A DNA stretch of 64,000 nucleotides from the IMG/VR virus record IMGVR_UViG_3300022074_000002, one strand, 5' to 3'. The translations under genes were made by a program, and so were the position numbers. Below are positions 1 through 64,000 of the stretch, piece by piece. Positions within the stretch are counted from its first letter, which is position 1. The number at the start of each line of letters is the position of its first letter. The notes beneath the pieces are model-generated. The model was given only the letters and a program-made list of their open reading frames with translations. It searched no databases and was not told the DNA's origin. This DNA is from a virus.

Positions 1-1
1 T

Positions 2-565
2 TTTCCTTCTAACTTTGTTTTTTATACCAAAGTTAAAGACCATGAACAATTAAAGAAAAAGTTATTACCTCAGATATATGCTAATGAATCTGGTATCACA
101 TATAAAGGTGAGTATCAAGATTCAATAACAAACTATTTTGAGGAGAACAACATTCTTCTTGACATGGAGGAGGAAATATATCATAATGTAGTATGGGATC
201 CATTCAACCAAATGTTGGAGGATCCCAATTTGAATATCGTTCATAGACCACAGGAATCAAAACTGCAGTCTATGTGGTATAATGTCTATCGTGATGGTAA
301 GTGTTGGCATAAGACACATACACATCCGTCGTCTACATTCTCTGGCATATATCTCTTACATCTAGAAGGAGAGAATGGCACAGTGTTTACTCAACTTGGA
401 CATCAATTGTTTGAGATGAACTACAACACAAAAAACAATGTAGAGGGAGAGGTGATTATATTTCCATCATCTCTACCACATAGTGTGGTGTCTTTTGGAA
501 CTCATAAGGTTTCTATTTCATTTAACATTATGTCTAGAAATGAAAAGTATGGAAATATATTTTGA
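2..565 (+). CDS. Putative 2OG-Fe(II) oxygenase-like protein, 5'-truncated by the window edge
   Basis: Frame is open from nt 2 (FPSNFVFYTKVK...) into the called ORF 164..565; HTH motif, F-S-G-I-Y-L strand and C-terminal GEVIIFPSSLPHSV typical of cyanophage oxygenase-like proteins. Confidence 0.65.
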   Translation, partial: FPSNFVFYTKVKDHEQLKKKLLPQIYANESGITYKGEYQDSITNYFEENNILLDMEEEIYHNVVWDPFNQMLEDPNLNIVHRPQESKLQSMWYNVYRDGKCWHKTHTHPSSTFSGIYLLHLEGENGTVFTQLGHQLFEMNYNTKNNVEGEVIIFPSSLPHSVVSFGTHKVSISFNIMSRNEKYGNIF

Positions 566-590
566 CAAATTTAATTTTAGGTGCTAGAAT

Positions 591-923
591 ATGGCTGTAT
601 CTGTTGTCACCTTTAAAACAGGTGATCGTGTTATTACAGAATTAAAAGAGATCTTTGATGAAGAAGGAGACAACAAAAAAGGAGTCTGTCTTCTCATGGA
701 AGAACCATATATTTTAACTCTTGATGGTAGCACACCACAGTATCTTACTGAACAATCTGGTATGGAATATCAGGTAAGGTTTAGTAAATGGAATCCTTAC
801 TCTCCCGATTGGCAGTTTAAGATTCCGTATGATTGTGTTATGACAATCAGTAGTCCAGAAAAAGGATTACAAGATGCTTATGAAAAGAAACTTCAAGAAA
901 AAAAGGAACTAACAAATGAATGA
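591..923 (+). CDS. Conserved cyanophage hypothetical protein, probable Sm-like fold
   Basis: 110 aa ORF with FSKWNPYS motif shared with the next two ORFs; position upstream of gp43. Confidence 0.6.
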   Translation: MAVSVVTFKTGDRVITELKEIFDEEGDNKKGVCLLMEEPYILTLDGSTPQYLTEQSGMEYQVRFSKWNPYSPDWQFKIPYDCVMTISSPEKGLQDAYEKKLQEKKELTNE

Positions 924-1296
924 AGAATTGATTACTAATCATAATATGAGAATCGTTAGTCTTACAACCTCAGAACGTGTTCTGTGTTTGTTTGGTGAGA
1001 TTAAAGGTGATGATGATAAGGTAGCAGGGTATAGAATGGTGTATCCATATCTACTTACTCTTGGAGAACTAAATGAGGATGGAACTATTCCTATTAACTA
1101 TTCTAGATGGTGTCCATATTCTCCTATTGAAGATCATAGAATTAGTGGTGAGCATATTATTAGTGTCGTATATCCTGATAATAATATTGTCAAGAATTAT
1201 GCTGACAGACTAAAAGAGATTGGTCTAAAGGATGAACAAATTTTCTACGAGGTAAAGGAAGATGGAGATAGCAGCGAATCTACTGCGACTGAGTAA
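916..1296 (+). CDS. Hypothetical protein, paralog of 591..923
   Basis: 126 aa; YSRWCPYSP motif; overlaps the upstream stop. Confidence 0.6.
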   Translation: MNEELITNHNMRIVSLTTSERVLCLFGEIKGDDDKVAGYRMVYPYLLTLGELNEDGTIPINYSRWCPYSPIEDHRISGEHIISVVYPDNNIVKNYADRLKEIGLKDEQIFYEVKEDGDSSESTATE

Positions 1297-1519
1297 TGAA
1301 TGGATAGTTGCCCAAGTTGATGAAGTAGAAGGTGAGACACTACCTGGTGATCCTGACTGTGTACTTCGTCAACCTTTTATGGTAGACTATGAAGGTAACC
1401 TAAGTCAGTGGCCTAAGAACTCTGATGATCGTGAGGTAGTAGTCAGGTCAACTGACATTACTACCATTGTAAGTCCTAGTAAGGATCTACTTGCAAACTA
1501 TATTAAATCCCTTGAATGA
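1262..1519 (+). CDS. Hypothetical protein, third member of the Sm-like tandem
   Basis: 85 aa; LSQWP motif; ATGA overlap with gp43. Confidence 0.6.
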   Translation: MEIAANLLRLSNEWIVAQVDEVEGETLPGDPDCVLRQPFMVDYEGNLSQWPKNSDDREVVVRSTDITTIVSPSKDLLANYIKSLE

Positions 1520-4005
1520 AGTTTTACACAAGTGTTGAACAAGCAGGAAATCGTCTCCTCGTAAGAGGATACAATAATGGTGACAGATACAGCGTTCGGG
1601 TTCCTTTTAACCCAACGCTTTTTTTGCCCACAAAAAACTTTTCCAAATGGAAAACACTAGAAGGAGAATGTGTAGAACCACATAAGTTTGGTTCTATATC
1701 AGAAGCAAGAGAGTTTGTAAAACAATACAAAGAAATTCCTGACTTTGACATTTATGGGAATACAAGATTTTTATATCAGTACATCGCAGAACAACATCCA
1801 GAAGAAGAACTAAAGTTTGATAGTAGTAAGATTCGTATATTCAATATTGATATTGAGACTGCTGCTGAGAATGGATTTCCAGACATAGAATCTGCTGATC
1901 AAGAGATACTTGCTATCTCTATCAAAGATAGTTTCTCTGGTAGAATTACTGTGTTTGGTGCAAGACCATACGATAACAAAGATCCTATGGTTGATTACAT
2001 GCACTTTAGATCGGAAGAAAGTATGATGAATGCTTTCTTAGATTACTGGCAAGCAAATTATCCTGATGTAATTACAGGATGGAACGTGCAGTTGTTTGAT
2101 ATGCCATACATCTGTAATCGTATTGAACGTATACTAGGTGAGAAGTTTGTAAAATTATTATCACCATGGAGATTGGTATCACAACGTGAGATCTTCATCA
2201 AAGGTCGTAAACAATTTGCGGTTGATACACTTGGTATATCTACACTTGATTACTTAGAACTATACAAGAAGTTTACTTATTCTAATCAGGAATCATATCG
2301 TCTTGACTACATCTGTAATGTAGAACTAGGAGAAAAGAAACTAGATCACTCTGAGTTTGATACATTCAAAGAGTTCTATGAGAACGACTGGCAAAAGTTT
2401 ATTGATTACAACATCCATGACGTTCGTTTAGTTGATAAACTAGAAGACAAGATGAAATTGATTGAACTCGCATACACTATGGCATATGATGCCAAGGTAA
2501 ACTATGAAGATGTATTCAGTCAGGTTCGTATGTGGGACAACTACATCTACAATGAGTTAAACAAACGTAGGATTGCCATACCCCCTAAGAAAGAAGCAAC
2601 AAAGAATGAGAAATACGCAGGAGCATATGTTAAAGAACCGAAACCAGGATTCTATGATTGGGTTGTGTCTTTCGATCTCAACTCTCTGTATCCTCATCTT
2701 ATTATGCAGTACAATATCTCCCCAGAGACACTCAGGGAAAGCAGACATCCCAGTGCGAGCGTTGAGGGGATTCTAAATCAAAAGGTAGAGATTGATAAAC
2801 AGTTTGCTACATGTGCTAATGGTGCACAGTATCGTAAAGACGTGCATGGTTTCTTACCAGAGATGATGAAAAAGATGTATGACTCTAGAGTCATCTTCAA
2901 AAAGAGAATGATTAAAGCAAAGCAACAGTATGAAAAAACTCCTACTGTTGAACTTACAAAAGAGATTGCTCGCTGTAATAATATACAAATGGCAAAGAAG
3001 ATTTCTCTCAACTCTGCCTATGGTGCTATTGGCAACGAACACTTTAGATACTATAAGACAGCAAATGCAGAAGCAATTACACTGTCAGGACAGGTTTCTA
3101 TCCGTTGGATAGAGAACAAAATGAACAGATACCTAAATAAACTACTCTCTACAGAAAAGGTAGATTATGTCATCGCATCTGACACCGACTCAATATATCT
3201 TAATCTTGGACCTCTTGTTGATAAATTTTTTGCTGCTAAGTCTAGCGACAAAACAGCAGTTGTTTCCTTACTTGACAAGATATGTCAAGAAAAATTGGAA
3301 CCATTTATCGAGAAGAGTTATCAGGAGTTGGCGTCGTACGTTTCAGCGTACGAACAAAAAATGAGTATGAAGAGAGAGAATATTGCAGACAGAGGTATAT
3401 GGACAGCAAAGAAAAGATACATATTAAATGTATGGGACTCAGAAGGAGTTAGATACAATGAACCCAAGATGAAGATCATGGGTCTAGAAACTGCTAGGTC
3501 ATCAACACCAGCATACTTTCGGGATAAATTATATGCAGCGTTTCAGATTATTATCGGCAAAGACAATGATGAGCTTATCTCTTTCATCAATGGAGTCCGC
3601 AGCGAAACAAGGGAGCGACCCTATGATGAAGTCGCCTTCCCACGTGGAGTCAACAATCTATCCAAGTACAGACATCCAACAAACATTTACTCAAAAGGAA
3701 CCCCGATCCATGTCAGAGGGGCACTCTTATACAACTGGTACGTCAAAAAATATAAAGTAGAACATAAGCATCCATTTATACAGGAGGGTGAGAAGATCAA
3801 GTTTATGTACTTGAAAACACCTAACCCTCTACATGAAAACTGTATCAGTTTCTTTGGTGAACTGCCAAAGGAATTTGGTATAGAGAAATATGTTGATTAT
3901 CAAACACAATTTGAGAAGAGTTTCTTGGAACCTTTGAAAAACGTGCTACAATGTATAGGGTGGACACACGAAAAAGTTATTACTATAGGGAGGTTCTTTG
4001 AATGA
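1516..4005 (+). CDS. gp43: Family B DNA polymerase (T4 gp43)
   Basis: 829 aa; ExoI DIET, PolA SFDLNSLYP, PolB KISLNSAYG, PolC DTDS motifs; no intein or intron. Confidence 0.98.
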   Translation: MKFYTSVEQAGNRLLVRGYNNGDRYSVRVPFNPTLFLPTKNFSKWKTLEGECVEPHKFGSISEAREFVKQYKEIPDFDIYGNTRFLYQYIAEQHPEEELKFDSSKIRIFNIDIETAAENGFPDIESADQEILAISIKDSFSGRITVFGARPYDNKDPMVDYMHFRSEESMMNAFLDYWQANYPDVITGWNVQLFDMPYICNRIERILGEKFVKLLSPWRLVSQREIFIKGRKQFAVDTLGISTLDYLELYKKFTYSNQESYRLDYICNVELGEKKLDHSEFDTFKEFYENDWQKFIDYNIHDVRLVDKLEDKMKLIELAYTMAYDAKVNYEDVFSQVRMWDNYIYNELNKRRIAIPPKKEATKNEKYAGAYVKEPKPGFYDWVVSFDLNSLYPHLIMQYNISPETLRESRHPSASVEGILNQKVEIDKQFATCANGAQYRKDVHGFLPEMMKKMYDSRVIFKKRMIKAKQQYEKTPTVELTKEIARCNNIQMAKKISLNSAYGAIGNEHFRYYKTANAEAITLSGQVSIRWIENKMNRYLNKLLSTEKVDYVIASDTDSIYLNLGPLVDKFFAAKSSDKTAVVSLLDKICQEKLEPFIEKSYQELASYVSAYEQKMSMKRENIADRGIWTAKKRYILNVWDSEGVRYNEPKMKIMGLETARSSTPAYFRDKLYAAFQIIIGKDNDELISFINGVRSETRERPYDEVAFPRGVNNLSKYRHPTNIYSKGTPIHVRGALLYNWYVKKYKVEHKHPFIQEGEKIKFMYLKTPNPLHENCISFFGELPKEFGIEKYVDYQTQFEKSFLEPLKNVLQCIGWTHEKVITIGRFFE

Positions 4006-4178
4006 CTAGAAAAGTCTATGTTGTCACTTGGACTAACCACGTCGTTGGTCAGATTGATACCGATAGCATCAAATGTTTTGAGGACTATGAAACTGCTCGT
4101 TCGTTTGCAAAAATGATGAGTAGTGATTATGATTATGTAAATTTTTATGAGGATGAAGCAACACAATGGGATTCTTAG
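4002..4178 (+). CDS. Small hypothetical protein (58 aa), absent from the ORF track
   Basis: [20 protein letters not shown]...QWDS; ATGA overlap with the gp43 stop and 13-nt overlap with uvsX; fills the gap exactly. Confidence 0.65.
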
Positions 4179-5173
4179 ATACAGTAATTAAGGACAGTGG
4201 CAATGAGTTTGCTAGTATAGTAAGTGATGGAGTTGCTGCGGGTGACGTAGACAACTATGTTGACACTGGTTCATATATTTTTAATGCTCTTTGTAGCGGA
4301 TCAATATATGGAGGGATACCTTCTAACAAAGTTACTGCACTTGCAGGAGAGAGCAGCACAGGTAAAACATTTTTTGCACTAAGTGTTGTTCGTAATTTTT
4401 TAGATGCAAATCCTAAAGGAGGAGTCATATACTTTGAGACAGAATCTGCTATCTCTAAAGAGATGATTGAGTCTCGTGGTATTGATTCTCAACGTATGGT
4501 ATTGTTTCCAGTATCTACTATTGAAGAATTTAGAACACAAGCTTGTCGTATCGTAGACAAGTATATGAAAGAACCAAAGAGAGAACCAATGATGTTTGTT
4601 CTTGATTCTCTTGGTATGTTATCTACATCTAAAGAGATGGAAGATGTCGCTAACGATAAACAAGTTAGAGACATGACTAAATCACAATTAATCAAAGGTG
4701 CATTTCGTGTATTGACTTTGAAACTAGGTCAAGCAAAGATACCTATGATTGTGACAAATCATACCTATGATGTAATAGGATCTTACGTACCTACAAAAGA
4801 AATGGGTGGAGGAACAGGACTCAAGTATGCAGCATCAACTATCATCTACCTTGGTAAGAAGAAAGAAAAGGATGGCACAACACTTGTTGGTAACATAATA
4901 AAATGTGAAGCAAAAAAATCTCGATTAACAAAGGAGGGAAGTAAAGTTGAAACTAGATTGTATTTTGATGAACGTGGACTGGATAAGTATTACGGATTAT
5001 TGGAGTTGGGTGAACAGTATGGGGTCTTTGAACGTAAAGGAAATAGGATCGTTGTTGGTGGCAGCAGCGTATATCCTTCTGCAATTCTTAAAGACCCAGA
5101 AAAATACTTTACCGAAGGAGTAATGAAACAACTGGAGGAGGCAGCAAGAAAGGAATATAGTTATGGTGGTTGA
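4166..5173 (+). CDS. uvsX: UvsX RecA-like recombinase
   Basis: 335 aa; Walker A GESSTGKT, Walker [16 protein letters not shown]. Confidence 0.95.
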
Positions 5174-6101
5174 TACAATTTTATTTGGAGATTGTCGTGA
5201 GACTTTAAAAGAGTTTGATGGCAAGGCAAGAACTTGTGTCACATCACCACCTTATTATGGATTGCGTGACTACGGTGGAGAAGAGTCACAGATAGGACAG
5301 GAACAATCACCAGAAGAATACATAAAAAATTTAGTAGAAGTATTCAGATCAGTTCGTGATGTCTTAACTGATGATGGCACATTATGGGTAAACATAGGTG
5401 ATAGTTATTACAACTATAGACCTGGTAAAGGACAAGCATTACCAAAACAAACTGTAAGTAAAACAAAACAAGATCTACCTGACAAGTGTGCTAAGAGAGG
5501 AAACAAATTAGAAGGTCTCAAAGAGAAGGACTTGATAGGTATACCATGGATGTTAGCATTTGCATTACGTGCAGATGGATGGTATCTACGTCAGGATATT
5601 ATATGGCATAAACCTAATCCTATGCCTGAGTCAGTTAAAGATAGGTGTACTAAATCACACGAATATATTTTTCTACTTTCTAAAAATCGTAAATACTATT
5701 ATAACAATGAAGCAATTAAAGAACCCGTCAAGCAAGACTGGGGCACTAGAGACAGGACTAAAGGTAAGTACCATAATCCTGGTACTGGGTTGGTTCCTCA
5801 TAGTGGGTTATCCAAGTCTTATGACAGGAAAAATAAGCGAGATGTTTGGACTGTAACAAACAAACCATATAAGGGAGCACACTTTGCTGTGTATCCACCT
5901 GACTTAATTGAACCTTGTATCAAGGCAGGGAGTGAAGAGGGAGACATAGTTCTAGATCCATTCATGGGATCAGGAACAACAGCAGTTGTGTCCAAATCAT
6001 TAAATAGACATTATATTGGTTGCGAACTACATGAAGACTATGGTAGACTAATACAGAAGAGACTAAGTGAGAAATCATTTGCGAGGTTAAAACTAGAATG
6101 A
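5163..6101 (+). CDS. Beta-class amino DNA methyltransferase (probably N4-cytosine)
   Basis: N-terminal catalytic TSPPY and C-terminal SAM-binding DPFMGSGTT; HFAVYP motif. Confidence 0.9.
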
Positions 6102-7483
6102 CAGAACGAATAGAAGAATCAATTCTAAGGAACCTCATTTACAATGAAACTTATTATAGAAAAGTTGTTCCTTTTATAAAAGCAGATTATTTCCAAGAGT
6201 ACCATGAAAAAATTGTATTTGAAGAGATTGCAGACTTCGCTGCTAAGTACGATAAAGTACCTACTAAAGAAGTTCTCACAATTAATCTCCAGAACCGAGG
6301 AGATCTTACAGAAGAAACATTCAAAGATTCAGTACAGGGAATAAATTCTCTTTCTGATGATTGGGTTGATTACGACTGGTTGTTAGATGCCACAGAAAAA
6401 TGGTGTCAAGACCGTGCTATATACTTAGCACTCATGCAGTCTATTAAGATTGCTGATGGCGGAGAAACTAAGTTTACCAAGGGTGCTATACCTAGCATCT
6501 TACAGGATGCTCTTGCTGTCTCCTTCGACGAACATATAGGACATGACTACATTGAACAATCATCAGACAGATATGAATTTTATCACAGGAAAGAAGAAAA
6601 AATTCCCTTTGATTTGGAAAAGTTTAACTTTATTACGAAAGGTGGTCTCCCTAACAAGACTCTCAACATCGCTCTTGCTGGTACAGGTGTCGGGAAGAGT
6701 TTATTCATGTGCCACATGGCTGGTTCCGCCCTCACTCAGGGCTACAACGTTCTCTACATTACATGTGAAATGGCAGAGGAGAAGATTGCTGAACGAATTG
6801 ACGCAAATCTTCTAAACGTAAACGTCAAGGACATCATGGAACTTCCTGAGGTTTTATTTAATTCAAAAGTAAATGAGATCTCTAGAAAAACACAAGGTAA
6901 ACTGATCATTAAAGAGTACCCTACTGCATCTGCACATGCAGGACATTTTAAGGCACTCTTAAGTGATCTTAAACTGAAGAAAGATTTTGCACCTGATCTT
7001 ATCTTTATAGACTATCTAAACATTTGTGCATCTGTTAGATATAAAGGTGCTGTTGTTAACTCGTATACTTATGTTAAAGCGATTGCTGAAGAGCTTCGGG
7101 GTCTTGCTGTGGAAAGTAATGTACCTATTATCTCTGCCACTCAAACTACTCGTAGTGGGTTTGGTAACTCTGATCCCGATCTCACTGACACTTCTGAGTC
7201 TTTTGGTCTCCCTGCCACTGCTGATTTTATGTTTGCCCTTATATCTACTGAGGAGCTCGAGCAACAGGGTCGCATCTTGGTCAAACAACTTAAGAACAGA
7301 TACAACGACCCGACTGCCTCAAGAAAATTTATTCTGGGAATTGACAGAGCGAAAATGAGGTTGTATGATGTAGCAGAAGATTCATCTGCCATCAATATAG
7401 AAGATGAAAAGGTAGGAGAAACCTTACAACAATTCTCACAAACACAAAACCGATTATCTAAATTTGCAGAATGGAACGTATAA
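6098..7483 (+). CDS. gp41: Replicative helicase (T4 gp41)
   Basis: 461 aa; AGTGVGKS Walker A, IFIDYL Walker B, SESFGLPATAD, KQLKNRY. Confidence 0.97.
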   Translation: MTERIEESILRNLIYNETYYRKVVPFIKADYFQEYHEKIVFEEIADFAAKYDKVPTKEVLTINLQNRGDLTEETFKDSVQGINSLSDDWVDYDWLLDATEKWCQDRAIYLALMQSIKIADGGETKFTKGAIPSILQDALAVSFDEHIGHDYIEQSSDRYEFYHRKEEKIPFDLEKFNFITKGGLPNKTLNIALAGTGVGKSLFMCHMAGSALTQGYNVLYITCEMAEEKIAERIDANLLNVNVKDIMELPEVLFNSKVNEISRKTQGKLIIKEYPTASAHAGHFKALLSDLKLKKDFAPDLIFIDYLNICASVRYKGAVVNSYTYVKAIAEELRGLAVESNVPIISATQTTRSGFGNSDPDLTDTSESFGLPATADFMFALISTEELEQQGRILVKQLKNRYNDPTASRKFILGIDRAKMRLYDVAEDSSAINIEDEKVGETLQQFSQTQNRLSKFAEWNV

Positions 7484-7887
7484 AGCATGTGGACTTTGAT
7501 AGGTACACTCATTTCGTGGATGCTGTCACAAGCACTCCTAGTAAGGATTTTAAATCTCTTGTTGATCGCTTGGGTGAACTTGACAGAGAAGGTGCCAATA
7601 TTGAACGCCTTACCACTGCTGGTGTTGGGATTAATGCTGAAGGTGGAGAGTTCCTTGAGATCATTAAGAAGATGGTATTCCAAGGTAAACCATGGAACGA
7701 AGACAACAGAGAACATCTGATCATTGAACTTGGTGACATCATGTGGTACGTAGCACAAGCATGCATGGCACTCGAAGTATCGTTTGATGATGTGATTGCT
7801 ACCAATGTTAAGAAACTAGAGAAGCGTTATCCTGAGGGATCTTTTGACGTTTACTTTTCTGAGAATAGGAAGAAAGGAGATAGGTAA
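7471..7887 (+). CDS. mazG: MazG-like NTP pyrophosphohydrolase
   Basis: AEGGEFLEIIKK and ELGDIMWY metal-binding motifs; usual position after gp41 in cyanomyoviruses. Confidence 0.9.
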   Translation: MERIKHVDFDRYTHFVDAVTSTPSKDFKSLVDRLGELDREGANIERLTTAGVGINAEGGEFLEIIKKMVFQGKPWNEDNREHLIIELGDIMWYVAQACMALEVSFDDVIATNVKKLEKRYPEGSFDVYFSENRKKGDR

Positions 7888-9069
7888 GTGGCATTCGACA
7901 TCCTACCATCTACATTTGAAGAAGCTGGAAAAGCAGTAAAATTTATGAATGAAGCATCTGCTAAAGAAGCATTGCGTTTGTACAGATATTTGCTTCAAAA
8001 TTATGGAGATGTCGTACAAAATCCTTTAGCATTTGATTCTAGTAAGAAGAATGAATGTAAGATTATAAGGTTGTTAGAAGGTGGATTTACTATAAAACAA
8101 CTTACAAAAGAATTAAGTCTCACAAAATTGAGACCAGATTTTGGTGATGGTAGTAGAGGAAAAAAAGGAAAGAATAATCAAGGAAGTTTATTTGAGAGAG
8201 ACATGGAAGTCGCTCTTAACAAATGGATTGATACAAATACTATACAAAACAATAAATACAAAAGTTTTCTCGAAGACATAATAAAATATTATAAGTTAGA
8301 AAAATGTCAAAAAATTATTGTAGTTCCTGAGGGTAAATCAAATAAAAAAAGACCAATGAAATTAGTAAGTGAACATTGGGAAGTGGGAACTGCATCATAT
8401 ACTAATGGATATGACATAGGTTCTACTGTTACTGATATAACATTAGATACTGAATGTGATAATGTAAAACGTAAAATATATCTTTCACTTAAAACTAGTG
8501 GTACAACCAACCTATCTAATCTTGGATTAAAAACTAATGTATTTCCCGTAGAAGAAGTTAAGGCAGGAAAAATAGAAAAGAAAGAAGGACAAGCATTAAT
8601 AAGAACTTTTGGTTTGAATGAACAATTTTTATGTGCTACTTTTAATGAATATCAAAATGGAAATAGAAAATATCATCAAGTAGATACTAGACCAGTGTAT
8701 AATCATCAATTAATAAAGGAACTTATAATGGGATCTCTAGGATATGGTTATCACTATGTGCATTTACAGAGAGGAACAAAAATTAAACATCTAGAAATAG
8801 ATAAGAATTTTTTAGAAAGAGCATCCACTCCAAGAGATGTAAAAATAAGTTACGGTGGTGACACAGGAGGGAAAAAACGTGTTAATATACATATGGTGAC
8901 TCCTGTATTTAACATGGTTTTTAACATCAGAAACACAACTGATAAAGGAACTACAGCAGATCCACTTCGTGTGTATCCTGACAAGTTACAGACAAAATAT
9001 ACAATCATAGGTGAGACTGTTGCAACAGGACATAAAGGAGATTCTACAGAAATAGCAGACGATAGTTAA
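7888..9069 (+). CDS. Hypothetical protein with a putative PD-(D/E)XK nuclease signature
   Basis: 393 aa, GTG start; GSLFE, TDITL and YLSLK motifs in restriction-endonuclease-like order. Confidence 0.5.
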   Translation: MAFDILPSTFEEAGKAVKFMNEASAKEALRLYRYLLQNYGDVVQNPLAFDSSKKNECKIIRLLEGGFTIKQLTKELSLTKLRPDFGDGSRGKKGKNNQGSLFERDMEVALNKWIDTNTIQNNKYKSFLEDIIKYYKLEKCQKIIVVPEGKSNKKRPMKLVSEHWEVGTASYTNGYDIGSTVTDITLDTECDNVKRKIYLSLKTSGTTNLSNLGLKTNVFPVEEVKAGKIEKKEGQALIRTFGLNEQFLCATFNEYQNGNRKYHQVDTRPVYNHQLIKELIMGSLGYGYHYVHLQRGTKIKHLEIDKNFLERASTPRDVKISYGGDTGGKKRVNIHMVTPVFNMVFNIRNTTDKGTTADPLRVYPDKLQTKYTIIGETVATGHKGDSTEIADDS

Positions 9070-10259
9070 TGGCAAACGTAACTCAACTAAAACACCTTGA
9101 ACATTTGGAAGATGAAATGCTCAACTATGGAGTTGATGGTTGTATAGCGTCTGTTAATTTTCTCAAAGAACTGAGAAAGATGCTTGGATGTGATAACAGT
9201 ACAGGTTTTATGCAAACTAAATGGGATGGTGCACCATCAGTTGTATGTGGTACTGATCCTAATAGTGGTATGTTTTTTGTTGGAACTAAATCTGTTTTTG
9301 CAAAAAATTCTAAGGCATGTTACGATGACGTTGATGTAGATTTATATTATGAAGGAGATCTTGCAGAAAAATTAAAATATTCTTTGAAGTATTTTTCTAC
9401 TTTAGGTATACAAGGTATAGTTCAAGGAGATTTACTGTTTACTACTGATGTAAAAAGAGAAACAGTTAGTGGAGAGAAATTATATACATTTACACCAAAC
9501 ACTATAACGTATGGTATACCTGTAGATCATCCTATAGGTGTAGCAACAGGTAAAGCAAAGATAGGTGTAGTTTTTCATACACATTATAGAGGTACTGATT
9601 TTCAAACTATGCAAGCAGTTGCTGGTGCAAAGGTAAAAGGATCTATTGATGTGTTATCTGTTGATAATGACACTCCAATGGATAGAGTTGGTTTGAATCA
9701 TTCAGAAGAATTGTTGTTTGATAAGTATGTTGCTAACATAGAAAAAATGTGTGCTGAATCTGGAGACTTTTTAGATGAATTAACCACTCTTTCTGGTACT
9801 GCAGGAGATGCTAAATGGCATGTATCTTCATATCTCAAACAGTTTTTCAATAGTCAAATCAAAAATCAAAAGACTATATCAAATACAACAAAAGCACTCG
9901 AAGACTTGACTAATTTTTATCATAGTAAGGTAAAACCTCTTGCTGATAAGATAAAAACACCAAAGACACAGGTTGCTAAGAAGAAATTAATATATGATAG
10001 TGAAAACTATCTAATCAATAACGCTACAAAGTTCAAATCAATGCTAGGTTTGTACAAAGAGATACAAGAAATCAAGAAATTTGTCATTGATAAACTAGAT
10101 AAACTAGAAACTTTTAAAACATTTGTACAAACAGACACAGGATATAAAGTCACAGGTCCTGAAGGTTATGTTCTACATAAGAATGGAGACATGATTAAGT
10201 TTGTTAATCGTCTTGAGTTCTCATACAATAACTTTACTGTTGCAAAGAAATGGCGTTAG
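9069..10259 (+). CDS. Conserved cyanophage protein with ligase/covalent nucleotidyltransferase motifs (DUF6267-like)
   Basis: KWDG (motif I), QGDLLF (III), EGYV (IV), IKFVNR (V). Confidence 0.6.
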   Translation: MANVTQLKHLEHLEDEMLNYGVDGCIASVNFLKELRKMLGCDNSTGFMQTKWDGAPSVVCGTDPNSGMFFVGTKSVFAKNSKACYDDVDVDLYYEGDLAEKLKYSLKYFSTLGIQGIVQGDLLFTTDVKRETVSGEKLYTFTPNTITYGIPVDHPIGVATGKAKIGVVFHTHYRGTDFQTMQAVAGAKVKGSIDVLSVDNDTPMDRVGLNHSEELLFDKYVANIEKMCAESGDFLDELTTLSGTAGDAKWHVSSYLKQFFNSQIKNQKTISNTTKALEDLTNFYHSKVKPLADKIKTPKTQVAKKKLIYDSENYLINNATKFKSMLGLYKEIQEIKKFVIDKLDKLETFKTFVQTDTGYKVTGPEGYVLHKNGDMIKFVNRLEFSYNNFTVAKKWR

Positions 10260-10813
10260 TAACAAAACGATGCTATATGACATTTGGTAGGTTTCAACCA
10301 CCAACTACAGGACACGAAGCAAACTTTAATAGTGTAAAACGTGCTGCTGGTACAGATGATTATAGAATTTACATTTCTCAGACAGTAGATACCAAAGGAA
10401 ACAACCCTTTGCTGCCAGATAGAAAATTATTTTACATGAAAAAAATGTTTCCTATACACAAATCTAACATATACAGCGGACCTAGAGATCCAGTAGCAGT
10501 TTTACAAGATATTATGATGGCAGGATATGATGAGTGTATATTTCTTGTAGGATCTGATAGAGTTAACGCTATGCAGTGGATTCATAAATATAATGGAGAC
10601 GAGTATTCTTTCCGAAAGTTAGACATCGTATCTTCTGGTAGTAGAGACGCAGATGGTGACACATTTGCAGTATCTGGTACTAAAATGAGAAGAGCAGCGT
10701 TTGCTGGAGATTTTAAAACATTCAGATCTGGTATACCTACCAGTCTAAAAGAAGATGATTGTCGAATGATGATGATGGAAGTAGCAGCGAATTTACCCGC
10801 AAACTATAAATGA
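10250..10813 (+). CDS. Cytidylyltransferase-like / NMN adenylyltransferase-like protein
   Basis: FGRFQPPTTGH (HIGH-like) and VSGTKMR (SxTxxR) motifs. Confidence 0.8.
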   Translation: MALVTKRCYMTFGRFQPPTTGHEANFNSVKRAAGTDDYRIYISQTVDTKGNNPLLPDRKLFYMKKMFPIHKSNIYSGPRDPVAVLQDIMMAGYDECIFLVGSDRVNAMQWIHKYNGDEYSFRKLDIVSSGSRDADGDTFAVSGTKMRRAAFAGDFKTFRSGIPTSLKEDDCRMMMMEVAANLPANYK

Positions 10814-11037
10814 TAAATTTTAAGAAATTACGAGAACAAGCACTAAGACAAGAGCAAAGACACGAAAAAGGTCTGAGCGAGGGTGATAGTGTCATGTCTT
10901 CAAGAACAGGAGTCAAAGGAACTATTCACAGAGTGGGTGGTAACTATGCAATTGTTATATCTGAAGAAGGAAAAATGTTCCGTGAGTGGATTAAGAATGT
11001 TAGAGCTATAAATAATACGAGAAGAACCTCCTTGTAA
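10810..11037 (+). CDS. Small hypothetical protein, KOW/SH3-like
   Basis: GDSV...GVKGTIHRVG pattern; ATGA overlap with the upstream gene. Confidence 0.5.
   Translation: MINFKKLREQALRQEQRHEKGLSEGDSVMSSRTGVKGTIHRVGGNYAIVISEEGKMFREWIKNVRAINNTRRTSL
11007..11014 (+). promoter_or_regulatory. T4-type late promoter
   Basis: TATAAATA about 28 nt upstream of the 11042 start. Confidence 0.7.
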
Positions 11038-11041
11038 GTAA

Positions 11042-11818
11042 ATGAAGAAGCAAGAAAGAATTAACACCGTCAGAAACAATGATGATTTTTCATCAGGTTT
11101 GATGGAACAATATAATAAGTGGATGGGTGGCGATTGCTTCCAAAACACTAACCTACCAGATTTACATTTATCTGAAGCACCTTTTGATGGCATGGATCCA
11201 CAGTCTAATGGTGCAGAGATAGAGAATACTCTGGTTAAAAAGAAAGGTCCTAAGAAAGAATCACCTAAAGCACAACTTGCTACTAAGGAAGAGTACGAAG
11301 TTTTAGAACGTGAAGAGGTAGAGATTGACGGAGAACTATACGTCATAGAAAAGAGAAGATATGCTACTGAAGGTATGGCAGCAGCTCGTGATAACGTTGG
11401 TGCTTCTACATGCTGGAAAGGATATAAGGCAAAGGGAACTAAGAAGAAAGGTGGTAAAGAAGTTCCTAATTGTGTTAAAGAAGATGATTTTCATCATCAA
11501 AAAGATAAAGATGGTAACACAATTCCACACGAAGATGAGATAAAAGAAGGCAAGAAGGGTCTATATGACAACATTCATGCAAAAAGAAAGAGAGGTGAGT
11601 CTCCAGCAAAACCTGGTGATAAAGGATATCCTGCTAAGAATGCATTCAAAAAAGCAGCAGAGTCAGTTGAGCATGTAACAGAGAAGAAGTTAGATCCAGT
11701 TGGTAAGGCAGACGCTGATATCGACAATGATGGTGACGTAGATAAGTCTGATAAGTTTTTACACGCAAGACGTAAGAAAGTTAGCAAGATCATTGCTATG
11801 TCTAAGAAGAAAAAATGA
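11042..11818 (+). CDS. Charged modular late protein with an EF-hand-like loop
   Basis: 258 aa; CWKGY...VPNCVK, GLYDNIHAKRKRG and DIDNDGDVDKSD modules. Confidence 0.6.
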   Translation: MKKQERINTVRNNDDFSSGLMEQYNKWMGGDCFQNTNLPDLHLSEAPFDGMDPQSNGAEIENTLVKKKGPKKESPKAQLATKEEYEVLEREEVEIDGELYVIEKRRYATEGMAAARDNVGASTCWKGYKAKGTKKKGGKEVPNCVKEDDFHHQKDKDGNTIPHEDEIKEGKKGLYDNIHAKRKRGESPAKPGDKGYPAKNAFKKAAESVEHVTEKKLDPVGKADADIDNDGDVDKSDKFLHARRKKVSKIIAMSKKKK

Positions 11819-12369
11819 AATCCTTTAATCAATTCAAAACTGATTCTAAGAAAAGAAAAGAAAAACTAAAGAACAAGAAGGTTGGCAACGTAGAAGTCAT
11901 GCCCATTGTTAATGATGACGATGGCAAAGGTATGACTACTCGTGCTACTAATGAGGAGGTGTTAAATGAAAAGTCAGTCTCAAAGTCCCAACAAAGATTC
12001 TTCGGGATGGTTAGAAAAGCTCAAAAGGAGGGTGAGAAGAAAGCTTCCTCACCTGAGGTTGCCAGAGTTGCTGCCAGCATAAAGAAAAAAGATGCCAAGG
12101 ATTTTGCATCTACTAAACATAAAGGACTACCAGAGAAAAAGGTAGCAAAAGAAGAGACTTGTGGTAAAGGACAGTACTATTGTAATGATACTCAGAAGTG
12201 TAAACCCATTCCAAAAGGTATGAAAGTAAGGGATGATGGGTTTTTAACTAAAGAATCATTCGAGTCAGGTGTAATGAAAGCGAGGAGATATCATAGGGTA
12301 GGAAAACTCATGTCATTCAAGGATTTCATGAAGATTATGAGTGAAATTTTGGGGGAATGGGAAAAGTAA
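11815..12369 (+). CDS. Charged modular late protein (DUF3008-like segment)
   Basis: KSVSKSQQRFFGMV, KDFASTKHKGLPEK and CGKGQYYC...KCKP modules. Confidence 0.55.
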   Translation: MKSFNQFKTDSKKRKEKLKNKKVGNVEVMPIVNDDDGKGMTTRATNEEVLNEKSVSKSQQRFFGMVRKAQKEGEKKASSPEVARVAASIKKKDAKDFASTKHKGLPEKKVAKEETCGKGQYYCNDTQKCKPIPKGMKVRDDGFLTKESFESGVMKARRYHRVGKLMSFKDFMKIMSEILGEWEK

Positions 12370-12402
12370 TAAATAGATACACACACATTATGGAATATTA
12401 CC

Positions 12403-12600
12403 ATGTTTTCTTTTCTACTACCACTTGCAACGAAAGTTATTTCGGACGCAGTAAACAAAATTCCTGACAACGAGGAACTTGGAGAAAAATTAATAGATAT
12501 TTGCTTAGTTATCCTAGGTAAGGCAGTTAAACTGACCAAAACTGACATGGATGACAAGTTACTTGAGACTGTGAAGGCTGCTATTGCAGCAAAGGAATAG
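12403..12600 (+). CDS. Small hypothetical protein
   Basis: 65 aa ORF downstream of AATAAATA. Confidence 0.6.
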   Translation: MFSFLLPLATKVISDAVNKIPDNEELGEKLIDICLVILGKAVKLTKTDMDDKLLETVKAAIAAKE

Positions 12601-12606
12601 TCCTTT

Positions 12607-12614
12607 TATAAATA
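12607..12614 (+). promoter_or_regulatory. T4-type late promoter
   Basis: TATAAATA upstream of 12647. Confidence 0.7.
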
Positions 12615-12646
12615 AAACTTAGAACAATACACGATTAGAGAAAAAG

Positions 12647-13471
12647 ATGTCACTTATTGGAACAACGGATGCTGCTGCATTCTCAAATAGTGTTGGTGTC
12701 ACCAATGGCGATGCCACCGTAACAAAGAACGCTGCTGACACCGTTGTCGGTGGTGATGTACTTGAAATTTCTGGTGTTAACTATATTGTTAAGACCATTA
12801 CTAGCACTACTAGCATAGAATTACATAAAGTATATGCTGGATCAACTGCTACAGTTGCTGCTGCTAATGTAATTAAAAGAACTCCTCCAAAACAGGTTGC
12901 AGAATTTGTAATCTTAGGTGGAGACTCTAACAGTTATGAGTTAATTTTTGCTGATTCTACTGAGGGTTCTCTTGCTGAGAGTAAGTCTCGTGGAATTAAG
13001 AATCCTGGTTGGTGGTTATACAGAACATTTACCGATCACTATGGTAACACTCGTCATAAGGCAGAGTGTATAGCAGCGATGTCTGTTGCTGCTGGTGTAT
13101 CTGGTGACGCATCTGATGATACCATTGCTGCTGAAGTTGCATCTGCTGTAACTATCACATCACAACCTGGTAACTCTGCTTCATCTTCTGGTGCTGGTAC
13201 ATTTGCTGTTGCAACAAGTACAACAGGAACACCTGGCACACTTGCTTATGTTTGGCAACGTCAGAAAGCTGGAACTAAGCGTTGGGTTAACATCACTGCA
13301 TCACTTGATACAGGTATCACATATGCTAACTTCACTACAGCCACACTTGGTTACAGTGGACTTGCTGGTGCTACACTAGATGGTCAAAACTATAGAGTTA
13401 AGATCACTTCTGCCAATGGTACAGAAGAAGTTACCTCTAACGGAGCAGGAACTTTAACATTCGGATCATAA
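12647..13471 (+). CDS. Probable virion structural protein with C-terminal Ig-like domain
   Basis: Thr/Ala/Gly-rich; ITSQP...YVWQ...YRVKIT Ig-like pattern; late promoter. Confidence 0.6.
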   Translation: MSLIGTTDAAAFSNSVGVTNGDATVTKNAADTVVGGDVLEISGVNYIVKTITSTTSIELHKVYAGSTATVAAANVIKRTPPKQVAEFVILGGDSNSYELIFADSTEGSLAESKSRGIKNPGWWLYRTFTDHYGNTRHKAECIAAMSVAAGVSGDASDDTIAAEVASAVTITSQPGNSASSSGAGTFAVATSTTGTPGTLAYVWQRQKAGTKRWVNITASLDTGITYANFTTATLGYSGLAGATLDGQNYRVKITSANGTEEVTSNGAGTLTFGS

Positions 13472-13477
13472 TATGAT

Positions 13478-13834
13478 ATGAATATTAGTGAATTGAACCA
13501 TGAAAACTGGTTAATCTTTGCAATTAGAAATTATAACAACCCGTTGTCAGTTACCTATTCAGACTTTGAAGAGGATTTAAAGAGATTTAAGTACATTAAA
13601 AGACTACTGAGAAGGTATGAAACAACGGGTGAGTTGAAGACTCACTTGATACTTAATCATGTGATAGTATTGTATAATGTCTTTGATGAGGCAGCAACAC
13701 CGCTGCTATTCTATAGAGTAGAAGCAACATATTGGTCTATTATGAAGGCGTTTATGTTATTTCTAAATAGATTACCACCTAAACTTAACGAAGATGTTGA
13801 CGAGGAATGTCTAAAACAACTGAATCTAATATGA
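13478..13834 (+). CDS. Conserved T4-like phage hypothetical protein
   Basis: 118 aa; EFxEDLKRFKYIKRLL...LILNH motif. Confidence 0.65.
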   Translation: MNISELNHENWLIFAIRNYNNPLSVTYSDFEEDLKRFKYIKRLLRRYETTGELKTHLILNHVIVLYNVFDEAATPLLFYRVEATYWSIMKAFMLFLNRLPPKLNEDVDEECLKQLNLI

Positions 13835-14541
13835 CTGAATCAATTAACTCTGCTGGTAATGGATCTGGTTTACAGTTACCACCAGCATTTGTCATGGTAA
13901 ATCCTAGACAACATCGTAAGTATAAGAAAAATAATGAGACAGTGGATGGTCGTACCAAAGGTGCTAAAGATCTCTTCTCCCGTATACAACGCAGAAAAAT
14001 GACTGGAACAAAAAAAGAACATACTGAAATTGAATCTCCCATCACTGAAGTAGTGTCCTCTGAAACAGAGAGAGCACAGAAACAAATCGGACAGATGAAA
14101 AAATTAAATCGTCAGAAAGATTTACAGAAAAAACGTGGTGAAGCAAAGTCTAAAATGATGAATAAGACAAAGGAGATGGATACTCTTATGAAGGCAAGAT
14201 TATCTGACTTCAAAAAGAAAGCATCATCACAACAGAAAAAATTAAAACGTAATAATGAGGAAACTAACGTGAATAAAGATGTAATACTTGAAAAACAAGA
14301 CGTAGTACAGGTCGCACTAGACGTTGCTACATCAGAACTTGCACCACAGGGTGAAGGTCAATTTGCAAAGATCCAGTTTGGTGACGGATCTGTACAAAAT
14401 CTAGATAACTTCTCAGCAAAGAGAATTGCAGCATGTTATGGTCAGTTGGATGATACACATAAGCAACAGTTCCAGTACATGCTGAACAAAGACGCTTCTA
14501 CATATCAATCTGCACTTGATTTCGCAATCAGAAATGTGTAA
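13831..14541 (+). CDS. Hypothetical basic coiled-coil protein
   Basis: Track ORF 13807..14541; ATG at 13831 gives an ATGA overlap with the upstream stop. Confidence 0.6.
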   Translation: MTESINSAGNGSGLQLPPAFVMVNPRQHRKYKKNNETVDGRTKGAKDLFSRIQRRKMTGTKKEHTEIESPITEVVSSETERAQKQIGQMKKLNRQKDLQKKRGEAKSKMMNKTKEMDTLMKARLSDFKKKASSQQKKLKRNNEETNVNKDVILEKQDVVQVALDVATSELAPQGEGQFAKIQFGDGSVQNLDNFSAKRIAACYGQLDDTHKQQFQYMLNKDASTYQSALDFAIRNV

Positions 14542-14552
14542 GATTAGGAGCA

Positions 14553-14948
14553 ATGTCTGACATTAACACAGCAATACTAGAAAGACTAGAAAAAGTTGTT
14601 GACACTCTTCAAGAAAACTCTATGAAGATGGGTCAACTTCTTGCTGTGCACAATGAGAAGTTAGACAAACAAGATAAGGTAGATGAAGTTCTGTTTGAAA
14701 AGTTAGACAGATTGTCAGCAGATCTAAACAGAGAAACAGCATCAATAAAGAAGGGGTGTGAAAGAGATATAAGATTGGTAGATGATAGACTACGTTTGAT
14801 GGAGAAGAAGATGTGGACGATAGCAGGAGCGTTGACTGTTATATCGTTTATAGTCAGTCCAATAGGACAAAGAGTGCTCCAAGGCATAGTTGCAAACCAA
14901 AACTTGACAGAATCAATTCCAACACCTATAATAAGAACATTGAAGTAA
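14553..14948 (+). CDS. Coiled-coil protein with C-terminal hydrophobic helix
   Basis: 131 aa; AGGAG RBS; MWTIAGALTVISFIV hydrophobic segment. Confidence 0.6.
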   Translation: MSDINTAILERLEKVVDTLQENSMKMGQLLAVHNEKLDKQDKVDEVLFEKLDRLSADLNRETASIKKGCERDIRLVDDRLRLMEKKMWTIAGALTVISFIVSPIGQRVLQGIVANQNLTESIPTPIIRTLK

Positions 14949-14957
14949 TCATTATGA

Positions 14958-15953
14958 ATGTCGTATATCGACGATAAGTACATAAACTTAATATCTCCTC
15001 GCCTATCTCTCTTTACTCGCAAGAAAGCAGGACTCTACAATTTTAGATGTCCTTATTGCGGAGACAGTAAAAAGAGAAAGAATAAAGCAAGGGGATATTT
15101 TTTTAGAATTAAGGCAGACACTGTATACAAGTGCCACAATTGCGGTGTTGGTAGAACTTTGTCTAATTTTTTAAAGGATCAAGACATATTATTACATGAT
15201 CAATATGTCATGGAAAAGTTTAAAGACTCTACCTCTAGTACAGGTAAAGGGTCTTACACACCAAATCCAAAACTTAATTTTTTACCTCCTAATTTTGTTA
15301 AATCTGCTACTGGTCTAGAAAAAATCTCAGACCTAAATATTTTTCACGAGGCTAGGAAATATCTAGAACAAAGAGGCATCAAAGATCTCGACTATTTCTA
15401 CTATTGTCCAAAATTTAAAGAGTGGACTAATAAACAGAAGCGAACATTTGATACCCTCAGGCAGGATCATCCCCGCATCATCATCCCTTTCAAAGACAAA
15501 GAAGGTAACCTTTTTGGATACCAAGGCAGATCACTAGCACGCAATGCTAAACTTAGATATATCACGATCATGCTGGACGAGGAACAACCCAAGATCTTTG
15601 GACTGGATAGAATAGATACAAACAAATCAATTTACATTACAGAAGGACCTTTTGATGCGACGTTCATTAAAAACTCGGTTGCCATGGCTGGTTCCGATAT
15701 TGATATTAGGGCGTTTGGTTGGAGCGATTATATTTGGGTATTTGATAACGAACCACGCAATAGAGAAATCGTCAACAAAATCTCCAAAGTCATTGACAGA
15801 GGAGATAAGGTAGTCATTTGGCCTAACAATATTCAGCAAAAGGACATAAACGACATGTCACTTGGTGGACATGATGTGCAAAAGATGGTAGAATCTAATG
15901 TATATCAAAAACTAGAAGCAAAACTTAAATTTAATAACTGGAAGAAAGTATGA
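14958..15953 (+). CDS. gp61: DNA primase (T4 gp61)
   Basis: CPYCGD...CHNC zinc ribbon; TEGPFD and FDNEPRN TOPRIM motifs. Confidence 0.96.
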   Translation: MSYIDDKYINLISPRLSLFTRKKAGLYNFRCPYCGDSKKRKNKARGYFFRIKADTVYKCHNCGVGRTLSNFLKDQDILLHDQYVMEKFKDSTSSTGKGSYTPNPKLNFLPPNFVKSATGLEKISDLNIFHEARKYLEQRGIKDLDYFYYCPKFKEWTNKQKRTFDTLRQDHPRIIIPFKDKEGNLFGYQGRSLARNAKLRYITIMLDEEQPKIFGLDRIDTNKSIYITEGPFDATFIKNSVAMAGSDIDIRAFGWSDYIWVFDNEPRNREIVNKISKVIDRGDKVVIWPNNIQQKDINDMSLGGHDVQKMVESNVYQKLEAKLKFNNWKKV

Positions 15954-18265
15954 CAAACGGTCACGGAACCAAAGTTCGTAAGCGAGACGGGTCTCTAACA
16001 CCCCTTAATCTAGATAAGATTCATAAGGTAGTAGAAGAAGCGTGTGAAGGGTTAGGGGGCGGTGTGAGTGCCTCTCAAGTAGAGATGAACTCAGGTCTTC
16101 AATTCTTTGATGGAATATCTACTAACGACATCCAAGAAATATTAATTAGATCAGCGAGTGATCTTATTAGTTTGGAAACACCAAACTATCAGTTTGTAGC
16201 AGCAAGATTGTTGTTGTATTCTGTTTATAAACAGGTGTTTGGATCTGAATGGGTCAATGGATTCACCAGTGTTTATGATCATGCGTCAAAATGTGCTGAT
16301 ATTGATGTATATGATAAGGATATTCTTGGTAAATATACAGAAGAAGAATGGGATGAAATTAATTCATGGATAGATCATGATAGAGACATGTTGTTTACCT
16401 ATGCAGGACTCAGACAAGTCGTTGACAAATATCTTGTACAGGATAGAAGTTCTGGTGATGTTTATGAAACACCACAGTACATGTATATAATGATTGCTGT
16501 CACATTATTCCAAAATTACACTGAAAATAGATTAGATTACATAAGGAGATATTACGATGCCATTTCCAAACACAAGATCAACATACCAACCCCCATCATG
16601 GCAGGAGTTCGCACCCCTCTTCGGCAGTTTGCGTCTTGTGTTTTGGTTGACGCTGACGACACCTTGGATAGTATTTTTACTTCTGATATGGCCATTGGTC
16701 GTTACGTCGCTCAGAGGGCTGGGATTGGTATCAACGCAGGCCGCATCCGTGGGATCAACAGTAAAATCAGGGGTGGAGAAGTTCAACACACAGGTGTTGT
16801 ACCGTTCCTCAAAAAGTTTGAAGCAACTGTCAGATGCTGCACTCAAAATGGCATTAGAGGTGGATCAGCGACTGTCCACTTCCCAATCTGGCACAAAGAA
16901 ATAGAAGATATTATTGTACTTAAAAATAATAAAGGTACAGATGATTCTAGAGTTCGTAAGTTAGACTATAGCATACAAATTACAAAATTATTCTATGAAA
17001 GATTCATTAGCGGGGGTACTATCAGTTTGTTTTCTCCTCATGATGTTCCCGATCTTTATGATGTCTTTGGAACTGAGGGATTCGACGAACTCTACGAACA
17101 ATATGAAGCAGACGAAACTGTCCCAAGAAAATCAATTCCTGCTCAGGATTTGATGTTAAGCATCTTAAAGGAAAGGGCAGAGACAGGAAGATTATACATA
17201 ATGAATATTGATCATTGCAATAGTCATAGTTCTTTCCTAGACAAGGTAAACATGAGTAACTTATGTCAGGAAATTACATTGCCCACTACACCACTAGAAC
17301 ACATTGATGGTGAGGGTGAAATTGCATTGTGTATTTTGTCTGCTATCAACGTAGGCAAGATCAATAGGTTAGATGAACTTGAAAATCTCTGTGACCTAGC
17401 AGTTAGAGGACTAGAAGAACTGATTGATTATCAGAACTATCCTGTTGCTGCTGCAGAACGTAGCACACTAGCACGTAGGTCATTGGGTATTGGTTATATT
17501 GGACTAGCACATTACCTAGCAAAACAAGGACTCAAGTATGACAACCCAGAAGCATGGAAATCAGTACACCAATTGTCTGAATCTTTCCAGTACCATCTAC
17601 TCAAGTCAAGCAACGCAGTTGCAAAAGAGAAAGGAGCATGTGAATATTTCTCTCGTACGAAATATTTCAAAGGTATCCTCCCAATCGACACTTATAAAAC
17701 AGACATTGATGAGTTCTGTAGTGGAGAGTTAAATTATGATTGGGATTCTTTACGGTTTGACATCCAAGAGTACGGACTTAGGCATTCAACGCTGTCCGCA
17801 CAGATGCCATCAGAAAGCAGTTCCGTTGTGTCTAACGCAACAAATGGAATCGAACCACCTAGAGCATACTTGTCCACTAAGAAGTCCAAGAAAGGACCTC
17901 TTAAGCAGATTGTTCCACAGTATGGGTCTTTGAAGAATAATTACACATTGCTATGGGACATGAAGGACAACGATGGATATATAAAGATCGTGAGTGTGAT
18001 GCAGAAGTTCTTTGACCAAGCAATTTCTGGCAACTGGAGTTACAATCCAGAAAATTATGAGAACAATGAAGTACCTGTATCAGTTATGGCGGGTGACCTA
18101 CTTAAAACATATAAGTATGGTTGGAAGACATCGTATTATCAAAATACATACGATCAGAAAGGAGATGAACCACAACTGACAGAAGAGAAGAAAGCAAGTA
18201 TAGAAGATCTATTACAAGACATACTAACAACCGAGGAAGAAGACTGTGACAGTTGCAAAATTTAG
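15950..18265 (+). CDS. nrdA: Ribonucleotide reductase class Ia alpha subunit
   Basis: N-terminal ATP cone; PTP, SCVL, SNLCQEI and C-terminal CDSCKI. Confidence 0.97.
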   Translation: MTNGHGTKVRKRDGSLTPLNLDKIHKVVEEACEGLGGGVSASQVEMNSGLQFFDGISTNDIQEILIRSASDLISLETPNYQFVAARLLLYSVYKQVFGSEWVNGFTSVYDHASKCADIDVYDKDILGKYTEEEWDEINSWIDHDRDMLFTYAGLRQVVDKYLVQDRSSGDVYETPQYMYIMIAVTLFQNYTENRLDYIRRYYDAISKHKINIPTPIMAGVRTPLRQFASCVLVDADDTLDSIFTSDMAIGRYVAQRAGIGINAGRIRGINSKIRGGEVQHTGVVPFLKKFEATVRCCTQNGIRGGSATVHFPIWHKEIEDIIVLKNNKGTDDSRVRKLDYSIQITKLFYERFISGGTISLFSPHDVPDLYDVFGTEGFDELYEQYEADETVPRKSIPAQDLMLSILKERAETGRLYIMNIDHCNSHSSFLDKVNMSNLCQEITLPTTPLEHIDGEGEIALCILSAINVGKINRLDELENLCDLAVRGLEELIDYQNYPVAAAERSTLARRSLGIGYIGLAHYLAKQGLKYDNPEAWKSVHQLSESFQYHLLKSSNAVAKEKGACEYFSRTKYFKGILPIDTYKTDIDEFCSGELNYDWDSLRFDIQEYGLRHSTLSAQMPSESSSVVSNATNGIEPPRAYLSTKKSKKGPLKQIVPQYGSLKNNYTLLWDMKDNDGYIKIVSVMQKFFDQAISGNWSYNPENYENNEVPVSVMAGDLLKTYKYGWKTSYYQNTYDQKGDEPQLTEEKKASIEDLLQDILTTEEEDCDSCKI

Positions 18266-19436
18266 AACAAACACACCTAACAGACCTATGACAAGTGTAG
18301 AGGGCATGACGGTATTTAATACCGACAAAGTAGATACTACTAAAGGACAGATGTTCTTTGGTGCTCCTCTAGGAGTACAAAGATATGATAAGTTTAAGTA
18401 TCCTATCTTTGATAAGTTGACACAGAATCAACTTGGTTTCTTTTGGAGACCAGAAGAGGTGTCTCTACAAAATGACAGGGCGGATTACCAGAAATTAAAT
18501 GCTGCACAGAAACACATATTTACTAGCAATCTCAAGTATCAGATCCTCTTGGACTCCGTACAAGGTCGTGGTCCTGGCATGGCATTCATGCCTTATTGCA
18601 GTTTACCTGAGTTAGAAGGTTGCATGAACATATGGCAGACTATGGAGATGATTCATAGTAGATCATATACACATATCATCAAGAATGTATATCCAGATCC
18701 ATCAGAAGTCTTTGATAAGATTTTAGATGATGATCATATACTTAAGAGAGCACAATCAGTTACTAAAGCATATGATGAATTCATTAATGATGCTCATACA
18801 TATGACACTAGCAACTGGTGGAGACCAGACTGGCAAGGCAGTCCAACTGTAGCATGGGAAAAGAAAGAATTGAAGAGAAAGTTATACAGAGCAGTAGCAA
18901 ATGTATACATCTTAGAAGGTATTAGATTCTATGTTTCTTTTGCATGTTCATTTGCATTTGGTGAACTTAAATTGTTAGAGGGTTCAGCAAAGATCATAGG
19001 ACTGATTGCGAGAGACGAATCACAACATATGACAGTTACACAAAACATTATGAATAACTGGAAGAAGGGTGATGACCCTGATATGTTAGAGATTGTCAAG
19101 GAAGAGGAAGACTATGTGTATAGTATGTTCCAAAATTCTGTAGAAGAAGAGAAGTTATGGGCAGAGTATTTGTTCAAGGATGGATCTATCATAGGTCTCA
19201 ATGATAAATTACTACAGAGGTATGTTGAATGGACTGCGAATCGTAGACTTAAGTCAATCGGTTTGAAACCTATCTTTGATGTACCTATATCTAACAACCC
19301 ACTACCATGGACGCAGCATTGGTTATCTTCTAAAGGTATGCAAGTTGCACCACAGGAGACAGAGGTAGAATCTTATCTTATTGGTAGTATAAAACAAGAC
19401 GTTAAGAAGGATACCTTTGCGGGATTCAAATTATAA
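18246..19436 (+). CDS. nrdB: Ribonucleotide reductase class Ia beta subunit
   Basis: FWRPEEV, EMIHSRSY, EGIRFY, RDESQH, APQETE motifs. Confidence 0.96.
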   Translation: MTVAKFRTNTPNRPMTSVEGMTVFNTDKVDTTKGQMFFGAPLGVQRYDKFKYPIFDKLTQNQLGFFWRPEEVSLQNDRADYQKLNAAQKHIFTSNLKYQILLDSVQGRGPGMAFMPYCSLPELEGCMNIWQTMEMIHSRSYTHIIKNVYPDPSEVFDKILDDDHILKRAQSVTKAYDEFINDAHTYDTSNWWRPDWQGSPTVAWEKKELKRKLYRAVANVYILEGIRFYVSFACSFAFGELKLLEGSAKIIGLIARDESQHMTVTQNIMNNWKKGDDPDMLEIVKEEEDYVYSMFQNSVEEEKLWAEYLFKDGSIIGLNDKLLQRYVEWTANRRLKSIGLKPIFDVPISNNPLPWTQHWLSSKGMQVAPQETEVESYLIGSIKQDVKKDTFAGFKL

Positions 19437-19438
19437 CT

Positions 19439-20065
19439 ATGGATCTTTGGAAAAATTATAAAGCAACTGTTGCTAAGATTTTTCCAGATATAGAATTTGT
19501 TAAGCGACATGCTGAATGGACTAATAAGAAAGGTGTAAACCTAACTGCTGATTTGTACTCAGGTGAACATCTAATTAAGTCAAGACAAGTTGAAATCTGG
19601 GATGATAAATCTTGCAGCATTCATAACAATATAATATACCCTAAGACAGGATCTAATCTACCCTGTTTTGGTATGGATCTCATGGGAATGAGTGATAAAC
19701 GAGTTGTTATTGTGTTTGATTTCCAACATCCTGTAGAGAACTACTTGTTTTATACACCAGAGTTACCTAAAGTAGAGGGTACATATAGATTCTTTGAAGC
19801 GGGTAATCATTTCTCTGACAATCTTATTGTTAGATACTGCAAACCTGATGAGGTAGATGAATATCTACCACTGTTTACAAAGTATCTACAATTCTATAAA
19901 GATATGCTCAATGAGCATCAACCAACTGGTACTGATACTGATCAGTACAATGACTTTGATAAGTATATGATAAGACTAGATCCAATCTCTGGATATCTCT
20001 CCAGTAGATTTGGTAAAGAACAATCAGAAATTTTAATCAAAGAATTCTTTTTCAGTTATGCCTAA
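19439..20065 (+). CDS. pebS: Phycoerythrobilin synthase (ferredoxin-dependent bilin reductase)
   Basis: IYPKTGSNLPCFGMDLM, VIVFDFQHP, RFFEAGNHFS, LDPISGY match the phage PebS pattern as I recall it. Confidence 0.88.
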   Translation: MDLWKNYKATVAKIFPDIEFVKRHAEWTNKKGVNLTADLYSGEHLIKSRQVEIWDDKSCSIHNNIIYPKTGSNLPCFGMDLMGMSDKRVVIVFDFQHPVENYLFYTPELPKVEGTYRFFEAGNHFSDNLIVRYCKPDEVDEYLPLFTKYLQFYKDMLNEHQPTGTDTDQYNDFDKYMIRLDPISGYLSSRFGKEQSEILIKEFFFSYA

Positions 20066-20453
20066 GATAGAATTTGAACACAGTTGGGGTGGTAAAGAAA
20101 CAACCTTACAAAAAATTAAGAAGTGGATCAATAAACAGAAACCACCTTTTAATATTATTCTTAAATATCTTTTTTCATACATAGAAAAATGGTACTGGGA
20201 TGGTAAAGTTCTACAAACTATGGCAGGAGTTGATCTAGAAACTAAAAAACTACATGAACAATGGGATAAAGATGACAAACAAATCACCCCACACATCGTG
20301 GAGAAAGGAGTACTTGGAGATGAAGGCTGGTCTATCGAAATATCAAATCCAATTGTTGAACGAGGGACCTCAACAACTAGCACAGGCATGGTTACTGGGA
20401 GCGATGCACAACGACTACAAGAAGATGAAGGGGATAAAGGAACCACCCTATAG
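20058..20453 (+). CDS. Hypothetical protein
   Basis: 131 aa; overlaps the pebS stop; its 3' half overlaps the next ORF in another frame. Confidence 0.55.
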   Translation: MPKIEFEHSWGGKETTLQKIKKWINKQKPPFNIILKYLFSYIEKWYWDGKVLQTMAGVDLETKKLHEQWDKDDKQITPHIVEKGVLGDEGWSIEISNPIVERGTSTTSTGMVTGSDAQRLQEDEGDKGTTL

Positions 20454-20505
20454 AGAGTCAGGATATCAAACTACAATGAAGGAATTTTTTGCTCGATGGA
20501 AGTAA
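20272..20505 (+). CDS. Hypothetical protein in the +1 frame of the previous gene
   Basis: MTNKSPHTSWRKEYLEMKAGLSK...; ends overlapping the pcyA start. Confidence 0.55.
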   Translation: MTNKSPHTSWRKEYLEMKAGLSKYQIQLLNEGPQQLAQAWLLGAMHNDYKKMKGIKEPPYRESGYQTTMKEFFARWK

Positions 20506-21179
20506 TTGAAGATCTAATAAAAATAATACAGAAACATCAGAGGACTCTACCAAATGTAGAACCTCTTGATGTTGATTCTGAGTTTGAATCTGTACTACAT
20601 GATACTGATGATGGCAAACTTGATATCAAAAATGAGATGTACTATTGTACTGGACTTAGGAAGGTGCATATAGAGATTGCTAAACTAGGTAATCTAAACA
20701 TAGTACATTGTATATGGTATCCTGATCCAGAGTTTGACTTACCTATTTTTGGTGTAGATATAGTTGCAGTAAAAGATATAGTTAGTGCTGCCATCACAGA
20801 CATATCTCCTGTAGATGGTCTTGAACATGATATCTTTGAAGACATAGAAGACATCAGTGACAGTTTTTATTTCCCACACGAGAGAGTTTTACCAGAATGG
20901 GGTGAAGTATTCTCACCATACTGTAAGTTTGCAAGACTAACCACAGATAAAGAGAAGAAAAATTTCTGTGATATTGTAGACCAGTACCTTGACATATTTG
21001 TTGGTGCTGTATGGGGTGCTACTAGAGATAGTTCTAGATCAGAACACAGATACTTTGGACAGATAGAATACTGTCAACAACAAATGAAAAATGATAAGAC
21101 TAAGAATATATTGATAAACTATTTTGGTAAGGAATGGGCAGAAAGATATATGACAGAGGTCTTATTTGACGAACCATAA
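20496..21179 (+). CDS. pcyA: Phycocyanobilin:ferredoxin oxidoreductase
   Basis: GLRKVHIEIA, HCIWYPDPEFDLPIFGVDIV, AAITDISPV, LPEWGEVFSPYCKFAR. Confidence 0.88.
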   Translation: MEVIEDLIKIIQKHQRTLPNVEPLDVDSEFESVLHDTDDGKLDIKNEMYYCTGLRKVHIEIAKLGNLNIVHCIWYPDPEFDLPIFGVDIVAVKDIVSAAITDISPVDGLEHDIFEDIEDISDSFYFPHERVLPEWGEVFSPYCKFARLTTDKEKKNFCDIVDQYLDIFVGAVWGATRDSSRSEHRYFGQIEYCQQQMKNDKTKNILINYFGKEWAERYMTEVLFDEP

Positions 21180-21204
21180 ATATTAGGAGACTTGTTATGA
21201 CAAC

Positions 21205-21627
21205 GTGGCAGAGTACACAAACCCGTGGATTTATAAAGGCAATATTTTTGATTCTGATGACATCGGCGATCACTATGGGTTCGTCTATTGCATCACCAAC
21301 ACCATCAATGGGAAGTCCTACATCGGAAGAAAGTACTTCGTGCAAAAAAGAAAACCCAGAGGAGGAAAGCGAAGAGTTACAAGCGAGTCAAACTGGAAAC
21401 GATATTTTGGAAGCTCTGACGAACTTAAACAAGATATTAGAACAATGGGAGAAGAGAATTTCCGAAGAGAAATCCTCTCGCTCCATCCAACAGTCGGAAA
21501 AACAAACTACGCAGAGACAAGACAACTCTTTTTAAATGATGTCCTGACAAAGAGGTTGACAGATGGCACTCCTGCCTATTATAATAGTAACATCTTAGGA
21601 AGATACTATAGAAAAGATTATTTTTAA
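21205..21627 (+). CDS. GIY-YIG (Seg-like) endonuclease domain protein
   Basis: GFVYCITN...KSYIGRK and YFGSS motifs; GTG start. Confidence 0.75.
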   Translation: MAEYTNPWIYKGNIFDSDDIGDHYGFVYCITNTINGKSYIGRKYFVQKRKPRGGKRRVTSESNWKRYFGSSDELKQDIRTMGEENFRREILSLHPTVGKTNYAETRQLFLNDVLTKRLTDGTPAYYNSNILGRYYRKDYF

Positions 21628-21632
21628 ATATT

Positions 21633-22280
21633 ATGCAAATTTTTCTAGACACTGCTGATATCAATGCAATAGAAGAACGATACGACAGTGGAATAGTTGC
21701 GGGTGTAACAACTAACCCGACACTTGTTGCAAATCAAGGAATCAATTACCTAGAATTAATACAAGATATTGCAGAAGCATTTCCTGAGATGGAAAGTATA
21801 TCTGCAGAGGTCAAAGGTGACACAGCAGCAGAGATGATAGATGATGCTGCAAAGTATCGTGACATTAGCGAAGCAGTAACTATCAAGTTACCTATGACAA
21901 AGGAAGGAATCAAAGCATGTAAGTATTTTAGTGATGTTGGTGTCAAGACTAACGTGACTCTTTGTTTCTCAGTAGCACAAGCAGCAATGGCAGGAATGGC
22001 AGGAGCAACATACATCTCACCATTTGTAGGTCGTCTTAATGACAACTCATTTAGTGGTGTAGAATTAGTTCGTGGCATTGCTGATTTGTATTGCACACAA
22101 GCAATAAAAACAAAAGTCCTCGCTGCTAGTTTACGTGATGTACATCATGTATCTCGCTGCTTCCTTTATGGTGCAAAGGTTTGTACCCTACCTGTAAAAA
22201 TATTTGATAAAATGTATGACCATGTTCTTACTCGTGAAGGACTAGATATATTTGACAAAGATTTTAAACGCATGGTATAA
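21633..22280 (+). CDS. talC: Transaldolase (TalC/Fsa type)
   Basis: FLDTAD, GVTTNPTL, TIKLP, YISPFVGR, LAASLR. Confidence 0.95.
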   Translation: MQIFLDTADINAIEERYDSGIVAGVTTNPTLVANQGINYLELIQDIAEAFPEMESISAEVKGDTAAEMIDDAAKYRDISEAVTIKLPMTKEGIKACKYFSDVGVKTNVTLCFSVAQAAMAGMAGATYISPFVGRLNDNSFSGVELVRGIADLYCTQAIKTKVLAASLRDVHHVSRCFLYGAKVCTLPVKIFDKMYDHVLTREGLDIFDKDFKRMV

Positions 22281-22525
22281 TGTTTACTGTATACTCTAAA
22301 CAAGGGTGTCCTTTCTGTGAAAAATTTAAACAAATTTTAGAACTAGAAGGATTGCCTAGTCTGATATTAGATTTGAATACAGACTATTCGTACGATGAAT
22401 TCTATGAATTATTTGGAGAAGGATCTACCTTTCCACAAGTAATCATGGATGACATACCTTTAGGAGGTTGTCAAGATTCATTAAGATACATGCAAGAAAA
22501 TAATTTATGCTGTGAAATATCATGA
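22280..22525 (+). CDS. Glutaredoxin
   Basis: CPFC active site, TFPQV, LGGC. Confidence 0.85.
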   Translation: MFTVYSKQGCPFCEKFKQILELEGLPSLILDLNTDYSYDEFYELFGEGSTFPQVIMDDIPLGGCQDSLRYMQENNLCCEIS

Positions 22526-22704
22526 CAGAAGCATTAGAAATTACAAAAGAAGAATTTGATACTAACAAAGATGATTACCTTGATCGTGTAGAGAAAGGAG
22601 AGATTATTATTGTTAGACATCCTGATGGACGAGCAGTTCTTGCTATTCCAGAACAGTGGGATGAAGACTTAATAAATTTATGGAACCATGATGACGGAGC
22701 ATGA
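22522..22704 (+). CDS. Phd/YefM-like small protein
   Basis: KEEF...YLDRVEKGEIIIVRHPDGRAVLAIP pattern. Confidence 0.5.
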   Translation: MTEALEITKEEFDTNKDDYLDRVEKGEIIIVRHPDGRAVLAIPEQWDEDLINLWNHDDGA

Positions 22705-23738
22705 TTAAAATTATAGAATCAATAGCACAGAAAGAACTCTACATGGGTTATATCTTTGGTATTATGATAATAGGCGGTTACATCAGACAGTATCATGTAC
22801 TTGATGATGTATATTCATTAGCAAAAAGATATGTAAAAGATGCTCGCATCATGATTATTATTACATCATTGATAGGAGGAGTCTTACCAATACCTGGTAG
22901 AGTTGCATTGTCAGCACCACTATTGGATGCTATTGCACCACCTGATAAAAAGAAAAGAAGTGAGTTTGGTATTATAGATTATCTTTCTACACATCATTAC
23001 TATTGGTGGTCACCATTAGAGAAGACAATCATTCTTCCTATGGCAGCACTAGGTATAACTTATGGAGAGATGCTAAGTTATACTTTTCCTTTTCTACTCG
23101 TATGCATTGGATACACTTGGTGGTATATCTTTACCAAAGTAAATCCTAGAAGTGTCATACCTGACATGAGTAACATCAGAGATTTTGATTGGAAGAGAGC
23201 ATTAAAAGGTTGGGCACCATTCATAGCAACAATATGGTTCTTGTTATGTGTGGGTAAAGCAGGAGCAATCCTATTCTTTCCTTGGTTTGCTGCTATGTGT
23301 TGTTACTATGCATGGTTATGTAAGGATTGGAACTGGGGCAAGTATATTAATAAACAGTTTGCAATTATATCTACAATAGTTTTAGCACTAGGTGGTGTGG
23401 TAGGATTGATTAAAGAACCAGTTATGGTATATCTTAAATCTGCAACACCAGAAATGATTATACCTGTAACTATTGTATCCATGGTAGCAGCATGGATCAT
23501 GGGATCATCAGGTAAGTATGCAGGAATGACATCAGCACTTGTGTTGATCTTTGGTCCTCAATATCTTACATGGTTTCTTGCTACAGAATACTCAGGGTAC
23601 TTATTATCTCCTGCACATAAATGTTTAATGATAGGTCAACAATATTTTGGTACACCAATTCGTAAATATTATGTTGTCTTAGGACGAATGTGTGCTATAC
23701 TAATAGTATTAGCATTTATTGGCACCTTTTTACCATGA
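22701..23738 (+). CDS. Polytopic membrane protein, ion-transporter (IT) superfamily / DUF401-like
   Basis: About 9-10 hydrophobic segments; GGVLPIPGRVALSAPL and GYLLSPAHKCL motifs. Confidence 0.6.
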   Translation: MIKIIESIAQKELYMGYIFGIMIIGGYIRQYHVLDDVYSLAKRYVKDARIMIIITSLIGGVLPIPGRVALSAPLLDAIAPPDKKKRSEFGIIDYLSTHHYYWWSPLEKTIILPMAALGITYGEMLSYTFPFLLVCIGYTWWYIFTKVNPRSVIPDMSNIRDFDWKRALKGWAPFIATIWFLLCVGKAGAILFFPWFAAMCCYYAWLCKDWNWGKYINKQFAIISTIVLALGGVVGLIKEPVMVYLKSATPEMIIPVTIVSMVAAWIMGSSGKYAGMTSALVLIFGPQYLTWFLATEYSGYLLSPAHKCLMIGQQYFGTPIRKYYVVLGRMCAILIVLAFIGTFLP

Positions 23739-23995
23739 AACTTGAAGTGATCTTAGAACGCTATCCGTACAGGTATGTACAGTTTGGCAAACTAAAAACT
23801 GGTTATCCAGATTTTAGAATACAGAAGTTCAATGAATGGACACGAAGATACAATGACATGTACTTGCTAGATAGTCAAGCACAACTAGATTGTTGTATAG
23901 AAGACCACGAATATACTAAGTGGTTAGACCCTGACCCAGAAGTTGCTGCCTATGGTGGCAGAAAAGATACAGTTACATCCCCTTACACATCATGA
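23735..23995 (+). CDS. Conserved cyanophage hypothetical protein
   Basis: MKLEVILERYPYRYVQ...; ATGA overlap favours the 23735 start over 23690. Confidence 0.6.
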   Translation: MKLEVILERYPYRYVQFGKLKTGYPDFRIQKFNEWTRRYNDMYLLDSQAQLDCCIEDHEYTKWLDPDPEVAAYGGRKDTVTSPYTS

Positions 23996-24306
23996 GCGTA
24001 AAATCAAACGTAGAACGTGCTGAATCAGCAATGAGAAAGGCACTAATCAATGCTCTCGCAGAGGGAGAAGATCAACATCTATGTGAACTATTTGAAATGC
24101 TAATGGCATTACGTGACTTAAAATCACAAGTCAATAACACTATTAGATTCACTGACAATACACAGCAGTATTATAATAGAGAAAGTGAATTTAATCTAGA
24201 CATTAGTTCACATGATAATGTTATACAGTTTCCTACTAAACATGGAGGAGATTTAGATGCACTGGATGATATTGAAATCAACACAGATGGAGACGAAGAG
24301 GGTTGA
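23992..24306 (+). CDS. Hypothetical protein
   Basis: 104 aa; ATGA overlap; acidic tail. Confidence 0.55.
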   Translation: MSVKSNVERAESAMRKALINALAEGEDQHLCELFEMLMALRDLKSQVNNTIRFTDNTQQYYNRESEFNLDISSHDNVIQFPTKHGGDLDALDDIEINTDGDEEG

Positions 24307-24330
24307 CACCCTCTTTTTTTATGCTATAGT
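24296..24330 (+). promoter_or_regulatory. Overlapping intrinsic terminator and sigma70-type promoter
   Basis: AAGAGGG-TTGACA-CCCTCTT-TTTTT then TGC-TATAGT; the -35 box is the hairpin loop. Confidence 0.75.
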
Positions 24331-24335
24331 ATATT

Positions 24336-24517
24336 TGTTGGACGCAACGTTGGGAGTGACTGAATAAACTTACTGGCAACCGCTAGTTAAGGTGATGAGA
24401 CACAGGTGGTGCTGCTACGAAAGTAGAACCGACTCAACCAGTCGGGTCTCAGGCAAGAAGGTTTTTACTCTGTAGTAATGCCCCTTCTTTGTTGGTATAC
24501 AGGATTCCAACCTCCCT
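24336..24517 (+). ncRNA. Structured RNA, probably the manA RNA motif
   Basis: Stems GGGAG/CTCCC, GAGAC/GTCTC, CTAC-GAAA-GTAG, CCGACT/AGTCGG, AAGAAGG/CCTTCTT, TTACT/AGTAA, GTTGG/CCAAC; family name is from recall, not from a search. Confidence 0.7.
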
Positions 24518-24528
24518 CTTTATTTTTT

Positions 24529-24574
24529 AAAGACCTAAGATGCAACTGAGAAGTGGGGCAGATGGTCTTTTTTT
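24529..24574 (+). terminator. Terminator-like hairpin after the structured RNA
   Basis: AAAGACC...GGTCTTT followed by TTTT; internal ACT-GAGA-AGT tetraloop. Confidence 0.5.
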
Positions 24575-24577
24575 ATT

Positions 24578-25039
24578 GTGAATGTGATGGACATAGACGA
24601 GATACAAGCACATAAGTATCCTTTCGCACAGGACATAAATCCAGATCTTCATAGAGTCATTTGTGAGAATAGTGTTACCGAAGATAAGGGAGCATTGATG
24701 ACTCAGTGGAATTGTTTTGATGTAGAAGAGTTTAATGTTATCGCAGACTATGCGAAGAGTTTAATTGATAGACCTACTAAATTGGTAGATCTATGGGGTC
24801 AAGTGTATCAGTATGGACACTATCAGAGTTATCATAATCATATTCATAACGATTGGGCATTCGTATACTACGTGAATACACCATATGGATCTTCACCTAT
24901 TGTATTCAGAACAAGTAACAAAAGAATTAAACCTATAACTGGGATGTTGATATTATTTCCTGGTTATATGGATCATTATGTACCTCCTAATAAGGGAGAA
25001 GGTAGAAGTATCGTAGCGGGAAATTTAGTATACACATAA
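24578..25039 (+). CDS. Putative 2OG-Fe(II) oxygenase-like protein
   Basis: LWGQVY...HNHIH...WAFVYYV...LILFPGYMDHYV...RSIVAGN. Confidence 0.7.
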   Translation: MNVMDIDEIQAHKYPFAQDINPDLHRVICENSVTEDKGALMTQWNCFDVEEFNVIADYAKSLIDRPTKLVDLWGQVYQYGHYQSYHNHIHNDWAFVYYVNTPYGSSPIVFRTSNKRIKPITGMLILFPGYMDHYVPPNKGEGRSIVAGNLVYT

Positions 25040-25042
25040 ATA
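25035..25042 (+). promoter_or_regulatory. Late promoter for the fibre island
   Basis: CATAAATA upstream of 25080. Confidence 0.55.
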
Positions 25043-25079
25043 CTTCTAGCTTAGAGAAAGTGTCTGTAGGACTAGAAGT

Positions 25080-27224
25080 ATGTCAAAAATTCTTGCAAAT
25101 GAAATTGCTAATTACGGTGATGACTCACCGATAGATCTGAAGGAGGGTCTGAATATCCCTGCTGGAAAACCAATACAGACAGCAGGATCGTCTGGTACTA
25201 CAGGACAAGTCCTGTCTACTACAGGTACTACAGTGCAATGGGTAACACCATTTAGTGGAAGTTATAATGACTTATCTAATAGACCAACTATTCCTGCAGC
25301 ACAGGTAAACTCTGATTGGAATGCTTCGAGTGGTGCTGCTGTAATCTTAAACAAACCAGTAGTTCCTCCTCAATCAAGTGTCACTACAGCATCTGTAGGA
25401 ACTGCTGCTCTATCATACAACAGTGGTAATGGAGAGTTTACATTCACTCCTCCAGATCTTTCATCATACGCTACAGAAACATACGTAACTACTAGAGGAT
25501 ACTTAACATCATATACAGAAACTGATCCTGTATTCTCTGCATCTGCTGCATCTAATGTAACTACTGCAAAAATTTCTAACTGGGATACATCATACAGTTG
25601 GGGTAATCATGCTTCTGTAGGATACTTAACTATGGAGTCTGATACTCTACAGACAGTTGTTAGTAGAGGTAATACAAGTACAAGTCCAGCATACTTTACA
25701 GCAAAATTACAATATAGTAATGCGTTTGTAGCAGCAGATATTACTTCATCTCTTGCTACAACTTATGATGGTTTCTTTTTAAAGAATACTACTGATGGTA
25801 ATGCATACTATTCACACAATACTGCATGGAAAAAATTATTAAATGAAGATTCAATCCTTGATAATCTATCTGATGTAGATCTATCTGTTGCACCTACAAA
25901 TGGACAGGTTCTTAAATGGGATTCTGGTACATCAAGATGGAAAGCAGCAAATGATTTAACAGGTGGTGGTGGAGGAGGTCTTTCACTATCAGATCTTTCT
26001 GTTCAATCATCAACAGCAGCAGGAGGAGGTACTCTTGTATACAATAATGGTAGTGGTGTATTTACATATACTCCACCAGATCTTAGTAGTTACATAACAT
26101 CACTAGGAGATGCTATTCGTGATGCTGATTTCACAACCAGTGGTTTGATGAAGAGATCTAGTGCTGGAGTTTATACATCAACTACAGATAATAGTTCTAA
26201 CTGGGACTCAGCATTTGGATGGGGTAACCATGCATCACAAGGATATCTAACACAACTTCCTGTTCATGGACTAGGAGTTCATACTGGTGTAACTCTTACT
26301 AATGAAACAGCAGGAGACTTGTTACAATATAGTGGTACACAATGGGTTAACTGGACACCAAACTATCTTACATCAGAAACAGATACACTACAATCTGTAA
26401 TTGATAGAGGTAATACTGTTACAGGGAAAGATATAAATTTTGGAGAATATGCAGCAAATGCTCCAAAGATTACATATGATGATTCTGACCATTTACTTTG
26501 GTTTAAAAAACAAACTGCTGGTGGTGCTTCTGCTAAAATCTGGTTAGGGAGTGGAGTAAGTTTTGATAATCTTGAACTTAAACAAACCTATACGAACGGT
26601 GGTCAATCAGAAATTACTGCATATAATTCAGACTTATTTTTATCAACTCAATCTACTGGTAAAAATATTAAGATACAAAGTGGCAACGATATCTATATTA
26701 GTAACGGTGGTTATGATGCTATTAAAGTTCTAGAAAATGGTGTTAACAATGGTGCTGCTTTAAGTGTTGAACTTTACTGGGGAACAGGAGCAGGAAGTAA
26801 AAAATTAGAAACAACTACCAATGGAGTTACCGTATCAGGAGCGTTGACTGCTGGTGGTTTGACCTATCCAACAGTTAATGGTACAAATGGTCAGGTATTG
26901 ACGAGTGATGGAGCTGGTAACGTAGCATGGGGAGTTGGCGGTGGTGGAGGTGCTAGTGTAACTATAAGTGACACACCTCCAGCAGCATCTGCTGGTGACC
27001 TATGGTGGGAAAGTGACAGTGGACGTCTAAAAATTTACTATCAAGATGTTGATAGTTCACAGTGGGTTGATGTAGCACCACCACTTGCACCAGCGTTATC
27101 CTCAAACGCCCCTGCTACTGCTAGTTCTACTGGTACTGCGGGTGATATTAGATATGATTCTGGTTATGTATACATTGCTGTTGCAACTAATACTTGGAAA
27201 AGAGCAGCACTAACAACTTGGTAA
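25080..27224 (+). CDS. Tail-fibre-like virion protein
   Basis: 714 aa, Gly/Ser/Thr-rich; repeated FTYTPPDLS, NWD..WGNHA, ETDTL..V..RGNT and GQVL modules. Confidence 0.7.
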   Translation: MSKILANEIANYGDDSPIDLKEGLNIPAGKPIQTAGSSGTTGQVLSTTGTTVQWVTPFSGSYNDLSNRPTIPAAQVNSDWNASSGAAVILNKPVVPPQSSVTTASVGTAALSYNSGNGEFTFTPPDLSSYATETYVTTRGYLTSYTETDPVFSASAASNVTTAKISNWDTSYSWGNHASVGYLTMESDTLQTVVSRGNTSTSPAYFTAKLQYSNAFVAADITSSLATTYDGFFLKNTTDGNAYYSHNTAWKKLLNEDSILDNLSDVDLSVAPTNGQVLKWDSGTSRWKAANDLTGGGGGGLSLSDLSVQSSTAAGGGTLVYNNGSGVFTYTPPDLSSYITSLGDAIRDADFTTSGLMKRSSAGVYTSTTDNSSNWDSAFGWGNHASQGYLTQLPVHGLGVHTGVTLTNETAGDLLQYSGTQWVNWTPNYLTSETDTLQSVIDRGNTVTGKDINFGEYAANAPKITYDDSDHLLWFKKQTAGGASAKIWLGSGVSFDNLELKQTYTNGGQSEITAYNSDLFLSTQSTGKNIKIQSGNDIYISNGGYDAIKVLENGVNNGAALSVELYWGTGAGSKKLETTTNGVTVSGALTAGGLTYPTVNGTNGQVLTSDGAGNVAWGVGGGGGASVTISDTPPAASAGDLWWESDSGRLKIYYQDVDSSQWVDVAPPLAPALSSNAPATASSTGTAGDIRYDSGYVYIAVATNTWKRAALTTW

Positions 27225-27255
27225 AATAAATAAAACATAAGGAGCATACTGAGCA

Positions 27256-28299
27256 ATGGCAATTAATTTTCCCGCAACGGGAGGGCAAGCAACTGACGGA
27301 ACTTTTACATACACTGTAGCAGGGATAACATACGCATGGAATGGATCATCGTGGGCAGCTGCAGGAGCTGGTGCGAGTGCTACTAATAGATCATTGTTTA
27401 GTGTCACTACTAACTCTTCTTCTGGTGGTGGAGCATTAAGTTATGATCAGAACAGTGGAGGATTTACATACACACCTCCAGATTTATCTGCGTTTATTAC
27501 AGGAGAATCAGATACACTGGCAACAGTAACTGGAAGAGGTAACACAACAACTCAAACAATTGAAACTACTCTTGGTAGTTTTAAATGTCAGATTGGTAAT
27601 GGTAATCAAGGATTTTATCTTTATAATGGTGCTTCAACACATGCATCTTTTCATTGGAGTAGTTCTGCAAGTGGAAATTATTTTAGAGGTGATGCTGGTG
27701 GTAATCATCCATTCATTATGCAGGACTTTTCAAGTGTTAGTATAAATCCTGGCACTTCTGGTGTTAATTTAAGTTACGGTGGAAGTTATAAATTTTCCAC
27801 TACTAATACTGGTGTAACAATTACGGGAGCGTTGACTGCTGGTGGCAATACTTATCCAACAACCAACGGGACTAGTGGACAGGTCTTGACTACTGATGGT
27901 GCAGGATCTGTAACATGGGAAACTGCTGCAGGATCAAGAACTACTGCAGTCGTAACAGTTAACATTGCAAACGAAGCTGTATCTAACACATCATTTACAA
28001 CTCCCAAAACATATGCTCTTCTAAAAGTATCAACATCTCATGCTGCATGGGTAACATTATACAGTGATACTGGTAGTAGAACTGCTGATGCATCAAGAGG
28101 AATAAATGTAGATCCTTTACCAGGTTCTGGTGTTCTATCTGAAGTAATTACTACTGGTAACCAAATACAATTAATTACACCTGGCACAATATGTTTTAAC
28201 TCTGCTGGTACAGGAACCACATACGCAAAGATAGTTAATAAATCAGGATCAACAGCGAACATAACAGTAACACTTACATACGTTGTATTGGAGAGTTAA
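27256..28299 (+). CDS. Tail-fibre-like protein, partial paralog of 25080..27224
   Basis: Shares FTYTPPDLS, ESDTL..RGNT and GALTAGG..YPT..GQVL..DGAG modules. Confidence 0.65.
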   Translation: MAINFPATGGQATDGTFTYTVAGITYAWNGSSWAAAGAGASATNRSLFSVTTNSSSGGGALSYDQNSGGFTYTPPDLSAFITGESDTLATVTGRGNTTTQTIETTLGSFKCQIGNGNQGFYLYNGASTHASFHWSSSASGNYFRGDAGGNHPFIMQDFSSVSINPGTSGVNLSYGGSYKFSTTNTGVTITGALTAGGNTYPTTNGTSGQVLTTDGAGSVTWETAAGSRTTAVVTVNIANEAVSNTSFTTPKTYALLKVSTSHAAWVTLYSDTGSRTADASRGINVDPLPGSGVLSEVITTGNQIQLITPGTICFNSAGTGTTYAKIVNKSGSTANITVTLTYVVLES

Positions 28300-28300
28300 T

Positions 28301-31300
28301 ATGTCAGAAAAAATCTATATTGTCACTCTTCATAATAGGGAAGACTTGGACGGATTTTATGATGATATGAAGGACAATGGGTTTCGTTTAAATATGAAAC
28401 GTCCTATCAGTAGGAACACACACTACTGGATGACAGATGAACAAGCAGAAGAATTAAAACAAGATCCTAGAGTATGGGATGTAGACTTGCGTCCAGAAGA
28501 TAGAGGAATATATCCTAAGAAATGTGCAACACCAACTGATAATCAAGTTCCTAGAACACTTGAGGGAAGTTTCTGGAAAGCAGGAGGCATTGATACTAAC
28601 AATAGTTTTCCATGGGGTCTTTCACATACCATTGATTCTACAGGTACAGTTAGAGGTAAAGGACAGTTTGGATCAAGTGGAGGAAGTTATAATCAATATG
28701 TTACAACCATACCAGGTGATAATTATGAAAATGCATGGGGAGATGGTAGACACGTAGACATAGTTGTTTGTGACGATCCTGTATCTGCTGACTGTGGTGA
28801 TTGGAGTGGGTTTGCAGCAAACAGATTTGTTTCATATGATTGGTTCAACGAGTTGAATACTGAAGTGACATCTATAGATGATGATGGTCAGACTCTACCT
28901 ACTGGAGCTGTAACTTACTATAGTAATGCAACCAATCCTGAGTATCATGGAACTCACGTTGCTGGAACTTGTGCAGGAAATTATTATGGACTTGCAAACG
29001 AAGCAAACATATATGGATTACAAATTCTAGGAACGATGCCTTCTGGTCAGAGTTTACCTACACTATTATTATATGATTACCTTAGAGCATTCCATAAAAA
29101 GAAACCTATCAATCCTGTAACTGGATATAAGAACCCTACAATATCAAATCATAGTTGGGGGTATAGTACAGAGACATCTTTAGAATCAGAATTTCCTGCT
29201 GGTATTGCAATTGGAAATGTTGTAGAAGTAAATTATCAAGGTGTGCAATACAATTCTGGTAATCCTAATGCTGCTGGTTGGACAATGGCAGGATTAGAAA
29301 CAGATTTTGGTATTGCTCCTAACAAATGGAGTATTCCTGTTACACTTACATCTGTCAATGCTGATGTAGAAGATGCTATTGCAGATGGTATAGTTATTAT
29401 TTGTGCTGCTGGTAATGATAATTTTCATGTAGTACCACAAGGTGATGCAAATTATAATAATTTTGTTATCTTCCAAGGATATAATAGTAACTCTCCAGTC
29501 TATTTTAATAGAGGTATGTCTCCTGCCAGTGCACCAAATGCAATTATGGTAGGATCATTAAATAGTGATGCTTCATTCAAGAGGTCATCTTTTACAAACT
29601 TCGGTCCTAGAATAGATGTCTTTGCACCTGGCACTAATATATTATCTGCATGGGGAAATCCTGCTACTATTACAGGAGGTAATGCAGGAGCAGGATTCGC
29701 TGATACGAAATATGGTGGTAATAACTGGATGTATCCTATAAGTGGAACTAGTATGGCATCACCATTAATTGCTAGTGTTGCAGCAATGGTTGCTAGTGCT
29801 AGGAGGACAGATAGATTTAGTAATGATGATCTCCGTGCATACATGAATAACAATAGTGTCTTTGGTGACATGACATTTGATGTTGGTGGAGGAACATTTG
29901 CTGACAACTCATGTAGAAAAGATAGTCCTAACAAATATTTGGTAACAAAAAATCCTAGAAAACAGAATGGTAATTTACAGAATAAAGTAGGAGATAGAAG
30001 AAGTGGTGCAGTATTTCCTAGACCTAAAAAATTACATGCTACTAATGGATTTCCTAGTGGTCTATTATCTACCTCATCACAATTATCAATACAAAAAGAA
30101 TGGAAATCATATAATTCAACAGTAGGTCCTACAGGTTTTAAAGATCCTGCAACTGCTGGTTTATATAATTATCTTTCCGATCTATACATTCCTACTAATG
30201 AAGCAGGTCCTACAGGATACCCAGTAATGATTTGTTTACATGGTAATGGTGGTAATGGTAGTACTATCAATGATCCAATCTATGCTACACTAGGAGATCA
30301 TATTAGAGTAGGTCCTTATGGTTCTGGAAGCAGTTGGAATATAGTTGATGAAAGTAGCATCGCTCCTGACATAGAATATCTAAGAAATCTTATTAAGTTA
30401 TTGAAGACATTTACAAATGTAGATAGCACAAGAATTAGAATCTCTGGTATATCTAATGGTGCAGCACTAGCATGCAGAGCATTTGTTGAGATAGATGATC
30501 CTGCTGTTGATTTAATTGTTCCTATTGTATCTCAATTTCATACTAATGAGGTAAATAATTTTACACAGTTCTTTATGCCAACAGATCATTTAGATACTAG
30601 TGGATCTGCTGGAAGTTATGGATACACTGTTCAGAAAGTTCCTGTTGCTGGTAGAAAAATATTGATGATGCAGAATACTAATGATGGTGTCATACCTTAT
30701 AATGGTGGTGCTGGTGTTGGTATTCAATTCATAGGTGCTAGACTATCCACATATCGTATGGCACAAGCTATGGGATGGGCAGGAGGAGAACAGAATACTG
30801 GATTAACATTCCAAGGAGACGCAGCAACACAACTCTATCGTTATAATATTAATGGGAATGTAAATGAAGTTGTTCATTGTGCAAGTAATGGTGGACATGG
30901 TGTCAATGCAAAGATGATTGCTTTGTTTGAGGAATGGGTAGAGAGTGATGGTCAGACAATTACAGTTACATTACCATCTAATACATATAATATAACTGTG
31001 ACTGCAAACAGTAACGTTAACTATCAACTAAGTGGAAATGATAGGAATGGATTAGTAACTGGTAATGATCCTACAGTTACTGTACAGGCAGGAGATACAA
31101 TTAACTTTATTGTTTCAAATACATTTGGTCATCCATTCTATATTAAGACTGTTTATGTTGGTGGTTCTGGTAGTCAAGTATCAACAGGAACTGTAACTGG
31201 AACACAAGGAACACAGAGTGGAACTCTGTCTTGGAACACAACAGGAGTGTCATCAGGAACATATTATTATGTTTGTTCTCCACACGCATCTCTTGGTATG

Positions 31301-31324
31301 GGTGGATCAATCGTCATCACATAA
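28301..31324 (+). CDS. S8 (subtilisin-like) peptidase fused to an alpha/beta-hydrolase and a cupredoxin-like C-terminus
   Basis: VVCDDP, HGTHVAG, AAGND, GTSMASP; then CLHGNG, GISNG, NDGVIP, GGHG; then GHPFYIK...YYVCSPH..MGG. Confidence 0.8.
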   Translation: MSEKIYIVTLHNREDLDGFYDDMKDNGFRLNMKRPISRNTHYWMTDEQAEELKQDPRVWDVDLRPEDRGIYPKKCATPTDNQVPRTLEGSFWKAGGIDTNNSFPWGLSHTIDSTGTVRGKGQFGSSGGSYNQYVTTIPGDNYENAWGDGRHVDIVVCDDPVSADCGDWSGFAANRFVSYDWFNELNTEVTSIDDDGQTLPTGAVTYYSNATNPEYHGTHVAGTCAGNYYGLANEANIYGLQILGTMPSGQSLPTLLLYDYLRAFHKKKPINPVTGYKNPTISNHSWGYSTETSLESEFPAGIAIGNVVEVNYQGVQYNSGNPNAAGWTMAGLETDFGIAPNKWSIPVTLTSVNADVEDAIADGIVIICAAGNDNFHVVPQGDANYNNFVIFQGYNSNSPVYFNRGMSPASAPNAIMVGSLNSDASFKRSSFTNFGPRIDVFAPGTNILSAWGNPATITGGNAGAGFADTKYGGNNWMYPISGTSMASPLIASVAAMVASARRTDRFSNDDLRAYMNNNSVFGDMTFDVGGGTFADNSCRKDSPNKYLVTKNPRKQNGNLQNKVGDRRSGAVFPRPKKLHATNGFPSGLLSTSSQLSIQKEWKSYNSTVGPTGFKDPATAGLYNYLSDLYIPTNEAGPTGYPVMICLHGNGGNGSTINDPIYATLGDHIRVGPYGSGSSWNIVDESSIAPDIEYLRNLIKLLKTFTNVDSTRIRISGISNGAALACRAFVEIDDPAVDLIVPIVSQFHTNEVNNFTQFFMPTDHLDTSGSAGSYGYTVQKVPVAGRKILMMQNTNDGVIPYNGGAGVGIQFIGARLSTYRMAQAMGWAGGEQNTGLTFQGDAATQLYRYNINGNVNEVVHCASNGGHGVNAKMIALFEEWVESDGQTITVTLPSNTYNITVTANSNVNYQLSGNDRNGLVTGNDPTVTVQAGDTINFIVSNTFGHPFYIKTVYVGGSGSQVSTGTVTGTQGTQSGTLSWNTTGVSSGTYYYVCSPHASLGMGGSIVIT

Positions 31325-31358
31325 ATAAACTTGAGCAGTAGTAACATTTGGTAGATAA

Positions 31359-34300
31359 ATGGCAGATCGTTTTCCGTTAATAGTAAATGCGGTTTCTCAA
31401 AAGATTGAGGAACTGATTTCTGGTGACAATTTAGAATTGTCTGGTAACAATATAGTCATAAGTGGTGACACAGGAGCAGGAAAATATCTTACCAGTAACG
31501 GTACGGTTGTTTCATGGGGAACACCTGGTGATGTGTATCTAACACAAAACCAAGTCTTAGAAAATAAAACTTTTACTTCATGTGTAATTTCTGGATCTGC
31601 TAATACTCTCTCTAACATACCAAACGCTGCTCTTTCAAACTCCACAATACAAGTAAACGGTGCTGCTATTGCTCTAGGTGGATCTGTTACAACACCAAAT
31701 GACAACACCACTTACGTTGTGAGTGCACAAGATGGTGTCAATAATAATACAAAAGTTATTAGACTAACTGCTGGTGGATCAGGACAAGGAGATGATGATG
31801 TCAGTATCGCTGTAGGTCCTCCTGCTGCTGTTCCTGCTGGATCTAATGCTCTTGCTCTAGCAATCAATAGAGTTGGTGAAGTCATTACAATATCTGGTAC
31901 AGCACCTGATGCTGATACTATAACAACAGTGAAGTCTGGAACTGGTGGTACAGCACAGACTGGAGATATTACAATTGCTGCAACTGGATCCTCTACAGTA
32001 TCTCAGGACACAGCATCTAAAACAATTACGATCAACTCAACATATGTTGACACGATCACGAAGATAAGAGCAACCACAGGACAAGTATTAAATCCTGGTA
32101 ACTTTACATTCTTATCTGGTGGTGCTACTACTGTTGCTCAAGGTGTTGATGGTAATGGCGACTCAACAATTACATATACATCTGTTGATACTATAACCAG
32201 ATTGAAGGGAGGAGCAGCTGGATCACTTGTAACTGGTGATGTCGAGTTTACTGGTGGAGCAAACGTCACAGTATCACAAGCGGGTAACACAATTAGTATT
32301 GCTAGTGTAGATACAAACACAGTAACTAGACTTTCATCTGGTGCTAACGTTGTTACTGCAGGAGACTTTAAGTTTGTAGGAACTGGTGCTACTAGCATTT
32401 CACAAGCAACTGCTGGTGGTGTAACAACATTCACAGTCACATCTGCTAACGATGACACTGGTGCAGCGTTGACAGCATCCGCTGGTATCTTATTATCAGG
32501 TACAGATTTCCAATTAAAAAATGCTGGTAACTTTAGTGGTAATCAATTATTAAAGTGGGACTCTGGTAACAGTCAGATAGGAAACAGTTTGATTTCTGAT
32601 AACGGGTCTACTGTTACAGTTTCTGGTGACTTAGTTGTAGATGGCACTCAAACAATTTTAAATACTACTACTTTAATAGTAGAAGACAATAGTATAGAAT
32701 TAAGAAAGGGAAATAATTTAGTTGGAAATGACGGCGGTGTACAGATAAACTTAGAAACAGATGGTAGTGGATCTGTCACAAAATATCAATCATTACAGTG
32801 GTTTAACTCTGGTGGATACTGGAGAGGATGGGACGGTTCTGTTGAAAGAAGGTTTGTTACAGAGGCAGAGACACAGATTCTTACTAACAAAACTCTTACA
32901 TCTCCAACACTTACCTCACCTAACATCGGTGCTGCTGTTGCGACATCAGTCAATGGTCTTATAGTTAGTACAACTGCATCTGCAACACTAGACATCGCAA
33001 CATCTAAAGTGTTGGATGTAAATGATTCTCTAACATTAACATCAGATAACCCTGCTGCAACAGTTGCTGTTAACTTTAGAGTTGGTGGAGACGTAGCATA
33101 TAGATCTGATACTCTTGCATCATTCTCATCTACCACATCTACACAGATGCGTGGTTTGATTACAGATACAACAGGATTAGATAAGTTAGTATTCCAGACC
33201 AACCCTACAATTTTAACTGGTATTACTACAACATCTGCAGGATTTAATTTAGTTAACACTGGTGCTACAAGTATATTGTTTGGTGGTGCTGCTGGAAGCA
33301 TCGTCATGGGTGCTTCAACTGGTGATACAACTATCAACCATGACTTAATACTTAAAGAAGATCTCACTGTTGGTGTTGATACAAATGATAACGCTGTATT
33401 CAATGGTAATCTTAACATTGAAAATGCAGACCTTACAATACGTGGAACTTCTAGTGATCCAATGCAAATTGGTAGAGGTGGTGGTGCTGTAAATACAAAC
33501 ACTCGTGTGGGTACATCAGCACTTGCTGCAAACACTTCTGGATCTCAGAACACAGCATTTGGATACCAAGCATTGTTCACAAATAATATTGGTGCATCCA
33601 ATACTGCAATTGGCCACAGGGTTTTGAGGGCAGCGGGTGTCGGAAATAATAATATTGGTATTGGTAAAGATGCATTACTTGTTACACTTTCTGGTAGTAA
33701 GAACCTTGCGATTGGTAACAATGCAATGGAGACAAACTCGACGGGTAGTGGAAACGTCTGTATTGGACACTATGCTGGTTTTGATGTACAAGGTAATAAC
33801 AACGTTCTTATAGGTCCTGCATACAACGAGACTTCTGCTGATGTAACATTTAGACCTCCTAATATTAGTGGAGATAATCAACTTGTTATTGGTTCTGGTG
33901 GACAAGCATGGTTGCGTGGTGATTCTAGTTACAATATTAGTACTAGTCAAAATCTTACCGTAGATGGAGATACACTTATCAAGGGTGATCTTACAGTTAA
34001 TGGTACTACAACCACAATTAAATCTAATATTGTACAGATTACAGACAAGGCAATTGAACTTGCTGCTGTTGTAAGTACACAGTTTACATGTACTGCTGTA
34101 TCTGGATCTGCAAATATCGTAGCGATTGCTCCTACACTAGGACTAATACCTGGCATGGAGATTACATCAAACACTGCTGGTATTACAGTTCCTGCTGGAA
34201 CAATCATTGTAAGTATCACAAACGACACAGCGGTATTGAGCAACAACGTAACAGGATCTGGTACACCTACATTCAGTGCGATAGGTCCTTCTGATACTGC

Positions 34301-35120
34301 TGCAGAAGACGGTGGTATTATTGTTAAGGGTACAAGTGATAAGACATTCCTATGGAGAGGAGTTGATGGTGGTGTAACATATAATAGTTGGACATCATCA
34401 GAACATATAGATCTTGCAAGTGGTAAGAACTATTATGTAAATGGTATTCTAATTGCCAGTGATACTAATAAAGTTATCGGACCTACAAATGGTGGTGGTC
34501 AAGGACAGATTGATTTAAGTGGTGCTGGTGTTGCATACACACTTGGTAGTGCAGTCACAGGATCATCATTAACATCTGTCGGAACTCTTAGTGCATTGAC
34601 TGTTAGTGATAATTTCAAAGTTAGACCAGGTAATACTTCAAACGCTACATGCTACATGGGAGTTGTAGGTAAATCTAGTGTAAACTATGCTGGAGGTAAT
34701 GCCGATACTGCCTGTTTAAGAATTGAAGACACTGGTTCTAATAATGGTTATTATCATGGATTGGAATTTAGAACAAGACGTAGTGGTGATATTAGATTAT
34801 ATGCTCATGATCAAGGTGATAATTTAGCTGATTTTGTTGTTGCAGTTGATAATGGTAGTGTACTCGTAGAAAGATTACGCATACAATCTTCCGATGGTGA
34901 CTTAGTACCTGGTTCAGATAACGCACAAGATCTTGGAGCATCTAACTTACGTTGGGCAAACGTCTACTCTGGTGACGTTCATCTAAACAACACAGGAATG
35001 GGTGGTAACGAGGTAGATGGAACTGAAGGAAACTGGACAATGCAAGAGGGTTCTGATGATCTATTCTTAATCAATAGAATCACTGGTAAGAAGTATAAGT
35101 TCAACTTAACTGAGGTTTAA
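31359..35120 (+). CDS. Long tail-fibre-like virion structural protein
   Basis: 1253 aa; DTITR/K repeats, NTAFG/NTAIG/NIGIG beta-repeat block, C-terminal EVDGTEGNWTMQEG...TGKKYKF. Confidence 0.75.
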   Translation: MADRFPLIVNAVSQKIEELISGDNLELSGNNIVISGDTGAGKYLTSNGTVVSWGTPGDVYLTQNQVLENKTFTSCVISGSANTLSNIPNAALSNSTIQVNGAAIALGGSVTTPNDNTTYVVSAQDGVNNNTKVIRLTAGGSGQGDDDVSIAVGPPAAVPAGSNALALAINRVGEVITISGTAPDADTITTVKSGTGGTAQTGDITIAATGSSTVSQDTASKTITINSTYVDTITKIRATTGQVLNPGNFTFLSGGATTVAQGVDGNGDSTITYTSVDTITRLKGGAAGSLVTGDVEFTGGANVTVSQAGNTISIASVDTNTVTRLSSGANVVTAGDFKFVGTGATSISQATAGGVTTFTVTSANDDTGAALTASAGILLSGTDFQLKNAGNFSGNQLLKWDSGNSQIGNSLISDNGSTVTVSGDLVVDGTQTILNTTTLIVEDNSIELRKGNNLVGNDGGVQINLETDGSGSVTKYQSLQWFNSGGYWRGWDGSVERRFVTEAETQILTNKTLTSPTLTSPNIGAAVATSVNGLIVSTTASATLDIATSKVLDVNDSLTLTSDNPAATVAVNFRVGGDVAYRSDTLASFSSTTSTQMRGLITDTTGLDKLVFQTNPTILTGITTTSAGFNLVNTGATSILFGGAAGSIVMGASTGDTTINHDLILKEDLTVGVDTNDNAVFNGNLNIENADLTIRGTSSDPMQIGRGGGAVNTNTRVGTSALAANTSGSQNTAFGYQALFTNNIGASNTAIGHRVLRAAGVGNNNIGIGKDALLVTLSGSKNLAIGNNAMETNSTGSGNVCIGHYAGFDVQGNNNVLIGPAYNETSADVTFRPPNISGDNQLVIGSGGQAWLRGDSSYNISTSQNLTVDGDTLIKGDLTVNGTTTTIKSNIVQITDKAIELAAVVSTQFTCTAVSGSANIVAIAPTLGLIPGMEITSNTAGITVPAGTIIVSITNDTAVLSNNVTGSGTPTFSAIGPSDTAAEDGGIIVKGTSDKTFLWRGVDGGVTYNSWTSSEHIDLASGKNYYVNGILIASDTNKVIGPTNGGGQGQIDLSGAGVAYTLGSAVTGSSLTSVGTLSALTVSDNFKVRPGNTSNATCYMGVVGKSSVNYAGGNADTACLRIEDTGSNNGYYHGLEFRTRRSGDIRLYAHDQGDNLADFVVAVDNGSVLVERLRIQSSDGDLVPGSDNAQDLGASNLRWANVYSGDVHLNNTGMGGNEVDGTEGNWTMQEGSDDLFLINRITGKKYKFNLTEV

Positions 35121-35121
35121 T

Positions 35122-35508
35122 ATGGCATACTTTGGAGACGGATCAAATTTATCAGGGGTATCAGGAATACCAACTGGACTGATAGCAATGTGGTCTGGTG
35201 CTACAAATGCAATACCATCTGGATGGGTATTGTGTGATGGTAATAATGGCACACCAAATTTACAGGATAAATTTATAGTAGGTGCAGGAAGTTCTTATGC
35301 TGTAGATGCAACAGGTGGTTCTACAACTGATACTGTAAACATCTCTGTTAGTGGTTCTACAGGTTTTGAAAGTTTAGCAACTGGAGGTAATTCTGTATCA
35401 ACAGGTTCTTTAAACAGAAGACACACTCATAGTTTTAGTGGGTCTGGTTCTGACACAGTTAATACTGTACCACCATACTATGCGTTAGCATACATATTTA
35501 AAACTTAG
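35122..35508 (+). CDS. Tail-collar-domain fibre protein
   Basis: GLIAMWSG...GWVLCDG...TPNLQDKFIVGAG, HTH and PPYYALAYI. Confidence 0.8.
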   Translation: MAYFGDGSNLSGVSGIPTGLIAMWSGATNAIPSGWVLCDGNNGTPNLQDKFIVGAGSSYAVDATGGSTTDTVNISVSGSTGFESLATGGNSVSTGSLNRRHTHSFSGSGSDTVNTVPPYYALAYIFKT

Positions 35509-35512
35509 TCAC

Positions 35513-36304
35513 ATGGCATTTATAGGAACCACTGAAAGTTCTGGATCTAGTTTATCTGGTAAGTTACAGATAGATTCTGCTGGTCTAACTATAGTAGACA
35601 CTAATGCAGGAACCTATAACATTACTTCTGGTGGTCACATACAACTTGGAACGAGTTCTAGTAATTGTTTGCAAATCTTTCATGATGTAAATAGCAACAA
35701 TAGTTTTATCAGTGAGATAGGAACTGGTGACATGTGCATTGTTACTAATGGCAGTAATCTATATCTTCAAAAAGATGCAACTCCTGGTGCTGCAGAAGAC
35801 ATGATTCACTGTATTGCAAATGGTGCAGTAAAATTATTTTATGATGGTGGTAGTAACACTACAGCAAAATTAGAAACCACAGCAACAGGTGTAAAAGTAA
35901 ATGGAAATCTTGAAGTTACTGGTACTGGTGGAGGAGGACTTCCAACTGGTGCTATAATATTATGGTCTGGTGCCACTAATGCTATTCCAAATGGTTTTGT
36001 TTTATGTAATGGTCAGAATGGTACACCAAATTTACAAGACAGATTTATTGTTGGTGCTGGTTCTAGTTACGGTGTTGGTAATACTGGTGGTAATTCTAGT
36101 GTGACTCTTACACTAAATCAAATTCCTGCTCACACTCATACTTGGGATAGACAAGATGCTCAAAATGATGTAGGATATCGTCCATGGCCAGCAAGTAATA
36201 ATGACTGTAAAGTAACTACTGTAAATACAGGTTCTGCTGGTGGAGGACAATCACATGAAAACAGACCACCATATTATGCGTTAGCATACATAATGAAGAC
36301 ATGA
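35513..36304 (+). CDS. Tail-collar-domain fibre protein, paralog
   Basis: GAIILWSG...LCNGQNGTPNLQDRFIVGAG, HTH, HENRPPYYALAYI. Confidence 0.8.
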   Translation: MAFIGTTESSGSSLSGKLQIDSAGLTIVDTNAGTYNITSGGHIQLGTSSSNCLQIFHDVNSNNSFISEIGTGDMCIVTNGSNLYLQKDATPGAAEDMIHCIANGAVKLFYDGGSNTTAKLETTATGVKVNGNLEVTGTGGGGLPTGAIILWSGATNAIPNGFVLCNGQNGTPNLQDRFIVGAGSSYGVGNTGGNSSVTLTLNQIPAHTHTWDRQDAQNDVGYRPWPASNNDCKVTTVNTGSAGGGQSHENRPPYYALAYIMKT

Positions 36305-36378
36305 CAAGTTTAATAATTATTGCTATACTAATAGCAGGAACAGGTTGGATAATAAGATATTACGATCCACACAATTAA
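36301..36378 (+). CDS. 25-aa membrane micropeptide, absent from the ORF track
   Basis: MTSLIIIAILIAGTGWIIRYYDPHN; ATGA overlap; fills the gap exactly. Confidence 0.5.
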   Translation: MTSLIIIAILIAGTGWIIRYYDPHN

Positions 36379-36381
36379 ATT

Positions 36382-36993
36382 ATGATAGAATCGAGACCGA
36401 TAGTCCCCCAAAATGATGGGTGGTTGGAAGTTCGTGTACCCAAAAACATTATGGATGATCTGTGGGGCATGATAGACACTGCAGGGAGAGATGCTAAGTT
36501 TAAACTAGCAGGAAATATTAGTGCGAGCAAGGAAATGAATCCTACTGATACTTTCAGAAAATTTATTGGTGATGTAACAAAAGAATACGGAGAGCATTTC
36601 AAATACAAAGCAAGTGAAATGATAACCATGATACCAGAAGGATCTTCAATCCAATTGAATGATCTATGGGTCAACTGGCAGTATCAACATGAGTTCAATC
36701 CATCTCATGTACACTTTGGTTTGTATTCATTTGTTATATGGATGAAGATGCCAGTAGAAACTACAGATCAAATGCAATTACCCATAGCAAAATCTACAAG
36801 TTCATGTCTATCATGTTTTCAGTTTGAATACTTTAATACATTTGGACAGAAGAGACTCTTTAATTATCCTATGGGTAAAGAGTTAGAAGGTCTGATGGTA
36901 TTCTTTCCAGCAGTAATGAATCATTTAGTATATCCTTTCTATGATTCAACTGAACCTAGAATCTCTGTTGCAGGGAACATGGCGTGGATGTGA
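36382..36993 (+). CDS. Putative 2OG-Fe(II) oxygenase-like protein
   Basis: WVNWQ...FNPSHVH...SFVIW...FFPAVMNHLVYPF...RISVAGN. Confidence 0.75.
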   Translation: MIESRPIVPQNDGWLEVRVPKNIMDDLWGMIDTAGRDAKFKLAGNISASKEMNPTDTFRKFIGDVTKEYGEHFKYKASEMITMIPEGSSIQLNDLWVNWQYQHEFNPSHVHFGLYSFVIWMKMPVETTDQMQLPIAKSTSSCLSCFQFEYFNTFGQKRLFNYPMGKELEGLMVFFPAVMNHLVYPFYDSTEPRISVAGNMAWM

Positions 36994-37018
36994 TAAATAG
37001 AACAGCAAATGGAATATT

Positions 37019-37414
37019 ATGGCAGAAGTAAAAGAAAAACCGAAAGGTCCTTTAGGTAAACTTAAAGAAGCAGTTGACGATAAGGAAGAGCAACTAGCAT
37101 ACTTAGCGACACTGATAAGACTGATCGTTCTCGTGTGGTCCGCAGGGATTTTAACTTTGAACTACGTTAAAATACCAGGTTATGATGCAGGAGAAAAGAT
37201 AGACCCAACTTTCATAGCTTCGGTTTTCACAGGAACTTTAGCTACCTTTGGCGTCCAGACGGGAGGTAAGAAAAAGAAAGATGCTGATGGTGGTAGTGCA
37301 AACATATCTAAAAAAGATATGGAGTTCCTTATCGCTAAGGCATCAGAGACTGCTCCCGCACAAACCATTAGGATCGAATCAGGTCCTGTAAAAATTGTTC
37401 CCGATACAAAATAA
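37019..37414 (+). CDS. Two-TM membrane protein
   Basis: Two hydrophobic helices; preceded by ATAAATA. Confidence 0.6.
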   Translation: MAEVKEKPKGPLGKLKEAVDDKEEQLAYLATLIRLIVLVWSAGILTLNYVKIPGYDAGEKIDPTFIASVFTGTLATFGVQTGGKKKKDADGGSANISKKDMEFLIAKASETAPAQTIRIESGPVKIVPDTK

Positions 37415-37419
37415 ATATC

Positions 37420-37635
37420 ATGCAAAAAATTATTAATGTACTTGCTATTTCGTCTTTCGCTATATCTCTTACCGTTGTTGGGGGTGGTGTTTATCTTTTT
37501 ACACAAAAGGATGCCATCATAGAGAATGTTAAAAGTAAAGTAATGAAATCTGTCATGCCTAGTATAGGTGGTGGTATCACAGATGCTATTCCTGATCTTA
37601 CAGGTCCTGCAATACCAGGTATACCTAAGTTGTAA
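37420..37635 (+). CDS. Small single-TM protein
   Basis: N-terminal hydrophobic helix, Pro/Gly-rich tail. Confidence 0.6.
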   Translation: MQKIINVLAISSFAISLTVVGGGVYLFTQKDAIIENVKSKVMKSVMPSIGGGITDAIPDLTGPAIPGIPKL

Positions 37636-38387
37636 TGACTGAAATACCTCATATCGGGGTACAAAACGTAGACATACCTAGAATACAAGCACCTGGCATA
37701 TACAATTACGTCCCACATACACAGACGTATCCTTTTATATTACATATAGGTTCACCAATTGTGGACATGCCAGGTTGTGTAAAGTTTCACCCTGATGCAG
37801 CAAAAAATAGAGAAACCCCCAACCTAAAGGAAGATGATTCCAGTGGGACGAGGGTTCTTTGTGATGGACAGTATCCAATGTATGATGCAATGGACTACAC
37901 TCCAGAAGATTTATTAATACAGGTAGACACACCACCACCAGTTGTACAACCACCACCAGAGATAGATCCACCAGAGGTTCCACCTACAGGTGATATTGGT
38001 GCAGAAGAAACACCATGTCCTGGTCCTAATAATTTAAGAGTTGGTGATCTCACTTTGTCTGGAGATGAGAGAGTGACTGGTCATGAACTTAGTGCAGATG
38101 GTAAGGTCTGTGTAACATTGTACGAACCAACTACAGTAGCTGAGAAATTTTTACCATCACCAAATCAAGCAACAACCACAGTGGCAATCGCAGTCATTGC
38201 AACAGCAGGAGCTGCTGCCACACCATTACTATTAAGATTAATTAAACCCGCTGTAAAGAAAGCTATCGCTACTCTTCAAAAGAAAATGGGTACTCATCGT
38301 GGGTTATCTAAGAGTGAAATAACAGCAAATAAGTATCGTGAGAAGAAAGGATTACCTCCTTTAAAAACTAGAAAGAAAAAATCATAA
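37635..38387 (+). CDS. Pro-rich protein with C-terminal TM helix and basic tail
   Basis: 250 aa; two Cys pairs; VAIAVIATAGAAATPLL segment. Confidence 0.6.
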   Translation: MTEIPHIGVQNVDIPRIQAPGIYNYVPHTQTYPFILHIGSPIVDMPGCVKFHPDAAKNRETPNLKEDDSSGTRVLCDGQYPMYDAMDYTPEDLLIQVDTPPPVVQPPPEIDPPEVPPTGDIGAEETPCPGPNNLRVGDLTLSGDERVTGHELSADGKVCVTLYEPTTVAEKFLPSPNQATTTVAIAVIATAGAAATPLLLRLIKPAVKKAIATLQKKMGTHRGLSKSEITANKYREKKGLPPLKTRKKKS

Positions 38388-39248
38388 CTTAGAATTATTT
38401 CCTATAGAAATTTCTTTTAGATCATCTGCATTACCATTAGCAGTGATCTTATGTTTGTGAGGACCTACCACATTAGGTGCATTGATTAACATAACGTCAG
38501 CACATACACTATAGTATGGAGACTTTGGATGGAACACTATACCTTCTTTTTTCATCTGACCACAATTTTTTAACCTGGCTATCTCAAAGTCAAGGCGTTT
38601 GTTAGCAGTGAGTTGTTTACGATATTCATTATGGATAGCAGTTGCTTCCATACATTTATCTCTTGCTTCTTTATCTAATGGTATAGAAAGGGTAGCACTG
38701 AATCCTAGGTTTATATTCTGTGTAGACTTCTGTCCTGTACGTGTAGGGATATAGTATAGTATCTCACCTGGTGCATCAGGTATGTTGTCATCATTATTAT
38801 CTGCATTGTTGTACACAGGATCAAGGAAGATATCCTCGTAAGGATCTTGCCATGTTCCTGTTCTGGTGATGTATGGTGTGAAATTGGCGGTAGCAGTTTG
38901 ACATGATATACCATCACCATATGTGTTAGTAATATATGGTCCTTGTAAAACTTGTATTGCCTGGTTGGTCACTGAGCCTGAAGAATTAGCGACTGGATTT
39001 GCTGTCGCAGAAACACCACCAACGTCTGTTGCATACACAGGCACACATGTAGAAAGTGCAGTGATAGCAGTCAGTTTGAGAATATACTGGTTGATTCTGT
39101 GACGGATTGGACGGTGGTATCTCTCTGTATTATTGTATGAGTCTGAAGACCTGGTCCGCTGTAATGCTCTGTAAATTGGAAGGAGTTTCCTGCCTCGCTT
39201 TGCTTCCAATTTGGTTTGTTTTGTGTTGATAAATCTAGTCCAGTCCAT
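38382..39248 (-). CDS. Putative exported protein; true start uncertain, probably near 39083-39044
   Basis: Signal-peptide-like ILKLTAITALSTCVPVYA followed by SATANPVANSSGSVTNQAIQ; no ATG near the signal peptide. Confidence 0.6.
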   Translation of the reverse strand: MDWTRFINTKQTKLEAKRGRKLLPIYRALQRTRSSDSYNNTERYHRPIRHRINQYILKLTAITALSTCVPVYATDVGGVSATANPVANSSGSVTNQAIQVLQGPYITNTYGDGISCQTATANFTPYITRTGTWQDPYEDIFLDPVYNNADNNDDNIPDAPGEILYYIPTRTGQKSTQNINLGFSATLSIPLDKEARDKCMEATAIHNEYRKQLTANKRLDFEIARLKNCGQMKKEGIVFHPKSPYYSVCADVMLINAPNVVGPHKHKITANGNADDLKEISIGNNSKL

Positions 39249-39526
39249 GTTGAAGTCACACCATTGTTGGTATTAGTTTGTGTAGTTGTCACATCAGGTG
39301 CTATGTTAGTACTACCTGATTCAAGTTCTACCCCTGAGCCACTGACTGAATAAGTCCAGCCTGTGGCATAATCCATACTATTTATGGTCTCAGACGTAGT
39401 GACAGTCTGGGTTGTCACCGAAGTCATACTACCCTGAGTGAAATTCGGAACCACAGGCACAGCCTTCGCAGTCCTCACATTCGCAAGGACACACATGCTT
39501 GCAAACAGGACATATATCTTTTTCAT
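39071..39526 (-). CDS. Putative exported Thr/Ser-rich protein
   Basis: MKK-hydrophobic-AKA signal peptide. Confidence 0.65.
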   Translation of the reverse strand: MKKIYVLFASMCVLANVRTAKAVPVVPNFTQGSMTSVTTQTVTTSETINSMDYATGWTYSVSGSGVELESGSTNIAPDVTTTQTNTNNGVTSTWTGLDLSTQNKPNWKQSEAGNSFQFTEHYSGPGLQTHTIIQRDTTVQSVTESTSIFSN

Positions 39527-39534
39527 CTGTCATG

Positions 39535-40029
39535 TTAATCTATTACTAATTCAGTTACGAACTGACCTGTACTTAGAGTACCAGTTCCACCACCAACTAC
39601 TGTTAAAGCACCAGAACTTAAGACTGTACCTGTACCAGTTCCAGATCCTACAGCAGTAGATGTCTGGTCTGAGTATGCACTAACAGCACCTAAAGTTGGA
39701 GCACTAGTTACAATAGCGTCACCTTCAATGAATGATTGAGAGAATGTGAACGCTGTACCAGCAGTGTGAGTTGCAGTAGCAATAGAACCTTGTCCTACTC
39801 CATCAGTTAGAGTTCCTAGACCACCTACGTTTAAGTCAGCAGATCCACCGCCACCTACGTCTGTAGAGACACCAGAACCAGAAACACTATATGTTGATCC
39901 GATTCTTGATACCTGTGTCGCTGCTGCGTTGGTTTGTAATTGGACAGAGCTACTCAATCTATGAGTGATGTCTGCAAATGCAGGAGAACTAAATCCCGCT
40001 ACCATGATAAGGGGAATAAATTTTTTCAT
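39535..40029 (-). CDS. Putative exported Gly/Ser/Thr-rich protein
   Basis: MKKFIPLIMVAGFSSPAFA signal peptide; CTAAATAAATA late-promoter-like motif upstream on the minus strand (about 40065-40075). Confidence 0.65.
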   Translation of the reverse strand: MKKFIPLIMVAGFSSPAFADITHRLSSSVQLQTNAAATQVSRIGSTYSVSGSGVSTDVGGGGSADLNVGGLGTLTDGVGQGSIATATHTAGTAFTFSQSFIEGDAIVTSAPTLGAVSAYSDQTSTAVGSGTGTGTVLSSGALTVVGGGTGTLSTGQFVTELVID

Positions 40030-40121
40030 TTCGCCCTGTTACGATTTATGTACTGTATTTATTTAGCAACATATAAAAGTATCCAAAATTACACAATTTA
40101 AAACTTTTTTGAACTTTCCGC

Positions 40122-40150
40122 TTGACAAAACTTAACATTTGCTATATAGT
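40122..40150 (+). promoter_or_regulatory. Sigma70-type promoter of the hli cluster
   Basis: TTGACA-17 nt-TATAGT. Confidence 0.75.
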
Positions 40151-40178
40151 ATTGTAACAGTTCTTAATAAAGTAACAA

Positions 40179-40385
40179 ATGACAACAACAACTGAATCAG
40201 GCGGACGCCAAAATATGTTTCCAACTGAAACTCGTCCTTACATAGACGAGAGCATCTCCTATGAATCCTATGCAAAGAATGCAGAGAAGATCAATGGTAG
40301 ATGGGCAATGCTTGGTATAGTATCGGGTCTCATTTCTTATACTTTAACAGGAAACTTCTTCTTCGGTGGACTTCTTGGTTTCTAA
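40179..40385 (+). CDS. hli: High-light-inducible protein
   Basis: AEKINGRWAMLG chlorophyll-binding motif. Confidence 0.9.
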   Translation: MTTTTESGGRQNMFPTETRPYIDESISYESYAKNAEKINGRWAMLGIVSGLISYTLTGNFFFGGLLGF

Positions 40386-40444
40386 CCATGGATACTATCG
40401 AATCTATTATATACACATATTTAACACAAAACAGGTACACTATC

Positions 40445-40552
40445 ATGACTCCAGAAGCAGAAAGATTTAATGGTTGGGCAGCAATGCTAGGCGTTGTAGC
40501 AGCAATCGGTGCATACGCAACAACAGGACAAGTAATTCCAGGTATCTTCTAA
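40445..40552 (+). CDS. hli: High-light-inducible protein (35 aa)
   Basis: MTPEAERFNGWAAMLG...TTGQVIPGIF. Confidence 0.9.
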   Translation: MTPEAERFNGWAAMLGVVAAIGAYATTGQVIPGIF

Positions 40553-40674
40553 TGACAGATAAAGAATCAAAAGCAGTTGCTGAGAAACTAAATGGCAGAC
40601 TTGCCATGATCGGCATCATTGCAGGGTTAGGTGCTTACCTAACAACAGGACAAATTATTCCTGGTTTTGTATAA
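40552..40674 (+). CDS. hli: High-light-inducible protein (40 aa)
   Basis: AEKLNGRLAMIG...TTGQIIPGFV; TAATG overlap. Confidence 0.9.
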   Translation: MTDKESKAVAEKLNGRLAMIGIIAGLGAYLTTGQIIPGFV

Positions 40675-40839
40675 ATGTCTGAATTGTCTACAGCAAATGA
40701 CATATCACCTTTTCTAGCAATCCTATGGTGTTTCATTCCCATAGGAACGCTAGTCTTTTTTGAATTGTTATTTGGACAAGATGATGATGACGATGACCAA
40801 GGTGGCGGTGTAATGTCACCAGTATTTCAAGGAACTTAA
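40675..40839 (+). CDS. 54-aa single-TM protein with poly-Asp tract
   Basis: MSELSTAND...LWCFIPIGTLVFFELLFGQDDDDDDQGGGVM. Confidence 0.6.
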   Translation: MSELSTANDISPFLAILWCFIPIGTLVFFELLFGQDDDDDDQGGGVMSPVFQGT

Positions 40840-40843
40840 AACA

Positions 40844-40918
40844 ATGCAACACATACTATTCACAACTCTAGTTACAGCGTACATCGTATCAGGTGTAGGT
40901 AGCATAGCATTCGCATGA
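40844..40918 (+). CDS. 24-aa hydrophobic micropeptide
   Basis: MQHILFTTLVTAYIVSGVGSIAFA; ATGA overlap with the next ORF. Confidence 0.5.
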   Translation: MQHILFTTLVTAYIVSGVGSIAFA

Positions 40919-41007
40919 AGATTTTCTATAGTCCATACTACCAACTCATGGAGTTTGGCTTTTTTATAATTATCGGCACAGCAGCAGGAATGGCAGGATT
41001 AATATGA
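40915..41007 (+). CDS. 30-aa hydrophobic micropeptide
   Basis: MKIFYSPYYQLMEFGFFIIIGTAAGMAGLI; ATGA overlaps at both ends. Confidence 0.55.
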   Translation: MKIFYSPYYQLMEFGFFIIIGTAAGMAGLI

Positions 41008-41363
41008 ACTATCACGACGTTATGGAAGTATACAAAAGACCAATGAGTGTCAGATATATACCCACATTCTTCTGGGCAATAATATCTGTTGTATCTTTGT
41101 CTCTAGCATTTCCACAAATTACTCACGCATTTGAGAAAGAACCTGTGATATGGGTTCAAGTACCACAATGGACAGATGACTGGGCAGTGTGTGCTGTGGA
41201 TATACCAGACGCAGCATGCCATTGGTACGTAGCAAACGCAGACAATACATTTGGAGAAGGTTTTGACTGGGAGACCGCACCATGGTTCGATGCTAACGGA
41301 TTGAATGACGTAGCACCAATACAAAAACTAACAGTCGCACAAAAATTACAGGAGGTTGGATGA
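41004..41363 (+). CDS. Hypothetical membrane or exported protein
   Basis: 119 aa; TM segment then WAVCAVDIPDAACHWY. Confidence 0.6.
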   Translation: MNYHDVMEVYKRPMSVRYIPTFFWAIISVVSLSLAFPQITHAFEKEPVIWVQVPQWTDDWAVCAVDIPDAACHWYVANADNTFGEGFDWETAPWFDANGLNDVAPIQKLTVAQKLQEVG

Positions 41364-41647
41364 TTCCACTACTACTATCAGCATCAAGTTTACTTAACTT
41401 TGTCTTCTACATCTATGCGATTGGATTTGTTATCGCACTAGGACTAGAGCAGTGGTTGAAGTTTAGACCACTCTCTTTTGACTCAACAATGAATGAGAGA
41501 AACATGTACATAGTACAAACAAATAGAAAGTATCTATGGAGAGAAACATGGATAGTCAACATCAATTGGTTTGCATGTAATGTAGGTTTATATTTTCTAT
41601 CAAGAAACATACAACCTGTAGGAGATACTTTCTGGCAAGGTATGTAG
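41360..41647 (+). CDS. Hypothetical membrane protein
   Basis: 95 aa; two hydrophobic segments; ATGA overlap. Confidence 0.6.
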   Translation: MIPLLLSASSLLNFVFYIYAIGFVIALGLEQWLKFRPLSFDSTMNERNMYIVQTNRKYLWRETWIVNINWFACNVGLYFLSRNIQPVGDTFWQGM

Positions 41648-41648
41648 G

Positions 41649-41747
41649 ATGAGCACGGTTCAGATGACTATTGCAGCAACGAGTGCTGTGGTTGTAACAG
41701 CAGGGTTGTTTTTAATGATGATGTATGTTATGATAGACGAAGATTAA
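41649..41747 (+). CDS. 32-aa hydrophobic micropeptide
   Basis: MSTVQMTIAATSAVVVTAGLFLMMMYVMIDED. Confidence 0.4.
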   Translation: MSTVQMTIAATSAVVVTAGLFLMMMYVMIDED

Positions 41748-41784
41748 AAACCTTAATCTTATAATTAATATTGAACACTCTAGT

Positions 41785-41973
41785 ATGCTAGAAAAAATGA
41801 AGTATTTTCACGTTTACTTAAACGATAAGTGTTTGTTCAAAAATTTAAACCAAGAAGAGTTTGATGTGATATGGGGAAGGATATACCATTCATATTTTAA
41901 GGACGAACTAACATACGTGGAATGTATAGAAGACACATGTATACAAGGTAAAATAGAAGAGCATTCCTATTGA
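41785..41973 (+). CDS. Small hypothetical protein
   Basis: 62 aa track ORF with acidic C-terminus. Confidence 0.55.
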   Translation: MLEKMKYFHVYLNDKCLFKNLNQEEFDVIWGRIYHSYFKDELTYVECIEDTCIQGKIEEHSY

Positions 41974-42122
41974 AGAACAATGACCACAATGGTTTTGATA
42001 CAAAGAAACATTTAAAATATCTTAAACAACTGAAGAGAGATTTAAAAAGACATCCCAAACATAAAGTCCCTAAGCATCCGTTTGCAAAATATGGGTATAA
42101 ATACCCAACTTTTAGGGGTTGA
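41970..42122 (+). CDS. 50-aa basic hypothetical protein
   Basis: TTG start overlapping the upstream stop; KHLKYLKQLKRDLK. Confidence 0.4.
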   Translation: MKNNDHNGFDTKKHLKYLKQLKRDLKRHPKHKVPKHPFAKYGYKYPTFRG

Positions 42123-42147
42123 CAAAAAAGTAACAAAACGTTATACT
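42119..42147 (+). promoter_or_regulatory. Sigma70-type psbA promoter
   Basis: TTGACA-17 nt-TATACT, with an overlapping CTAAATA late-type motif. Confidence 0.8.
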
Positions 42148-42214
42148 AAATAGAACAGTGAGGATTTCCTCACCATTAGGACGGACTCGAAACAATCGTA
42201 ACCCTGACTACAAA

Positions 42215-42334
42215 CTGCTCCCAACCAAGACCTACGTAGGCAGTATAATACTTCGTCTTTCATATCCAGTAGTGAGGGATTGCTGGAAATAAATATCGCA
42301 TCTTCCCTGATGCCCTATTTAAAACGTCTTACTA
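42215..42334 (+). ncRNA. psbA 5' leader structure, probably the PhotoRC-II RNA motif
   Basis: ACTGC/GCAGT, TCCAGTAGT/ATTGCTGGA and GAGGG/CCCT pairings directly upstream of psbA; family name from recall. Confidence 0.6.
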
Positions 42335-43423
42335 ATGACAACTCTTTCAAAACAAGGTAGACAGCAAGGTCTACTAGCAGGCTGGCCACAGTTCTGTGAC
42401 TGGGTAACTTCAACTGACAACAGAATTTATGTTGGATGGTTCGGTGTACTCATGATCCCATGTTTGCTCGCAGCAGCAGCATGTTTCGTAGTTGCATTCA
42501 TTGCAGCACCTCCTGTCGATATCGACGGAATCAGAGAACCAGTAGCGGGTTCTTTCTTATATGGTAACAACATCATCTCTGGTGCAGTTGTTCCATCATC
42601 AAACGCTATAGGTCTACACTTCTACCCTATATGGGAAGCAGCAACCATGGATGAGTGGTTGTACAACGGTGGTCCTTATCAATTAGTTATTTTCCACTTC
42701 CTAATCGGTATCTCAGCATACATGGGAAGACAGTGGGAACTATCATATAGATTAGGAATGAGACCATGGATCTGTGTTGCATACTCTGCACCAGTTTCAG
42801 CAGCATTCGCTGTATTCTTAGTGTATCCTTTCGGTCAGGGATCTTTCTCAGACGGTATGCCTTTAGGTATCTCAGGTACATTTAACTTTATGTTCGTGTT
42901 CCAAGCAGAACATAACATTCTAATGCATCCTTTCCACATGGCAGGAGTAGCAGGAATGTTTGGGGGATCACTCTTTAGTGCAATGCACGGTTCTTTAGTT
43001 ACATCATCTCTAATCAGAGAAACTACAGAAGTTGAGTCTCAGAACTACGGTTACAAATTCGGTCAAGAAGAAGAAACATATAACATAGTAGCAGCACACG
43101 GTTACTTTGGTCGTCTTATCTTCCAGTATGCTTCTTTCAACAACTCTAGATCACTACACTTCTTCCTAGCAGTGTTCCCAGTAGTATGCGTATGGTTAAC
43201 ATCCATGGGTATCTGCACAATGGCATTTAACTTAAACGGTTTCAACTTCAACCAATCAGTTGTAGATGTAAACGGAAAAGTTATCCCAACATGGGGCGAT
43301 GTTCTTAACAGAGCAAACCTAGGTATGGAAGTAATGCATGAGAGAAATGCACATAACTTCCCACTAGACCTAGCATCTGCTGAGTCTACAGAGGTTGCTT
43401 TAACTGCACCATCTATTGGTTGA
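42335..43423 (+). CDS. psbA: Photosystem II D1 protein
   Basis: [35 protein letters not shown]; uninterrupted. Confidence 0.99.
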
Positions 43424-43478
43424 CACACAAGTTAGATTATGTTATACTGAGGGTCTTGAAAAGAGACCCTCTTTTTTT
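43420..43478 (+). terminator. psbA terminator overlapping a sigma70-type promoter
   Basis: TTGACA(43420)-17 nt-TATACT then GAGGGTCT/AGACCCTC hairpin and T7. Confidence 0.75.
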
Positions 43479-43497
43479 ATACATAAAAATAAAACTC

Positions 43498-43758
43498 ATG
43501 GATATAATAATCTATACCAATGAAGGATGTATCTGGTGCACTAGAACTAAAGAATTGATGGCGAGAGCGAACGTAGAATATACTGAGGTTAAGTGGGCGG
43601 ACTTAGGAATTGATAGTCAACTTAAATTAAAATCAAAGTACGGTCAGAAATTAAGTGGTTTTCCTGTGGTCATCATAGATGACGAGTATGTTGGTGGACT
43701 CATTGACGTTGCCAAACTATTTCTTAAGAAAGGATTAGTGACATCTAGTAAAGGTTGA
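43498..43758 (+). CDS. Glutaredoxin-like protein
   Basis: CIWC motif, GFPVV, VGGL; ATG at 43498 lies after the terminator. Confidence 0.8.
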   Translation: MDIIIYTNEGCIWCTRTKELMARANVEYTEVKWADLGIDSQLKLKSKYGQKLSGFPVVIIDDEYVGGLIDVAKLFLKKGLVTSSKG

Positions 43759-43946
43759 TGACAGAAATTAAAATAAATAAAGGTATAGAACTCATGTTAA
43801 GGAGGGCGAAACCGAAGTCCATTGAACCTACCCGCAAAGGGTTACTTATAAACAAAGTGTTTATCCTCCTAAAAAGAAAAGTCTACTTCAACTTTGAACT
43901 TAGGTGGCAACAGGAAAAAATTAGTTCGGAGTTGAACAATGACTGA
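43755..43946 (+). CDS. Small basic hypothetical protein
   Basis: 63 aa; operon-like overlaps. Confidence 0.55.
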   Translation: MMTEIKINKGIELMLRRAKPKSIEPTRKGLLINKVFILLKRKVYFNFELRWQQEKISSELNND

Positions 43947-44169
43947 AACAATGATGATCTTTATGTCAGTGACTACATCCTTTATCTTCCTAGCGATAGG
44001 GGTCTTAGCAGGATGGACAGCAAACGAGGTCAAACATGATCAACTATACGCAAAGGAGATTGAAGAACACAATGCTATGCATCCAGAGATGTATGATAAT
44101 AACGGTTTCATTCTAAATGAAGAACTATTATCTGTTAGGTTCACTGATCCTGAGGATTTGGAAGACTAA
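43939..44169 (+). CDS. Single-TM hypothetical protein
   Basis: N-terminal TM; HPEMYD...EELLSVRF. Confidence 0.6.
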   Translation: MTETMMIFMSVTTSFIFLAIGVLAGWTANEVKHDQLYAKEIEEHNAMHPEMYDNNGFILNEELLSVRFTDPEDLED

Positions 44170-44198
44170 TAAATACTACTATAGGACTATAATTAATC

Positions 44199-44630
44199 AT
44201 GCAATTGTTACTAAATGAAGTGCTACAAAAAGTAAGCAACGCAAAAACTAAAGCACAGAAAATAAAATTACTACAGGAATATAATACTCCTGCGTTGAGG
44301 TCTGTCTTGATCGCTAACTTTGATGAGAGTGTGATCTCCATGCTCCCTGATGGAACAGTTCCTTACAAAGAAAACGATGCACCAGAAGAAACTGAACATA
44401 CGAGACTTGTACAAGAGTATCGTAAACTATATCTTTTCTTCAAGGGTGGTGCGAGTGTCTCACAGACTAGAAGAGAAACTCTATTCATACAATTACTAGA
44501 AGGTCTTCATAAAGGAGAAGCAGAAGTGCTGACTCTTATGAAAGATAGAAAGATAGGTAAGCGTTGGAAGATAACCAAGGCATGTGTGGAAGAAGCATTC
44601 CCTTCAATCGAGTGGGGTAATAGAAGCTAA
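44199..44630 (+). CDS. Conserved T4-like phage hypothetical protein
   Basis: RRETLFIQLLEGLH..EA motif; AATAAATA upstream. Confidence 0.7.
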   Translation: MQLLLNEVLQKVSNAKTKAQKIKLLQEYNTPALRSVLIANFDESVISMLPDGTVPYKENDAPEETEHTRLVQEYRKLYLFFKGGASVSQTRRETLFIQLLEGLHKGEAEVLTLMKDRKIGKRWKITKACVEEAFPSIEWGNRS

Positions 44631-44908
44631 TGAACATGGTAAACATCCTAAAGGAAAACTGTGATCTTGGTAAAGATAATAATGAAAAGTTACCATACAA
44701 TGCATACCTTATAAATTATAAAGTAGGTGACAAGGAGGAGATGAGATGGGACATCGCTATGGGTCACAAAAAATCTGAAATCTTTGACCATTACTATGAT
44801 AAGTATAAGAATGTTAAAGCAATAGTTCAATCAAAGGGTATAGTAAACCCTAAGATGTGGAAAAATCCAGCAGATCCAGAACCACCAAAAGGTAAAAAGA
44901 AAAAATGA
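44630..44908 (+). CDS. Hypothetical protein
   Basis: 92 aa; IFDHYYDKYK motif. Confidence 0.6.
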   Translation: MNMVNILKENCDLGKDNNEKLPYNAYLINYKVGDKEEMRWDIAMGHKKSEIFDHYYDKYKNVKAIVQSKGIVNPKMWKNPADPEPPKGKKKK

Positions 44909-45183
44909 TTGCAGAAGCAGCAAAGTCATATCCAACAGGCATGTGGGTTATATTCTACAGAAGGTTAGATAATCCTGATGTATGGAAGACCATGAGATAC
45001 CAGAAGAGTGATGGAGTTATTGTGTCTGCAGATACTTATGATAATGTGTTTAAGTTTCGCAGATACAGAGAAGCATTTGATTTTACAAGAGGATTAATTT
45101 TTGCAGACGAACCAGTTTATGACGCTACAGTGAAGAGAATCTGCAAGGCAGGAGGAACAGATTTTTATTTGTCAGGAAATTAA
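44905..45183 (+). CDS. Hypothetical protein
   Basis: 92 aa; ATGA overlap. Confidence 0.55.
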   Translation: MIAEAAKSYPTGMWVIFYRRLDNPDVWKTMRYQKSDGVIVSADTYDNVFKFRRYREAFDFTRGLIFADEPVYDATVKRICKAGGTDFYLSGN

Positions 45184-45222
45184 GATATAATTAAGATACG
45201 ATTATGTAGTCGTTAATACTTA

Positions 45223-45251
45223 TTGACATTTCTAAATAGTTATGTTAGTAT
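45223..45251 (+). promoter_or_regulatory. Sigma70-type promoter with embedded CTAAATA, driving the riboswitch locus
   Basis: TTGACA-17 nt-TAGTAT. Confidence 0.65.
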
Positions 45252-45258
45252 TCTAACA

Positions 45259-45491
45259 CGTTCATCCAAATGCATAGTCTAGCACTACTAGTACTTCTAT
45301 TCGCTGAACATGATTCTTCTCATTGGGAAATGTCATGTGACGAATGGAACCAAGCAAGGATTGAGATACTCAGCGATGAGAATCACATCCAAGATGCTAA
45401 GGAGTATCTTATTGACTACTTCTACACCAAAGTACCAGATAGAAATTGCAAGGCATGGTCAATTGGACGCAAGTAAGTCAGACACGGAACG
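45259..45491 (+). ncRNA. Glutamine-type riboswitch aptamer 1, split by an ORF in its P2 loop
   Basis: CGTTCA-TCCAA[45270-45462]TTGGA-CGCAAG...GAC...GGAACG; same architecture as the intact copy that follows. Confidence 0.7.
45270..45476 (+). CDS. 68-aa protein encoded within the riboswitch loop
   Basis: MHSLALLVLLFAEH...IGRK; hydrophobic N-terminus, two Cys; stop falls in the 3' half of the aptamer. Confidence 0.6.
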   Translation: MHSLALLVLLFAEHDSSHWEMSCDEWNQARIEILSDENHIQDAKEYLIDYFYTKVPDRNCKAWSIGRK

Positions 45492-45495
45492 GATT

Positions 45496-45537
45496 CGTTC
45501 ATCTCTTACGAGACGCAAATGTTCGACTGAAGGAACG
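45496..45537 (+). ncRNA. Glutamine-type riboswitch aptamer 2 (Downstream-peptide/glnA class)
   Basis: CGTTCA-TCTC-TTAC-GAGA-CGCAAATGTTCGACTGAAGGAACG; P1 CGTTC/GAACG; precedes a YRG peptide. Confidence 0.8.
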
Positions 45538-45570
45538 GGGCTACAATCCCTACTACTTTGGAGAAAACAA

Positions 45571-45702
45571 ATGACTAAAGTCACTTACCGTGGCGTTGAG
45601 TACAACGCTGAAGAGTACAACGCTAAAGTGCTTGCAGAAGCATCAAAGCGTAATAGACACGAACTAATGTATCGTGGTTTAAAAGTAACAAGCAAGGCAT
45701 AA
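45571..45702 (+). CDS. DUF4278-like downstream peptide (43 aa)
   Basis: MTKVTYRGVEY...ELMYRGLKV; GGAG RBS. Confidence 0.8.
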   Translation: MTKVTYRGVEYNAEEYNAKVLAEASKRNRHELMYRGLKVTSKA

Positions 45703-45728
45703 CCTTGTATTTAAGATGAGGTAATACA

Positions 45729-45902
45729 ATGTTAAGGATCAAGGTTGATTGGACACGTCCAACTCTTCCAGAATTTGATCCTGTCAAGCACGATCCCGAA
45801 AGAACATTTGCATTCTTGACTTATCGTGGTGTTAACTACGCTAAATGGGTTTATTTAAAAGTCCAATTTAACGCAGTCAAAGACTGGAAGATTACATCTT
45901 AA
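45729..45902 (+). CDS. Second YRG-motif peptide (57 aa), absent from the ORF track
   Basis: MLRIKVDW...FLTYRGVNYAKW; GAGG RBS. Confidence 0.65.
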   Translation: MLRIKVDWTRPTLPEFDPVKHDPERTFAFLTYRGVNYAKWVYLKVQFNAVKDWKITS

Positions 45903-45904
45903 TC

Positions 45905-45940
45905 AGAGGGGTAGACACCCCTCTTTTTTTATGGTATGAT
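45905..45940 (+). terminator. Terminator with -35-like box in the loop and downstream -10
   Basis: AGAGGGG-TAGACA-CCCCTCT-TTTTTT then TG-G-TATGAT at 17-nt spacing. Confidence 0.75.
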
Positions 45941-45961
45941 ATACCTACTGCTAATATAAAT

Positions 45962-46120
45962 ATGGATAGAGGTAAGTTAAAGAATATCGTTAAGAGCTTG
46001 CAATCTTTATTAGATGTGTTAGAATCTGAAGTATACTCTGACGTAGATGCGTACAGACCAAACGGACATAGTTCCACATACTCACAAGGGAGAGACGATG
46101 ACGATGGATACCCAGATTAG
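45962..46120 (+). CDS. 52-aa hypothetical protein, absent from the ORF track
   Basis: MDRGKLKNIVKSLQSLLDVLESEVYSD...DDDDGYPD; TATAAATA overlaps its start. Confidence 0.65.
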   Translation: MDRGKLKNIVKSLQSLLDVLESEVYSDVDAYRPNGHSSTYSQGRDDDDGYPD

Positions 46121-46310
46121 TTATTCAGATGAGATGATGCGTCTTAGAAGAGATGCTATTCTATCATTAAAAGAATTTGGTTTTGGAAAAAATATCTATG
46201 AATTTTGTGCTGATTGGGTACTAAATCATGACACTACCCACGGAATACAAGAAGCGTTCAAAGAATATGAGACTCAAAGACCAAATCAAATTAATCAAAT
46301 CCGCACTTAA
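46098..46310 (+). CDS. Hypothetical protein
   Basis: Internal ATG of track ORF 46047..46310. Confidence 0.4.
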   Translation: MTMDTQISYSDEMMRLRRDAILSLKEFGFGKNIYEFCADWVLNHDTTHGIQEAFKEYETQRPNQINQIRT

Positions 46311-46518
46311 AAAACATGAGTTGTACTCTGATGTAGAAATACACTACATGAAGAAGCAACTTAATGAAGTAAGGAATGAACTTAAAATAAAAAAACTAAG
46401 GAGAAACAAAGGATTTAATAATGAATTCAGTAAAACTGATAACCGTGACACCCAAAGCAGAAGAGACGATGGGTTACGTAGCGAGAGTGAGCAACCCCAA
46501 GAATCAGGAAAATCCTGA
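46267..46518 (+). CDS. Basic coiled-coil hypothetical protein; 3' end runs 98 nt into thyX
   Basis: MRLKDQIKLIKSALKKHELYSD...KGF. Confidence 0.5.
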   Translation: MRLKDQIKLIKSALKKHELYSDVEIHYMKKQLNEVRNELKIKKLRRNKGFNNEFSKTDNRDTQSRRDDGLRSESEQPQESGKS

Positions 46519-47056
46519 TGTTGCAGGACTCCTTAAGTATTGTATCAAGCACAACCACTGGTCTGTATTTGAACAGGCACACATGACTCTAGAAATAGAA
46601 ACAACTAGAGGTATTGCTGCTCAGGTTTTAAGACACAGATCATTTACATTCCAAGAGTTTAGTCAACGCTATGCAAATACTAATTTACTTGGAGCGATAC
46701 CTGTACCAGATTTACGAAGGCAAGATAAAAAGAATAGACAGAATAGTATAGATGATATCCCCGAAAAACAAACGTCATTCCTACAGAAAGAGATCGCTGC
46801 CTATTTCGCTGAGGGAATTGACTTATACAATGAACTCATACGTGAGGGTGTTGCGAAGGAATGTGCGAGATTTGTTCTCCCGTTAGCAACACCAACCAAG
46901 ATCTATATGACGGGAAGCGTACGTTCTTGGGTTCACTACATAGATTTACGTGGTGCACATGGAACTCAAAAAGAACACATGGACATAGCATTGGATGCTA
47001 AACGTGTATTCATTGAACAGTTTCCTATTTGTTCGTCAGCATTGGAGTGGAATTAA
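46421..47056 (+). CDS. thyX: Flavin-dependent thymidylate synthase
   Basis: HWSVFE, RHRSFTFQEFSQRY, KECARFVLP. Confidence 0.95.
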   Translation: MNSVKLITVTPKAEETMGYVARVSNPKNQENPDVAGLLKYCIKHNHWSVFEQAHMTLEIETTRGIAAQVLRHRSFTFQEFSQRYANTNLLGAIPVPDLRRQDKKNRQNSIDDIPEKQTSFLQKEIAAYFAEGIDLYNELIREGVAKECARFVLPLATPTKIYMTGSVRSWVHYIDLRGAHGTQKEHMDIALDAKRVFIEQFPICSSALEWN

Positions 47057-47322
47057 TGCCAACATATCCTGTAAAAAATTTAAAAACTGAAGAGAAGAAA
47101 GAACTTCGCATGACCATGAAAGAATATGATCAGTGGAGAAAAGACAATCCCGATTGGGATAAAGATTGGCAAGCAGGAGTTGCTGCTGCTGGTGAAGTTG
47201 GGGAGTGGCGAGACAAAATGGCAACGACACATCCTGGTTGGGTAGATATTATGAAGAATAAAGTTCTTCCCAAAGCAAAATATGTAAACAACAAAACTAT
47301 CACGGAGAAATACCGATACTAA
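47056..47322 (+). CDS. Conserved hypothetical protein
   Basis: MPTYPVKN...; TAATG overlap. Confidence 0.6.
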   Translation: MPTYPVKNLKTEEKKELRMTMKEYDQWRKDNPDWDKDWQAGVAAAGEVGEWRDKMATTHPGWVDIMKNKVLPKAKYVNNKTITEKYRY

Positions 47323-47323
47323 T

Positions 47324-48073
47324 ATGCCAGTAAAAAAGAAATCTAAATCACCAGGTCAGGGTATGACTGCTAAACAAATGAAGCGTCGTAAACCTATTAG
47401 TGGAGAATACATGCTTCCGATTGAACCACTGACTGAGAATCAGAAGGTGATGTTTGGTGAATGGGACAAAGGTAAGATGATCTATGCCTATGGTGTAGCA
47501 GGAACTGGTAAAACTTTTGTTGCTTTATACAAAGCACTCAAGGAAGTGTTGGATGATTACTCACCATACGAGAAGATTTATATTGTTAGATCTTTAGTAG
47601 CAACTAGAGAGATTGGTTTCCTACCTGGTGATCATGAAGACAAGTCATCATTGTATCAGATACCATACAAGAATATGGTACAGGCAATGTTTGAAATGCC
47701 TGATGACAATGCATATGAAATGTTGTATGATAATCTTAAGGCACAAGAAACTATATCTTTCTGGTCTACAAGTTTTATTCGTGGAACTACATTAGATAAT
47801 TCTATTGTTATTATTGATGAGTGTCAGAACTTAAACTTCCATGAGTTAGATAGTATTATCACTCGTGTAGGACAAGACAGTAAGATTATATTCTGTGGTG
47901 ATGCTGCACAAACAGATTTAATAAAGAACAATGAGCGTACAGGTATCTTAGACTTTCAAAAAATTATTATGAACATGGAAGAGTTTGCGATGGTTGAATT
48001 TGGTATTGATGATATTGTCAGGTCTGGTCTTGTCAAGTCTTATCTTATCAGTAAACTTAATTTAGGATTATGA
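47324..48073 (+). CDS. phoH: PhoH-like ATPase
   Basis: GVAGTGKT, EIGFLPG, FIRGTT, DECQN, VRSGLVK. Confidence 0.95.
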   Translation: MPVKKKSKSPGQGMTAKQMKRRKPISGEYMLPIEPLTENQKVMFGEWDKGKMIYAYGVAGTGKTFVALYKALKEVLDDYSPYEKIYIVRSLVATREIGFLPGDHEDKSSLYQIPYKNMVQAMFEMPDDNAYEMLYDNLKAQETISFWSTSFIRGTTLDNSIVIIDECQNLNFHELDSIITRVGQDSKIIFCGDAAQTDLIKNNERTGILDFQKIIMNMEEFAMVEFGIDDIVRSGLVKSYLISKLNLGL

Positions 48074-48765
48074 AAACATTTAATCACATAGGACTTGACC
48101 CTATCGAATTATGTGCTACAATGGTAGAAGGCAAGCGTGTCTATGCTACACCAGAAGGAGATAGGTTTCCATCTGTCACTACTGTGATTAATAGTAACGC
48201 AAAGAAGAAACAATCAATTGCTCGATGGCGAGAAAGAGTTGGTAAAGAGAAGGCAGATAATATTTGTGCAAGATCTACCAGCAGAGGTACAAAATATCAT
48301 TCAATCGTAGAAGACTATCTAAACAATGAGTTAGACTTAAAAAAGTATGGAAAGTATCCACTTCCAGTCTTAATGTTTCAGCATAGTATCCAAGATTTAG
48401 ATAGGATAAATAATATATACCTCCAAGAAGCAGCACTTTATAGTAGGCATCTTGAATTGGCAGGAAGAGTTGATTGCATCGCTGAGTTTGATGGTGTGCT
48501 GTCTATAATTGATTTTAAAACAGCAGCAGAACCAAAACGAGAACAATATTTGCATGATTATTTTGTGCAAGAAGTAGCGTATGCTTGTATGCTACAAGAA
48601 CTGTACGGTTTGACAGTAAAACAAATCGTTACTATCGTTTCTTGTGAGAATGGAGAGACTCAAGTCAAGGTATTACCACCTAAGAAAGAATACTTCATCA
48701 AGTTGATGGGTTACATCGACGAATACCAAGAACGATATGGACAAAAAACAATTATTAGAGGATAA
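48070..48765 (+). CDS. PD-(D/E)XK exonuclease
   Basis: PSVTTV, RGTKYH, GRVDCI, IDFKT, QEVAY. Confidence 0.85.
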   Translation: MKTFNHIGLDPIELCATMVEGKRVYATPEGDRFPSVTTVINSNAKKKQSIARWRERVGKEKADNICARSTSRGTKYHSIVEDYLNNELDLKKYGKYPLPVLMFQHSIQDLDRINNIYLQEAALYSRHLELAGRVDCIAEFDGVLSIIDFKTAAEPKREQYLHDYFVQEVAYACMLQELYGLTVKQIVTIVSCENGETQVKVLPPKKEYFIKLMGYIDEYQERYGQKTIIRG

Positions 48766-48991
48766 ATTTATGACCGCTGCGAGATTCTCGCAGGAAGTGG
48801 AGAAGATTGCATTCGACAATCCAGAAATGAATTATATTGATTCGGTTATCCACTACTGTGAACTCAATGAGATTGAATTAGATGGTGTAAATAAATTAAT
48901 AAGCAAACCTCTGAAGGAAAAACTCCGTCACGAGGCACAGCAATTAAACTTCATGAAAAAAACCAGTCGTGCCAAATTAATGCTAGTATGA
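48737..48991 (+). CDS. gp33: Late-transcription coactivator (T4 gp33)
   Basis: FSQEVEK, YIDSVIHYCE, LISKPLKEKL..EA. Confidence 0.85.
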   Translation: MDKKQLLEDKFMTAARFSQEVEKIAFDNPEMNYIDSVIHYCELNEIELDGVNKLISKPLKEKLRHEAQQLNFMKKTSRAKLMLV

Positions 48992-49323
48992 GTTTCTTTA
49001 AGTCAGATATCGTCCGTGGAGACATTCAAGAGATGATGGAACTTCAACAGTTCTGTTTCAGATCCGCTATGAATTTTATATTATTAGATAAGGATCGGAA
49101 GATGGAATACTTTGAAGCACTTGAAACTCTCATAGAAAAACAAAAGATATTCTATGCTCGTGCAAAACTAAGCGAGGATCCCGAAGCAAAGTCTGTGGTT
49201 GACACCATGAGACAAGGGATTATAATGTTAGGAGCAACACCTGACACAAGTATTGAAAGTATGTTTTCAGAACTGTTAGAAAAAGTTCAGTCAATGAAAA
49301 GACAAACAGAGGCACAGGGTTGA
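48988..49323 (+). CDS. Conserved cyanophage protein (DUF1825-like)
   Basis: FFKSDIV...LIEKQKIFYAR..LSEDPEA. Confidence 0.7.
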   Translation: MSFFKSDIVRGDIQEMMELQQFCFRSAMNFILLDKDRKMEYFEALETLIEKQKIFYARAKLSEDPEAKSVVDTMRQGIIMLGATPDTSIESMFSELLEKVQSMKRQTEAQG

Positions 49324-49348
49324 CGCCCTTACCTGTGCCTGTTATAAT
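49310..49348 (+). promoter_or_regulatory. gp32 promoter with the -35 box inside a hairpin
   Basis: AGGCACAGG/CCTGTGCCT stem enclosing TTGACG; TATAAT 17 nt downstream. Confidence 0.7.
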
Positions 49349-49402
49349 GTTCAAGTGATAGGGCATCACATAAACCAAATCTAAAATAATCCGAGGTAAT
49401 CT

Positions 49403-50284
49403 ATGTCATTCGCAGATCTAAAGCGTAAATCCCAGAACAATTTCTCTTTCTTACAGAAAGAATTAGAGAAGTCCTCCAGCGGTAAGAACGTTGATGAAAG
49501 GTTCTGGAAGCCTGAGGTTGACGCTTCTGGTAATGGGTACGCAGTTATCCGTTTCCTTCCTGCTCCTGAGGGAGAAACAATTCCATGGGCAAAAGTATAT
49601 TCACATGCTTTCCAAGGTCCTGGTGGTTGGTACATCGAGAACTCTCTTACCACATTAGGTGAGAAAGATCCAGTTGGTGAGATCAATCGTAGACTATGGA
49701 ACAGTGGTGAAGATTCAGACAAAGAAACTGCTCGTAAACAGAAGAGAAAACTCTCTTACTACAGCAACATCTATGTCGTGAAAGATCCTAAGCACCCTGA
49801 GAACGAAGGTAAAGTATTCTTGTATAAGTATGGTAAGAAAATCCATGACAAGATACTTGCAGCAATGCAACCTGAGTTCCAAGATGAAGAACCAGTAAAT
49901 GTTTTTGATCTATGGGAAGGTGCTAACTTCAAGTTGAAAATTAAAAAAGTTGCAGGGTACTGGAACTATGACAGTAGTGAGTTTGATAGTGTTAGTGCTC
50001 TTAGTGCAGATGATTCTGAACTGGAAGCAGTCTACAAACAAGAACATTCCGTAGAGTCATTTACTTCTAAGGAACAGTTCAAGTCTTATGAAGATCTTGA
50101 GCGTCGTCTTAATCTTGTTCTTGCAATAGGTCAAAGACCTGTAGCACCTACAGTAGATGATGAAGAGTATGAAGTTGTTGCACCACCAACACCAGTTGCT
50201 GCAGCACCAACACCTGTAAAGGAAGAAGCAATCGTTGAAGATGACGATGCTCTCTCATACTTCGCACGTCTTGCTGAAGAGTAA
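49403..50284 (+). CDS. gp32: Single-stranded DNA-binding protein (T4 gp32)
   Basis: GNGYAVIRFLP, HAFQGPGGWYIEN, GANFKLK, acidic tail ending YFARLAEE. Confidence 0.95.
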   Translation: MSFADLKRKSQNNFSFLQKELEKSSSGKNVDERFWKPEVDASGNGYAVIRFLPAPEGETIPWAKVYSHAFQGPGGWYIENSLTTLGEKDPVGEINRRLWNSGEDSDKETARKQKRKLSYYSNIYVVKDPKHPENEGKVFLYKYGKKIHDKILAAMQPEFQDEEPVNVFDLWEGANFKLKIKKVAGYWNYDSSEFDSVSALSADDSELEAVYKQEHSVESFTSKEQFKSYEDLERRLNLVLAIGQRPVAPTVDDEEYEVVAPPTPVAAAPTPVKEEAIVEDDDALSYFARLAEE

Positions 50285-50309
50285 ATCGAAATTCAAAAAC
50301 TGAATTCTA

Positions 50310-50342
50310 TAAAACCCAGAAAATTTTTCTGGGTATTTTTTT
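50310..50342. terminator. Bidirectional intrinsic terminator between convergent units
   Basis: AAAA-ACCCAGAAAA/TTTTCTGGGT-ATTTTTTT. Confidence 0.75.
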
Positions 50343-50344
50343 GT

Positions 50345-50638
50345 CTATAAAGTCTTTACCCATTTCAATACCCACATACGTAGGTAAATGAAAGTGAATG
50401 CAGTTCCCCAAAATGTAAGGAAAGCATACAGATGATTCAATCTATGTGGTGAGAATCCAAATCCTAATGCTACAACAATCACCCAAAGATAATCAACTAT
50501 ACCATGAAAAGTTTGCCACCCATCACCAAATTTTTCTATGAGGTTCTCCCTTTGCTTTGCAAACCAAGGTGAGATGTGTCTCATCATCACGAATCCCTCA
50601 TTGAGAAACATGATAGTAAATCCTATCCAAAATATCAT
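50345..50638 (-). CDS. Small membrane protein
   Basis: 97 aa with three hydrophobic segments. Confidence 0.55.
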   Translation of the reverse strand: MIFWIGFTIMFLNEGFVMMRHISPWFAKQRENLIEKFGDGWQTFHGIVDYLWVIVVALGFGFSPHRLNHLYAFLTFWGTAFTFIYLRMWVLKWVKTL

Positions 50639-50640
50639 AA

Positions 50641-51270
50641 TTATCCAGTTATTTTTAATCTCTTACCAATATAATTATCTGATTTTTTATATTGATTTTG
50701 TTTTTTGAAATCATTAACAAATGATCTAAGGTATCCTTGTTTTAAAAGATATATCTCTCTTTTCTTTTCGTTTTCTTTATTAAAGTGACCAGCAACAGTA
50801 ATACCAGCACATAATTGAACACCAGGTACGATACCTATCGTGCCATTAATATTTACTTTGTGTTGTTTATCATAAAATGCTTTATCTACACGTAAACCAG
50901 CGGGATATTGTGCAGTTTTTACAGTTTCGTAGTGATGTATTTCATTATATGGATCATCATATTCTTTCTCTAGAACTTTTGTAAGTTCATAATTATTCAA
51001 TGGCCAGTCATACTGTGCATTGACCATGTTGTTTGTCAATAATATAACCCAGTCATAATACTGACTTCCATAAATTTTTTGTGCTAATATATCTGGACGT
51101 TCACCTTCCTTTATAGCATACTTGTTAAAGAATACTGCGTAAGAAAATATGTCATCACTTAATTTATACCTACGAAAGAAATTCTTAGCAACAACTCTAT
51201 CTGATGTTGAGAAAGGATAACTGATTGGTTTTTCATCGTATAGTATGTTAGGAGTTATAGAAAAGTACAT
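50641..51270 (-). CDS. gp53: Baseplate wedge protein (T4 gp53)
   Basis: MYFS..P, ERPDILAQKIYGSQYYDWVILLTN (LysM-like), IHHYET. Confidence 0.88.
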   Translation of the reverse strand: MYFSITPNILYDEKPISYPFSTSDRVVAKNFFRRYKLSDDIFSYAVFFNKYAIKEGERPDILAQKIYGSQYYDWVILLTNNMVNAQYDWPLNNYELTKVLEKEYDDPYNEIHHYETVKTAQYPAGLRVDKAFYDKQHKVNINGTIGIVPGVQLCAGITVAGHFNKENEKKREIYLLKQGYLRSFVNDFKKQNQYKKSDNYIGKRLKITG

Positions 51271-51272
51271 CT

Positions 51273-52661
51273 TTATGCAGTAGAGTTTGTGTTTTTATTT
51301 CCTTGCCAGTATATATCAACGTCTTCAGAGAACAGTAGTTTTGTCTCCATGAAACTAACTTTCAATTCAGTAGCAACAGGCATACCATCGTTATAGACTG
51401 CGTAGTTTCCATCAGGTGTGTAGTTAACTGCTACATCTGTTATGGCACACATTTTATATGCTGGTAAATGAGGATGTTGTCCAGGTCCTCTCATGTATGT
51501 GACTTGACAAACTTTTGGAACTTTAATAAATGATGCTTCTAACGCCCTATTTTCATTTACATCTTTGGTATCACTCTCTCCAAATCCTAGAACTGGTGCT
51601 CCACCTAAACTAAATGATGGCAACATACATTTCCTAAACGTCCTTACAATTTTTTGAATAGCATACGCTTCTTTTTGATTATAAGGAACTAATTTGAAAG
51701 TAAGATCAAAGGTTCTAAGATTCATCTTCTGGAATAGTACTTCCACATTTGGATTTCTAATAACTCCAGAAATACCACCAAAAATATCTCCTGTGTTTAT
51801 CTGATCTCCTGTAATTCCTTTTGCTAAATTAGTAACTAAGGAAGCTGCCATCTCAACAGGTGCTTTGTCAATATTTTTTCCTACAGTATTACCCGCATTT
51901 TTTATTTTTTGTATAAAGTTATCTGTGCCAGCAGAACTTAATATACCAGCAGTGGTTGCTCCAAATGCTTTTCCTTCCCAATCTGCCTTTAATGTGTCAG
52001 ATATATCATCTGGCATGTATAACATAAGTTGAGGAAATTGTCCTGTATCATCACGTTTATAAAGTTGTGCTGAGTTTCCAGTTCTATTGTATTGATTTAA
52101 AGTTTCATTAACGAATAATCTTTTATCTTTATTATTAGTTCCCCATTTCCAGTTTGATACTTTCGATGCTCTTACTCCTTCTGGTAATTCAGAGGCAAAT
52201 GCTGCGTTATCTCTAAATGGAGGTTGGTAATCAAAGAAATCAAACAAAACATAATCAGATTTCTTTCCAGTACTAACATTGCTTGGGTATCTAACAGATG
52301 TTTTTCCTTCTGGTTCTATTGCTGTTTGATAACTTTTGAATGCTAAATTCTCTTGGTTAATACCATCAACTTGGTTTGCTTGATATTCATTTCTATTTCT
52401 GTATAAATTTAATGCCTCATCTCCCTTAGTTGCTTCCCAACGATCTCCATTCCACTTATAAAATTGACCTAGAAGAGCATCATAAGCAACTTGATTTTTA
52501 TACTCTCCCTCTGTGAATTCAATGTCACCTCCACCAAATCCCCAGTTAAAATTATCAACATCTATACCAGTGAAGTCACCAAAGAAATTTTTTCTATGTA
52601 GTCTAGGTACTGCATCACCATCTATTGTGCCTAAAGCATTATTTTTATCGAACATTCCCAT
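51273..52661 (-). CDS. gp48: Baseplate tail-tube cap (T4 gp48-like)
   Basis: LYMPDDI, NPNVEVLFQKMNLRTF.F, C.ITDVAVNYTPDG, TEL.VSFME. Confidence 0.8.
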   Translation of the reverse strand: MGMFDKNNALGTIDGDAVPRLHRKNFFGDFTGIDVDNFNWGFGGGDIEFTEGEYKNQVAYDALLGQFYKWNGDRWEATKGDEALNLYRNRNEYQANQVDGINQENLAFKSYQTAIEPEGKTSVRYPSNVSTGKKSDYVLFDFFDYQPPFRDNAAFASELPEGVRASKVSNWKWGTNNKDKRLFVNETLNQYNRTGNSAQLYKRDDTGQFPQLMLYMPDDISDTLKADWEGKAFGATTAGILSSAGTDNFIQKIKNAGNTVGKNIDKAPVEMAASLVTNLAKGITGDQINTGDIFGGISGVIRNPNVEVLFQKMNLRTFDLTFKLVPYNQKEAYAIQKIVRTFRKCMLPSFSLGGAPVLGFGESDTKDVNENRALEASFIKVPKVCQVTYMRGPGQHPHLPAYKMCAITDVAVNYTPDGNYAVYNDGMPVATELKVSFMETKLLFSEDVDIYWQGNKNTNSTA

Positions 52662-53350
52662 TAGATCGCCATCTCCCTAGATTGTTTTGTTCCGTAACCT
52701 TTTACTGACCTTTGTCCTCTAATTTTGTCATAGAAAGTGTCTTTGGTATCTTGCCAAACATCTTCCTTTGGAATAGGAAATGATGAAGTGCCAACAGGTT
52801 TAACGAAGTCTTCTGTAGGAAGAAGAACAGCAGTATCCCATTCAGTAGAAGCAAGATCAATCATTAAACCTTCAACATTAGACTGAAGGTATTTATGAAG
52901 GCAAGCCTTAGGTATGTCAATTCTTCCTTCCATTAACTTTCTAGTTGCTAATATTCTTTTCTTTGGTGTCATATAATGTAAGTTGCATCCCCAAAATTCA
53001 CTTCTACCAGTTGCTTTTAAAACATATACTAATGGAAATCTATCATAATATTTCAAGTTCTTCATCTTTGCTTTGTACTCAAACATGTACAAGTGCCCCT
53101 GTACAGGGTATCTACGAAGTTCATTCTCGTCTTGATCTTGTACAGCACCTACATCATCACTCTTTTCATTCAATATATACTTACTAAAATTTTTGTTGTA
53201 ACTACTTGCTTCTGACTTTACAGCAGAGCGATACCATGAAAATGTTTTTCTCTCCCCCTTTGTTTTTTCTGTTATTTTTTCAAACAGTGTTTTATATCCA
53301 GACGTGGAGGTAATTGTGTTACGCTGGATAGCAGCGAATCCTGTTGCCAT
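52661..53350 (-). CDS. gp2: DNA end-protector protein (T4 gp2)
   Basis: YMFEYKAK, YYDRFPLV, GCNLHY motifs. Confidence 0.8.
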   Translation of the reverse strand: MATGFAAIQRNTITSTSGYKTLFEKITEKTKGERKTFSWYRSAVKSEASSYNKNFSKYILNEKSDDVGAVQDQDENELRRYPVQGHLYMFEYKAKMKNLKYYDRFPLVYVLKATGRSEFWGCNLHYMTPKKRILATRKLMEGRIDIPKACLHKYLQSNVEGLMIDLASTEWDTAVLLPTEDFVKPVGTSSFPIPKEDVWQDTKDTFYDKIRGQRSVKGYGTKQSREMAI

Positions 53351-53354
53351 TTGT

Positions 53355-53786
53355 TCATACTCCTAAATGATCCTCGGTTAGTATTAAGAAGTTCATCTGC
53401 CTGTCTTCACAATAATCACGAGCAGCAGACCATTTAGTTTGGTTTTTTGCGTATGTTAATGCAGCATTACGATAGGCAGCAGTTTTTTTATTTTTCTCAT
53501 TCGGTGGTTGGGTTTGTTTTTTAGGTTTAACCTCTATTATATACTTAGTTATTTTTCCAGTCTTTTCACGGACTTTTATATAGAAATCAGGAAAATAACG
53601 TCTCACCTTACCATCAGGTGCCCTGTATGGTATTATAACCTCTTCTGATCCCCACTCTAAAATTGAGGGATTATTATCACAGAACACCATGAACTTTCGT
53701 TCCCAAAGTGACCTGTATATTACTCTAGTTGGGTTGCCACGATACTTTTTGGGATTGATAGGTTTATAAATCCCAGAATACGCCAT
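53355..53786 (-). CDS. gp4: Head completion nuclease (T4 gp4)
   Basis: MAYSG.YKP.NP.KY.G, YRSLWE, YFPDF, IEVKP, LTEDHL; start refined to 53786. Confidence 0.9.
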   Translation of the reverse strand: MAYSGIYKPINPKKYRGNPTRVIYRSLWERKFMVFCDNNPSILEWGSEEVIIPYRAPDGKVRRYFPDFYIKVREKTGKITKYIIEVKPKKQTQPPNEKNKKTAAYRNAALTYAKNQTKWSAARDYCEDRQMNFLILTEDHLGV

Positions 53787-53817
53787 AAATATAAATGTAC
53801 CAACATAGGTATTTAGC

Positions 53818-54543
53818 GTGTCAATAGATAAATTTTTAGGAACAATGAATGCCAACGGCGGAATGTCGTTGAGCAATAACTTTGTGGTCAAGTTTGATAT
53901 AGATGGAACTGGTAACTTATTTGAATTTTTATGTGATGAAGCACAGTTACCCAATGTCAACACAGCAACTGGAACAATAAAGGGTAGATATATGGGTGAG
54001 GGTCAGGTAAATTACCCACATACAAGAATATTCACAGAAATGCAGTTAGGATTCCAATGTGATGCTTCTATGACGCCTTTAATATTTTTACAACAATGGT
54101 ATGCTTCAATATTTGGTGAATATGATGATGCCAAAGACTCACCATTAGGTGCGATGGATAAAGCTCCAACAGCTACAGGTGCTTCTACGCCTTATGATGC
54201 AAGAACAGTACAGAGAGCAGACAATAGAACTGTTCAGTTAAATTATCCAGATCGTTATTGTGCAAACATTTATGTAACTAAAACAGAATTAGGTCCTTCT
54301 AAAGGGAGTGATTACTCTGCAGTTACTGCACAAGATGGATTGAGATCATCAATAACATATGTAATGGAAAGAGCATGGCCTTTTGCTATTGATGCAGTTC
54401 CTCTACAATTTGGATCTGCAGCGATAACAAAAGTTACAGCACAGTTTTACTACAGCAAGCATCGTATTGTTTATAATGATCCTACTAAAAAAGCATATGT
54501 AAACACAGCACCACCAGGTCAAGAGTTTGGTGCTATGAGGTAA
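53818..54543 (+). CDS. Tail-tube initiator-like protein (gp54/gp19 fold)
   Basis: LCDEAQLP, AWPFAIDAVPL, VTAQFYY; divergent late-promoter motifs at 53784-53816. Confidence 0.7.
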   Translation: MSIDKFLGTMNANGGMSLSNNFVVKFDIDGTGNLFEFLCDEAQLPNVNTATGTIKGRYMGEGQVNYPHTRIFTEMQLGFQCDASMTPLIFLQQWYASIFGEYDDAKDSPLGAMDKAPTATGASTPYDARTVQRADNRTVQLNYPDRYCANIYVTKTELGPSKGSDYSAVTAQDGLRSSITYVMERAWPFAIDAVPLQFGSAAITKVTAQFYYSKHRIVYNDPTKKAYVNTAPPGQEFGAMR

Positions 54544-54573
54544 AGTAAAAATTGATTTTTCAATTCCATAAAA

Positions 54574-54600
54574 GCGGGAAAAAAATTCCCGCATTTTTTT
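54574..54600 (+). terminator. Intrinsic terminator
   Basis: GCGGGAA/TTCCCGC followed by T7. Confidence 0.75.
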
Positions 54601-54619
54601 GTCTGAAAAAGTCGCTAAA

Positions 54620-54627
54620 TATAAATA
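54620..54627 (+). promoter_or_regulatory. Late promoter of the gp26 operon
   Basis: TATAAATA with overlapping CTAAATA. Confidence 0.7.
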
Positions 54628-54646
54628 TGACCTTGGAGTAGATATT

Positions 54647-55360
54647 ATGGCATTGCCAACCATGGATTTACCAACTTATGAGTTGGAAGTTCCATCAACA
54701 AAGAAAAAGATAAAATTTCGTCCATTTCTAGTAAAAGAAGAAAAAGTACTATTAATGGCACTAGAAAGTGAAAATGATGTTAATATAAGAAACGCTGTAC
54801 TACAGTTATTGAAATCTTGTATAACATCAAGAATAAAAGTTGAAAATTTAGCAAATTTTGACTTAGAGTATATTTTCTTGAATATTCGTGCTGTATCAGT
54901 TGGAGAAATTGTTGAGATTAATGTTACTTGTCAAGATGATGAGAAAACACAAGTTAGATACAATTTGAACCTTACTGATGTAGATGTTACCTTTCCAAAA
55001 GGACATAGTAATAAAATTATGTTAACTGACACTACTGGTGTTATGATGAGGTATCCATCATTCGATAGATTTGTAGATTCACAGTTTGCAATGAAAGAAG
55101 TCACTGAAGATACTGTCTTAGACATTATTGCAGAAAGTATTGATCAAATTTTTCAAGGAGAAGAGGTATATGATGAATCTACCACTACTAAGAAAGAATT
55201 TAAAGAATTTGTAGATAGTTTGACAAATCAACAATTAGAAAAAGTACAGGAGTTTTTTGAAACGTCACCAAGACTTGAACATGCATTTAAGGTTACAAAC
55301 CCAAATACAGGAGTTGAATCTGACTACACATTAAACGGATTGGCATCTTTTTTCGGATAG
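54647..55360 (+). CDS. gp26: Baseplate hub assembly protein (T4 gp26)
   Basis: MALP...FRPFLVKEEK.LL, FDLEYIFL.IRA.SVGE, terminal GLASFFG; GGAG RBS favours 54647. Confidence 0.9.
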   Translation: MALPTMDLPTYELEVPSTKKKIKFRPFLVKEEKVLLMALESENDVNIRNAVLQLLKSCITSRIKVENLANFDLEYIFLNIRAVSVGEIVEINVTCQDDEKTQVRYNLNLTDVDVTFPKGHSNKIMLTDTTGVMMRYPSFDRFVDSQFAMKEVTEDTVLDIIAESIDQIFQGEEVYDESTTTKKEFKEFVDSLTNQQLEKVQEFFETSPRLEHAFKVTNPNTGVESDYTLNGLASFFG

Positions 55361-55385
55361 CCCTCTTTCATAATACGCTAGAGGG
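55348..55385 (+). promoter_or_regulatory. Putative -1 ribosomal frameshift signal
   Basis: T-TTT-TTC (55348-55354), 6-nt spacer, CCCTCT/AGAGGG stem-loop. Confidence 0.6.
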
Positions 55386-55410
55386 GTATTACAAGACTAA
55401 TTTTGCTTTG

Positions 55411-55530
55411 ATGCATCATCATAAATATAGTTTGAGTGAAATTGAAAATATGATGCCATTTGAGAGACAAGTTTATATTGCTCTCTTAATGCAATACCTA
55501 GAACAACTTAAACAGGAACAAAAACAATAA
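55411..55530 (+). CDS. gp51: gp51-like baseplate hub chaperone; frame open upstream into the gp26 end
   Basis: YYKTNFALMHHHKYSLSEIENMMPFERQVY; first ATG at 55411. Confidence 0.8.
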   Translation: MHHHKYSLSEIENMMPFERQVYIALLMQYLEQLKQEQKQ

Positions 55531-58091
55531 TGGCAAGTGGAACTGTCGGTTACACAGACACTAGAGGTAATAAAGATTTCTCAAGTGTAATAGCATCCCA
55601 AATTGGAAAACGTTTAAAAGAAGCTTCCAATATGGCATCGGACGAACGTGCCTTTGCATCAAAACAAGCAGAAGCGGGTGGAACGTCTCTAGAAGAGGCA
55701 GGAATAGGTAAAGGATATTTTTTCAAAAGAGCATTAGGTAATAGATTTGGTGGAGATAGAATTGCCAGAACTAAAGGCAGAATGGGTATGGGTGGTGCTG
55801 CCAATAATCCTGCTGCTAATTATAAACAAAGATTTCGTGGTGGATTTGATTATAAGGTAACTAATGAACTCACTAATTTAACAGATACTGCACCACTATC
55901 TGGTGCACTTGCTACTGGACTTCGTGGTGTACAATTAGGATTATCTGATATATCACAAGTATTAGCAAAACAAGATTCTACTTTAGGTAAACTTGCGAAT
56001 ACGCAAGCTGATATGGCAAAGGCAATCATGTTTAATGGTTACCTTTTCCAAATGTTCATGAGTAAGTCAAGACAAGAGGAAGGAAGAAGGTCTGCTAGAC
56101 GTGAAGAGAGAAATATGGAACGTGGTTTCCGTAGAAACCAATCTTCCGTGGGTGGACAAAGTTTTGGTGGTGCTGGTGGTAATCGTGGAATGCAAAATGT
56201 CACACCAAAAGGTGGTGGTTTAGGAGGAGGTTTTGATATATTAGACACTGCTGCAGATGCTACAAGATTAGGTAGAAGTGGTGCTTTAACTGCTGCAGAG
56301 TATGCACCTAAAGCAGCAAAACTTGCACCTAAAGCAGCAAAAGCGATTACTACTGGAGTCACTGCTATTGCAACATCAGGTGCTGGAAGAAAAATAACAA
56401 AGTTATTTGCTAATCAAGCTATTGCAAAAGGTATTAAGGAAGTAGGAGAGAAAGCAACTCCAAAACTTATTTCTCAGAGTAAAAAACTTGCTGCAGGAGC
56501 AAGAAATCTTAAAGGAATGAAAGATCTGACAGGTTCCATGCAAGGTGCAAAGAGAATGCTAGGCACTATGGGCACACCTGGCGTGGGTCTTTTAAGTCCA
56601 GAGGATTTGAAATATGCCAACATGTCATTGGAACAATTGGAAGGAACTGCAGATATGGCTTCATATAGGGCATTTACATCTGGACAGGGAGTAGAAAGTG
56701 CGATTAATATTAGAGCATATGGATATGATCCAAATGATGCTAGTTCCATGGCAAAATTTTATGGTGATGTCACAGAAGGTAAAGTTAAAGGACTTGGAAA
56801 ATTAACTAAAAAACAAACAGATGATCTTGTTAAAAAATCTATAGGTCCTGATAATTTTAGAATGATCAAAAAGAAATGGCATGCACCATATAAGAAAGGA
56901 TTAAAGAAAACTTTTACTCATAAGATGCTAAGAGCACCTGGTATTCCAAAATCTCTTGCTACTACTGGTACAAAAACAGCAGGAAAAACAGCAGCAAAAG
57001 CTGGTGCAAAATCAATTTGGAAAAAAATTCCCGTTATTGCTGGTATTGCTGGTATTGTTTTTGGTATTCAACGTGCATTGGAAGGAGATCTTCTTGGTGC
57101 TGGTATGGAGATTACTTCTGGTCTTTTAGGTGCTACTGGTAAAGGTGCTCCATTAAGTTTTGCTCTTGACTCATATCTACTAGCAAGAGATTTGGGAATG
57201 ACCCCCATGAGAACTGGTGGTACAATATTTCCTGGTAAATCTAATTCTCCACTTATGGTTGGCGGAAGAATGTTTAACTTCAATGAACCAGGTAATAAAG
57301 AAGTAGTAAGAGTTGAGAAAGATAAGGATAGTAGACACATTGATATGGGTATTGGATTTGTTGAAGGTATGAAGAAGAAAAAGAGTGAATACATATCTCT
57401 CCAAGCATCTGGTGTTGAAAGTGCTCTTAGTGGTTTAAAAGGTAGTGGATTTTTTGGTAGTATGTTTGATGGTGTAAAAGACACAGTAAACAATGCTGGA
57501 AATCTTCTTAATAATCTAAACCCTTTAAAACTATTACCAAAAAGTAATCCACTTAGTGGAATAACTAATTGGTTTAACAAGGGTTATACTCCAAAAGAAG
57601 ATACGATGAAGTGGAAAGATCTAATGGCAGATGATTGGAAACAACGTGGAAAATTTGGCAAAGGTGGAAAAATGGGAGGATGGGATTTGACTCGTGGATT
57701 TAGACCAGGTGTTGCTGCTAATGAAGGTGGTTTTGGATCAGGTCCTACACCAGCAGGAAGACAAGCAGTGAAGAGAGGATTTGGATTTTTATCATCCTTT
57801 AGAGGTGGAGGATTAGCAACATTAGCAAGTTTAGTTGCAAATGAGTTTTTAAATCCACAACCACTTGCTGACGGAACAATGGACGGATATATGAAGAGTG
57901 TTGGACAAAATAACTCAATGAAATTACAGAATGAAAATGTAAATCCAATAGCAACTACTGTAATTAATAACAATTACTACAATGGTGGTGGACAAGGTGG
58001 AGGACAGGAAAGTGGTAATGAAAATTTAGGACAAGGTTTCAACGATGACCTAACTAAGTTTATAACAGGTTTTTCTATCATGAGTAAGTAA
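55530..58091 (+). CDS. Tape-measure-like / gp29-like hub protein
   Basis: 853 aa, Ala/Gly/Lys-rich, helical; follows gp26-gp51 with TAATG overlap; hydrophobic IPVIAGIAGIVFG segment. Confidence 0.55.
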   Translation: MASGTVGYTDTRGNKDFSSVIASQIGKRLKEASNMASDERAFASKQAEAGGTSLEEAGIGKGYFFKRALGNRFGGDRIARTKGRMGMGGAANNPAANYKQRFRGGFDYKVTNELTNLTDTAPLSGALATGLRGVQLGLSDISQVLAKQDSTLGKLANTQADMAKAIMFNGYLFQMFMSKSRQEEGRRSARREERNMERGFRRNQSSVGGQSFGGAGGNRGMQNVTPKGGGLGGGFDILDTAADATRLGRSGALTAAEYAPKAAKLAPKAAKAITTGVTAIATSGAGRKITKLFANQAIAKGIKEVGEKATPKLISQSKKLAAGARNLKGMKDLTGSMQGAKRMLGTMGTPGVGLLSPEDLKYANMSLEQLEGTADMASYRAFTSGQGVESAINIRAYGYDPNDASSMAKFYGDVTEGKVKGLGKLTKKQTDDLVKKSIGPDNFRMIKKKWHAPYKKGLKKTFTHKMLRAPGIPKSLATTGTKTAGKTAAKAGAKSIWKKIPVIAGIAGIVFGIQRALEGDLLGAGMEITSGLLGATGKGAPLSFALDSYLLARDLGMTPMRTGGTIFPGKSNSPLMVGGRMFNFNEPGNKEVVRVEKDKDSRHIDMGIGFVEGMKKKKSEYISLQASGVESALSGLKGSGFFGSMFDGVKDTVNNAGNLLNNLNPLKLLPKSNPLSGITNWFNKGYTPKEDTMKWKDLMADDWKQRGKFGKGGKMGGWDLTRGFRPGVAANEGGFGSGPTPAGRQAVKRGFGFLSSFRGGGLATLASLVANEFLNPQPLADGTMDGYMKSVGQNNSMKLQNENVNPIATTVINNNYYNGGGQGGGQESGNENLGQGFNDDLTKFITGFSIMSK

Positions 58092-59545
58092 TGGCAGAAG
58101 ATAAGAAAGAACAACACCCAACTCAAATATCACTTGAGGGTTGTGTTTTCAGAAAAATTGATAATAAAGCAAAAGTTTGCAAAGAAAGAACTATTGGAAC
58201 TGATATGATAATTAGTTTTGATTACATGGAGAGTATATTGTCTCCATTTGTATCAGGAGCTTTAGTTCTTAGTGACTCAAAAGATTTTATTAACACTTTT
58301 CCAATAGAAGGTGGTGAAGAAGTTGAATTGGCAATAAAACACTCATTTAATAAAGATGCACAAAAATATAGTTTTAGAATTTATAAAATTGCTAGTAGAA
58401 TTATAGATGGTAAGAAACAAGTTTATAATTTACTGTTAGTTTCTGAAGAAGCTTTAGTAAATGAAAGCGTTAGAATTCAGACACAGCAAGATGGAGAACC
58501 ATCATCAATAATTATTAAAATGATTAGAGAGGAATTAAAATCAAGTAAAGAAGTATTTTCTGAACCATCAAGATTTAAAGTAAGAATGATTCCTAATAAT
58601 AAAAGACCATTTGATATAGTTGCACAACTTATAAAAAGATCAGTATCTAGTAAAACAACATATGGACAAGATCAAACAGAAAATACAACGGGATCGGAAC
58701 AACAGATAAGAGGAAGTGCTGGTTTTTTCTTTTGGGAAAATAATAGAGGATATAATCTTTTTTCAATAGATGCTTTATGTGATACATCTGAAGAAGAACT
58801 CTTTATAGTTAAAAAAGATAACGTACCAAGTTTAAAATCACAATCGTGGGGTCCTTATGTTGAGGTTATAGCAAATACAGATGCATCAGGAGATGCTAGG
58901 TTTAATATAACAGCATTTACTCTTAATGCTGAAGTTGATCTTATGTCATCATTAAGACTCGGTAAATATTCTACAAAAATGGTATTTTTTAATCACAGTA
59001 CTGGTCAATATGATGAGTATGTTTATAAAATTAAAGATAGTTATAGTAACATGGCACATCTAGGAGGACAATCTACAGTATCTCTAGTGCCAGGAAATAC
59101 TGATGAATTATCTGGAAAACCAACTAGAGTTATGTCTGCTGTATTGGATAGTGAGACATGGTATGATGATCCAGAGGTAAAAGATCCAGAAGATCCAAAG
59201 GTAGAAAATCCCACAGAATATGCTGATTGGGTAAAATATTATGCTGCACAGTCAGTTGCTAGATATGATTTACTTAAGAATCAAGAGGGAACATTAAAAA
59301 TTCCTCCTAATCCTCTTATTTGCTCAGGAGATAAAATTACATTACGTTTAAACAGTAAGTTACCAGATGCACTGAAGGAGGAGACACCATACGATAAAGA
59401 GTCTAGTGGAGTTTATCTTGTTAAGGAAGTCACACATACATTTAACTTTGTTAACGGAGGTACTAGCGGAAATGGATATTCTACGCTAAGATTATTCAGA
59501 GATTCTTATGGAACTGATGTAGATCCATCAGCACATGGCGAATAA
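58091..59545 (+). CDS. Baseplate hub protein (gp27-like)
   Basis: YMESILSPFVSG, PI.GGEEV, FFFWE, SGVYLV..VTH...L.RDS pattern. Confidence 0.6.
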   Translation: MAEDKKEQHPTQISLEGCVFRKIDNKAKVCKERTIGTDMIISFDYMESILSPFVSGALVLSDSKDFINTFPIEGGEEVELAIKHSFNKDAQKYSFRIYKIASRIIDGKKQVYNLLLVSEEALVNESVRIQTQQDGEPSSIIIKMIREELKSSKEVFSEPSRFKVRMIPNNKRPFDIVAQLIKRSVSSKTTYGQDQTENTTGSEQQIRGSAGFFFWENNRGYNLFSIDALCDTSEEELFIVKKDNVPSLKSQSWGPYVEVIANTDASGDARFNITAFTLNAEVDLMSSLRLGKYSTKMVFFNHSTGQYDEYVYKIKDSYSNMAHLGGQSTVSLVPGNTDELSGKPTRVMSAVLDSETWYDDPEVKDPEDPKVENPTEYADWVKYYAAQSVARYDLLKNQEGTLKIPPNPLICSGDKITLRLNSKLPDALKEETPYDKESSGVYLVKEVTHTFNFVNGGTSGNGYSTLRLFRDSYGTDVDPSAHGE

Positions 59546-59579
59546 ATAATAATGTACATACTGTACGGAGGTAAATACA

Positions 59580-59807
59580 ATGAAATCAATTGAAGATCAT
59601 ATCAAAAAGGACAAAGAAATCCTTGAAGATCCAAAAACATCAGAACCCATGCGTCATCACATTGAAGATGAGTTGCATGACTTAGAAGAGTATGTAGAAC
59701 ATCACAAAGACGAAATAAAGGCAGGAGATCATCATGACCCTAATGTATTAGAGGTATTCTGTGATGTACACCCTGATGAACCTGAGTGTCTAATATATGA
59801 CGATTAA
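59580..59807 (+). CDS. cp12: Phage CP12 Calvin-cycle inhibitor
   Basis: C-terminal FCDVHPDEPECLIYDD. Confidence 0.88.
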   Translation: MKSIEDHIKKDKEILEDPKTSEPMRHHIEDELHDLEEYVEHHKDEIKAGDHHDPNVLEVFCDVHPDEPECLIYDD

Positions 59808-59809
59808 AC

Positions 59810-62614
59810 ATGAATGATGAAGCACTGTCACGGTTAGTTCCTAGTCACAAAATAGGTAATGATGGATTATCTTGGTGGGTAGGTCAAATAGAAGAAACTG
59901 CGTCAAACACCAAAGGAAAAGGTGGTTGGCGGTATAAGGTTGCGATTGTAGGAGAGCATCCTAGATCTAAGCAACTCTTAGAAACAAAAAAACTACCATG
60001 GGCAACTGTGATGATGCCTGTTACCACACCTTTCATGCCTGGTAATATTGGTGGAGCATCTGCTCAACTAATACCAGGTTGTTGGGTGATTGGTTTCTAC
60101 TTAGATAATGATAAACAGAAACCTATCATCATGGGTTCTATTGGACAAGTGCCTGGTGCTACTACAGTCAAGAATGAAGTATCACCAGACGATGATGATT
60201 CTAGATTTAAAACTGGAATAAGATTAGAACCAAGATTTACTGTAAACCCAGATAAAGATGGAGATCCGAGTAAATCAGAGACAAACGATCTAGTTGGTGT
60301 ACAATCTGATGGATCAACGAAAGAATATAATGGCAAAGCTCAATTTAAAGTAGATCTTGGTAATAAAATTGAAGTTATAAAACAAGAAGATTGGTGTACA
60401 GAAACTGCACAAGCTTGCAAAGAAAAGAAACTCAAAGATAAAATAAAAACTAATCTAGGTCAATTTCTTTACAATGTACAAAATAATAATGGTAATATAG
60501 GAACTTTTTACGTTGACAAGTATACTGGAGGACTTTATAGTTCTACAGGAAAGGCAAGGACATACGTAAATAAAATAGTTGCAATTATTAGAGAGTTTAT
60601 TGCAGGAGCCAAAGGATACATAACAAAACTAATTAGAGATGCAGTTGACGCTTTAGTAAAATTCCTTCTAAGACCAAACAAAAGTGGAAATGTATTGACA
60701 GGTGCAACTGAATGGATGAACAAGATGCTTAAAGATCTTGGATGTAAAATGGAAGATTTATATCTTAGAATTGCTGAGTGGTTGACAAATCTTTTAATGA
60801 GTTACATTAATCAAATCTATCGTGCTGCTATTTGTCAGGTTGATGAGTTAGTGAATGGTATTATTTCTAAAATTTATCAGTTAATGAATCAATTGCTTAA
60901 TAGTGTCTTAGGTCCTCTACAAGATATCCTAGGTGCTATTGCTGCTCCATTCAATGTAATCGGAAAAGCAATCAATTATATTTTAAATTTATTAGGAATT
61001 AGTTGTTCTGGAACTGATAGAAGTTGCGAAGAAGTTAAGCAAAAATGTACAACTGGTGAGGAAAAAACAGATGATGATGAGAATTTCTTAGATAGATTAT
61101 TAGATGGTATTGATAATTTATTTGGTGATACACCAAGAGACTATACACAGTATACTTGTGAAGAAGCGTACACTGGATCTCCATTAACAGTAACAACAAT
61201 TGGATTTATAGGTGGGGTTCCTAAACTTCCTACAGATACAACAAAACAACCTAAAATCACATACGATATTACAGATGTAGAGGTAGAAGAGGGAAGTTCT
61301 GCTCGTTTTACTGTTACTAGAAGTGGTTTTACTGGCATAGCATCATCTGTTAAAGTACAAACACTAGCAAATCAAGGGAGTGCTACTGCTGGTACAGATT
61401 ATCTTGCTGTAGATGATATATTAGGATTTGCTCCTACCGAAACTGAAAAAACTTTAGAAGTTCAAACTTTAGTAGATAACGAAAGCGATGATAATGAAGT
61501 TTTTTATGTGAAATTAACATTAAATTCTCCAGAAGGTAATGATGTAAAAACAATATTTAAGAAAAACATAGGTGTTGGAACTATAGTAGAGAGAGATTTG
61601 AAAGAACCATACGATCCATTCAATCCAAACCTTGTAGATCCATTTGCAAATATTGATGAGACACCTGATATAGACGGGTTTCCAACGGGAGATGGTGATC
61701 CAGATCCAAATCCAACATTCAGTGTTGTTGCAAATAGAAAAACAGTTTCTGAGGGAGAATTTATTATATACACAGTTACAACAACAAATATTCCAAATGG
61801 ATCTATATTATATTATTACTTGACTGGTGATAATATAACACCTTCAGATATTGTTGGTAATTCATTACGAGGACAGTTTGTAATTCAAGATAATACAGCA
61901 AAAATTACTGTTGGTATTAATGATGATAAAGAAATTGAAGATGAAGAAACATTAACTTTCACACTTAATGGTAATGGTGCATCTGTAGATGTTCTTATTC
62001 TTACTGATAGTGACCAGAGTATAGGTGATTCTGATCAAGGTGTTGGCGATGATACATCTACTGTTTACGAAACTTTTAGACCACCAACTGTAAATACTCG
62101 AAATGTTATAACTGATGATAATGGAGGAATTATAGAAGTTCCTGTAGAAGATAAAGGTGATGCATGGGCAGAACCTCCTATTGTATTCATTGCTGGTGAG
62201 GGAGTCGGTGCTACTGCAACAGGATTATTAGATGGCAATGGATTCTTAACTGAAATTAGAGTTAAATCATCAGGATTTGGTTACAAGAAAAATCTTGCAT
62301 CAGATAATGATGTTAGATGTATTATTGATGCATTTAGTATTCTCAGTCCTGGCAGAGGATATACAAGTGCTCCAACAATTCTTGTGGATGGAGAAGAAGG
62401 ACGTGCGGAAGCAATAGTAAAAAATGGTTTGTTAGTACAAGTTCGTGTTTTAGATAGAACAACAACTTACTCTGCATTTCCTCCTATTACTATTAGAGGT
62501 GGTGGTGGATCTGGTGCTAGATTAATGCCATCATTAGCATGTCTTAATACAGAAGCACTATCAGCAGTTGGATCTACTAAGATTGGAACTGGTCGCTACG
62601 TTGATTGCCCATGA
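59810..62614 (+). CDS. gp5: gp5-like baseplate spike N-terminal protein with Calx-beta-like domains
   Basis: WWVGQIE, LPWA.V..P, WVIGFYLD...P.IMGSI OB-fold; SATAGTDY Calx-beta; terminal YVDCP. Confidence 0.8.
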   Translation: MNDEALSRLVPSHKIGNDGLSWWVGQIEETASNTKGKGGWRYKVAIVGEHPRSKQLLETKKLPWATVMMPVTTPFMPGNIGGASAQLIPGCWVIGFYLDNDKQKPIIMGSIGQVPGATTVKNEVSPDDDDSRFKTGIRLEPRFTVNPDKDGDPSKSETNDLVGVQSDGSTKEYNGKAQFKVDLGNKIEVIKQEDWCTETAQACKEKKLKDKIKTNLGQFLYNVQNNNGNIGTFYVDKYTGGLYSSTGKARTYVNKIVAIIREFIAGAKGYITKLIRDAVDALVKFLLRPNKSGNVLTGATEWMNKMLKDLGCKMEDLYLRIAEWLTNLLMSYINQIYRAAICQVDELVNGIISKIYQLMNQLLNSVLGPLQDILGAIAAPFNVIGKAINYILNLLGISCSGTDRSCEEVKQKCTTGEEKTDDDENFLDRLLDGIDNLFGDTPRDYTQYTCEEAYTGSPLTVTTIGFIGGVPKLPTDTTKQPKITYDITDVEVEEGSSARFTVTRSGFTGIASSVKVQTLANQGSATAGTDYLAVDDILGFAPTETEKTLEVQTLVDNESDDNEVFYVKLTLNSPEGNDVKTIFKKNIGVGTIVERDLKEPYDPFNPNLVDPFANIDETPDIDGFPTGDGDPDPNPTFSVVANRKTVSEGEFIIYTVTTTNIPNGSILYYYLTGDNITPSDIVGNSLRGQFVIQDNTAKITVGINDDKEIEDEETLTFTLNGNGASVDVLILTDSDQSIGDSDQGVGDDTSTVYETFRPPTVNTRNVITDDNGGIIEVPVEDKGDAWAEPPIVFIAGEGVGATATGLLDGNGFLTEIRVKSSGFGYKKNLASDNDVRCIIDAFSILSPGRGYTSAPTILVDGEEGRAEAIVKNGLLVQVRVLDRTTTYSAFPPITIRGGGGSGARLMPSLACLNTEALSAVGSTKIGTGRYVDCP

Positions 62615-63654
62615 CACCTCCAAAGCAACAATCAAAAAGCGTATTTTTTCCCGCTGTTGATTATCCAGACGATATTTTTCAGCAGACGACCCCTGATGAG
62701 ACTCAGGAATTAGGTGATGGTCCTCGTTTTACCACTCTTGCTAAGGGTTGGAGAACTAGATCAGAAATTTACGAAAGAGTATTTCCAGACGAAGAAACAA
62801 TGACTTTAAGGATTGATGGTCCTAGAGGTGGTGGTTGTTTTATGTCATATCGCAATGATGGTGGCATCAGAATACGCACAGGTCCTGAAAACACAGAAAT
62901 TGCTGGAAGTGCTGTACTTGGGTTATATTCGGAAGGTGGCACAAACCAAAAACATCTTTCTACTTCATATTATGAATACAATATGGGAGGAACAAAAAGT
63001 AAGGGCAAAGCATTAAGTGTTCTTGCATATGGCGATGTTGTAGAAGAATGTATAGGTGGTCAACATAGTATAAAAGCAACAAAAATTTTAATAACAGCAA
63101 CTGATCAACTAGAAATTGACGCACAAAATATATTAATTGCAGCACAGGGTGACTTACAGTTACAGGGTGCTAGTGTTAACACTATAACTGTTAACGAGAA
63201 AGATATCGTAACAGGTCAGAAAATGTCTTTTGGTGCTGGTGAAGAAACATTCATGCAATTTGATCCTCGTGCACAGGTCAATATAATTTCACCAGGCAGC
63301 ATAAACATGAGAGCAGCACAGGATGCTGTTATAGGAACTCTTGGTTGTTTACATTTAGTTTCTCTTGGAGGTCCTGGTGCTCTAATTACGAATAGAACAG
63401 TTGGAATGAGTTTGAGTACCAGAACACAATTTGCTGCTGGAGGTACTGCAGCAACAGATATAATTTCATCAGGATTTACTACAGTAAAAGGTACAGGTGG
63501 AGTCGAGGTTAGCACAGCAGGATTATTAGACATGGCGGGTACAGGTTCTGCTATGATTACGTCTGAGGGTGTCATGGACGTTTCTGCAGCAACCCTAAAT
63601 TTGGATGGTACAGCAGCAGTCAAGATTACTGGTGCAATGATATTCTTGAATTAA
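62605..63654 (+). CDS. gp5 C-terminal-like beta-helix spike protein
   Basis: Short beta repeats ending in AVKITGAMIFLN; directly after gp5. Confidence 0.6.
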   Translation: MPMTPPKQQSKSVFFPAVDYPDDIFQQTTPDETQELGDGPRFTTLAKGWRTRSEIYERVFPDEETMTLRIDGPRGGGCFMSYRNDGGIRIRTGPENTEIAGSAVLGLYSEGGTNQKHLSTSYYEYNMGGTKSKGKALSVLAYGDVVEECIGGQHSIKATKILITATDQLEIDAQNILIAAQGDLQLQGASVNTITVNEKDIVTGQKMSFGAGEETFMQFDPRAQVNIISPGSINMRAAQDAVIGTLGCLHLVSLGGPGALITNRTVGMSLSTRTQFAAGGTAATDIISSGFTTVKGTGGVEVSTAGLLDMAGTGSAMITSEGVMDVSAATLNLDGTAAVKITGAMIFLN

Positions 63655-63711
63655 TATTAGGTTTTCTTATATTTCGTATAAGGTTTACTATGTCAGAGTT
63701 CGGTTAAAAGC

Positions 63712-63739
63712 TTGACAAATCTAAATTAAGTATTATAAT
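63712..63739 (+). promoter_or_regulatory. Sigma70-type promoter
   Basis: TTGACA-16 nt-TATAAT. Confidence 0.75.
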
Positions 63740-63846
63740 ATACAGTACAGGACTCGAAAGATCGTAACCCTGCGAAAAGACTCACATGTCGGTGTAGTCT
63801 CACATCCGCAGGAATAGTATATCTTGCGAGAAAAACAAAAACAAAA

Positions 63847-64000
63847 ATGATCAAATCAACAATCGCAGCACTTGCTGCAACTCCTCTTCTATTCTCTGGT
63901 GCTGCGTTTGCAGGTCCTTACGTTAATGTGGAAGCAAGTGGTTCATATCCAGACGGAGCATATACATCAGGAACTTGGGAATTCCAAGTTGGATACGAAG
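63847..64000 (+). CDS. Exported outer-membrane-like protein, 3'-truncated
   Basis: MIKSTIAALAATPLLFSGAAFA signal peptide then GPYVNVE...VGYE alternating beta pattern. Confidence 0.6.
   Translation, partial: MIKSTIAALAATPLLFSGAAFAGPYVNVEASGSYPDGAYTSGTWEFQVGYE

Follow-up and report, generated by a model that had tools for sequence, protein, structure and literature searches.

Riboswitches are usually viewed as compact, non-coding elements of 5'-UTRs and as rare in phages. Group I and group II introns carry ORFs in their peripheral loops, and leader ORFs are known as well, such as mgtL in the mgtA leader. Binding of glutamine by the type 1 glutamine riboswitch raises the synthesis of the DUF4278-bearing IF17, by a mode of action that is unsettled (PMC6212724). 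Tandem copies have been known since 2010, and tandem glnA RNAs with downstream peptides have been described, with no nested ORF (PMC2864571); a 2017 riboswitch survey reported two glutamine aptamers in cyanophage genomes (PMC5473149). Phages and insertions are not mentioned by Klähn et al. 2018, and a nested layout is not described in the phage papers with a reference to glutamine riboswitches. We found no published description of a gene nested in a glutamine aptamer; the literature coverage was incomplete, and a P2 insertion may be mentioned elsewhere.

Here we analyze a leader in a stretch of 64,000 nucleotides (the window) from IMG/VR virus record IMGVR_UViG_3300022074_000002, a T4-like cyanomyovirus in which the leader is surrounded by cyanophage genes. 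The leader contains two glutamine-type aptamer units in tandem (Table 1), the first of which holds a complete protein gene in its P2 loop. With the glnA motif (RF01739), represented by the leader of Synechocystis gifB, the locus shares the P1 helix CGUUC/GAACG, the A followed by the P2 hairpin and the ACG(C/G)AA junction, whereas the GAAGGAACG 3' end of that motif is found in unit 2 only, unit 1 being without RAA at this place. As in gifB, the element forms the 5' leader of a gene for a DUF4278/IF17-like protein. Unlike RF01739, one P2 loop consists of ~193 nt with a complete protein gene instead of ~4 nt, the model's P3 hairpin is missing and unlike cores form an ordered pair; furthermore, in contrast to the gifB type, the aptamer appears to begin at the 5' end of the transcript and is found in phages. 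The Downstream-peptide motif of marine picocyanobacteria (RF01704) is similar in its CGUUCA..CGCA..GGAACGG elements and in the YRG/DUF4278 peptides encoded downstream, and the core of unit 1 resembles the RF01704 consensus in that no GAA precedes GGAACG; however, the pseudoknotted 3' hairpin that presents GGAACG in RF01704 is absent here, and RF01704 as described has no nested gene. As in intron-loop ORFs, the coding sequence occupies a loop of a structured RNA, the helices of which have to form around it, and as in leader ORFs of the mgtL type, translation would compete with alternative RNA folds. Unlike group I and group II introns, the gene is hosted by a metabolite aptamer of just ~45 nt rather than by a ribozyme; unlike mgtL-type leader ORFs, the product is a conserved protein under purifying selection rather than a short sensing peptide; and, in contrast to both, aptamer nucleotides make up the start and stop codons. 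A protein gene built into the aptamer is a real, conserved and apparently undescribed variant of the glutamine riboswitch.

Table 1. Features of the tandem-aptamer leader and its small operon; positions are those of the window.
Feature	Position	Strand	Description
Promoter, sigma-70-type	45223..45251	+	TTGACA 45223-45228, 17-nt spacer, TG-extended TAGTAT 45246-45251; 10/12 matches
Unit 1, 5' half	45259..45269	+	CGTTCA 45259-45264 (P1 5' strand CGUUC and unpaired A), P2 5' strand TCCAA 45265-45269
Nested gene in the P2 loop of unit 1	45270..45476	+	ATG 45270-45272, 68 codons, TAA 45474-45476; phrog_6471
Unit 1, 3' half	45463..45491	+	TTGGA 45463-45467, CGCAAG 45468-45473, GGAACG (P1 3' strand) 45486-45491; type-1 core
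Unit 1, junction	within 45463..45491	+	CGCAAG-UAAGUCAGACAC, then GGAACG
Unit 1, 3' half as DNA	45463-45491	+	TTGGA-CGCAAG-TAAGTCAGACAC-GGAACG
Linker GATT between the units	45492..45495	+	GAACG-GAUU-CGUUC, a possible local 5-bp hairpin, present in the MFE fold
Unit 2, compact glutamine aptamer	45496..45537	+	P1 CGUUC/GAACG, P2 UCUC-UUAC-GAGA, junction CGCAAA..CUGAA; type-2 core
Unit 2, elements		+	CGTTCA 45496-45501, TCTC/TTAC/GAGA 45502-45513, CGCAAA 45514-45519, GGAACG 45532-45537
Unit 2 as DNA	45496-45537	+	CGTTCA-TCTC-TTAC-GAGA-CGCAAA-TGTTCGACTGAA-GGAACG
Post-P1 hairpin (GGG..CCC) and ribosome-binding region of the next gene	45538..45570	+	GGAG 45560-45563
YRG peptide, DUF4278-like (IF17-like), 43 codons	45571..45702	+	PF14105 25.2 bits; phrog_5049 6.5e-21
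Second small ORF, 57 codons, YRGVNY motif	45729..45902	+	phrog_6192
Intrinsic terminator, end of the small operon	45905..45931	+	8-bp stem, then T run

Exactly two copies of the 3'-half pattern GACGSAA-N(2-25)-GGAACG are present in the 64 kb of the window, compared to 0.00 expected from 100 shuffles. The sequence-only reading of this stretch had proposed a two-unit leader of the glutamine type with a unit 1 that is intact except for its gene-holding loop, and this description stands: the coordinates that it assigned to both units and to the nested ORF all agree with the sequence. The compact aptamer that it recognized at the second site is matched by RF01739 end to end (model positions 1-53 of 53, 33.8 bits, E 1.6e-5), 1.2 bits below the cut-off of 35. 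Against the Glutamine-II model RF01704, the same unit reaches 23.3 bits, with non-canonical pairs in the 3' hairpin of the cmscan alignment, and its relatives 27.6-30.0 bits, the cut-off being 33. Unit 2 sequences with short loops in related loci score 32.0-42.8 bits with RF01739, 9 of 14 at or above the cut-off of 35; type-2 cores identical to those that enclose ORFs also carry loops of 3-5 nt and yield up to 42.8 bits with this model. In the same window, cmscan also detected a manA RNA and a PhotoRC-II RNA. The peptide encoded downstream of unit 2 contains two YRG motifs and falls just short of the Pfam cut-off for PF14105 (E 2.1e-5; cut-off 25.3 bits); its homologues in S-SSM5 and P-TIM40 are named 'DUF4278 domain-containing protein' at NCBI. 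In the hairpin that follows P1, the pairs found among the relatives, as read by eye, are GGA/UCC, GGC/GCC, GGG/CCC and GGU/ACC.

Native unit 1 produced no match to RF01739 in cmscan even at E-values up to 10 because its 193-nt loop (45270-45462) is longer than the model allows. Related loci supply natural counterparts without this obstacle. The unit 1 of L052 (1143-1189), which is free of the gene and has the same core type, is matched by RF01739 with 34.2 bits, in line with the view of unit 1 as an aptamer; in both L052 and L080, this unit combines a 4-nt loop with a core of the window's type (CGCAAGTAAGCC..CTCGGAACG), and the gene that in the window occupies unit 1 is found in unit 2 instead.

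We collected 84 loci (L001-L084), 80 from a protein-guided scan of IMG/VR and 4 from reference phages. These contain 157 aptamer units, 108 of which enclose an ORF of one of two families, denoted A (the family of the nested ORF in the window) and B, and 49 of which have loops of 1-5 nt. Wherever the surrounding sequence is complete, the family-A ORF is located between CGTTCATCC..ATG and ..GGACGCAAG-TAA..GGAACG; in the loci at contig ends, just the remaining half of the aptamer is visible. The CGTTCATCC flank is invariant in all 68 unique family-A units.

The nested ORF belongs to T4-like gene cluster 429, with members in P-RSM4, P-HM1, P-SSM3 and P-SSM4: its residues 1-64 align with positions 1-65 of the 66 in the profile of phrog_6471 ('T4-like GC 429') with an E-value of 1.3e-27. 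The PHROGs entry carries no function, and no Pfam family was found for the protein; the AlphaFold2 model is small and helical (pLDDT 88) and has no match in the PDB at E-values up to 0.001, and the search of the Atlas returned solely unnamed viral clusters of equal length. Among 63 unique coding sequences of family A, dN/dS is about 0.15 (median 0.16, summed ratio 0.14) at a dS of 0.86, and the column entropies by codon position are 0.43, 0.21 and 0.76. The ORF is thus conserved, and the account that the sequence-only reading gave of its boundaries is borne out, namely, a start at the first base of the loop, no room for a Shine-Dalgarno sequence and a stop inside the 3' half of the aptamer. 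The entire 5' UTR of the nested gene is the 5' half of unit 1, the 11 nt upstream of the ATG being aptamer nucleotides (the 5' strand of P1, the A and the 5' strand of P2). At the other end, the last codons, ATT GGA CGC AAG, and the stop TAA likewise consist of aptamer nucleotides. None of the 63 sequences departs from GGA CGC AAG in the final three codons, whereas the other invariant residues of family A are encoded by two to four codons each (three or four in the case of R30 and L34, for example); frozen codons at the end against free codon use elsewhere mark an RNA element that overlies the coding sequence. The GGA CGC AAG TAA terminus is present in nearly every copy of family A, and three diverged copies have another stop or are one codon position off. 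Judging by this pattern of substitutions, the insert in unit 1 is a real protein-coding gene.

In many relatives, there is a second gene, inside unit 2: phrog_504 ('GC 430/541'; family B), with 53-65 codons and a dN/dS of 0.31. It ends in another frame, as ..G GAC GCA AAC GAN TAA or ..GAC GCA AAA GCC GAC TGA, such that the stop codon is located one base before GGAACG. The hhalign alignment of families A and B runs Cys to Cys, but at a probability of 10% and E 0.003, which falls short of establishing paralogy.

The helix that has to close around the gene can be assessed by comparing its two strands. The invariant flanks served as anchors for 58 unique stems that enclose an ORF; in these, P2 positions 1-5 are paired in 97.9%, with exchanges at position 4 (A-U 32, C-G 15, U-A 6, G-C 1) and at position 5 (A-U 46, U-A 8, C-G 1). 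None of 2000 partner shuffles equalled the observed pairing, and sliding of the partners destroys it, in agreement with the TCCAA/TTGGA stem drawn in the sequence-only reading. This covariation spans 140-200 nt across the enclosed gene. Its strength comes from pooling the two gene families: the fourth P2 pair varies little in family A alone (A-U 60, G-C 4, other 4), and P1 and the first three P2 pairs (U-A, C-G, C-G) are invariant in 68 of 68 and therefore carry no covariation information. On this comparative evidence, the P2 helix closing around the nested gene is real, and we are highly confident of the anatomy as a whole, that is, a real split aptamer combined with a real nested gene.

The failure of cmscan to detect native unit 1 is what one would see if the resemblance to an aptamer were due to chance or if unit 1 were a decaying relic of a duplicated aptamer broken by gene insertion. 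This explanation appears extremely improbable, given that the halves are invariant in 68 of 68 unique units while the enclosed gene has a dS of 0.86, close to saturation of its synonymous sites, that the changes in P2 are compensatory and that 0.00 matches are expected by chance. A different question is whether unit 1 is a sensor. Immediately before GGAACG, unit 1 has ..ACAC in the window, without the RAA of unit 2 and of the RF01739 consensus; therefore, it may not bind glutamine alone. This departure from the consensus, together with the use of the 5' half as the whole 5' UTR of the nested gene, fits a scenario in which unit 1 no longer senses glutamine and has another role, in 5'-end stability, as a processing site or as a signal for translation start or re-start, with unit 2 being the sole riboswitch. 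We consider this improbable because selection on the aptamer fold itself is evident from the covariation in P2, from the freezing of synonymous sites and from the persistence of unit 1 where the gene has been lost, because a gene-free unit 1 obtains its 34.2 bits with a glutamine model, and because the Glutamine-II consensus, as seen in cmscan, likewise is without GAA before GGAACG.

The two units are not two equal copies. In 174 unique adjacent pairs, the first unit has ACTC, TCGC, ACAC and similar sequences before GGAACG, never NRAA, whereas the second always has TGAA, TAAA or CGAA; the pair is thus strictly ordered, with the core that lacks RAA first and the NRAA core second. The linker is 3-6 nt long in all 174 pairs (3 nt in 106, 4 nt in 55, 5 nt in 11 and 6 nt in 2), and in every locus, each 5' half is followed by its own 3' half before the next unit begins. 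The fixed length of the linker and the fixed order of the unlike cores suggest that the pair works as one device. The constant pairing, the short linker and the strict order also would be compatible with an interlocked, strand-swapped double sensor, in which four helices would meet at one junction and one of the two P2 arms would contain the gene. In such a structure, the CGUUC of unit 1 would form an outer helix with the GAACG of unit 2, beside the RAA motif, and the GAACG of unit 1 would form an inner hairpin with the CGUUC of unit 2, closed by the linker; this inner hairpin is present in the MFE fold. All four P1 strands are invariant, so that covariation is unable to separate the two topologies, but the halves of each unit lie side by side in every locus, each of two isolated units, unit 2 and the L052 unit 1 without a gene, gives an end-to-end match to RF01739 that includes P1, and single glutamine aptamers are functional in cyanobacteria (PMC6212724). 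Accordingly, we view the strand-swapped arrangement as unlikely.

The content of the P2 loops varies widely. In L272, S-SM1 and ACG-2014d, unit 1 consists of UCCC-UUCG-GGGA and the type-1 core, and family B is inside unit 2; L091, L139, L169, L183, L232 and S-RIM2 have a structured insert of 30-45 nt, 45 nt long in L091 and others, without an ORF in unit 1; in L214, the nested ORF is shortened to 8 codons; and L141, L229 and Syn19 contain other families of nested ORFs. The combinations of loops in the first and second unit are long-short (41), long-long (25), short-long (5) and m-L (2), and the family-A gene is found in either unit. These natural variants of both units imply that the aptamer is a conserved scaffold and the P2 loop its variable part, very often a gene. 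They also lend themselves to an explanation without any coupling, under which the P2 loop is simply permissive, the small genes are placed there for genome economy and expressed constitutively from the same promoter, and the riboswitch controls the downstream peptide only, variable loops and intron-loop ORFs being the parallels. Loop content is indeed diverse, from 3-5 nt through structured inserts of 26-63 nt and the 8-codon remnant to at least four ORF families of 35-70 codons; every combination of loops is seen, and one gene can reside in unit 1 or, as in L052, in unit 2.

The position of the genes with respect to the aptamer is, by comparison, narrowly fixed. The ATG follows CGTTCA at a distance of 4-7 nt in 56 of the 58 unique stems; in the window it adjoins the 5' strand of P2, and in many relatives it lies inside this strand, the contiguous P2 helix reaching the AUG in only 12 of 37 unique stems of family A and in 16 of 21 of family B. 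The stop codon falls inside the junction, 1 nt before GGAACG in family B and mostly 5-9 nt before it in family A, and is 1-9 nt from the 3' strand of P1 in all but one copy of family A. Neither this fixed register of the start nor a stop inside the junction, reached in two frames by the two families, is expected of a neutral passenger, and a translating ribosome unfolds the aptamer anyway, making some coupling physically unavoidable. Thus, a permissive loop without coupling seems an unlikely account of the nested genes.

Of 55 unique upstream regions, 34 contain a promoter-like site whose -10 element ends 7-9 nt ahead of CGTTCA, compared to 0.019 expected per region; the promoter of L272 is identical to that of the window. 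Since the position of the promoter is conserved, the aptamer is placed at the 5' end of the RNA, and in the window, the predicted transcript start (~45257-45259) coincides with the first nucleotides of the aptamer.

Taken together, these observations suggest a split-aptamer mechanism. The operon leader would open, at or within a few bases of its 5' end, with the ordered pair of aptamers of the glutamine-riboswitch type, and unit 1 would be a split aptamer that forms P1 and P2 from 11 nt at the 5' end and 29 nt located ~193 nt downstream. Given the known footprints of ribosomes, a 30S subunit on the nested ATG would cover the whole 5' half, and a terminating ribosome would cover the 3' strand of P2, the junction and the 3' strand of P1; by this geometry, translation and the folded aptamer would exclude each other, and the folded aptamer would bury the initiation site of the nested gene. 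High glutamine would stabilize the aptamers, shutting the nested gene and turning on the downstream DUF4278/IF17-like peptide, as in the gifB riboswitch, whereas at low glutamine the leader would be open and the nested gene translated, such that one sensor would have opposite outputs for the inner and the downstream genes. We put the probability of this reading as a whole, an ordered pair of glutamine aptamers with a gene-holding split unit 1 and reciprocal outputs, at roughly 55%. For mutual exclusion in this particular regulatory direction, the chances appear evenly divided, the direction for the nested gene being purely what we infer. In the sequence-only reading, ligand binding and translation of the nested ORF already competed; the geometry, which is what speaks to this point, favors exclusion, and the further proposal of that reading, a gating of the downstream peptides, is conjectural. 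That reading also recognized the tandem units but missed phrog_504 in unit 2 of relatives, the placement of a gene in either unit and the ordered pairing of unlike cores.

The MFE fold of 45256-45585 counts against this mechanism without being decisive: it has the hairpin between the units, its 5' UCCAAA pairs with the SD region downstream, and the long-range aptamer is not formed, in a model that does not include tertiary and ligand energies. Further points against are the small share of family-A stems in which P2 extends to the AUG, the lack of an Rfam match for native unit 1 and the score of unit 2 just below the cut-off. A competition for the SD region, with the 5' strand of P2 pairing with the SD flank, was considered and rejected: there is no covariation, the flank being UUUGGAG here and UUUAGGAG in relatives with the same UCCAAA.

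Cultured model phages that carry the layout are P-SSM4, P-HM1/2, P-RSM4, Syn19, S-SM1 and S-RIM2. By tblastn, family A was found in 21 phage records, which are Prochlorococcus myoviruses and single-cell viral contigs, and a 53-residue query of family B in 293 phage records, mostly Synechococcus myoviruses; in the four of these 293 that we inspected, the family-B gene is within unit 2. The genomes of potential hosts were scanned with exact CGTTCAYC/GACGCAA/GGAACG patterns. In 185,579 species genomes, the strict pattern yielded 11 matches. Four are real, and each of them comes from a single-cell or binned assembly, where it lies on a contig that is short or phage-like; one of the four is syntenic with P-HM2. 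The other seven, with P2 stems of 3-8 bp and ORFs that never exceed 3 codons, were discarded as GC-rich noise. Among the 401 genomes searched from the Prochlorococcus family, the matches are on two phage-like contigs only, the reversed-pattern control giving 4 matches. For the patterns searched, no cellular example was found in either set. In scans for loops of intermediate size, the matches of 40-70 nt are mostly tandem short units spanned by the pattern, and many of those of 70-100 nt come from unrelated GC-rich phages.

Contigs from an rRNA-depleted marine metatranscriptome that are identical to the window cover 45258-45340 and 45311-45720, a weak hint of expression, and in run X10 coverage is confined to 45257-45880, with contig ends at 45257/45258; these are assembled contigs, in which neither an end nor a gap in coverage is evidence of a transcript end. 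One contig carries a loose end that stems from a related variant. The contigs are compatible with the predicted transcript but do not establish where it ends or from which strand it comes.

Aptamers whose loops carry very long insertions escape covariance-model searches, and the layout described here occurs in hundreds of phage records yet is invisible to Rfam scans. We tentatively suggest, at somewhat less than even odds, that it represents a widespread two-output riboswitch of cyanomyoviruses, the ligand-dependent fold of which would shut the enclosed genes by burying their start sites, be reset by their translation and open the gene for the IF17-like peptide. The locus offers a directly testable case of translation against ligand-dependent RNA folding. 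The arrangement may be a compact way to express two sets of genes reciprocally with nitrogen status during infection, and the IF17-like peptide would link this phage control to the regulation of host glutamine synthetase. If the two-output reading is true, these would be the first protein genes built into a metabolite aptamer, and phage riboswitches would be greatly undercounted.

The nested ORF of unit 1, the split glutamine-type aptamer, contains two hairpins (see table) in which pairing is preserved across synonymous changes in alignment A1. Columns 119 and 126 form 45 C-G, 9 U-A and 8 G-C pairs; columns 149 and 170, which correspond to the third positions of K44 and F51, form 41 G-C and 19 A-U pairs, and synonymous variation is nearly absent in codons 45-50. 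These hairpins may contribute to the compaction of the 193-nt loop. Because the structure was derived from A1, the same alignment that shows the pairing, we treat them as a lead only. Inspection by eye of the window and of the related phage loci L001-L084 revealed the pair exchanges GGA/UCC, GGC/GCC, GGG/CCC and GGU/ACC in another hairpin, located directly 3' of unit 2, the compact aptamer; this hairpin appears to covary, and may be the counterpart of the "short helix attached to P1" that melts upon ligand binding (PMC6212724).

In some relatives, unit 2 is separated from the ribosome-binding site by an additional conserved element with the layout ACGGAUCC-(stem)-GNRA-like loop-(stem)-GAGAAGGU(U/G)AA. 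This element, which is absent from the window, might serve as another platform or represent a degenerate third unit.

Additional nested ORF families (68, 62, 66 and 35 codons) occupy the same P2 position in L229, L141 and L274 and share with families A (phrog_6471) and B (phrog_504) a hydrophobic N-terminus and two cysteines spaced approximately 35-40 residues from each other. The nested ORFs of L229 and L141 stop just before or within the P2 3' strand, not in the junction. The manA and PhotoRC-II RNAs of the window are ordinary cyanophage cis-regulatory RNAs.

Coordinates of the RNA elements and nested ORFs
Feature	Sequence	Position	Remarks
Nested-ORF hairpin	window	45368-45387	A1 columns 113-132
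Nested-ORF hairpin	window	45403-45423	A1 columns 148-171
Hairpin 3' of unit 2	window	45538-45552	3-4 bp, directly 3' of GGAACG; also at homologous positions in L001-L084
Additional nested ORF	L229	7034-7413	
Additional nested ORF	L141	12095-12411	- strand
Additional nested ORF	L274	149-387	
manA RNA	window	24336-24521	RF01745, 181 bits
PhotoRC-II RNA	window	42199-42300	RF01717, 63.5 bits
Extra element	L009, L013, L014, L016, L046		between unit 2 and SD
Extra element	L274 (Syn19)	570-610	
Extra element	L276 (S-SM1)	579-620	

Five loci (L254, L257, L262, L263 and L272) lie on cyanomyovirus contigs that are filed under prokaryote assemblies, namely, two Prochlorococcus single-cell genomes, a "Rhodospirillaceae" MAG, a "Euryarchaeota" MAG and one genome of the Prochlorococcus family. 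These contigs come from infected cells or from mis-binning, and their presence in prokaryote assemblies could mislead counts of host distribution.
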